Source of the DNA: Candidatus Levyibacteriota bacterium
GTDB lineage: Bacteria; Patescibacteriota; Microgenomatia; Levybacterales; UBA12049
Assembly (NCBI GenBank): GCA_016182225.1
Contig: JACOXV010000018.1
Location: 1-30,197 of the forward strand
Direction of reading: 5' to 3'
Length of the DNA stretch: 30,197 nt
In this document: one piece after another, positions 1-30,197 of the stretch
How positions within the stretch are numbered: the stretch's first letter is position 1
Layout of the letters: each line of letters opens with the position of its first letter
Notes under the pieces: model-generated
What the model saw: only the letters and a program-made list of their open reading frames with translations
Databases searched by the model: none
What the model was told of the DNA's origin: nothing
Position numbers and translations under genes: made by a program

Positions 1-82
1 AGCGACAAAAGGTAGAATAGTAGTAGTTACACAATAGTTCCGTATTTCACAGCTAATCTTTCTTCGTATATTTTCAAAATAC

Positions 83-91
83 TTATCCACA
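83..91 (+). promoter_or_regulatory. Perfect DnaA box (TTATCCACA)
   Basis: Exact consensus match; three 1-mismatch variants of TTWTNCACA at 43-51, 126-134 and 148-156. A single perfect box can occur by chance. Confidence 0.35.
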
Positions 92-251
92 TTATCCTAT
101 TGGTAGGATTAAGCGAATCTGCGGGTGTGAAAAGTGTCGCAAAATGTTGTGAAAACAGTGCCTCGAGGCTAAAAATTACCGAATTATGTCCTATAATAAA
201 ATTACGTTACAATATATCAAACCACATCACCTTCAATATTATCAAACTATA

Positions 252-899
252 TCATCCGAGGCAAAACCTCTCCTCTACCCTAACCCCTGACACTAAATTT
301 TCTTGCCTCACTTTAAGATAAAAATGTCTACATTTTGCTTCAAAATCTCTCGCGTTTAGTTCTGAGGGAGAATTATTCCATTGACTATATGCTGCTTCCC
401 CTTCTAAACCTAGCAACTGGCAGTCTCTCTTTACAGAATCTGGATCATCCATGAGTTGCCTTAAATGTCTAGATTCATGTGCCATAAGAGCTCGAGGAGG
501 AATATAGTTAGAGGGCAACCTGGCTTCCTCTCCCCTATATGCTGTTATTATATCATCCATATAATCAGGTGCTATTCTTATTAGACCATATCCGTCCTTG
601 CGCAAGCTTGCAGTTGCCAATATTGTTGCTTCTCCGCGCCGGTTTGGGTCTTCCTGCTCCCAAGGATAAAGAAGTTCAACATAGGGAATTTTCACCTCAA
701 GCATTTTGCTTGCATCAAGTAATCCTTCTGTTAATTCAATTATTAGAGCATCTACGGCTATATCTTCTGTTCCATTTCTCCTTCTAACTCGATCAAGCTG
801 TAAACCAATATCTATAGTCATCGACATCTCGTGGAATCTTTCCCTACTCCACCCCATCATCCTAGTAGAAAAATCTCTAATTTCTGTTTCGCTAATCAT
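252..899 (-). CDS. Hypothetical zincin-like metallopeptidase-domain protein
   Basis: 215-aa ORF with HEXXH (HESRH) and a downstream E..A (SELNA); sigma70-like promoter directly upstream. Confidence 0.65.
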   Translation of the reverse strand: MISETEIRDFSTRMMGWSRERFHEMSMTIDIGLQLDRVRRRNGTEDIAVDALIIELTEGLLDASKMLEVKIPYVELLYPWEQEDPNRRGEATILATASLRKDGYGLIRIAPDYMDDIITAYRGEEARLPSNYIPPRALMAHESRHLRQLMDDPDSVKRDCQLLGLEGEAAYSQWNNSPSELNARDFEAKCRHFYLKVRQENLVSGVRVEERFCLG

Positions 900-908
900 A
901 AAAGTGAG

Positions 909-937
909 ATTTTATAACACACTATTGAAAATTACAA
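909..937 (-). promoter_or_regulatory. Sigma70-like promoter TTGTAA-17-TAAAAT
   Basis: -35 at 937-932, -10 at 914-909, 9 nt before ATG 899. Confidence 0.55.
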
Positions 938-947
938 TTGGTAATCT

Positions 948-1811
948 TTATGTCCAGGAAGTAAATGCAACTAAAACAGTGAAAACAACTACTGCAACCC
1001 AAATGTATTCCCATAAAACTCCCTTAAACAACCTTTTCTCAAACCATACGTGAGAAAGCCCAACGATTATATAGAAAAACCCTGCTAAAAATAAGGCTAT
1101 CATTGTTGGATTTGATGGCCAAAACCAAAGAAGGAGCGTAATCTCTGAGAGACAAAGCGTAAGCAATAATCCCCAAACAAAATCTTCTTTTATTCCCCTA
1201 TCCAGAGTATACGTCCATATCGACTGAAGTATAAGAGGTAAAGAAAATATCGCTAAAAAGAGAATTGTGAGTATTACATTTAAATGGAGGGTAAAAATTA
1301 CATTGGTTAAAAAAAAGAAGGATATTAGAGTTATCACAAAAGATACTGTTCGCGCGCTCGAAAGCAGAGCTATAGTTCTTATTGAAGACACAACGAAGAT
1401 ATTTTGGCTTAAAAATAGCGAGTAAATTCCAACCGCATAAAGTGAGGTCATGAAAATTCTTGCGAGAAATCTCGCAGGTACCAAAAGATAAAAAAGACCG
1501 AATGAAATTGTAAATAAAAATGGGAGTATAAATATTTGAAGAGAAAAATTATCTCTTAAATCGTTTCTTAACGCCCATAACAGAAAAAGATCTGCGAGTA
1601 CTGACAAGAATAAGACGATGTAAATTGCCTGCTTACCCAATAACAACTCTGATATAAAAAGTAAGATTGATAAAGACATTACTCCGACTGCAAACTTTTG
1701 TCTTTTTGTTATATTTATCTTTTTTTTCTTTTTTCCAAAAATACTGCTAATATTCTCAATCAATGTATAAGAGAAACTATTCAATATTTGAGTAAACTTT
1801 TTGAACATCAT
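948..1811 (-). CDS. Polytopic membrane protein of unknown function (tentatively DUF5656-like)
   Basis: 287 aa, about 8-9 hydrophobic segments; start uncertain because it overlaps the yebC end by 35 bp. Confidence 0.75.
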   Translation of the reverse strand: MMFKKFTQILNSFSYTLIENISSIFGKKKKKINITKRQKFAVGVMSLSILLFISELLLGKQAIYIVLFLSVLADLFLLWALRNDLRDNFSLQIFILPFLFTISFGLFYLLVPARFLARIFMTSLYAVGIYSLFLSQNIFVVSSIRTIALLSSARTVSFVITLISFFFLTNVIFTLHLNVILTILFLAIFSLPLILQSIWTYTLDRGIKEDFVWGLLLTLCLSEITLLLWFWPSNPTMIALFLAGFFYIIVGLSHVWFEKRLFKGVLWEYIWVAVVVFTVLVAFTSWT

Positions 1812-2496
1812 CCATTTCCTCCAATGCGGAAAGAAAATTTACAATTTTTTCTTCTTGGTCAACTGATAGAACAACTTTTGAAATAGGCTTTCTACTTATT
1901 TCCGAAGAAACTATCAAAAACCCTTGACTCTCTAAGCCTTTTTTAATACCATCTAGCAACGAGGTTTCTGTGTATATGACTGCTTCGTCCCCTGCATCTT
2001 CCACATCAGATGCTCCCAAATCAGCTGCCGATAGAAAAATTTCATCAATAGATTTACCATTCTTATGAATAACAATTTCTCCGGTCTGCTTAAATTGATA
2101 ACTTACAGCCCCAGGCTGGGCAAAATTAGCGCCGCTTTTATTGAAAAGGCTTTTAACTTCTGACGTTGTTCTATTAGTATTATCGGTAACTGCCTCTACT
2201 ATCACACTAACTCCTCCGGGAGCGAATCCTTCGTATATTACCTCCTGGAGCTCTCCTTCTCCTTTGTTGCTGGCACGTTGTATTGCCCTTTCTATATTGT
2301 CTTTAGGCATATTTGCTGATCTTGCCATTTCAACAGCGAGACGAAGTCTTGGGTTTTGATCCGGATCCCCCACTCCTCCACCCTGCTTAACGGCGATCGT
2401 TATCGCATTTGAAATTTTGGTGAATGTTGCGCCTCTTTTTATATCTGCAGCACCTTTTTGTCTCTTAATTGTTGACCATTTTGAATGTCCACTCAT
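1777..2496 (-). CDS. yebC: YebC/PmpR family protein
   Basis: N-terminus MSGHSKWSTIKRQK, NPRLR, YEGFAPGG, DDVQKVYSN. Confidence 0.97.
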   Translation of the reverse strand: MSGHSKWSTIKRQKGAADIKRGATFTKISNAITIAVKQGGGVGDPDQNPRLRLAVEMARSANMPKDNIERAIQRASNKGEGELQEVIYEGFAPGGVSVIVEAVTDNTNRTTSEVKSLFNKSGANFAQPGAVSYQFKQTGEIVIHKNGKSIDEIFLSAADLGASDVEDAGDEAVIYTETSLLDGIKKGLESQGFLIVSSEISRKPISKVVLSVDQEEKIVNFLSALEEMDDVQKVYSNIE

Positions 2497-2504
2497 AGCT
2501 TTAT

Positions 2505-2550
2505 ATTCTACACAATCTAGCTTGACTTTTGCAATAAAGCGTAGTAAAAT
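2505..2550. promoter_or_regulatory. Overlapping divergent sigma70 promoters (yebC / TPR gene)
   Basis: Plus: TTGACT 2522-2527, 17 nt, TAAAAT 2545-2550. Minus: TTGCAA 2534-2529, 18 nt, TAGAAT 2510-2505, 8 nt before the yebC ATG. Confidence 0.7.
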
Positions 2551-2579
2551 TTTTTCTCAGATTTCACTTAAATTCCTCG

Positions 2580-3281
2580 ATGTCACTTTTAAAAAACCAA
2601 GCAATTCAAACCGCCCTCACCGGAGACTGGAATACCGCAATAGAATTAAATCAATCTCTACTGAAAGAAGACCCAAACGACACTGAAGCGCTTAATAGAA
2701 TGGCTCTTGCATATACGGTTCTTGGTAAAATAAATGACGCAAAAAAAACATATCAAAGGGTCTTAGAGATAGATCCGCTCAATCCGATTGCGCTTCGAAA
2801 CATTAAAAGACTCAAAGATGATGGCTCCGCAAAAGATGGACCCCAGGAAGTTCTAGTTAAAAATATCTTTATTGAAGAAACTGGAAAAACTAAAGTTATT
2901 GACCTTATTAACATAGCTCAAGCTGAAATTATCTCAAAATTAAGAACAGGACAATCTATAGACCTCTCAATTAAAAGACTTAAAATATTTGTTCTTGGAA
3001 ACAGTAGCCAGTATATAGGAGTGTTGCCCGATGACATTGCAAGAAGACTTATAAAATTCATGAAAGGGGGGAATAAGTACGAAGCTTACGTTAAATCCGC
3101 AGATCCAAACAAGGTAACGATTTTTATTAGAGAGCTCAAGCGATCGGCAAGATTTAAAGACCAGCCTTCTTTTCTATTTCTTTCTGAAAAAGGACTTTCG
3201 TTTAAGAAAAGCGGCAAAAGAAAAGTCATAATAACAGAAGAGCCTCAAGACGAAGAAGAACCGGAAGAAAGTTCTGAGTGA
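2580..3281 (+). CDS. TPR-repeat protein with C-terminal HIRAN-like domain
   Basis: N-terminal TPR pattern (ALNRMALAY..LG....A...Y..VL..DP.N); C-terminal IGVLP..IA.RL...M.GG..Y.A.V resembles HIRAN; acidic tail. Confidence 0.8.
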   Translation: MSLLKNQAIQTALTGDWNTAIELNQSLLKEDPNDTEALNRMALAYTVLGKINDAKKTYQRVLEIDPLNPIALRNIKRLKDDGSAKDGPQEVLVKNIFIEETGKTKVIDLINIAQAEIISKLRTGQSIDLSIKRLKIFVLGNSSQYIGVLPDDIARRLIKFMKGGNKYEAYVKSADPNKVTIFIRELKRSARFKDQPSFLFLSEKGLSFKKSGKRKVIITEEPQDEEEPEESSE

Positions 3282-3421
3282 CCACTTTTAAATATTATCT
3301 TTCCTTTTAAAAGTTCTTTTTTTGTTTTCTCTATTTCCCTTTTATCCCCTAATTTTTTTAACGAAAAAAACGCCATTAACACAGAAATTATAATTAGTAG
3401 AATAATAATCCAAAAAAACAT
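3245..3421 (-). CDS. Small single-TM membrane protein
   Basis: Likely ATG 3421, 1 nt after the upstream stop (ORF track starts at 3442); N-terminal TM then basic tail; overlaps the TPR gene end convergently by 37 bp. Confidence 0.6.
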   Translation of the reverse strand: MFFWIIILLIIISVLMAFFSLKKLGDKREIEKTKKELLKGKIIFKSGHSELSSGSSSS

Positions 3422-3422
3422 A

Positions 3423-4208
3423 TTAAAATTTTCCAGAATCAATCAAATCTTCTCCAATAGTTATTACGATATCAGATATACCCTTTTCTAGATTCTTCCT
3501 TTTTTCTATATCAAAATACTTTGATATTTTTTTTACTGTATAACCATCTTCTCCAAAATATGAAACAGATGAGTGTTTTTCGTTTTTTTCTGAATTTTTA
3601 AGTAAAACCACATTGCCTCCCATATTGGTAATAAGTCTTCCCATTCTGGTTGCTATCCCCTGCTCTCCAGTAGAATTAACGATTTCTATGCTTACCTTTT
3701 CTTCTTCAATTCGTGGATCTCTGAAAAAATTTTTAATAGTTGAGTCTATTGTTTTTCCATCCCAATCTATATTTATTGTTGTTTTTTTAAGATTTGAAGG
3801 GGCCAACATACTAAGTCTTACTAAATCAATAATCGTTAAATCCGTATCTGTCCTACCGTAGGAAAATAGAACTTTAAGAATAATGTCCTTTGGATTATTG
3901 CCAAGATAATCTTCGCTTTTTATATATGAACTAATCGGAACTGCAAGTTCTTCAGAAAGATTATCTTTATTAATCTCATTGGGCAGTATTCTTACAAATG
4001 CTGCTGTAGAATCATAAGGAGAAATATGTATCACGGATACTCCGTCTTTCTGATCTACGGAAAAGGCATAGGCATTTTTACCATCAAAATTTGACCGTCT
4101 TATTACATCTATTCCCTTAAAAATTAAGGAAATTAATATTAAAAAAATAAGGGCAGAAAGAAAAAGTATTCCCGCCCTAAGAGAACTTTTCTTTTTCTTA
4201 GAACGCAT
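3423..4208 (-). CDS. Membrane-anchored LytR C-terminal domain (LCP-related) protein
   Basis: Basic N-terminus, one TM, C-terminal VSIEIVNSTGEQGIATRMGRLI..MG.....DIVITIGED typical of LytR_C. Confidence 0.8.
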   Translation of the reverse strand: MRSKKKKSSLRAGILFLSALIFLILISLIFKGIDVIRRSNFDGKNAYAFSVDQKDGVSVIHISPYDSTAAFVRILPNEINKDNLSEELAVPISSYIKSEDYLGNNPKDIILKVLFSYGRTDTDLTIIDLVRLSMLAPSNLKKTTINIDWDGKTIDSTIKNFFRDPRIEEEKVSIEIVNSTGEQGIATRMGRLITNMGGNVVLLKNSEKNEKHSSVSYFGEDGYTVKKISKYFDIEKRKNLEKGISDIVITIGEDLIDSGKF

Positions 4209-4215
4209 ATTTTTA

Positions 4216-4353
4216 TTAATAATCCTTTTTCTTTTTAGTTATGATTTCTGGCATGACAAGGACAGAAGGATTGCTTGAAGGGTCAATGCCCTTTCCTGAA
4301 TCTTTTTTAGGTTTCTTCTTTTCTCCTTTATAAAATCCGCCGTATCCCGGCAT
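4216..4353 (-). CDS. 45-aa basic microprotein (not in ORF track)
   Basis: MPGYGGFYKGEKKKPKKDSGKGIDPSSNPSVLVMPEIITKKKKDY; SD AGGAGGTGA 7 nt upstream; fills the gap between neighbours. Confidence 0.7.
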   Translation of the reverse strand: MPGYGGFYKGEKKKPKKDSGKGIDPSSNPSVLVMPEIITKKKKDY

Positions 4354-4360
4354 ACTAAAA

Positions 4361-4369
4361 TCACCTCCT
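4361..4369 (-). promoter_or_regulatory. Extended Shine-Dalgarno AGGAGGTGA
   Basis: Near-full complement of the canonical anti-SD at optimal spacing. Confidence 0.75.
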
Positions 4370-4382
4370 ACTTAATATAATA

Positions 4383-5090
4383 CTAAATTTCATGAATAAT
4401 CTCTTCTAATTCCACAGGCAGCCGGCTTTCGAAAGTTATTCTTTTTTTTGAAACCGGATGAACAAACGATATCTTCTCCGCATGCAAAAAAAGCCTATTA
4501 ACTTTATCACGATCAGATCTGGAAACTTTTCTTCCGCCATACAATATATCCCCAAATATAGGATGGCCGATATATTTCATATGTACTCTTATTTGATGCG
4601 TCCTGCCTGTTTTAGGAAAAACCCTAAGAAAGGAAAACTTTTCCCCCCATAACGATAAATTTTTGATAGTTTCGTAATTGCTTTGAGCTTCTCTTCCCCC
4701 CGCTAATACCCCGAACCTTTTTCGATTCCAAGGAAGTCTTCCAACCGGGGCATTGATTACCCCATCCTTAGGTTTTACTTCTCCATGAACCAAGCAAACA
4801 TAAGACTTTTCAACCGCTCTTTCTTTAAATTGACGCTGAATTCCATAAAATGCCTCTTTATTCTTTGCTACCAAAATAACGCCTGACGTGTCCTTGTCGA
4901 GTCTATGCACTATTCCTCCCCTATTTACGAATTCCTCATCATCATTCTTAGAAAAAGAAGTTTTTTCTGAAACAAAATCCTGCAGAGTGGTTTCATCAGA
5001 AGCTGTATCCGATCTATTTACAGTTAGACCTGGGGGTTTATCCAGTACAAGAATGTCGTCATCTTCAAAAATTATTTTAGGCTCTGTCAT
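4383..5090 (-). CDS. RluA/RluD family pseudouridine synthase
   Basis: HRLDKDTSG (catalytic Asp), GRTHQIRVH, LHAEK; no N-terminal S4 domain. Confidence 0.95.
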   Translation of the reverse strand: MTEPKIIFEDDDILVLDKPPGLTVNRSDTASDETTLQDFVSEKTSFSKNDDEEFVNRGGIVHRLDKDTSGVILVAKNKEAFYGIQRQFKERAVEKSYVCLVHGEVKPKDGVINAPVGRLPWNRKRFGVLAGGREAQSNYETIKNLSLWGEKFSFLRVFPKTGRTHQIRVHMKYIGHPIFGDILYGGRKVSRSDRDKVNRLFLHAEKISFVHPVSKKRITFESRLPVELEEIIHEI

Positions 5091-5770
5091 TTTTTAAGAA
5101 TTCGTGGAAATATTTCCTGACGTAAAAGAAAAAGAAGAGAAACAACAAAAGAACACAAAAGTATCAAGCTCTCGGGAAGTATTAAAAATGAAAGCTTAGA
5201 CATCGCAACTCCCCTACCAAGCAGTAAAATAAAAGAAAAAACGATTAAAAAACTTAATCCCAGCGTTCCTTCTTTTATTTTTAGATTCTTCCCGCTCTGG
5301 ATCAAAAATAAAACTACGATAGAAAATATTCCAAAAAGCGCTACTTCCAAAATTTCTTGCTTATTGAAAGATTGCGTAAGAATAAAATAACCTAGATATC
5401 CAAAGGGGATTGCACAAAGTGTCGAAACAGAAAAAAAATCTAAAATTCTCCCTACAGGCATTTTTTTTCTATAGGTGTAAATAGCAAGAAAAATAAACCC
5501 TCCTAAAATACCACCTGCTAGAGATAAACCGGGAAAATATGGAAAAAGTATAAAAGCCAATGGGTTGATAAAAAGAGATGATGGATTTAACAAAACAAAA
5601 ATAAACCTTGCAGAAAATAGAGCAACTATACCACTTATAAGAGCGAGATTAAAAATCTTCTCAAGCGATATCTCTTTTTTAAGAAAAATGAAATCATCTC
5701 TCGAAAGAAGAAAAAGAGAAAAAAGAAAAACAAAAAAACAAAAGAATAAAGATAATACTATAAATTCCAT
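5087..5770 (-). CDS. Degenerate prolipoprotein diacylglyceryl transferase (Lgt)-like membrane protein
   Basis: ARFIFV, GLSLAGGILGG and GRILDF resemble Lgt, but catalytic His/Arg and the HPSQLYE motif are absent; ATGA overlap with the RluA gene. Confidence 0.6.
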   Translation of the reverse strand: MEFIVLSLFFCFFVFLFSLFLLSRDDFIFLKKEISLEKIFNLALISGIVALFSARFIFVLLNPSSLFINPLAFILFPYFPGLSLAGGILGGFIFLAIYTYRKKMPVGRILDFFSVSTLCAIPFGYLGYFILTQSFNKQEILEVALFGIFSIVVLFLIQSGKNLKIKEGTLGLSFLIVFSFILLLGRGVAMSKLSFLILPESLILLCSFVVSLLFLLRQEIFPRILKK

Positions 5771-6996
5771 AAATTTGGTACAAATCTAGATGCAACAATT
5801 GCGATCAGTAAAACTCCAATAGCAGTAAGCACAACTGTTATCCCAAATAGATCAGAAAGTGTTCCAACTGCCAAAACCGGAATAATAGAAATTGCCCCAA
5901 CAAAGGTATTCATTGCTCCATAGATTTTACCTCTTTGCTCGTCAGTTGTCTCTTCCTGAATTACTGTATTTGAAGGTACAAAAACCAATGATAAAGAAAA
6001 ACCCAACATAAACGCAAGGCATACCAAAACTCCAAGCATACTAAAAGATAATAGATTAGGTATTTGTATCGAAGCTAGGAGTGGCCCATGCGGGAAAATA
6101 ACAAATATTAATCCAATTATAAAAAGTCCGAGTCTTCTTATTGCGCTTTTAGAAAATTTGTGAGGAAAATTGCCTAAAAGAATTGCTCCCACCGCCATTC
6201 CAATAACCGCAGGCGTAACGAAAATTATAGGAAATTCCTCTACTCTAATTTTGAGAACATTTTGAGCATATCCCGGCCCAATTACAGCAACTATCAGTAT
6301 GAGCGTTTGGACTAGAGTTAAAACTATAATAGACCTGTAGACATTTCGCGAGGTTAAAATAATTTTAAGTGCTTCATAAAGCTCAGTTCTGAAGCTTCTT
6401 CTCTCCCTTTCATGCCTATCTTTAAATTTTATTTTTATGAGAAAAGCAAAAAATGCAGAAAATATAAAAAACAAAACTAAAAGCAACAATACCCTTTCTA
6501 TGCCCAGAAATAAAAGCAACGGCCCGGACAGTGCGTATGCTATGATCATAGATCCAAAAATTCCTACACCAAAAAGAGCATTAGCCGAAAGAAGAAGTTC
6601 TCTTTTGACAAGTAAAGGAATTATGGGAGTCTCTGCTGGAATAAAAAATTGAGTTATTAATGAAACTACGAATGAAAGTGAATAAATAATCAAAAGATTG
6701 TCGCTTAAAAAAACAATCGGAATTACAGCGATAGCTCTTAAAACATTAGTCCATACCAAGACACTTCTCTTATTCCACCTATCCACATAAACTCCTGCAA
6801 TTATTCCTAAAAAGAGCGATGGCAGAGTAAAAGAAAGCACAACACCAGAAACTGCTGTATTTGATTTGCTTAGTGAAAATACAACGAGAAGTAAAATAAA
6901 ATTTAGGAGATTCATTGAAACTTGAGAAAAAAACTCGGAAACAAGAAGATAAAAAAACGGTTTTATAGAAAGTACCTGAAGGATGGGATTCCTCAT
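5758..6996 (-). CDS. MFS transporter (H+ antiporter-like)
   Basis: About 12 TMs, MFS motif GVYVDRWNKR, QRGKIYG; likely ATG 6996 just after the efp stop (ORF track 7020). Confidence 0.92.
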   Translation of the reverse strand: MRNPILQVLSIKPFFYLLVSEFFSQVSMNLLNFILLLVVFSLSKSNTAVSGVVLSFTLPSLFLGIIAGVYVDRWNKRSVLVWTNVLRAIAVIPIVFLSDNLLIIYSLSFVVSLITQFFIPAETPIIPLLVKRELLLSANALFGVGIFGSMIIAYALSGPLLLFLGIERVLLLLVLFFIFSAFFAFLIKIKFKDRHERERRSFRTELYEALKIILTSRNVYRSIIVLTLVQTLILIVAVIGPGYAQNVLKIRVEEFPIIFVTPAVIGMAVGAILLGNFPHKFSKSAIRRLGLFIIGLIFVIFPHGPLLASIQIPNLLSFSMLGVLVCLAFMLGFSLSLVFVPSNTVIQEETTDEQRGKIYGAMNTFVGAISIIPVLAVGTLSDLFGITVVLTAIGVLLIAIVASRFVPNLWNL

Positions 6997-6997
6997 T

Positions 6998-7555
6998 TTA
7001 TGCTTTGGCGGTGTATTCACCGGTTCTAGTATCTATTTTAACCATTTCCCCCTCTTTAATAAATAGAGGGACTTTGGTCTTCATCCCATTTTCTAAGACC
7101 GCGTCTTTAAAGATATTCGTCGCTGAGTTTCCCTTCACTCCCGCATCAGTTTCAATTACCTTAAGATCCATTTTGGGTGGCAAATTTAAAGAGAAGGCCG
7201 TCTCGCCTAAAAAACTTACATTAAAACTATATCCTTCTTTAAGATATGAATGATTACTGCCAATTATCTTTAAAGAAACTGCTATTTGCTCAAAAGACGA
7301 TGGATCCATAAAATAGGCAAATTCTTTATCCTTATATAAGAACTGGACGTCTCTTTTAAACACATTTACTTCATTAACTCTTGCTCCATTTATAAAACTT
7401 TTTTCAGTGGTTGAGCCATTTTTGAGATTTTTGACTTTTACCTTTATATTCGCACTTCCCCTCCCCATCTTAATATGTTCATAAGAAAGTACCTGAAATA
7501 AATTTCCACTTTCTTCAAAAATTGTTCCGCTTCTAAGCTCTGTTACTCCTATCAT
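6998..7555 (-). CDS. efp: Elongation factor P
   Basis: 185 aa, KMGRG loop, VKGNSAT, KVPLFIKEGE..KIDTRTGEY. Confidence 0.97.
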   Translation of the reverse strand: MIGVTELRSGTIFEESGNLFQVLSYEHIKMGRGSANIKVKVKNLKNGSTTEKSFINGARVNEVNVFKRDVQFLYKDKEFAYFMDPSSFEQIAVSLKIIGSNHSYLKEGYSFNVSFLGETAFSLNLPPKMDLKVIETDAGVKGNSATNIFKDAVLENGMKTKVPLFIKEGEMVKIDTRTGEYTAKA

Positions 7556-9066
7556 TTGATTAGATTTAGGACAGTTCTTACTCCGTGTCCCGTTGCTCCT
7601 TTCGGACCTATATCAGATCCTTTCGACGTAAATGCAGGGCCTGCTATATCAAGATGCGCCCAGATTGTATCTCCTATGAATTCTTGCAAAAAAAGTGCTG
7701 CGGTAATTGCACCTCCATAACGACTACTTGGAATATTCGCAATATCAGCAACTGAGCTTTTATTCATTTCTTTATAATCTTCTTCAAGGGGCATTGTCCA
7801 AACTTTTTCGCCGGTCCTTGATGCCGCTTTTTTAATTTTTTCCGAAAACTCCTCGTTATTGCTGAAAAGTCCTGATATTTCTTCTCCCAAAGCTCCCATC
7901 ACTGCTCCGGTTAAGGTAGCAAAATCAATAATTTTTGTGGCTTTCTGTTTTACCGCAAAAGAAAGACTGTCGGCCAAAGTAACACGTCCCTCCGCATCAG
8001 TATTTAGTATTTCAATAGTTTTCCCATTCATTGCACGTACTATATCTCCGGGAACTATTGATTTTCCTGAGATAAGATTTGGAGTAGCTGCAATCAAACC
8101 AATCACGCAATAATCAGGAGCAACACTGGAAATCACTGAAAAAACAGAAAGAACTATTGCTGCTCCCGACATATCCATCTTCATATCGCTCATGTGATCC
8201 CCCGTCTTAACATTTACTCCGCCGCTGTCAAAAGTAATACCTTTTCCTACCAGAGCCAACTTTTCTTTACTCTTGTTTTTTTCTGGCATGTATTCCAAAA
8301 AAATAAATTTGGGCGGAGTATCAGAGCCTCTGGCGACCCCAAGGAATGCATCCATTCCCATTTTTTCCAACTCTCCCATTTCATAAATTCTGCATTTAAT
8401 ATGTTTAGGATCTTTTTTTGCAATGGATTTTGCAAGTTCGGCAAGATACGTTGGGGTTGCTATAAATGATTGTTCGTTCACCAGATCCCGGGCCATAAAA
8501 GTAGCCTGTGAGTAAATCTCTGCAAGTTCTATGCCTTTTTTAATTTCTTTTTTTCTGGATTCGGATTTTTCTGCAAAAATTACAATCTCAAGCTCTTTTT
8601 TATCTTCATCTTTTTTTGATTTATATTTACTAAAGTCATAGTTACCCAAAAGAATTCCCTCGTAAATAGCTTGGGCTGCAATACTAGAGCCAATTGTCAT
8701 CTCTTTTTCACTTGGAATAATTACTGTTAATGAATTGATTTTCCCTTTTACCGTTTTTATAAAATTGCCCAAAGACTTTCTTAAATCATCCGCTTTAAAG
8801 TCACCTCTTTTGCCAAGCCCTATGACAAAGACCCTGGAAGCTAGGATATTTTCGTGAGGCGTTACCTTAAGAATTTCTTTTTTCTTTCCGCTAAATTTTT
8901 CCAGATCTATTTCCTTACTTAGCTTTCCTTTTAGGATTCTGTCCAATTCAGAGAAAGAATCTGTTGGCAAAACTTTTTTACTTTTCCCTTCTCCTGAAAA
9001 AACAAACACTAAAAGTCCGTCTGTAGAAATTCTATCTAAATTTTTATCCGAGAATTCAAAATTCAT
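7552..9066 (-). CDS. pepA: Leucyl aminopeptidase (M17)
   Basis: LVGKGITFDSGG, MKMDMSGAA, NTDAEGR, ATLTGA; ATGA overlap with efp. Confidence 0.97.
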   Translation of the reverse strand: MNFEFSDKNLDRISTDGLLVFVFSGEGKSKKVLPTDSFSELDRILKGKLSKEIDLEKFSGKKKEILKVTPHENILASRVFVIGLGKRGDFKADDLRKSLGNFIKTVKGKINSLTVIIPSEKEMTIGSSIAAQAIYEGILLGNYDFSKYKSKKDEDKKELEIVIFAEKSESRKKEIKKGIELAEIYSQATFMARDLVNEQSFIATPTYLAELAKSIAKKDPKHIKCRIYEMGELEKMGMDAFLGVARGSDTPPKFIFLEYMPEKNKSKEKLALVGKGITFDSGGVNVKTGDHMSDMKMDMSGAAIVLSVFSVISSVAPDYCVIGLIAATPNLISGKSIVPGDIVRAMNGKTIEILNTDAEGRVTLADSLSFAVKQKATKIIDFATLTGAVMGALGEEISGLFSNNEEFSEKIKKAASRTGEKVWTMPLEEDYKEMNKSSVADIANIPSSRYGGAITAALFLQEFIGDTIWAHLDIAGPAFTSKGSDIGPKGATGHGVRTVLNLIK

Positions 9067-9073
9067 TCTGATT

Positions 9074-9118
9074 ATTTTAACATCGAAGAGTCCAAAAATA
9101 AAGTATTCATGCTATAAT
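9074..9118. promoter_or_regulatory. Divergent extended -10 promoters (pepA / tRNA-Leu)
   Basis: Minus TG-T-TAAAAT (9082-9074), 7 nt before the pepA ATG; plus TG-C-TATAAT (9110-9118), 11 nt before the tRNA. Confidence 0.65.
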
Positions 9119-9129
9119 TGTAGAGCTTG

Positions 9130-9212
9130 GGGCAAGTGGCGGAATGGTATACGCGGTAGTCTCAAAAACTACTGGTCGCAAGGCCGTGTGGGTTCGACTC
9201 CCACTTTGCCCA
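9130..9212 (+). tRNA. tRNA-Leu (anticodon CAA)
   Basis: Acceptor GGGCAAG/TTTGCCC, anticodon arm GTAGT-CTCAAAA-ACTAC, long variable arm, TTCGACT T-loop; followed by CCT, so CCA is not encoded. Confidence 0.97.
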
Positions 9213-9220
9213 CCTTAATT

Positions 9221-9835
9221 ATGACTGAACCAAAACCACCAGAATCAACAAATACAAATGTTAGCTGGAAAGATACATTTCTACTCGAACATCCACTTAG
9301 CAGACTACCAAACGATGAAGTAAGAGGTGCATTTTCAGTTATTTTAGAAAATGGTCAAGGCGTAAGGGACTACTACTCTGCTAGATACGATAAGGATGGT
9401 AAAGAGGTTGGAATTCCAGATGAAAAATTTGATGTGGGAATAGGAAAAGATCAGTTAGGAGACTCTCCTCGAAAGCAACTCATTCACGAAATTGGCAACA
9501 CTAGACTCCGAGCGGAATCTCTACGAACTGGTGTTCTCAAAAATTGGAGATATCAAGAAAGTCATTCAGAAGAATTTACAAAATTAAGTCAAATGAGCCG
9601 ATCAGAACTAATAAGAGAACTTGATGCGTCTATTGCTGGTCTTTACGAAGCAGCTAAGTCTAAAGAAAATCTAGACAGAAAAATCAGTCTTCCCTTTGGT
9701 AAGGAAACAACGGGACAAATTTCAATTTTTAGAGCTATGCAGCATAAAATTTTACATTTAGGAATTTTGATTGCTTCTTCGGATTGTATAGGTGATGTTG
9801 AAAGACCTGATTCTGTAAAAGAGATTTGGGGATAA
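9221..9835 (+). CDS. DinB/YfiT-like four-helix protein
   Basis: ATG 9221 (track start 9188 lies inside the tRNA); C-terminal QHKILHLGIL resembles the DinB-family H..H helix. Confidence 0.55.
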   Translation: MTEPKPPESTNTNVSWKDTFLLEHPLSRLPNDEVRGAFSVILENGQGVRDYYSARYDKDGKEVGIPDEKFDVGIGKDQLGDSPRKQLIHEIGNTRLRAESLRTGVLKNWRYQESHSEEFTKLSQMSRSELIRELDASIAGLYEAAKSKENLDRKISLPFGKETTGQISIFRAMQHKILHLGILIASSDCIGDVERPDSVKEIWG

Positions 9836-9837
9836 AA

Positions 9838-10269
9838 ATGAATATTAAAAAAATTAAGAAATATATTTTGCCTTTTGTTTTTATAATTTCTGCTTCGGCA
9901 ACCCTTGGAAGTCTATATTTTTCAGAAGTAATGAAGCTTCCCCCCTGCTCTCTTTGCTGGTATCAAAGAGCAATGATGTATCCGATTCCACTTGTTATGG
10001 TAGTTGGACTTTTTAGAAATGATAAAAATTCCGTATTCTTTGCACTCCCCCTTGCAATAGTTGGTCTAATAATAGCAACCTATCATAATCTTCTCTATTA
10101 TCACTTAATTCCAGAATCCGTACAGCCTTGTACTACAGGAATCTCCTGTACTATCAAACAAATAGAATGGTTTGGTTTTATTTCTATTCCCCTTTTATCC
10201 CTTACAGCTTTTGGAGTAATAATTGCATCTTTACTTCTCTACCATAAACTTTTCCTCAGAAAAAATTAA
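9838..10269 (+). CDS. dsbB: Disulfide bond formation protein B (BdbC/DsbB)
   Basis: PCSLCWYQR, second Cys pair PCTTGISC, 4 TMs. Confidence 0.93.
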   Translation: MNIKKIKKYILPFVFIISASATLGSLYFSEVMKLPPCSLCWYQRAMMYPIPLVMVVGLFRNDKNSVFFALPLAIVGLIIATYHNLLYYHLIPESVQPCTTGISCTIKQIEWFGFISIPLLSLTAFGVIIASLLLYHKLFLRKN

Positions 10270-10313
10270 ACTAACGGGATAAATCGTTAGTTTAATTTTG
10301 TTTCGAAACAAAA
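10262..10313. terminator. Bidirectional terminator-like inverted repeat plus overlapping palindrome
   Basis: Perfect 15-bp arms 10262-10276/10285-10299 between convergent genes; 18-bp palindrome TTTTGTTTCGAAACAAAA at 10296-10313. Confidence 0.7.
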
Positions 10314-10325
10314 ATTCAAAGAGAA

Positions 10326-10670
10326 TTAGACTGCTCCTTGACCTGTTCCCTGTCCTCCATTGTCATTTCCTGTATTAGGATCCCAAGAAGCTGGTTGTGC
10401 TGGAGCATCTCCACCCACTGGGGCCTCTGGCTCTGCAGCTGGTGCTTCAGGTTCTGGTTGCGTTGGAGGTGTCCAGGTTGGTTGACCTCCCCCTATGTCA
10501 CCGCCTGCTGGAGCTTCTGGCTCTGGCTGCGCTGGAGGTGGCGTAGTAACCCCAGGATCAGCAGCAGGTGGCGTTGTTGGCTGTTGCCAACCTTGATCAC
10601 CTGTTGGATTTTGACCTGCATTTGGATCAGCTTGTCCTCCTTGATTTTGCCAATCGTTTTGTCCGTCCAT
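10326..10670 (-). CDS. Low-complexity acidic Pro/Gln/Gly/Ala-rich disordered protein
   Basis: 114 aa; SD GGAGGTGA upstream; promoter-like TTGTTT-18-TAAAAT; A/T-rich third codon positions fit the host. Confidence 0.8.
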   Translation of the reverse strand: MDGQNDWQNQGGQADPNAGQNPTGDQGWQQPTTPPAADPGVTTPPPAQPEPEAPAGGDIGGGQPTWTPPTQPEPEAPAAEPEAPVGGDAPAQPASWDPNTGNDNGGQGTGQGAV

Positions 10671-10747
10671 TTTAATTAATCACCTCCCTCTATAACTTAA
10701 GTAATTTCTATTTTAACCGGATTATGTATATTAAAACAAGTCCTTTT

Positions 10748-12073
10748 CTATTCAGCTTCTTCTCTTTTTTTCTCTACATTGTAAAAACGAATTCTATCCC
10801 CACGAAACAGCAGGTCTATTTCTCCCATTGGCCCGTTTCTGTGCTTTGCTATAAGAAGTTTTGTTGGCATAATATTTGAGACTTCGGCATCAAGCCTATA
10901 AATAAACATAACTACGTCTGCATCCTGCTCAATAGCACCCGACTCGCGAAGATCTGCAAGCTGTGGCTTCCTCTCTCCTCTATGCTCTACAGCACGAGAA
11001 AGCTGAGAAACTGCAAGAACTGGAACTTTAAGCTCTCTAGCTAAATTTTTTAAGGCTTGGGAAACAATTGAAACCTCTTGTACTCTGTTATCATAATGTT
11101 TACCCGGATCTACTAATTGCAGGTAATCAACTATAAACAATGCCACATCTTTTTCCAGCTGAAGTCGGCGAGCCTTAGTTCTTATCTGCGAAACTGAAAT
11201 TCCAGGAGTATCATCTATATATATAGGTGCATCTGCTAGAAGTCCCATTGCTTCAGAAAGTTTTGCAAAATCAGCCTCAGATAATTTACCTGTTTTTAAC
11301 CTCCATGCATCAACATCTGCTTGACCTACTAAGAGCCTGTCAACTAACTCTTCCTGGCTCATTTCAAGTGAAAAAATACCAACAGATTTTTTTTCATTGA
11401 CAGCAATGTGCTGTGCCATATTAACGATCATTGCTGTTTTTCCCTGACCCGGGCGCGCTGCTAAAATAAGAAGGTTTGATGGCTGCATTCCGGAAAGCGT
11501 ATTATCCAAATCTGTAAAGCCTGTTTTCACTCCTCGGAGCCCCGCTCCTTTAGTGTGAAGATCATCAATTCTCTCAAAGCTTTCCGCAAGGCTTTCCTTA
11601 ATAGGAATGAATCCAGTCAGGGAATGTCCTTGTGAAATAGCAAAAACCGAAGCCTCTGCTTTATCAAGTAACTCTTCTGCCTCTTTTTCCTCGTCAAATC
11701 CCATCTCTGTTACTTCAGCTCCCAATCTAATAAGAGATCTCTTAACCGAGGTTTCTTTTATTAGCAAGGCATAATGTTCCACATTGGCAGCAGTAGGAAC
11801 TGCATTTACCAAGTCTGTTAGATAGGATTCGTCTATTTTTTCTTTTTTCTTTCCTTTGCTTAGAAAATCGGTAAGAGTAAGCACGTCAATTGGTTTACTC
11901 TTTTCATAAAGAGCAAACATTGCATCAAATACCTCTGCATTTTGATCATTATAAAAATCAGAGGGTTTAAGCAATTGAGTAACGATGCCTATTGCATCTT
12001 TATTTATAAGAATTGCTCCAAGGACACTTCTTTCGGCTTCTTCATTATGAGGAGGAACTTTTGAAACTGCCAT
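10748..12073 (-). CDS. dnaB: Replicative DNA helicase
   Basis: PPHNEEAERSVLG, Walker A ARPGQGKT, IVDYLQL, DLRESGAIEQDAD, KHRNGP; no intein. Confidence 0.98.
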   Translation of the reverse strand: MAVSKVPPHNEEAERSVLGAILINKDAIGIVTQLLKPSDFYNDQNAEVFDAMFALYEKSKPIDVLTLTDFLSKGKKKEKIDESYLTDLVNAVPTAANVEHYALLIKETSVKRSLIRLGAEVTEMGFDEEKEAEELLDKAEASVFAISQGHSLTGFIPIKESLAESFERIDDLHTKGAGLRGVKTGFTDLDNTLSGMQPSNLLILAARPGQGKTAMIVNMAQHIAVNEKKSVGIFSLEMSQEELVDRLLVGQADVDAWRLKTGKLSEADFAKLSEAMGLLADAPIYIDDTPGISVSQIRTKARRLQLEKDVALFIVDYLQLVDPGKHYDNRVQEVSIVSQALKNLARELKVPVLAVSQLSRAVEHRGERKPQLADLRESGAIEQDADVVMFIYRLDAEVSNIMPTKLLIAKHRNGPMGEIDLLFRGDRIRFYNVEKKREEAE

Positions 12074-12076
12074 TTT

Positions 12077-12589
12077 CTATCCAAGATTTATTACTTCCAT
12101 TTCTTCAGGAAGTTTTTCTAGATTAGTCGAATATTTAGAAACAGAAGAAGAAGTTTTACCGAGCTTTTTTAAAAGATCTTCTTTTCCCTCTCCGTAAAAA
12201 ATTAACACCCGTGGTTCTATCTTAGTTAGTAAAGAATCGTTTTGCTCATCAACATCAAGTATGACAACTTCTACTTCAGGGATCTTATCAATGATTTTAG
12301 CGACTGCACTAATTTTTCCAACCAACACTTTTACACCATCAACATCAAAAGAAAAAACGTTTTCTCCCTCAACCCGAAGTCCTGTAACCTTTATTCCGCC
12401 TACTTCATATTCCCCAGGTCCTTTTATTGATACCCTTGCTCCTTCAACCTTATAATTTGGGCTCTTTTCACTTAAAAAAACAGTAGCGTCCGCTTCTGTT
12501 TTGGACATAGAAGATGTGGGATTAATCACCAAAGTTGAATGCTTACTCTTAACCTTAAGTGTTTCTTTATCAAGTAGTTGAATGTCCAT
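12077..12589 (-). CDS. Truncated metallo-beta-lactamase-fold-like protein lacking metal ligands
   Basis: GPGEYEVGGIKVTG pattern of Lactamase_B_3-like proteins; no HxHxDH. Confidence 0.6.
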   Translation of the reverse strand: MDIQLLDKETLKVKSKHSTLVINPTSSMSKTEADATVFLSEKSPNYKVEGARVSIKGPGEYEVGGIKVTGLRVEGENVFSFDVDGVKVLVGKISAVAKIIDKIPEVEVVILDVDEQNDSLLTKIEPRVLIFYGEGKEDLLKKLGKTSSSVSKYSTNLEKLPEEMEVINLG

Positions 12590-12598
12590 TGTTGGTAA

Positions 12599-12649
12599 AT
12601 CCTATCAACTTTTACTTTTCTTGACAAGGGGATGTTTTTCTCCTATCAT
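12599..12649. promoter_or_regulatory. Divergent promoters with overlapping -35 hexamers
   Basis: Plus TTGACA (12621-26), 17 nt, TATCAT (12644-49); minus TTGTCA (12627-22), 17 nt, TAGGAT (12604-12599) with extended TG. Confidence 0.75.
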
Positions 12650-12686
12650 GAACACTACTTTTGAGGCAGGTTTTAGCACATATAAT

Positions 12687-13112
12687 ATGAAAAGAGAAAA
12701 AATAATCCTTTCTTTTCTTGCAGCCCTTATAGGACTTATTGTTGCAATTGGAGGTTTTTATCTTTATCAGTCAACAAAAGTAATTTCAAGGGAAGAAATA
12801 AAACCTCTCACAAAAGATTCCCCTACCCCTACGCCTTCGTCATCATTTTTTCTTTCAGTAGATCGTCCCAGAAATGAAGAAGTATTTGATAAAAAAGTTA
12901 TAACAATATCCGGCAAGACCACTCCGAAAGCTAAAATCTTAATTTATACTGCAACAAATGAGGAATCTGCTACGCCCGCCAAGGATGGGTCGTTTTCCAC
13001 AACAATGAGCATTGATGATGGGCAGAATGTGATAGCAATTACAGCGATATCCGAAACGGGTGAAGAACAAACTTTACAAAGAGTTGTAACATATAGTACG
13101 GAGACATTTTAA
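12687..13112 (+). CDS. Single-TM protein with C-terminal Ig-like domain
   Basis: Likely ATG 12687, downstream of the promoter; TM, S/P/T linker, ITISGKT...DGSFST...DGQNVIAITA beta-sandwich pattern. Confidence 0.75.
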   Translation: MKREKIILSFLAALIGLIVAIGGFYLYQSTKVISREEIKPLTKDSPTPTPSSSFFLSVDRPRNEEVFDKKVITISGKTTPKAKILIYTATNEESATPAKDGSFSTTMSIDDGQNVIAITAISETGEEQTLQRVVTYSTETF

Positions 13113-13114
13113 AA

Positions 13115-13882
13115 ATGGAAAAAATAAAAATATTTCTAATTCTTACTGCTTTTCTTTTTATTGTTCCTTCATCATTTGCTCAAACACCAACGACGGAAAA
13201 AGACACTACGGAAAACAAAATAGAAGAAAAAATTGATGAACTCAAAAATAGAGTTGCTTCAAAAGTAGCAGAGTTAAACTTAGTAGAAAAAAGAGGGATG
13301 ATTGGTAAAGTCACTGATGTGTCGGGAACAAGAATTTCTATCCTCGACATAGATGGAAATTTACGCTTTATAGATGTCGACGAATTTACGGAATTTAGTG
13401 GAGAAAGCGGCAAAGAACTCGGGCTTTCGGATCTTAAAGATGGGGTAGAAATTGGGGCACTTGGACTTTACAACAAAGAATCCCGAAAACTACTCGGAAG
13501 ATTTATAGAAGTCTTAAGTCTTCCAACACAAATAGTAGGGGGAATATCAAATATCGATGAAAAAAACTTTTCCGTTTCGGTAATTACGGAAGATCAAAAG
13601 GAATATACAGTGGACATAGAAACAATTACAAAGACTTTTCTTATAACCTCAGACAGTGAATTAGAAAGGTCAGGATTTTCAAAATTAAGCCCAAGAGAAA
13701 ACGTAATTGTAGTTGGCTTTGCCGACCCTGAAAAAAAAGATAGACTAACAGCTTCCAAAATTTTTCATTTTGAAGGTATTCCGTTAAATCCGAGAATTCC
13801 AATAGTAGAAGAAATCGTTCCTTCGGATCCTACTATAATTCCTTCCACCGGAAGCGGTAAAAAACTTACACCTCTAAGATAA
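13115..13882 (+). CDS. Secreted protein with two OB-like beta repeats (tentatively DUF5666-like)
   Basis: Signal peptide ending SFA|Q, coiled segment, two similar repeats (G.V..V....I.I...DG....IDVD..T; LS.L.....I...G). Confidence 0.65.
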   Translation: MEKIKIFLILTAFLFIVPSSFAQTPTTEKDTTENKIEEKIDELKNRVASKVAELNLVEKRGMIGKVTDVSGTRISILDIDGNLRFIDVDEFTEFSGESGKELGLSDLKDGVEIGALGLYNKESRKLLGRFIEVLSLPTQIVGGISNIDEKNFSVSVITEDQKEYTVDIETITKTFLITSDSELERSGFSKLSPRENVIVVGFADPEKKDRLTASKIFHFEGIPLNPRIPIVEEIVPSDPTIIPSTGSGKKLTPLR

Positions 13883-13887
13883 TAACA

Positions 13888-15003
13888 GTGAATAAAAAAA
13901 CTTCTAAATATAAAAAGGAATTTGTCCAAAAAAGACTGAATTTTTTACTTGGACAATCTAAGAACTTAGATGCAATATTGGTGTCTTCAGTCTCTGATAT
14001 TACATATTTATCTGAAAATTTCAGGTTTTCGGATACTGAAAGAGAAGCTTTCCTATTATTCACTAAAAACCAAAATTACTTCATAACTGACAAGAGATAT
14101 TCTGAGGCTGTATCTAAAAAAATTCAAGATTTTATCCTTATTAACTCAGGAGCGCATCTTTTTCTTAAAAAAGAGGCTAAGGAAATATTTGAAAAAAATA
14201 AAATAAAAAGTCTGGGAATTGAAGTAAATAATGTTACTGTTTATGAACATCTTCTGCTTCGGAAATTCACAAAAGTTAAACCATTTGACTTATCCAATCT
14301 AAGGATTATAAAACAAAGGAATGAGATTAGAAATATAAAAAAAGCGTGTAGGATTGGAGATAAAACATTTGAGCATATCTTAAAACAACTTAAAACTGGA
14401 ATTCGAGAAAAAGAAATAGAAGACGCTATTGAAAGTTTCATTAAAAAGAGAAATGCAGATATTTCTTTTAAACCGGTCGTTGCTTTTGGAAAAAATTCTT
14501 CTGTTCCCCATCATCATTCTGGTCAAACTAAATTAACTAAAAATATGATTGTTCTTCTCGATTTTGGAGTAAAAGTAAACAATTACTGCTCTGACATGAC
14601 ACGAACTGTTTTCTTTGGCACCGCCTCTGAAAAGTTTAGAAAAATTTATCAAACAGTTTTAGAGGCTCAAAAAAAATCCATTGATCACGCTAAATCCTCA
14701 CTCCAAAAAAGAAAAATTATAAAAGGCAGAAACCTTGATAATAAAGCACGAGGATATATTATTGCGAAAGGTTTCCCCACTATTCCTCATTCCGTCGGGC
14801 ATGGTATTGGGATAGAAGTTCATGAATCTCCTCACCTTTCACCAAATTCAAAAGATATAATAAAACCGGGTATGGTTTTTTCAATTGAACCCGGAATATA
14901 CATACCTAATTTTGGCGGGGTCAGAATAGAAGATTTATTTTTTATTGATAACAATAGGATAGAAGTTCTTACCCATTCCACTAAACAATTAATTGAGTTA
15001 TAA
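13888..15003 (+). CDS. Xaa-Pro aminopeptidase (M24B)
   Basis: LLDFG, SDMTRT, HSVGHGIGIEVHE, SIEPGIY, GVRIED; GTG start. Confidence 0.95.
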   Translation: MNKKTSKYKKEFVQKRLNFLLGQSKNLDAILVSSVSDITYLSENFRFSDTEREAFLLFTKNQNYFITDKRYSEAVSKKIQDFILINSGAHLFLKKEAKEIFEKNKIKSLGIEVNNVTVYEHLLLRKFTKVKPFDLSNLRIIKQRNEIRNIKKACRIGDKTFEHILKQLKTGIREKEIEDAIESFIKKRNADISFKPVVAFGKNSSVPHHHSGQTKLTKNMIVLLDFGVKVNNYCSDMTRTVFFGTASEKFRKIYQTVLEAQKKSIDHAKSSLQKRKIIKGRNLDNKARGYIIAKGFPTIPHSVGHGIGIEVHESPHLSPNSKDIIKPGMVFSIEPGIYIPNFGGVRIEDLFFIDNNRIEVLTHSTKQLIEL

Positions 15004-16030
15004 TTTTTATATGCTAAACGAATTTAAAAAGTTTGCTTCTTTTAGGCTTCTGACTATTCTTCTCACCGTTGCTGTGTCAATATACTTATTTGAAATCGCA
15101 TTCTCTTATATTCGTGAATTTTCTGACATCATATTGATTTTTCTTTTTGCATGGATGTTGAGTTTTATTCTCGAGCCTTTAGTCGATATTTTAGTTTCTT
15201 TTACCAAAATTCCCAAACTGATTGTTACTTCCCTTGTGTTTCTGTTTTTTTCTCTAATAATAGTCGGCTCAATTATCCTACTGATTCCTATAATGGTTTC
15301 CCAATTTAAGTCCTTATCTCTAGTTTTGCCTGATTTTCTGGATACTGCCCCCGCAATCCTGAAAAATTCTACTAACACCATGCTTAAATCTCTAGATAAG
15401 ATTACAGATTTAACTCATCTTATTCCGCCCATTGCTCAATTTATATTAAATTTTGTTACTGTCCTGATATTGGCATTTTATTTAATCGTGGAAAAAGAAA
15501 AAATAAACAAAGAAATTCTCAACATTACCCCGAAATCATGGCATCAAAATGTTAAATTTGTCCAAAGAGTTATAGACCAAACATTTGCTTCATTTCTGAG
15601 AGTCCAGCTTATATGGGGTATTCTGGGAGGAGTAATAACTTTTATTGTCCTGACAATATTTGGAATAGATTATGCAATCTCAGCATCATTTATGGCAGGA
15701 ATTTTAACTGCCATCCCAATAATCGGCCCTCTAATAGGAGTAGTCCCTCCTGCAACAGTAACGCTTATTGACAGTCCTACCTCCGCTCTTTTGATTATTG
15801 CAATTCTTTTAATTATTCAGCAAATTACCTTTAATTTTCTCGGGGCAAAAATAATGGGAAATGCCTTTAAGATAAGCCCAATAATAGTTCTCTTTTCTCT
15901 TCTGATTGGCCTAAAAATCGCCGGCGGCGTAGGCGGAATATTTGCAGTTCCCATCGTTAGCATAACTATTGTTATTGGCCGCGAATTCTACAATTATTAT
16001 CTAAAACACGAAAAAAATCTCGAAATTTGA
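14993..16030 (+). CDS. AI-2E family transporter
   Basis: About 8 TMs, IPIIGPLIG and P..VLFSLLIG..IAG..G.IFAVP motifs. Confidence 0.9.
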   Translation: MSYNFYMLNEFKKFASFRLLTILLTVAVSIYLFEIAFSYIREFSDIILIFLFAWMLSFILEPLVDILVSFTKIPKLIVTSLVFLFFSLIIVGSIILLIPIMVSQFKSLSLVLPDFLDTAPAILKNSTNTMLKSLDKITDLTHLIPPIAQFILNFVTVLILAFYLIVEKEKINKEILNITPKSWHQNVKFVQRVIDQTFASFLRVQLIWGILGGVITFIVLTIFGIDYAISASFMAGILTAIPIIGPLIGVVPPATVTLIDSPTSALLIIAILLIIQQITFNFLGAKIMGNAFKISPIIVLFSLLIGLKIAGGVGGIFAVPIVSITIVIGREFYNYYLKHEKNLEI

Positions 16031-17226
16031 TATCATCTATGGATATGAATCAGGCACAAACCCTAAAGGGATTTAGGGATTTTCTTCCAAACGTTGCAAG
16101 AAAAAGAGAGTATATATTAAACACCTTGAAAAAGGTGTTTATATCTTACGGCTTTGAACCTCTAGAAACACCCACACTCGAATACGAAGAAATTCTTACC
16201 GGCAAATATGGAGATGAAGGAGATAAGCTTATGTATCGGTTTGTGGACAATGGGGGAAGGAAAGTAGCAATGCGCTATGATCAAACTGTTCCCCTTGCCA
16301 GAGTTGTTGCGCAGTATGCCAACGATCTTCCCCTTCCCTTTAAGCGCTATCAAATTCAAAATGTTTTCAGAGCCGAGAATACCCAAAAAGGCCGCTACAG
16401 AGAATTCCTTCAAGTAGATATAGATACAGTCGGCTCGCAGTCTCCCCTTGCCGATGCTGAAATAATTCAAATAATTTTGAAATGTTATGAATCTTTAGGT
16501 TTTAAAAAAATAAAAATGTTAATTAACGACAGACGAAACTTCGACGGAATTTCAAATTCTGCAATCGTTTCTATAGATAAGCTTAAAAAAATTGGCCCCG
16601 ATGGTGTAGCAAATGAATTGGTTGAAAAAGGATATAACGATAATGACGCCAGAAAACTATTAGACAGCCTCATCAAGGCTCCTCCTTCCGGAAAAGTCGC
16701 TGAGGTTATTGATTTGGTCACAAACGCAGGTTTTGATAAATCAAAAATTGAATTTAGTCCCACTTTGGCTCGCGGACTTGACTACTACACTGGTCTGATA
16801 TTTGAGGTTGAGGCAGAAGACTATCCTTATGGTTCTTTGGGCGGCGGAGGAAGATATGATAACTTGCTAGGAATTTTTTCGGGAAAGGAAATTCCTGCAG
16901 TTGGATTTGCTGTCGGATTTGATAGAACATATGAGGCAATGGAAGAATTAGGACTATTCCCAACTGATTTAATAAAAACGCAAGCTTTGGTAACAAATAC
17001 AAATCCCGCTGCATCGGAAATTGCTAATCAATTAAGAAATAAAGGATTTCTAGTAGAACTTTATGTTGACGATAAAGATCTTGAAAAACAGCTTAAATAC
17101 GCAGACAAAAAAGGAATTCCATATGTATTAATTTTTAAAGATGGCAAGATTTTTCTCAAAGACATGAAAAGCGGAAACCAAAAAGAAGTGAGTGAAGGCT
17201 CTCTGCCCGATGAACTCCGAAGGTAA
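16027..17226 (+). CDS. hisS: Histidine--tRNA ligase
   Basis: LKGFRDFLP, MRYDQTVPLAR, GRYREFLQVDID, ARGLDYYTG, GGGRYD; true start probably ATG 16039 or 16045. Confidence 0.97.
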   Translation: MISSMDMNQAQTLKGFRDFLPNVARKREYILNTLKKVFISYGFEPLETPTLEYEEILTGKYGDEGDKLMYRFVDNGGRKVAMRYDQTVPLARVVAQYANDLPLPFKRYQIQNVFRAENTQKGRYREFLQVDIDTVGSQSPLADAEIIQIILKCYESLGFKKIKMLINDRRNFDGISNSAIVSIDKLKKIGPDGVANELVEKGYNDNDARKLLDSLIKAPPSGKVAEVIDLVTNAGFDKSKIEFSPTLARGLDYYTGLIFEVEAEDYPYGSLGGGGRYDNLLGIFSGKEIPAVGFAVGFDRTYEAMEELGLFPTDLIKTQALVTNTNPAASEIANQLRNKGFLVELYVDDKDLEKQLKYADKKGIPYVLIFKDGKIFLKDMKSGNQKEVSEGSLPDELRR

Positions 17227-18118
17227 AATACGATTAGCAATTTTAGCGCTTATTCTCGCCAATGTTATTTGGGGAGCAGCGTTTCCTATTTACAAGTGGA
17301 CTCTTGATATAATTCCTCCATTTACTTTTTCATTTCTTAGATTTTTTCTTGGAGCATTTATCCTCCTTCCTTTTGTATGGAACAGACTAAATATAGAAAA
17401 ACAGGATATCTTAAGACTTATATTTCTTTCATTCGTTTCCGTAACTGTTCTAATACCATTGTTATTGGTTGGACTTACTCTAACTCCTAGCATAAACGCA
17501 CCAATTATTGTCTCCTCTGGACCAATTTTTTTAATTGTTGCATCTATTTTATTTCTTAAAGAAAAGGTCAGACCTAAAATTTTACTAGGAACGGTCATAA
17601 GCCTTGCTGGAGTTCTCCTTATAATTCTTCGGCCAATAATAGAGGCAGGATTTTCTGGAGGTATTTTAGGGAATCTTTTTATTTTTTTAGCCACTCTCTG
17701 TAGCGTAATTCAGGCTATACTCCTTAAAAAACTAACCGTTAAAAATGACCCCCTCGCCATAACATTTTGGATGTTTGTGATAGGATCTCTTCCGCTTATA
17801 CCAGCAGTCCTTTGGGAATCTCAAAATTTCAACTTTGGCCTCTTAAATACTCAGGGAATTATAGGACTTTCCTATGGAGTAATTTTGGCATCTGCATTTG
17901 CTCACTTTTTACTTGCTTATGGAATTAAATACATAAAAGCATCTGAGGTAGGAATTTTTACTTATGTAGATCCTATAGCAACTGTTGTAATTGCTGTCCC
18001 TCTCTTAAGCGAAGTTATCACCCCAGTCTACCTTGTGGCATCTTTCTTGGTCTTTGCGGGAATTTTTGTTGCTGAAGGTCGCATCCACTATCACCCATTC
18101 CAAAAACTTAGAGCATAA
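17192..18118 (+). CDS. DMT/EamA family transporter
   Basis: About 10 TMs in two EamA repeats, IWGAAF; start may be 17210. Confidence 0.92.
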   Translation: MKALCPMNSEGKIRLAILALILANVIWGAAFPIYKWTLDIIPPFTFSFLRFFLGAFILLPFVWNRLNIEKQDILRLIFLSFVSVTVLIPLLLVGLTLTPSINAPIIVSSGPIFLIVASILFLKEKVRPKILLGTVISLAGVLLIILRPIIEAGFSGGILGNLFIFLATLCSVIQAILLKKLTVKNDPLAITFWMFVIGSLPLIPAVLWESQNFNFGLLNTQGIIGLSYGVILASAFAHFLLAYGIKYIKASEVGIFTYVDPIATVVIAVPLLSEVITPVYLVASFLVFAGIFVAEGRIHYHPFQKLRA

Positions 18119-18138
18119 TATTGTATAATATCTTTTTC

Positions 18139-19269
18139 ATGTTAAGAATAAAAAACTTTCTTGGAAGAAACTATCAACCGCTTAATTTAGTTGAAATTTC
18201 CAGGGAAAATATAAAAAGTAATTATCGTTATCTTTCTTTGATAAACAGAAATATAAAAATTGCACCGGTTCTGAAAAGCAACGCTTATGGTCATGGGATA
18301 AGTATCGTTGGGAAGGATTTTGATAATTTAAACGCTCCTTTTATTTGTGTAGATAGTCTTTATGAAGCATATGAACTTTTAAAAATAAAAGTTAAAACAC
18401 AAATACTAATAATGGGATTTGTAAGCCCAAAGAGCTTGAACACGAAGAAGCTCCCCTTCTCTTTTGCGGTTTATAACAAAGAACTCGTAGATGCTATAGA
18501 AAAATTTCAGCCACATGCCAAAGTCCACATTTTTGTTGATACGGGAATGCATAGAGAAGGAGTAAGACTGGAAGAGCTTCCGGCTTTTGTAAAATACATA
18601 CAATCAAACACTCATCTTGAAATTGAAGGGTTAATGTCTCACTTTGCTATGGGAGATGATATAAAAAATGAAGATACCAGAAAGCAGGTTGAAGCGTTTG
18701 GAACTGCCAAACAAATATTGTCCGATCATGGTATCAAGCCTAAATGGATTCATATAGCCAACTCCGCAGGGCTTTTGAATAGCCGGGAATATAAAAATAA
18801 ACTTGGTAATATGGCAAGAGTCGGCAAATCTTCATACGGAATAGATCCAAGAAAAGTTAATAAAGATCTTAAACCGGCACTTACTCTTAAAACTCAAATT
18901 GCTCAGGTAAAAAATCTTAAAAAGGGAGAAAAAGTAGGATATGATTTTTCCTACACGGCAGAAAAAGATATGAAAATGGCAATAATCCCAATCGGATATT
19001 TCGAAGGCGTGGACAGAAGGCTTTCGAATAAAGGTTATGTCTTAGTCAAAAATAAATACTGTAAGATTATCGGAAGGGTAAGTATGAATATGTCAATTAT
19101 TGATGTTTCCCATGTTTTAAATGCAAAAGTTGGACAGGAAGTAATAGTTTATTCAAATAATTCTTCGGCAAAAAACTCTATTCAAAACTCGGCAAAAATC
19201 TGTAACACTATTCCCTACGAATTACTGGTTCACGTCGGAAGCTCTACTAGGAGAGTTATAAAAGATTAA
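18139..19269 (+). CDS. alr: Alanine racemase
   Basis: VLKSNAYGHG (PLP Lys), VDTGMHREG, EGLMSHF, GRVSMN, TIPYE; ATG 18139 lies 9 nt after TATAAT. Confidence 0.97.
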   Translation: MLRIKNFLGRNYQPLNLVEISRENIKSNYRYLSLINRNIKIAPVLKSNAYGHGISIVGKDFDNLNAPFICVDSLYEAYELLKIKVKTQILIMGFVSPKSLNTKKLPFSFAVYNKELVDAIEKFQPHAKVHIFVDTGMHREGVRLEELPAFVKYIQSNTHLEIEGLMSHFAMGDDIKNEDTRKQVEAFGTAKQILSDHGIKPKWIHIANSAGLLNSREYKNKLGNMARVGKSSYGIDPRKVNKDLKPALTLKTQIAQVKNLKKGEKVGYDFSYTAEKDMKMAIIPIGYFEGVDRRLSNKGYVLVKNKYCKIIGRVSMNMSIIDVSHVLNAKVGQEVIVYSNNSSAKNSIQNSAKICNTIPYELLVHVGSSTRRVIKD

Positions 19270-19577
19270 TTCTCCCCTTCTCTATTTGTATCAAAAGATT
19301 TTGTGCGCTCGAGGAAAGATTGTAAGTTTTCAATTTATTCAACGGAAGATATTCAAGCTGATCGTATTCCTTTGGAATACCTATTCTTGGGGCTTGTCCG
19401 CTCTTTATTTCTGCGCTGAACCAGGTGTAATCGAGGTAAAATTTACCGCTTTGAAAAATGTACTGCCCATTCTTCAGACTTTCCTCCTGGCACTTCCCAC
19501 CAATCCTTGTCAATCCTGTGAAGCAAAAGAATTGAATTGTCCCGAACAATCACACACCCCGCAGCAAGTCTTCTCAT
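19256..19577 (-). pseudogene. Nudix hydrolase pseudogene with internal deletion and frameshift
   Basis: ATG 19577 gives GCVIVRDNSILLLHRIDKDWWEVPGGKSEE, then a stop at 19443; the C-terminal half (DYTWFSAEI...) is in another frame; REUXEE part of the Nudix box is absent. Confidence 0.75.
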
Positions 19578-19583
19578 AGAGGG

Positions 19584-19627
19584 ATTGTATCAAAATTCTT
19601 GTTTTTGAGCGTGATTTAGGTTATAAT
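19584..19627. promoter_or_regulatory. Divergent leaderless-type promoters (Nudix / rpmE)
   Basis: Plus TTGTTT (19599-604), 17 nt, TATAAT (19622-27), 6 nt before the rpmE ATG; minus TG-A-TACAAT (19592-84), 6 nt before ATG 19577. Confidence 0.7.
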
Positions 19628-19633
19628 AATCTT

Positions 19634-19933
19634 ATGAAAGCGCAGATTCACCCACAATATTTTGAAAATGCACAAGTAATTTGTGTCTGCGGGAATAAAT
19701 TTACTGTTGGTTCAACACAGGAAGTAATTCACGTGGAGCTCTGCAATAATTGTCATCCTTTTTATACAGGCGAGCAAAAGTTTGTAGATTCTGCATCTAG
19801 AATTCAAAAGTTTCAAAACAAACAAAAAACTGCGGAAGAATATATTTCCAAAAAGATAAAAAAACAACAGGAATTAAAGAAAAAAGAAGAAGGCCCAAAA
19901 ACTCTCCGGGAAATGCTATCTTCCCTTTCATAG
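19634..19933 (+). CDS. rpmE: 50S ribosomal protein L31 (Zn-binding type) with C-terminal extension
   Basis: [25 protein letters not shown]. Confidence 0.97.
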
Positions 19934-19948
19934 CTAACTCTTCCACAA

Positions 19949-20833
19949 ATGGATGACTACAGAAAAAATCTCATAGAAGATATAGATAGACGGATTGAGG
20001 AAGCAAAAAAACTATCCGTTGATCCTTCTATGGTTGAATTAGTTCAACAAGAAATCACGGATCTAGAAAACCAAAAAGCACAAATCCTCGGAAATTTCCA
20101 AGCTGATTCGCCCGAATCTGAATCTTTGGATCAGAGAAATATTATTCTTGAAATTAAAGGTGCGGCCGGCGGAGACGAAGCAAAAATTTGGGCAGAGGAT
20201 CTATCACGAATGTATTTGAGATTTTCTGAAAAAAAGGGGTTGAGGGTAGAAAAAATTGACGACGATGTTTATAAAATAAGCGGTAACTCCCCTTTCGGAC
20301 TACTCAAATATGAGGCCGGCGTACATAGAGTCCAACGAATTCCAACAACTGAAAAGAGAGGAAGAGTACATACTTCAACTGCTACTGTATCAATCTTGCC
20401 CGAGCTAGAGGATATTGATCTCCATATAAATCCAGAGGAAGTTACCTTCGAAGCCTATAGATCGGGCGGACACGGAGGACAGAATGTTAATAAAGTATCC
20501 ACTGCTGTGAGGCTCAATCATATCCCGACAGGAATTGTTGTAACAGCCCAAACAGAAAGATTTCAAGCACAAAATAGAGAAATTGCAATGAGGCTACTTC
20601 GTGCCAAGCTTTGGGAAATGGAAGTAGAAAAACAGCAGGAACAAACATCAAGTCTTAAAGCAACACAAGTAGGCCGGGGAATGAGGGCAGAGAAAATAAG
20701 AACCTATAATTTTCCCCAGGATAGAGTAACAGACCATAGAATCAACAAGTCCTGGCATAATCTTCCTGAAATACTGGATGGCGAGGGACTAGATGAAATA
20801 GTTAGAGAAACCTCGGAAAATCTTTCAGCTTAA
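19949..20833 (+). CDS. prfA: Peptide chain release factor 1 (N-terminally shortened)
   Basis: GGDEA, PxT motif (RIPTTE), [19 protein letters not shown]; follows rpmE. Confidence 0.93.
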
Positions 20834-22498
20834 TTCCTTTGCTAAATCTTTTGCTCTATACCGTTCAATCAGTTCTAGGTGATTCTCATCAACTATTATC
20901 TTTGCCAAGTGATGTCCCCCTGCAACATGGGGAAGAACTACATAATCCGCCCCCTCTCCATATAAAGCTTTTGCATCTTCGTTATCAAATGCCGTTACTA
21001 AAATTTTTGGTTTCTTCTTAATTTTTGAAACTGCTTTAAGAAGAAGTATATTATCTTCCATATCGGGAATTGTTGAGATAATAAGCCTTGCTTTATCAAG
21101 TCCTGCCAAATCTTGAATCTCAGAATCAATTATATCTCCAAAATATGAAGGAATATGGTTATCTTTTAGAGATTTTATTACATCTGGATCAAAATCAATT
21201 ACTACAAATTTTTCGTTGTTATCAACCAATGCATCAAGAACACTTTCCCCTATCCTATTTGCCCCAACCAGAACAATATGGTCTTCGAGATTTTCTTTTT
21301 TGATTCTCCCGTCCTTTGCATTTTTTCTTTCAAAAAAATCAAGCATTGGCGAAAAAATTCTGTAAAGTTTATCTGAGTAAACCATAAAGTAAGTAGAGAG
21401 AACAAAAGTTAAAGCACCTACCGCTGTTACAGTCGATAGAATATCATTTGAAATATGATTTAGTCTGCTTCCGGTAAAAACCATAATTAGGCTAAACTCA
21501 GACACTTGTGCAAAAGAAATTGCCGAGAGAAATGAAGTCCTTTTTCTATGACCCAAAAATCCAAGAACCGAGAGAACTACAAGTGGTTTTAAAAATACAA
21601 CAAACAAAAGAATTAGAGCCAGTGGAAGAATTATCGATACATCTTTTAATAAAATCATCTGAATTCCTAAGGATACAAAAAATATAGTTATGAAAAAATC
21701 CCTAAGAGGCCTAACCCTTGAGATAATCTGGTAGTTCTCGTAAGTATTTGCCAATGCTAATCCCGCTAAAAAGCCTCCTATTTCTATCGAAAAACCTATA
21801 ATCGGGGAACTGACAAGTGCAGATAATCCAAAAACAAAAGCCAGGGAAAAAAGGAATAATTGTTCTGGGGATCTGGCTATTTTTGAAACAACCTTAGGAA
21901 TTAAATATTTACTCAAAACATAAGTCCAACCAAAAAGAGCTATTCCTTTTAAAATTAATATGACCAATGAATAAACATCTATTTTTGAATTGCCTAATCC
22001 TGTCAAAAGAATAAGAGCGCCTATTGCTACCATGTCCTGAACCAAAAGAATTCCAAGTGTTATTTTTCCATAAAGACTTCGAAGATCTTTTTTATCGGAA
22101 AGAAACTTTACTATTATGATGGTGCTTGAAAATGTAAGTGCAGCCGCAAGATATAGAGAAGCTATATCGGAAAATCCAATAACTTTTCCTAGTAAAAATC
22201 CCAAAATTCCTGTTATTCCTATCTGAAGAAGTCCCGATACAATTGATATTTTTCCGACAGATCTGAGATCTGCAATTTTTAATTCAAGTCCAAGTGAAAA
22301 TAAAAGAAGTGTAATTCCTATTTCTGCCATAGACCTTATCACTTCCAAGTTGTTTAAATTTATTAAAGCTAGAGGTCCAATCAAAATACCCGTAAGAAGA
22401 TATGCAAGAATTGAGGGTTGTTTTAAAAATCTAAAAAGAATCGCTAAAAAAGAAGCAATGCAAAGGATTACTGTCAGTTCTAGATAAATATTCCCCAC
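20825..22498 (-). CDS. CPA2/Kef-type cation:proton antiporter with TrkA-N domain
   Basis: About 13 TMs, [20 protein letters not shown]; Rossmann LVGANRIG...VIDFDP. Confidence 0.93.
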
Positions 22499-22507
22499 AC
22501 ATATATA

Positions 22508-23455
22508 TTACAAGTAATATATTTCCTCTTCAAGGGAAATATCATACCTATCTTTTATTTCTTTTTTGGCAAACTCTACTAGATTCCGCACATCCTCAGA
22601 AGAACCATTATCCACGTTCACAAAATAATTTGGATGCTTTTCGGATATTACTACCCCGCCCACTCTCTTTCCTTTAAAACCTGCGATACTAAAAAGTTTT
22701 GCTACGGGAAGCACAGGAAAGGGATCCTCTTTTATATATTGTTTAAATTCATCTTTGAACTTGTCTGGAACTAGTCCAAAGGGAATGTTTTTAAAAATAC
22801 TTCCAATGTTTGGGTATTCAAGCGGATGGCGTGCTTTTCTATGATCAATTTTTTCTTGAATCAAACGTGATATCTCCTCTTTACTTCCCTTTTTGAGTGA
22901 AAAGATAGCTTCTGTAATAAATTCATTTTTTGCTTCATCAGTTTTAAAAACGCTCGTTCTGTAACCGAAATTGCATTCTATATTAGATCTATTTTTATAA
23001 TCAAAATTTTTTAGGTTTATACTGGTAACGCTTTTTAGATTATCTTTTATTTCTCCTTTATATGCTCCGGCATTTCCTCTTATTGCCCCACCAACACTAC
23101 CAGGAAGTCCTCCTGCCCACTCTAGTCCTGAGAGAGAATTCTCTATGCAAAACTTCAAAAGTTCCGAAAAATCAGTTCCTGATCCCACTATCAAGTCTTC
23201 TCCGTTTGCACTCTCAATATAGGAGAGCAGATTTCTTATAACTAATCCTTGAAATCCTTTATCATCTACCAAAATATTTGTTCCTCCACCCAAAATAAAT
23301 ACAGGTGGCCTATCCTTTTCTGAGTGGAAAAGGGAATAAAACCCCAACAATCCGCTTTTTAAATCCTCCATGTTTTTTATTTCAAAAAAATACGAAGCAG
23401 ATCCGCCAATTTTGTAGTTGTTTAGATTTTTTAAGGGAACGTTTTTTTGAAGCAT
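22508..23455 (-). CDS. murB: UDP-N-acetylmuramate dehydrogenase
   Basis: ILGGGTNIL, GLPGSVGGAIRGNAGAY, GSIFKN, KHPNYFVN. Confidence 0.96.
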   Translation of the reverse strand: MLQKNVPLKNLNNYKIGGSASYFFEIKNMEDLKSGLLGFYSLFHSEKDRPPVFILGGGTNILVDDKGFQGLVIRNLLSYIESANGEDLIVGSGTDFSELLKFCIENSLSGLEWAGGLPGSVGGAIRGNAGAYKGEIKDNLKSVTSINLKNFDYKNRSNIECNFGYRTSVFKTDEAKNEFITEAIFSLKKGSKEEISRLIQEKIDHRKARHPLEYPNIGSIFKNIPFGLVPDKFKDEFKQYIKEDPFPVLPVAKLFSIAGFKGKRVGGVVISEKHPNYFVNVDNGSSEDVRNLVEFAKKEIKDRYDISLEEEIYYL

Positions 23456-23459
23456 TAAT

Positions 23460-24599
23460 TTATTGCTCTGGAGTTTTTTCTAGAATTACTTTTACTTCAG
23501 CTGTATTCCCTTCCCGCCAATAAGAAATAGAGACCTCTGCTCCTACCTTTTTTTCTGAAATTATTTTTGCCAATTCGTTCTTGCCTGCTTCCATTTTTAC
23601 TCCGTCAATTGAGATTATAACATCTGCAGGTTTTAGTCCGGCTTTATCTGCGGGAGAAGAAGTAATAATTGTTTCTATGTAGGCTCCTTCCGGTAAATTG
23701 TTCAGACTCGCGAGATCCTTATCGAGCATTCGATACGATACGCCCAGGTATGGCCTATCGAATTGCCCACCTTTATTAAAACTGTCAATAGAGTCTTTCA
23801 ATATATTTACCGGTATGGCAAAACCTATATTTTGACCGGAAGCTGCTACCGCACTATTTACTCCTATAACCTGTCCTGATGAATTAAGAAGCGGCCCCCC
23901 GGAATTTCCCGGATTAATCGCAGCATCTGTTTGGATCACATTATCAAGTCGCTCGGTAAATCCTTGGAAACTGGATCCTGCAACTATTCCTCTACCAAGT
24001 CCGGAAATTACACCGGTAGTAACGGTGTTTGGAAATTGTCCAAGTGCTGTTCCTATTGCTATAACAAACTGCCCGACCCGGAGTGAATCAGAATCTCCCA
24101 AGACTAGCGGTTCTAAATCATTTTGCGGATGCTCTGAGGGATTGATTTTAAGAATAGCTAAATCATTAAGGGGATCTCTGTAAATTCGCTGTACCGTATA
24201 TCTGGTGTCATTTCCCATAAGAATTTGGTATTTTGACTCCCTATCTGAAACCACATGTTTGTTAGTGACAACAAGTCCTTCAGAAGAGACAATAAAACCC
24301 GATCCTATATTTCGGGGCTTCGGATCTATCTCTTCATCTTGTAATCCAAAAATAGAGAAAGGCCCCAGATTTAAAGAATTATTTTCCTGCGGTGGAAGAT
24401 CTTCAACAATTGTTATTACCGATGGTCCTGTCTTTTTAACAGTATCTATCACAACCGACTCTTCTTTTAAGAGCTCTATGTTTCTCTGGGAAACTATTGC
24501 GTTTTCAGAATTAAAAATATTAGGAAATCTATCAACTAAAATTCCAAAAGCTCCTAATATCACAAGAAGGAATACAATTAAAGCTATGAGGCGGCGCAT
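23460..24599 (-). CDS. HtrA/DegP-like serine protease with PDZ domain
   Basis: N-terminal TM; triad TNKHVV / NDLAIL / INPGNSGGP; C-terminal PDZ. Confidence 0.95.
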   Translation of the reverse strand: MRRLIALIVFLLVILGAFGILVDRFPNIFNSENAIVSQRNIELLKEESVVIDTVKKTGPSVITIVEDLPPQENNSLNLGPFSIFGLQDEEIDPKPRNIGSGFIVSSEGLVVTNKHVVSDRESKYQILMGNDTRYTVQRIYRDPLNDLAILKINPSEHPQNDLEPLVLGDSDSLRVGQFVIAIGTALGQFPNTVTTGVISGLGRGIVAGSSFQGFTERLDNVIQTDAAINPGNSGGPLLNSSGQVIGVNSAVAASGQNIGFAIPVNILKDSIDSFNKGGQFDRPYLGVSYRMLDKDLASLNNLPEGAYIETIITSSPADKAGLKPADVIISIDGVKMEAGKNELAKIISEKKVGAEVSISYWREGNTAEVKVILEKTPEQ

Positions 24600-24604
24600 A
24601 TTGG

Positions 24605-25861
24605 CTATTTTAGCAGGTCTATTATTGCCTTTTCAAGCTGAAAGTCATGGCTTGGATCATTATTATCAAACTTTACTTCAACATCGGGAGTCAGTCCTTT
24701 TCCGTGCACCCAGGTCTCGTTTGGTGTAAGCCATTTTGCAATTGTCACATGAAGTCCAGCTCCATTGCCGAGATCTTCTGATTGCTGGATAGTTCCCTTC
24801 CCAAAAGATACCTCACCATATAGTTTTGCCCTACTATGATCGCGAAGAGCTCCGGCTACAATTTCTGACGCACTTGCAGAACCTTTATTTATAAGCACAA
24901 TTAGTGGAACATCTAGGAGAAGACCTTTTCTATTTACCTTCATGGTTGTTTTTTCTCCATTCCCTTCTTCTTGAATAACAACCGGTGTTCCTTCTTTTAA
25001 AAATTCTGCTGCTATAAAATTAGCATCTGTTAAATATCCACCGGGATTATTTCTTAAGTCAAAAATTACTCCTTCAACCTTTTTATTTTTCATCTCAAGA
25101 CTAATTTTATTAATCATTAAGAGCCAATCTTGATTTGTATTGTCACCAAACTGGGAAAGAGATATATAGGCAACTTGTTTTTCTGAAATGTCCTTTGGAA
25201 TTTTTACACCCTCTATATCTTTTGCTTTCTTCACATATCCTTCAACACTGTTTATGGTAATTGTGTCTCTTACTATTTTGATATCCTTTTTATTTTTTTC
25301 ATCACGCACTACTGTTAGTTCTACCTCAGAACCTTTCGGTCCTCTAATTTTTTCGACAGCCTGAGAAATTGTCCAGTTGTCTGTGGACTCATCGTTTACT
25401 GCAAGTATCATGTCCCCTGCTCTGACTCCCGCTTTCTGCGCCGGACTTCCGTTTAGTGGAGCAACCACTATAATTCGTTTTTCTTTTAGTCCCAATTCGG
25501 CACCGATTCCTTCAAATTGTCCGGCAAGGCCTTGCTTAAAATTATTATTTTGCGTAGGCGGAAGATAAACAGTAAAAGGATCATCTAAAGATGAAACCAT
25601 TCCGGATATGGCTCCGTCCAGCATTTTTTGAGGATTTAATTTTGATTTATCATAATAATTTACCTCTATGTCTTGCCATACTTTCCAGAAATTAGCAAAA
25701 TCCATATTACTGACAGATTCCGGAGGCTCTTTGCTGGAAATATTAAGAACTGGTTTGTAATTCTGCCACTGGAAAGCTACTTTATTAACGCCAAAATAAT
25801 AACCTACGAGAACTGAAATGAATATAACTAGAATGAGCTGAAGATATACAATTCTTTTCAT
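24605..25861 (-). CDS. Carboxyl-terminal processing protease (S41A, CtpA-like)
   Basis: PDZ (FEGIG, SPAQKAG), DLRNNPGGYL, SASASEIVAGAL, SFGKG. Confidence 0.95.
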   Translation of the reverse strand: MKRIVYLQLILVIFISVLVGYYFGVNKVAFQWQNYKPVLNISSKEPPESVSNMDFANFWKVWQDIEVNYYDKSKLNPQKMLDGAISGMVSSLDDPFTVYLPPTQNNNFKQGLAGQFEGIGAELGLKEKRIIVVAPLNGSPAQKAGVRAGDMILAVNDESTDNWTISQAVEKIRGPKGSEVELTVVRDEKNKKDIKIVRDTITINSVEGYVKKAKDIEGVKIPKDISEKQVAYISLSQFGDNTNQDWLLMINKISLEMKNKKVEGVIFDLRNNPGGYLTDANFIAAEFLKEGTPVVIQEEGNGEKTTMKVNRKGLLLDVPLIVLINKGSASASEIVAGALRDHSRAKLYGEVSFGKGTIQQSEDLGNGAGLHVTIAKWLTPNETWVHGKGLTPDVEVKFDNNDPSHDFQLEKAIIDLLK

Positions 25862-26604
25862 AACTTGACTATTATTTTTTTCTGACCATCCATTATAACT
25901 TTTTTATAATCTTTAATAAAGCTATTAAAATCTCCCTCTTTTATCATAATCACTGGCGTATCTATATTTTTTTCTTCAAGGTTTTGGAATTCTTCTTCAG
26001 GAATTTCTTGAGCTATGATACCTATCGCACCAACACCCATCGCCTTTGCTACTGCCTCGCGGCTTATTTTTTTCGCCGCAATAATTTTACCTGATATTTT
26101 TATGTCAATCTCCGAAAAGTCAACTTTTTCTCCTAAATTTACGACATCGCCAGAGGCACTTTTACCACAACCTATTTCTCCTAAAATTGCTTCTTTTTCT
26201 ACCTTTATAACTATTTTCTCATCAGACACCTCTATTACTTCCCCATCAACCGGTGAAGTAATTGTCTTTGCTTCTCCACCACCCTCTACTCTTATAATCA
26301 TATCTCCGGATTCTTCATCATATCTGTAAAAGGTGCCGTCTACTTTTGAGATAACTTCTTTTTTTGATAAAAATTCAGATTTTTCAGCTAGAATATCTCC
26401 TTTTCTAACGATATCGCCTGGATTTTTTTTAAGATATTCCTTTGCCTTCTGAGGAGAAACATTTAAGTCTGTAGCTACTTTCGCAAAAGCATCACGATGC
26501 GAATCTTTTTTTTCCGCAAGAACATGGTTTTCTTTAATCTGATCTTTTTCAGAAACTTTTGGAGTAAAACCTTGAGGTAAGTATATAGGCAGACTAGTCA
26601 TCAA
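25858..26604 (-). CDS. Hypothetical protein with tandem barrel-sandwich-hybrid-like motifs
   Basis: 248 aa; two biotinyl/lipoyl-like hairpins (GDIVRKGDILAEK...ISKVDG; ITSPVDGEV); ATGA overlap with the S41 gene. Confidence 0.7.
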   Translation of the reverse strand: MMTSLPIYLPQGFTPKVSEKDQIKENHVLAEKKDSHRDAFAKVATDLNVSPQKAKEYLKKNPGDIVRKGDILAEKSEFLSKKEVISKVDGTFYRYDEESGDMIIRVEGGGEAKTITSPVDGEVIEVSDEKIVIKVEKEAILGEIGCGKSASGDVVNLGEKVDFSEIDIKISGKIIAAKKISREAVAKAMGVGAIGIIAQEIPEEEFQNLEEKNIDTPVIMIKEGDFNSFIKDYKKVIMDGQKKIIVKL

Positions 26605-26612
26605 AAATTATT

Positions 26613-26855
26613 TTATCTAATAATAAATGGCAAAAGAGCCAAATGTCTTGCATATTTTACATTTCTAGCTAAACTTTTTTGGTGTTTTGAGCAAATTCCG
26701 CTTCTGCTTCTTGGAACTATTTTACCTCTTTCGGTAACATATCTTCCAATAATTGCCATATCATGAAAAGATGGATCTTTCTTTTCTGTACAAAAATAGC
26801 AATCTTTCGGAGCAGACGATTTAACTTTTCTTCTAATTTGTTTTGCTTTTGCCAT
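26613..26855 (-). CDS. rpsR: 30S ribosomal protein S18 (Zn-binding type)
   Basis: CYFC, TERGKIVPR, CSKHQ, ARHLALLPF. Confidence 0.97.
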   Translation of the reverse strand: MAKAKQIRRKVKSSAPKDCYFCTEKKDPSFHDMAIIGRYVTERGKIVPRSRSGICSKHQKSLARNVKYARHLALLPFIIR

Positions 26856-26862
26856 GTTTCTT

Positions 26863-26935
26863 GGAAATCCTAAATTCTAAATTCCAAACTCTAAACATTT
26901 TGTTTAGGATTTAGAGATTGGTGTTTAGAGTTTCC
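26863..26935. repeat. Inverted array of degenerate heptamer repeats
   Basis: GGAAA-(TCCTAAA TTCTAAA TTCCAAA CTCTAAA)-CA-TTT-TG-(TTTAGGA TTTAGAG ATTGGTG TTTAGAG)-TTTCC fills almost the whole ssb-rpsR spacer. Confidence 0.85.
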
Positions 26936-27417
26936 TAAAATGGAATATCTTCTGGTGAAACATCTGATTCTTCTCCGGACGCTTCTTTGCTGGGTTCCTT
27001 TTCTTCCTCATCTTTTGATTTTTTCTGGGCTTTCGGAGAAGGTTTTGACTCTTTTGGTTCTACATATTCCTCTTCTCTTCCTTTTTTGCTGTCCAAAAGA
27101 AGCATGTCTGAAATTATAATTTCAGTAGCATTTCTAGGACTTCCGTCTTGGGCATTCCATGTTCTGGTTGCCAGTCTTCCCTCAACGAAAACTTTGCTTC
27201 CTTTGGTGAGAAATTGACTGCAAAGTTCTGCTAATTTATTCCATGCAACTATCCTATGAAACTCTGCTTCATCTTTTTTTTCACCCGTATCAGTTGTCCA
27301 TGATCTATTAGTAGCAAGGCCAAAAGAACAAACAGCAGTACCGTTTGGTGTGTACCTGAGTTCTGGATCTCTTGTTAAATTTCCTATTAATTGCGCTCTA
27401 TTTAAACTTCGTGCCAT
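26935..27417 (-). CDS. ssb: Single-stranded DNA-binding protein
   Basis: LNRAQLIGNLTRDPELRYTP, EGRL, acidic tail ending EDIPF. Confidence 0.98.
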   Translation of the reverse strand: MARSLNRAQLIGNLTRDPELRYTPNGTAVCSFGLATNRSWTTDTGEKKDEAEFHRIVAWNKLAELCSQFLTKGSKVFVEGRLATRTWNAQDGSPRNATEIIISDMLLLDSKKGREEEYVEPKESKPSPKAQKKSKDEEEKEPSKEASGEESDVSPEDIPF

Positions 27418-27440
27418 ATCTATCTTCTACTTTCAATCAT

Positions 27441-27713
27441 CTATTTTCTTAACAGTAGGTGTCTTAATATATTATCATTATTTATAAGATTTTTTTCAAA
27501 GTCCGAAGGAATATTCTCTCCTTCAAACGATAAGGCCAAAAAATATCCCGATACTTCTTTTTTTATCGGGTAAGAGAGGGGTTTTTGTCCCATCTCGTTA
27601 TCTTTCTGAAATTTTACTTTTCCAAGTGCCTCCTTTATAGAATCTACTGTCTTTTTTTTATCGGCATCCTTAAGAGAGGATTTCAAAACTAAAACCAATT
27701 CGTATAATCGCAT
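27441..27713 (-). CDS. rpsF: 30S ribosomal protein S6
   Basis: MRLYELVLVL, G.KPLSYPIKK, ILRHLL; canonical rpsF-ssb-rpsR order. Confidence 0.96.
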   Translation of the reverse strand: MRLYELVLVLKSSLKDADKKKTVDSIKEALGKVKFQKDNEMGQKPLSYPIKKEVSGYFLALSFEGENIPSDFEKNLINNDNILRHLLLRK

Positions 27714-27725
27714 AATTTAGAAGTA

Positions 27726-27754
27726 ATCCTACCATAAAAAGAGGCTAAAAACAA
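27726..27754 (-). promoter_or_regulatory. rpsF operon promoter TTGTTT-17-TAGGAT (extended TG)
   Basis: -35 at 27754-49, -10 at 27731-26, 12 nt before the ATG. Confidence 0.6.
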
Positions 27755-27770
27755 GAAGTAAGAATTTCAA

Positions 27771-27907
27771 ACCTCCCTCATAAACCTACGAAAATTTCGT
27801 AAGCTTATGAGGGCAAGGTAAGAGAAATAGAAAACGCCAAAAGGCGCTGCAGGGATAAAACCTGCATTTAGGCCTTGCCACTCTTTTTATGAGCGGAATC
27901 CGCTCGT
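27771..27907. other. Cluster of four hairpins at the composition boundary
   Basis: CCCTCATAA..TACGAAA-A-TTTCGTA..TTATGAGGG (27775-27813); CGCC/GGCG (27835-46); TGCAGG/CCTGCA (27848-66); GAGCGG/CCGCTC (27891-905). Confidence 0.7.
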
Positions 27908-27916
27908 TGTTAGGCG

Positions 27917-28057
27917 CTAGGCTTCCATATCGTAGTAGTCCAGATCGTGGTTTTCGTCTTCCATGAAGGGCGCAACCGCGATGACAAACGCGAACACCGC
28001 TCCATAGATAGCGCTGACGATTCCGAAGATGATGATAGCGAGCCTTCGATAGTTCAC
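27917..28057 (-). CDS. 46-aa single-TM microprotein (not in ORF track)
   Basis: GGGAGG-5-GTG; MNYRRLAIIIFGIVSAIYGAVFAFVIAVAPFMEDENHDLDYYDMEA. Confidence 0.65.
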   Translation of the reverse strand: MNYRRLAIIIFGIVSAIYGAVFAFVIAVAPFMEDENHDLDYYDMEA

Positions 28058-28134
28058 GACATCCTCCCTAGTTGGACAGTAGCGAGAAGACGATCATCGT
28101 CAAAAACACTACCACCTGGTAGCCTAATCATGAC

Positions 28135-28257
28135 TTATGAATTCTTGCTCCTGCGCAGTCTCGCCACGGCAGAGCCGATGGTCACGAGAGCGATGAGACC
28201 GATGAACGCGATTGCGTCAACGTTCATCGAGAACTCGAGCTGAGACAGACCAAACAA
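28135..28257 (-). CDS. 40-aa single-TM microprotein (not in ORF track)
   Basis: GGAGGAG-6-TTG, 2 nt after the upstream stop; MFGLSQLEFSMNVDAIAFIGLIALVTIGSAVARLRRSKNS. Confidence 0.6.
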   Translation of the reverse strand: MFGLSQLEFSMNVDAIAFIGLIALVTIGSAVARLRRSKNS

Positions 28258-28259
28258 CT

Positions 28260-28502
28260 CTAGCTCCTCCCTCTAGCACTCTTAGACTGGGAAGTTTCCA
28301 ACTCCTGCCGGCGGCGTTCGCTACGATACCCCTCGTACATGAGGAGCAAACCGACAGAAAGAAGAGTTACCCCCAGAATGATTCCCTGTACGATTCCGTG
28401 GTTTGGAAGAGTATTCCATACCAGGGCCAGGGTCACGATGGCGATGGTCAACGCCACCGACAGCGGCGGTCCGTTGAAGACCTCCTCCAAGAACGAGTAC
28501 AT
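28260..28502 (-). CDS. 80-aa two-TM protein
   Basis: GAGGAG SD abutting the upstream stop; two hydrophobic helices and a basic tail. Confidence 0.7.
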   Translation of the reverse strand: MYSFLEEVFNGPPLSVALTIAIVTLALVWNTLPNHGIVQGIILGVTLLSVGLLLMYEGYRSERRRQELETSQSKSARGRS

Positions 28503-28508
28503 CGGGTC

Positions 28509-28637
28509 TTACTCCTCTGTACTCTCAAGCGGCGAATCAGCAGATGTTGAAACCTGCCAATCGTCTGCGAGAGCCGCGAGCACAGCCACAATCGCTATGG
28601 CAAATATGATCGCGACCATGACCCACGATGGAAGCAT
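28509..28637 (-). CDS. 42-aa single-TM microprotein (not in ORF track)
   Basis: GGAGGAGG-4-ATG; MLPSWVMVAIIFAIAIVAVLAALADDWQVSTSADSPLESTEE. Confidence 0.65.
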   Translation of the reverse strand: MLPSWVMVAIIFAIAIVAVLAALADDWQVSTSADSPLESTEE

Positions 28638-28694
28638 GTATCCTCCTCCAGACTAAACCTTGACCGGATTGATTTCGGGATCTACCCGATACGA

Positions 28695-29027
28695 TCAGCC
28701 GATAGGCTTGTCCCTTTGGATTGGGTCAAAGAGCGCCCACTTGAACGCCTTAAAACCCATTCCGATCAAGGTGATAATCAAACACACCAGTAAGATATGC
28801 AGCTCGTTGAGCACTATTCCTTTGGTAAGGAACCACAACGACGCTACGATTATCGGCGTACTGATCAGTAGATAGACGATGAGAGCGAACCATCGAAAGA
28901 TTCGTCTCTCCAGTAGAGATTTTGTCTCTAACCTGTACGGAAACGCCGCAAGAAGGATACCTCCAAGGATCAGAGTTGCCAACGTGGAAAAGACGAGCTT
29001 TTGCAGCGTCATTTCATTACCCGACAT
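28695..29027 (-). CDS. 110-aa three-TM protein
   Basis: AGGAG-6-ATG; three hydrophobic helices. Confidence 0.7.
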   Translation of the reverse strand: MSGNEMTLQKLVFSTLATLILGGILLAAFPYRLETKSLLERRIFRWFALIVYLLISTPIIVASLWFLTKGIVLNELHILLVCLIITLIGMGFKAFKWALFDPIQRDKPIG

Positions 29028-29275
29028 CTTCTTCTCCTATTTTTTCTTTTCTCTTCCCTTGTCAAAGAACCAGACTTCGCTGAAGCTTCGATTGGCAGGA
29101 AACCCGCTGTTTCAAACGCATCTTAGAAATCTGTTCACCCTTCCGAAGCCTTTCGACGTAGGAGGGTCAAAGAACATGTCCCAGAAAGGGCCGTTCATCT
29201 GACAAGTCAGAGTTTTTCGAGTCCGCAATTGGACACGCTACAGCACCCTGGAACCAAACGATTTTATCACTTGAA

Positions 29276-29336
29276 CTTGCCTTTTTAAACCACTTTTTAC
29301 TTAGTCGCGTTCGACGCAATGGTCTAAAAAGGCAAG
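29276..29336. repeat. Inverted repeat, 15-bp arms with 1 mismatch
   Basis: CTTGCCTTTTTAAAC (29276-90) / GTCTAAAAAGGCAAG (29322-36), extendable 2 bp inward. Confidence 0.75.
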
Positions 29337-29363
29337 GCTATCGGTAGAGTTTACGTCCCGGAG

Positions 29364-29455
29364 GGGACAATAAGACTCATTTTTATGAGCCCGCCTTATC
29401 CCTATCATAGGGACAATAAGACTCATTTTTATGAGCCCGCCTTATCCCTATCATA
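29364..29455. repeat. Exact 46-bp tandem duplication
   Basis: GGGACAATAAGACTCATTTTTATGAGCCCGCCTTATCCCTATCATA at 29364-29409 and 29410-29455. Confidence 0.95.
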
Positions 29456-29469
29456 AGACACTCCTTTCT

Positions 29470-29486
29470 TCGGCTTCGTGAGCCGA
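29470..29486 (-). terminator. Hairpin directly after the 142-aa gene
   Basis: TCGGCT/AGCCGA 6-bp stem, 5-nt loop; no U tract on the minus strand. Confidence 0.3.
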
Positions 29487-29488
29487 TA

Positions 29489-29917
29489 TTAGACCCAGAG
29501 AACTGGGTCTTGGAAGATCCACCACGCCATGAAGGCGTAGATAAGAAGACCTATCGCCGTGCCTCCTACTGCGAGTAGCAGATAGAACGCACGATCCTTT
29601 CGATCGACTGCCGCTAGGTATCCTGCCATGGGACTAATCACAAGCATGAATGCGCCGGCGATCACGATCCAAACTCGCAGGTTCAGGTCGAAGTGAACCT
29701 GATCCAAGCTGAAATTCCGGAGGAACGTGAGGAACGCCCAAATTATTCCTGCCACCATGAAGACTGTTCCCGAGACGAATAAGGCCGCCCCAAGAGCAAA
29801 ACGAGCTCTCGACATCGAAGCCCGACGAACCCGCAGAAAAGTGAAGCCGATGATTGAACTGATGGCTGCGATCACGATCATCTCCGCCGGAGAGATACTC
29901 AGCGTTTCTTCAAACAC
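29489..29917 (-). CDS. 142-aa four-TM protein
   Basis: GTG start after a purine-rich leader; four hydrophobic helices. Confidence 0.75.
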   Translation of the reverse strand: MFEETLSISPAEMIVIAAISSIIGFTFLRVRRASMSRARFALGAALFVSGTVFMVAGIIWAFLTFLRNFSLDQVHFDLNLRVWIVIAGAFMLVISPMAGYLAAVDRKDRAFYLLLAVGGTAIGLLIYAFMAWWIFQDPVLWV

Positions 29918-29957
29918 AACCTATTCCCTTTCTCCCGGTTCTACCGAGTGTTCTCGA

Positions 29958-30149
29958 CTATTTGTCAAAGAAGAAATCCAAGACTCTCCCAACGCCTATC
30001 ACGACGACGAAGAGTCCGATCGACGCGAAGATGACGAGTGCGCCGACGTAGAAGTCAGTAACGACGAACTCGTCTGCGAATTGATACCACCAGTATGAGA
30101 CGGCAAGGCAGATTCCGAAAATCGCCAGCCAGGCAAGAAAACTTTTCAC
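29958..30149 (-). CDS. 63-aa two-TM protein
   Basis: AAGGGAG-7-GTG; two hydrophobic helices. Confidence 0.7.
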   Translation of the reverse strand: MKSFLAWLAIFGICLAVSYWWYQFADEFVVTDFYVGALVIFASIGLFVVVIGVGRVLDFFFDK

Positions 30150-30197
30150 AGTGTATCTCCCTTTCTTACTTTTACCGATAGCCTGTCAAAGTGCCAA

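Follow-up and report, generated by a model that had tools for sequence, protein, structure and literature searches.

What is a GC-rich islet of small membrane-protein genes doing in front of a ribosomal protein operon in an AT-rich genome: is it foreign DNA, a misassembly, or a native set of genes expressed in an unusual way? The islet occupies positions 27917-30149, on the minus strand, of the window, by which we mean the whole stretch of 30,197 nucleotides that was analysed. The host is an ultra-small groundwater bacterium of the Patescibacteria (CPR), with a 0.7-Mb, 86%-complete genome (G000), in which the islet lies on contig C70; C12, C21, C23, C29, C30, C35 and C39, mentioned below, are other contigs of the same genome. 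The host operon rpsF-ssb-rpsR (26613-27713, minus strand) is found directly downstream, on the same strand. The initial annotation had described seven co-oriented ORFs, each with one to four hydrophobic helices and some separated by very small gaps. All seven are present at the sizes given and hydrophobic segments, one to four in number, were confirmed in each of them; apart from one gap of 460 nt discussed below, the ORFs are spaced by 2-77 nt, the gaps at o42/o80 and o80/o40 being of only 6 and 2 nt, respectively. From upstream to downstream, they are:

29958-30149, minus strand: o63, 63 aa, two TM segments, GTG start, GGGAG SD
29489-29917, minus strand: o142, 142 aa, four TM segments, an orphan
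28695-29027, minus strand: o110, 110 aa, three TM segments, AGGAG SD
28509-28637, minus strand: o42, 42 aa, one TM segment, acidic tail, GGAGGAGG SD
28260-28502, minus strand: o80, 80 aa, two TM segments, basic tail
28135-28257, minus strand: o40, 40 aa, one TM segment, TTG start, GGGAGGAG SD
27917-28057, minus strand: o46, 46 aa, one TM segment, acidic tail, GGGAGGA SD

Strong SD sites had been claimed for six of the seven ORFs, and a GGAGG, AGGAG or GGGAG core is indeed found 3-10 nt ahead of the start in that number of cases. The host is, as had been supposed, SD-poor: the same core precedes 38 of its 607 long ORFs (6%), a figure based on approximated start codons. When the islet was shuffled 1000 times with its dinucleotides preserved, SD-led ORFs of at least 40 aa numbered 0.68 on average and 4 at most, against the 6 observed; those also featuring a TM segment averaged 0.05, with a maximum of 2, while all six of the observed ones have it. 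Codon periodicity within the islet ORFs is strong (G1 0.34, T2 0.43, GC3 0.64), and the gap in third-position GC from the host, where GC3 is 0.24, amounts to 40 points. Such GC3-rich codons and the use of SD sites would be equally expected of foreign DNA. Taken together, the data support the view of the set as an operon-like group of fast-evolving membrane micro-proteins, with codon and SD usage unlike those of the host; the peptides are most likely fast-evolving components of the envelope.

No protein family had been recognised by eye, and none emerged from the searches: Pfam and PHROG returned sub-threshold noise only for all seven proteins, with no PHROG match below E 0.01 for any of them, and no paralogues of the islet peptides were found by tblastn in their own genome. 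For the largest product, o142, none of the 245 genomes of the order yielded a homologue; it matches only itself among 5.8 billion protein clusters, and a set of 1.84 billion representatives contained nothing credibly related; similarly, no credible look-alike of o110 was found in the ESM atlas.

The GC content of the islet is 0.47-0.51 (0.49 overall), compared to 0.34-0.38 in the flanks: the contrast noticed initially is thus real, but its size, put at about 20 points, was overstated, the measured gap being of 11-15 points. A chimeric join, in which DNA of a GC-rich organism would have been fused to a CPR contig, had been proposed as a live alternative, and it is true that the islet is terminal on its contig, whose assembly stopped at a 30-nt repeat, a second hairpin and boxA copy located just upstream of o63. 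However, the GC boundary and its join to rpsF (27700-27950, including the suspected junction at 27850-27950) are spanned by independent single-run contigs from four groundwater samples, 100% identical and without a single mismatch, at a depth equal to that of the neighbouring rpsF, and similar GC-rich islets sit in the interior of other contigs of the same genome. The identity of the join in the contigs of four samples indicates that the islet is not chimeric, and we regard an assembly artefact as extremely improbable. The islet sequence was found in DNA runs only, none of the runs holding the locus being of RNA. In relatives, ychF is found directly before rpsF, with no islet in between; in G000 the 5' end of ychF lies at the edge of contig C12.

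The 460-nt gap (29028-29488) separating o142 from o110 contains a conserved rRNA-leader element made of two hairpins and two boxA-like sites; the initial annotation had missed this element, as well as the complementary arms that bracket each group of ORFs. Over about 125 nt this element is 73-80% identical to elements found in at least seven other genera, in five of which it stands between a tRNA gene and the 5' end of the 23S gene; the same order, tRNA-motif-23S, is seen in the relative L074. The comparison is limited to the leaders of other genera, since the rRNA genes of G000 are not assembled. Judged by its sequence, the gap element is a copy of the 23S rRNA leader of the lineage itself, including the variable spacer and the stem arm that follows boxA. 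The elements of the leader, and those which pair with it or close the transcripts, are:

30184-30195, minus strand: boxA-like site of module 1, GGCACTTTGACA, whose 5' hairpin lies just past the window end, as revealed by Logan contig L004
30173-30184, minus strand: 5' arm of the module 1 helix, AGGCTATCGGTA, with a perfect 12-nt complement at 29335-29346
29335-29346, minus strand: 3' arm of the module 1 helix, TACCGATAGCCT; the helix closes the module in both MFE and centroid folds
29138-29175, minus strand: first boxA-like site, GTTCTTTGACC, followed by hairpin 1 (CCCTCC...GGAAGGG), invariant in 8 genera (alignment A3)
29060-29096, minus strand: hairpin 2, a boxB-like element whose internal loop is GAA/GAA, and after it the module 2 boxA, GGTTCTTTGACA
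29042-29061, minus strand: 5' arm of the module 2 helix, homologous to the AAGTGAAGAGAA segment of 23S leaders
27814-27848, minus strand: terminator-like hairpin (27833-27848) and T-rich 3' arm of the module 2 helix (27814-27834)

The boxA of module 2, GTTCTTTGACA (29070-29060), matches 10 out of 11 positions of the GYTCTTTAANA consensus, which was derived from gamma-proteobacteria (PMC5725501), and lies about 30 nt ahead of the first SD; in relatives, boxA reads GCTCTTTGACA. The hairpin and boxA pattern is found in 13 of the 245 genomes, and a reversed control pattern in none. The lower stem of hairpin 2 covaries, scoring 0.319 as compared to 0.107 in shuffles, none of 500 of which reached the observed value; slid controls do not exceed 0.144, and the pairs 12-33 and 13-32 each feature at least four pair types. 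Contig L004 runs 30 nt past position 30197 and contains there the same hairpin sequence as that at 29074-29103. A leader similar to that of module 1 is also present at C30:1613-1636. Searching positions 26000-30197 against Rfam (cmscan, E up to 1) returned two chance-level matches only.

In both parts of the islet, the segment right after boxA pairs with one located past the final ORF, and folding predictions yield RNAs of unusual stability: on these grounds the islet is divided into two cassettes, module 1 with o63-o142 (0.85 kb) and module 2 with o110-o42-o80-o40-o46 (1.25 kb). In the MFE structure of module 2 (1262 nt), positions 29043-29061 pair with 27814-27833 in an interrupted helix of 17 bp. 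Fold z-scores are -5.8 and -7.1 for the two modules, as compared to -3.6, +0.4 and -1.3 for host segments. A generic leader-trailer pairing score, in which G-U pairs and mismatches were allowed, did not differ significantly from shuffles, and the case for end pairing is therefore built on perfect complements at a fixed position. These start right after boxA and span 12 nt in module 1, 14 nt in C30-A, 13 nt in C30-B and 14 nt in G100, a genome of another genus; in a C30 paralogue, the 14-nt helix is kept through a compensatory change from T-A to A-T. In the true 23S leader of L074, the segment homologous to the module 2 arm finds complements of 10 nt both before and after the 5S gene.

The same frame is found elsewhere. 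At least four further cassettes are scattered in G000, and others are present in a related genus: the same hairpin and boxA pattern heads GC-rich islets at C29:7571, C30:3491 and C39:9228, and occurs at five sites in G100. The cargo is wholly different from cassette to cassette, and includes, in one case, a cold-shock-domain protein. In another relative, G189, hairpin and boxA stand ahead of rpsJ, coding for NusE. The genome of G000 encodes NusB (C21:5042-5275) and RNase III (rnc, C21:4621-5010); no Rho was detected in the 86%-complete assembly, and among good genomes of the family 31 of 40 encode it.

Synthesis of rRNA by means of boxA, Nus antitermination and leader-trailer helices is textbook knowledge; these features are hardly known beyond rRNA itself, phages and occasional leaders like that of suhB. 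The plan of a cassette is that of an rRNA gene, with hairpin, boxA, 5' arm, GC-rich body and 3' arm in this order, which suggests that the cassette mRNAs are made and handled as rRNA is. We consider it probable, if far from assured, that these are native, fast-evolving operons for envelope micro-proteins, expressed through rRNA-type Nus/boxA leaders. Once boxA is transcribed, NusB/NusE and other Nus factors would load on RNA polymerase; the resulting complex, termination-resistant as in rRNA synthesis, would carry the enzyme along an RNA that is structured and probably little translated. Pairing of leader and trailer might then shield the ends of the transcript or provide a site for RNase III, and the strong SDs would draw ribosomes to an mRNA otherwise too structured for an SD-poor host. 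Nus binding, antitermination, RNA processing, translation and the role of the peptides are all steps that we infer. Whether boxA promotes or represses expression here is uncertain, because in E. coli suhB it represses it (PMC5725501).

The closest known counterpart is the rRNA operon, exemplified by E. coli rrnTAC, with its boxB-boxA-boxC antitermination site and its leader-trailer helix processed by RNase III (PMC10250234, PMC6614797). The islet shares with it a hairpin followed by boxA, an arm after boxA pairing with a trailer behind the cargo, a GC-rich body predicted to be highly structured, the presence of NusB and RNase III in the genome and, with the 23S leader of related genera, homology in sequence. 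It differs in its cargo, composed of SD-led membrane micro-protein ORFs, and in its organisation into modules of 0.85 and 1.25 kb. Baniulyte et al. 2017 (PMC5725501) also described boxA in leaders that precede coding sequences, as in suhB and rpsJ/NusE autoregulation: as in the islet, boxA is found there inside the 5' UTR of an mRNA, but those sites are lone boxA elements near the start codon, act as repressors and are accompanied neither by a conserved hairpin nor by an end helix or a GC-rich cargo. In the lambda nutL and nutR sites (boxA-spacer-boxB) and in other phage antitermination that depends on Nus factors, boxA and a hairpin act in the nascent transcript and let polymerase traverse a unit of several genes, as might, by analogy, happen in the islet; the order is however reversed here, the hairpin preceding boxA, neither an N-like protein nor phage genes are found and the leader is homologous to that of the host rRNA. 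Integron arrays and inovirus structural modules resemble the islet as runs of short orphan ORFs, many membrane-associated, of a composition unlike the host, but the islet contains no attC-like sites between its ORFs (gaps being of 2-6 nt) and no IntI, Zot or Rep, and its conserved parts are hairpins and boxA at the RNA level.

The remnant of a phage, filamentous virus or other mobile element, inserted between ychF and rpsF and hijacking the host Nus factors by nut-like sites, seems unlikely as the source of the islet, even if it would account for a GC3 of 0.64 against 0.24, for SD-led ORFs in an SD-poor genome, for the orphan cargo and for the direct succession of ychF and rpsF in relatives. 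Lambdoid phages are known to use boxA together with boxB, in two samples the depth of module 1 falls below that of module 2, and a single weak joint would skip o63-o142. The virus structural module, or filamentous phage, envisaged by the initial annotation is not borne out by the gene content: no Zot is encoded in the genome, the only tyrosine recombinases lie on contigs C23 and C35, none of the proteins has a PHROG match, and no integrase, Rep or Zot was found near the islet, only 30 nt of leader being seen past 30197. Moreover, hairpin precedes boxA as in rrn leaders, in an order unlike that of lambda. Of the proposal of a foreign or fast-evolving membrane-microprotein operon, the fast-evolving orphan operon stands; a foreign origin is weakened, because the frame is the 23S leader of the lineage, variable spacer and post-boxA stem arm included, and is reused with unrelated cargo at four or more other, scattered sites of G000 and in another genus. 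An immunity or host-interaction role, also put forward there, is a candidate function only. The islet is real, and probably neither viral nor misassembled.

The remaining alternatives accept the leader and question its cargo or its effect. Structured non-coding RNAs, either decayed copies of rRNA operons or a new large RNA with incidental ORFs, would share with the islet several hallmarks of stable RNA, namely an rRNA-type leader, an end helix, GC-richness in an AT-rich genome and very negative fold z-scores, and boxA antitermination classically serves untranslated RNA. Yet none of 1000 shuffles attained six SD-led, tiled and TM-rich ORFs, codon periodicity is strong, the cargo changes completely between cassettes and neither residual 23S similarity outside the leader nor a match to an Rfam family was detected: this explanation is improbable. 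A decayed rRNA gene in particular was rejected because nhmmer comparison with the 23S genes of relatives matched the leader alone. Quite unlikely, too, is a cassette of identical anatomy in which boxA acts negatively, as in E. coli suhB, the Nus complex occluding translation and allowing termination, so that the peptides are repressed and tied to the status of ribosome synthesis. BoxA-dependent repression of a protein-coding gene is documented, boxA being widespread upstream of translation-related genes (PMC5725501), and hairpin and boxA do precede rpsJ in G189; however, the distance of boxA from the first SD, the leader-trailer helix and the long multi-gene body resemble rrn and not suhB.

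If the frame is functional, native operons under rRNA-type leaders would constitute a second major class of clients of the rRNA transcription machinery, would account for GC-rich, "foreign-looking" islets of Patescibacteria flagged as horizontal transfer or misassembly, and would point to highly expressed, rapidly changing surface peptides in cell-attached organisms. For annotation purposes, composition alone is no ground for calling such islets viral or chimeric. More speculatively, and with considerable doubt, CPR might possess a dedicated route for producing one class of mRNAs, in which genes for fast-evolving envelope micro-proteins are embedded in GC-rich, rRNA-like RNA, transcribed with Nus and boxA and closed by a helix that serves RNase III processing or stabilisation, the frame being a portable socket for swapped or de novo cargo. 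Such a socket is hinted at by the coexistence of leader subfamilies in a single genome, by orphan cargo that is unrelated between cassettes and by one sample in which a variant lacking cargo may occur. In the literature, no paper was found on orphan membrane-protein operons with rRNA-type boxA leaders in CPR.

Other readings of single motifs were discarded. The sequence GGCAC-N-TTGACA is not a sigma-54 promoter, its spacing being unfit as judged by eye, and corresponds to boxA; the hairpins are not REP/RAYT or attC elements, as different genera keep them in one and the same position ahead of 23S; and an integron gene-cassette array was dismissed since no imperfect inverted repeat recurs between the ORFs and tyrosine recombinases are found only on C23 and C35.

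A few minor features complete the picture:

29364-29455, minus strand: 46-nt stretch repeated perfectly in tandem within the trailer of module 1
29276-29336, minus strand: hairpin behind the trailer of module 1, its arms 17 nt long; a similar one follows islet A of C30
27775-27813, minus strand: hairpin separating the cassette from the promoter region of rpsF, its arms 19 nt long

A promoter-like site with an extended -10 (29261-29289) overlaps the hairpin at 29276-29336; as promoter and terminator scans returned no more hits than shuffles, its position alone is suggestive. The 46-nt repeat is present as a single copy in contigs of samples X3 and X4 (joint 29363>29410), which indicates either a polymorphic copy number or an ambiguity of assembly. 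Only two SNPs were seen in the islet, one synonymous and the other changing Cys to Phe.

The GC-rich islet at 27917-30149 (minus strand) belongs to an 86%-complete genome of 720 kb in 71 contigs, one of which (C70) is the entire window. GC rises from 0.34-0.38 to 0.47-0.51 in the last 2.5 kb: the GC excess seen in the initial annotation is real, but amounts to 11-15 points and not to about 20. All seven co-oriented ORFs it had listed, of 63, 142, 110, 42, 80, 40 and 46 aa (o63 to o46 hereafter), were found on the minus strand, each with one to four hydrophobic segments, co-directional with rpsF-ssb-rpsR immediately downstream. The strong Shine-Dalgarno (SD) sites attributed to six of them are equally present, a core lying 3-10 nt before the start in 6 out of 7; the host is indeed SD-poor, such a site being found on about 6% of long ORFs in the genome, with starts approximated.

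As anticipated, no family could be recognized for the seven proteins, either in Pfam or in PHROG. No paralogue was found in the genome and no homologue in the order, and a DNA search with the ORFs gave no match among 194 genomes of the family. For o142, nothing related turned up among 5.8e9 clusters or 1.84e9 representatives beyond a low-complexity match; for o110, the atlas search returned no credible neighbour. Since all products are membrane-embedded and fast-evolving, envelope or surface functions may be guessed.

A chimeric join, previously considered a live alternative, is contradicted by contigs from four groundwater samples (X1-X4) mapped on 26800-30197: pieces of 675-1886 nt span 27700-27950 with zero differences. 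A Logan contig assembled from a single run of another sample (L005) reaches from o110 across rpsF and into ssb, matching the window at 100%. Only two SNPs were found in the islet across the four samples, one synonymous in o142 and one changing Cys to Phe in a TM helix of o110. A repeat accounts for the contig end at 30197: a second Logan contig (L004), reaching 30 nt past this point, carries upstream of o63 the same 30-nt hairpin sequence found at 29074-29103.

Some variation was also noticed. A perfect 46-nt tandem duplication (29364-29455) is single-copy in X3 and X4 contigs (joint 29363>29410), while X1 and X2 contigs break there; its copy number is either polymorphic or an assembly ambiguity. 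One X1 contig (depth 29.3, with 22 nt only on one side) joins 30176, in the leader of o63-o142, to 29471, skipping or replacing these two ORFs, and depth over o63-o142 is lower than over o110-o46 (39 vs 59 in X1, 34 vs 49 in X2); the two observations hint that a variant without this cargo may exist. Within ssb (27143-27247), two contig paths lead into a common rpsF/islet contig, one that matches the window exactly (depth 17.6 in X1) and another that shows 14 differences over 105 nt (depth 46) before diverging; it would therefore seem that an identical islet and rpsF occur in two backgrounds.

The 460-nt gap between o142 and o110 (29028-29488) contains about 125 nt (window about 29049-29173) found with 73-92% identity in at least 7 other genera among the 194 family genomes, as well as in contig C30 of the same genome. 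The alignment resolves two parts:

Parts of the gap element
First: boxA-like GGCTCTTTGAC that leads into a CCCTCC...GGAAGGG hairpin
Second: hairpin with invariant CGAAGC-loop-GCGAAG top, then GGCTCTTTGACAAG

In five relatives the element lies, according to Rfam, between a tRNA and the 23S rRNA 5' end, and is thus the 23S leader of this lineage; in one Candidatus Levyibacteriota contig (L074) the order is tRNA, motif, 23S, 5S. Its GCTCTTTGACA stretch is boxA, the Nus-factor site of rRNA leaders, whose consensus GYTCTTTAANA is gamma-proteobacterial (PMC5725501). Comparison of 20 distinct copies shows covariation in the lower stem of the adjoining hairpin, pair 12-33 being seen as AU, CG, UG and UA; the covariation score, 0.319 vs 0.107 in shuffles, was matched by 0/500 of them, and slid controls did not exceed 0.144.

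Four copies of the hairpin+boxA pattern are present in the genome (C70:29060, C30:3491, C29:7571 and C39:9228), each heading a GC-rich islet, and an additional copy lies upstream of o63; its reversed control was found in none of 245 genomes. The islet consists of two cassettes, module 1 (o63-o142) and module 2 (o110-o42-o80-o40-o46), each with its own leader and trailer. In four cassettes, module 1 among them, the 12-14 nt immediately 3' of boxA are perfectly complementary to a segment beyond the cargo.

Leader-trailer complements
C70 module 1: 30184-30173 with 29346-29335, minus strand, perfect
C30-A: 14 nt, homologue of the module 1 pair in which T-A has become A-T, a compensatory change
C30-B: 13 nt, unrelated sequence
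One cassette of G100, a near-complete relative: 14 nt, perfect

By our own calculation, a fixed 12-mer would meet a perfect complement within 1.5 kb with a probability of about 1e-4. MFE and centroid folds of module 1 are both closed by this helix, and for module 2 the MFE computed on the full 1262-nt RNA pairs 29061-29043 with 27814-27833. In the rRNA operon of L074, 10-nt complements of the homologous post-boxA segment lie on either side of the 5S gene, which is how a processing-stem arm behaves.

The best-supported reading is that the islet comprises two native mRNA cassettes with an rRNA-type frame, encoding orphan membrane micro-proteins. The hairpin and boxA of each would load Nus factors, the leader-trailer helix would close or process the transcript, and strong SDs may serve initiation on a GC-rich, structured body, SD sites being scarce in the rest of this organism. 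This anatomy is directly shown by the sequence analysis, whereas the biochemistry, namely Nus binding, antitermination, RNase III cleavage and translation, is proposed from what is established for rrn operons (PMC10250234, PMC6614797). The nusB and rnc genes, for NusB and RNase III, are direct neighbours in the same orientation (C21:4621-5275), as would suit two proteins that act together on boxA and the processing stem. A search for Rho in this 86%-complete genome gave nothing, but the factor is present in 31/40 high-quality genomes of the family.

The islet might instead be foreign or phage DNA with nut-like sites, as in the foreign or viral origin initially suggested. No Zot was found in the genome, however, and its sole tyrosine recombinases lie on C23 and C35, not on C70. 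In relatives, ychF immediately precedes rpsF with no islet between, and the ychF start of this genome is at the edge of contig C12; the cassettes therefore occupy a lineage-specific position. A mainly non-coding RNA is a further rival, which the folds would favor and the reading frames speak against: cassette RNAs are far more stable than shuffles (z -5.8 and -7.1, vs -3.6, +0.4 and -1.3 for three host segments); 1000 dinucleotide shuffles gave at most 4 SD-led ORFs of at least 40 aa, and at most 2 with a TM segment, the observed figure being 6 of 6; and codon-position composition is strongly periodic (G1 0.34, T2 0.43, GC3 0.64, vs GC3 0.24 in adjoining host genes). Finally, boxA might repress these genes, in the manner of suhB; E. 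coli and Salmonella are known to carry boxA on genes other than those for rRNA (PMC5725501), and our literature search found no paper tying CPR/Patescibacteria to boxA leaders on protein-coding genes.

Cassettes found elsewhere carry cargo unrelated to the islet ORFs. Two boxA-led GC-rich cassettes flank rplL-rplJ (L010): C30-A (C30:240-1640, minus strand) codes for three small proteins with TM segments (157, 82 and 102 aa), along with an 80-aa ORF without TM segment, and C30-B (C30:3360-4250, plus strand) two small proteins, each with a HxxxCxxC motif. Another leader subtype, in which boxA is followed by ...CACAARTTGCGGAAAA, is found at C39:7600-9260 (minus strand), where a cold-shock-domain protein of 215 aa (Pfam CSD, E 3e-8) is part of the cargo, and at C29:7571-10250 (plus strand). 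In G100, four hairpin+boxA leaders within 12 kb (C4:209952-222280; L055, L066, L071) head GC-rich ORFs encoding signal-peptide proteins or single-TM peptides. In G189 (C16, about 1487-1860; L065) a copy with one mismatch lies a few nt before the start of rpsJ (S10/NusE), recalling the NusE autoregulation proposed in gamma-proteobacteria. Within the o110 coding sequence, at its 3' end (28690-28735, minus strand), boxA-like GCGCTCTTTGACC followed by GCCTATCGGC resembles the module 1 leader motifs.

Exact matches to the 31-nt hairpin+boxA pattern also occur in three Sphingomonadaceae genomes (L082, L075, L086); in L082, the one checked, no rRNA gene lies in the 8 kb examined. GC-rich islets with orphan ORFs inside low-GC contigs were also noted at C51:11450-13000, C61:5700-6800 and C43:1300-2500, none of them matching the exact pattern; a copy of hairpin 1 is found at C61:5463-5495. 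Contig C35 (1-4089; L012), where the pattern is likewise unmatched, has a GC-rich island (1-2200, GC 0.50) near a tyrosine recombinase (3437-3907) and a tRNA (4018-4089), and may harbor a genuine integrated element. In two relatives (L052, G148:C4:1-700; L074, 2257-5701) an insertion encoding a LAGLIDADG-like ORF splits the 16S gene beyond about position 1390, and the 23S gene matches Rfam as two pieces.
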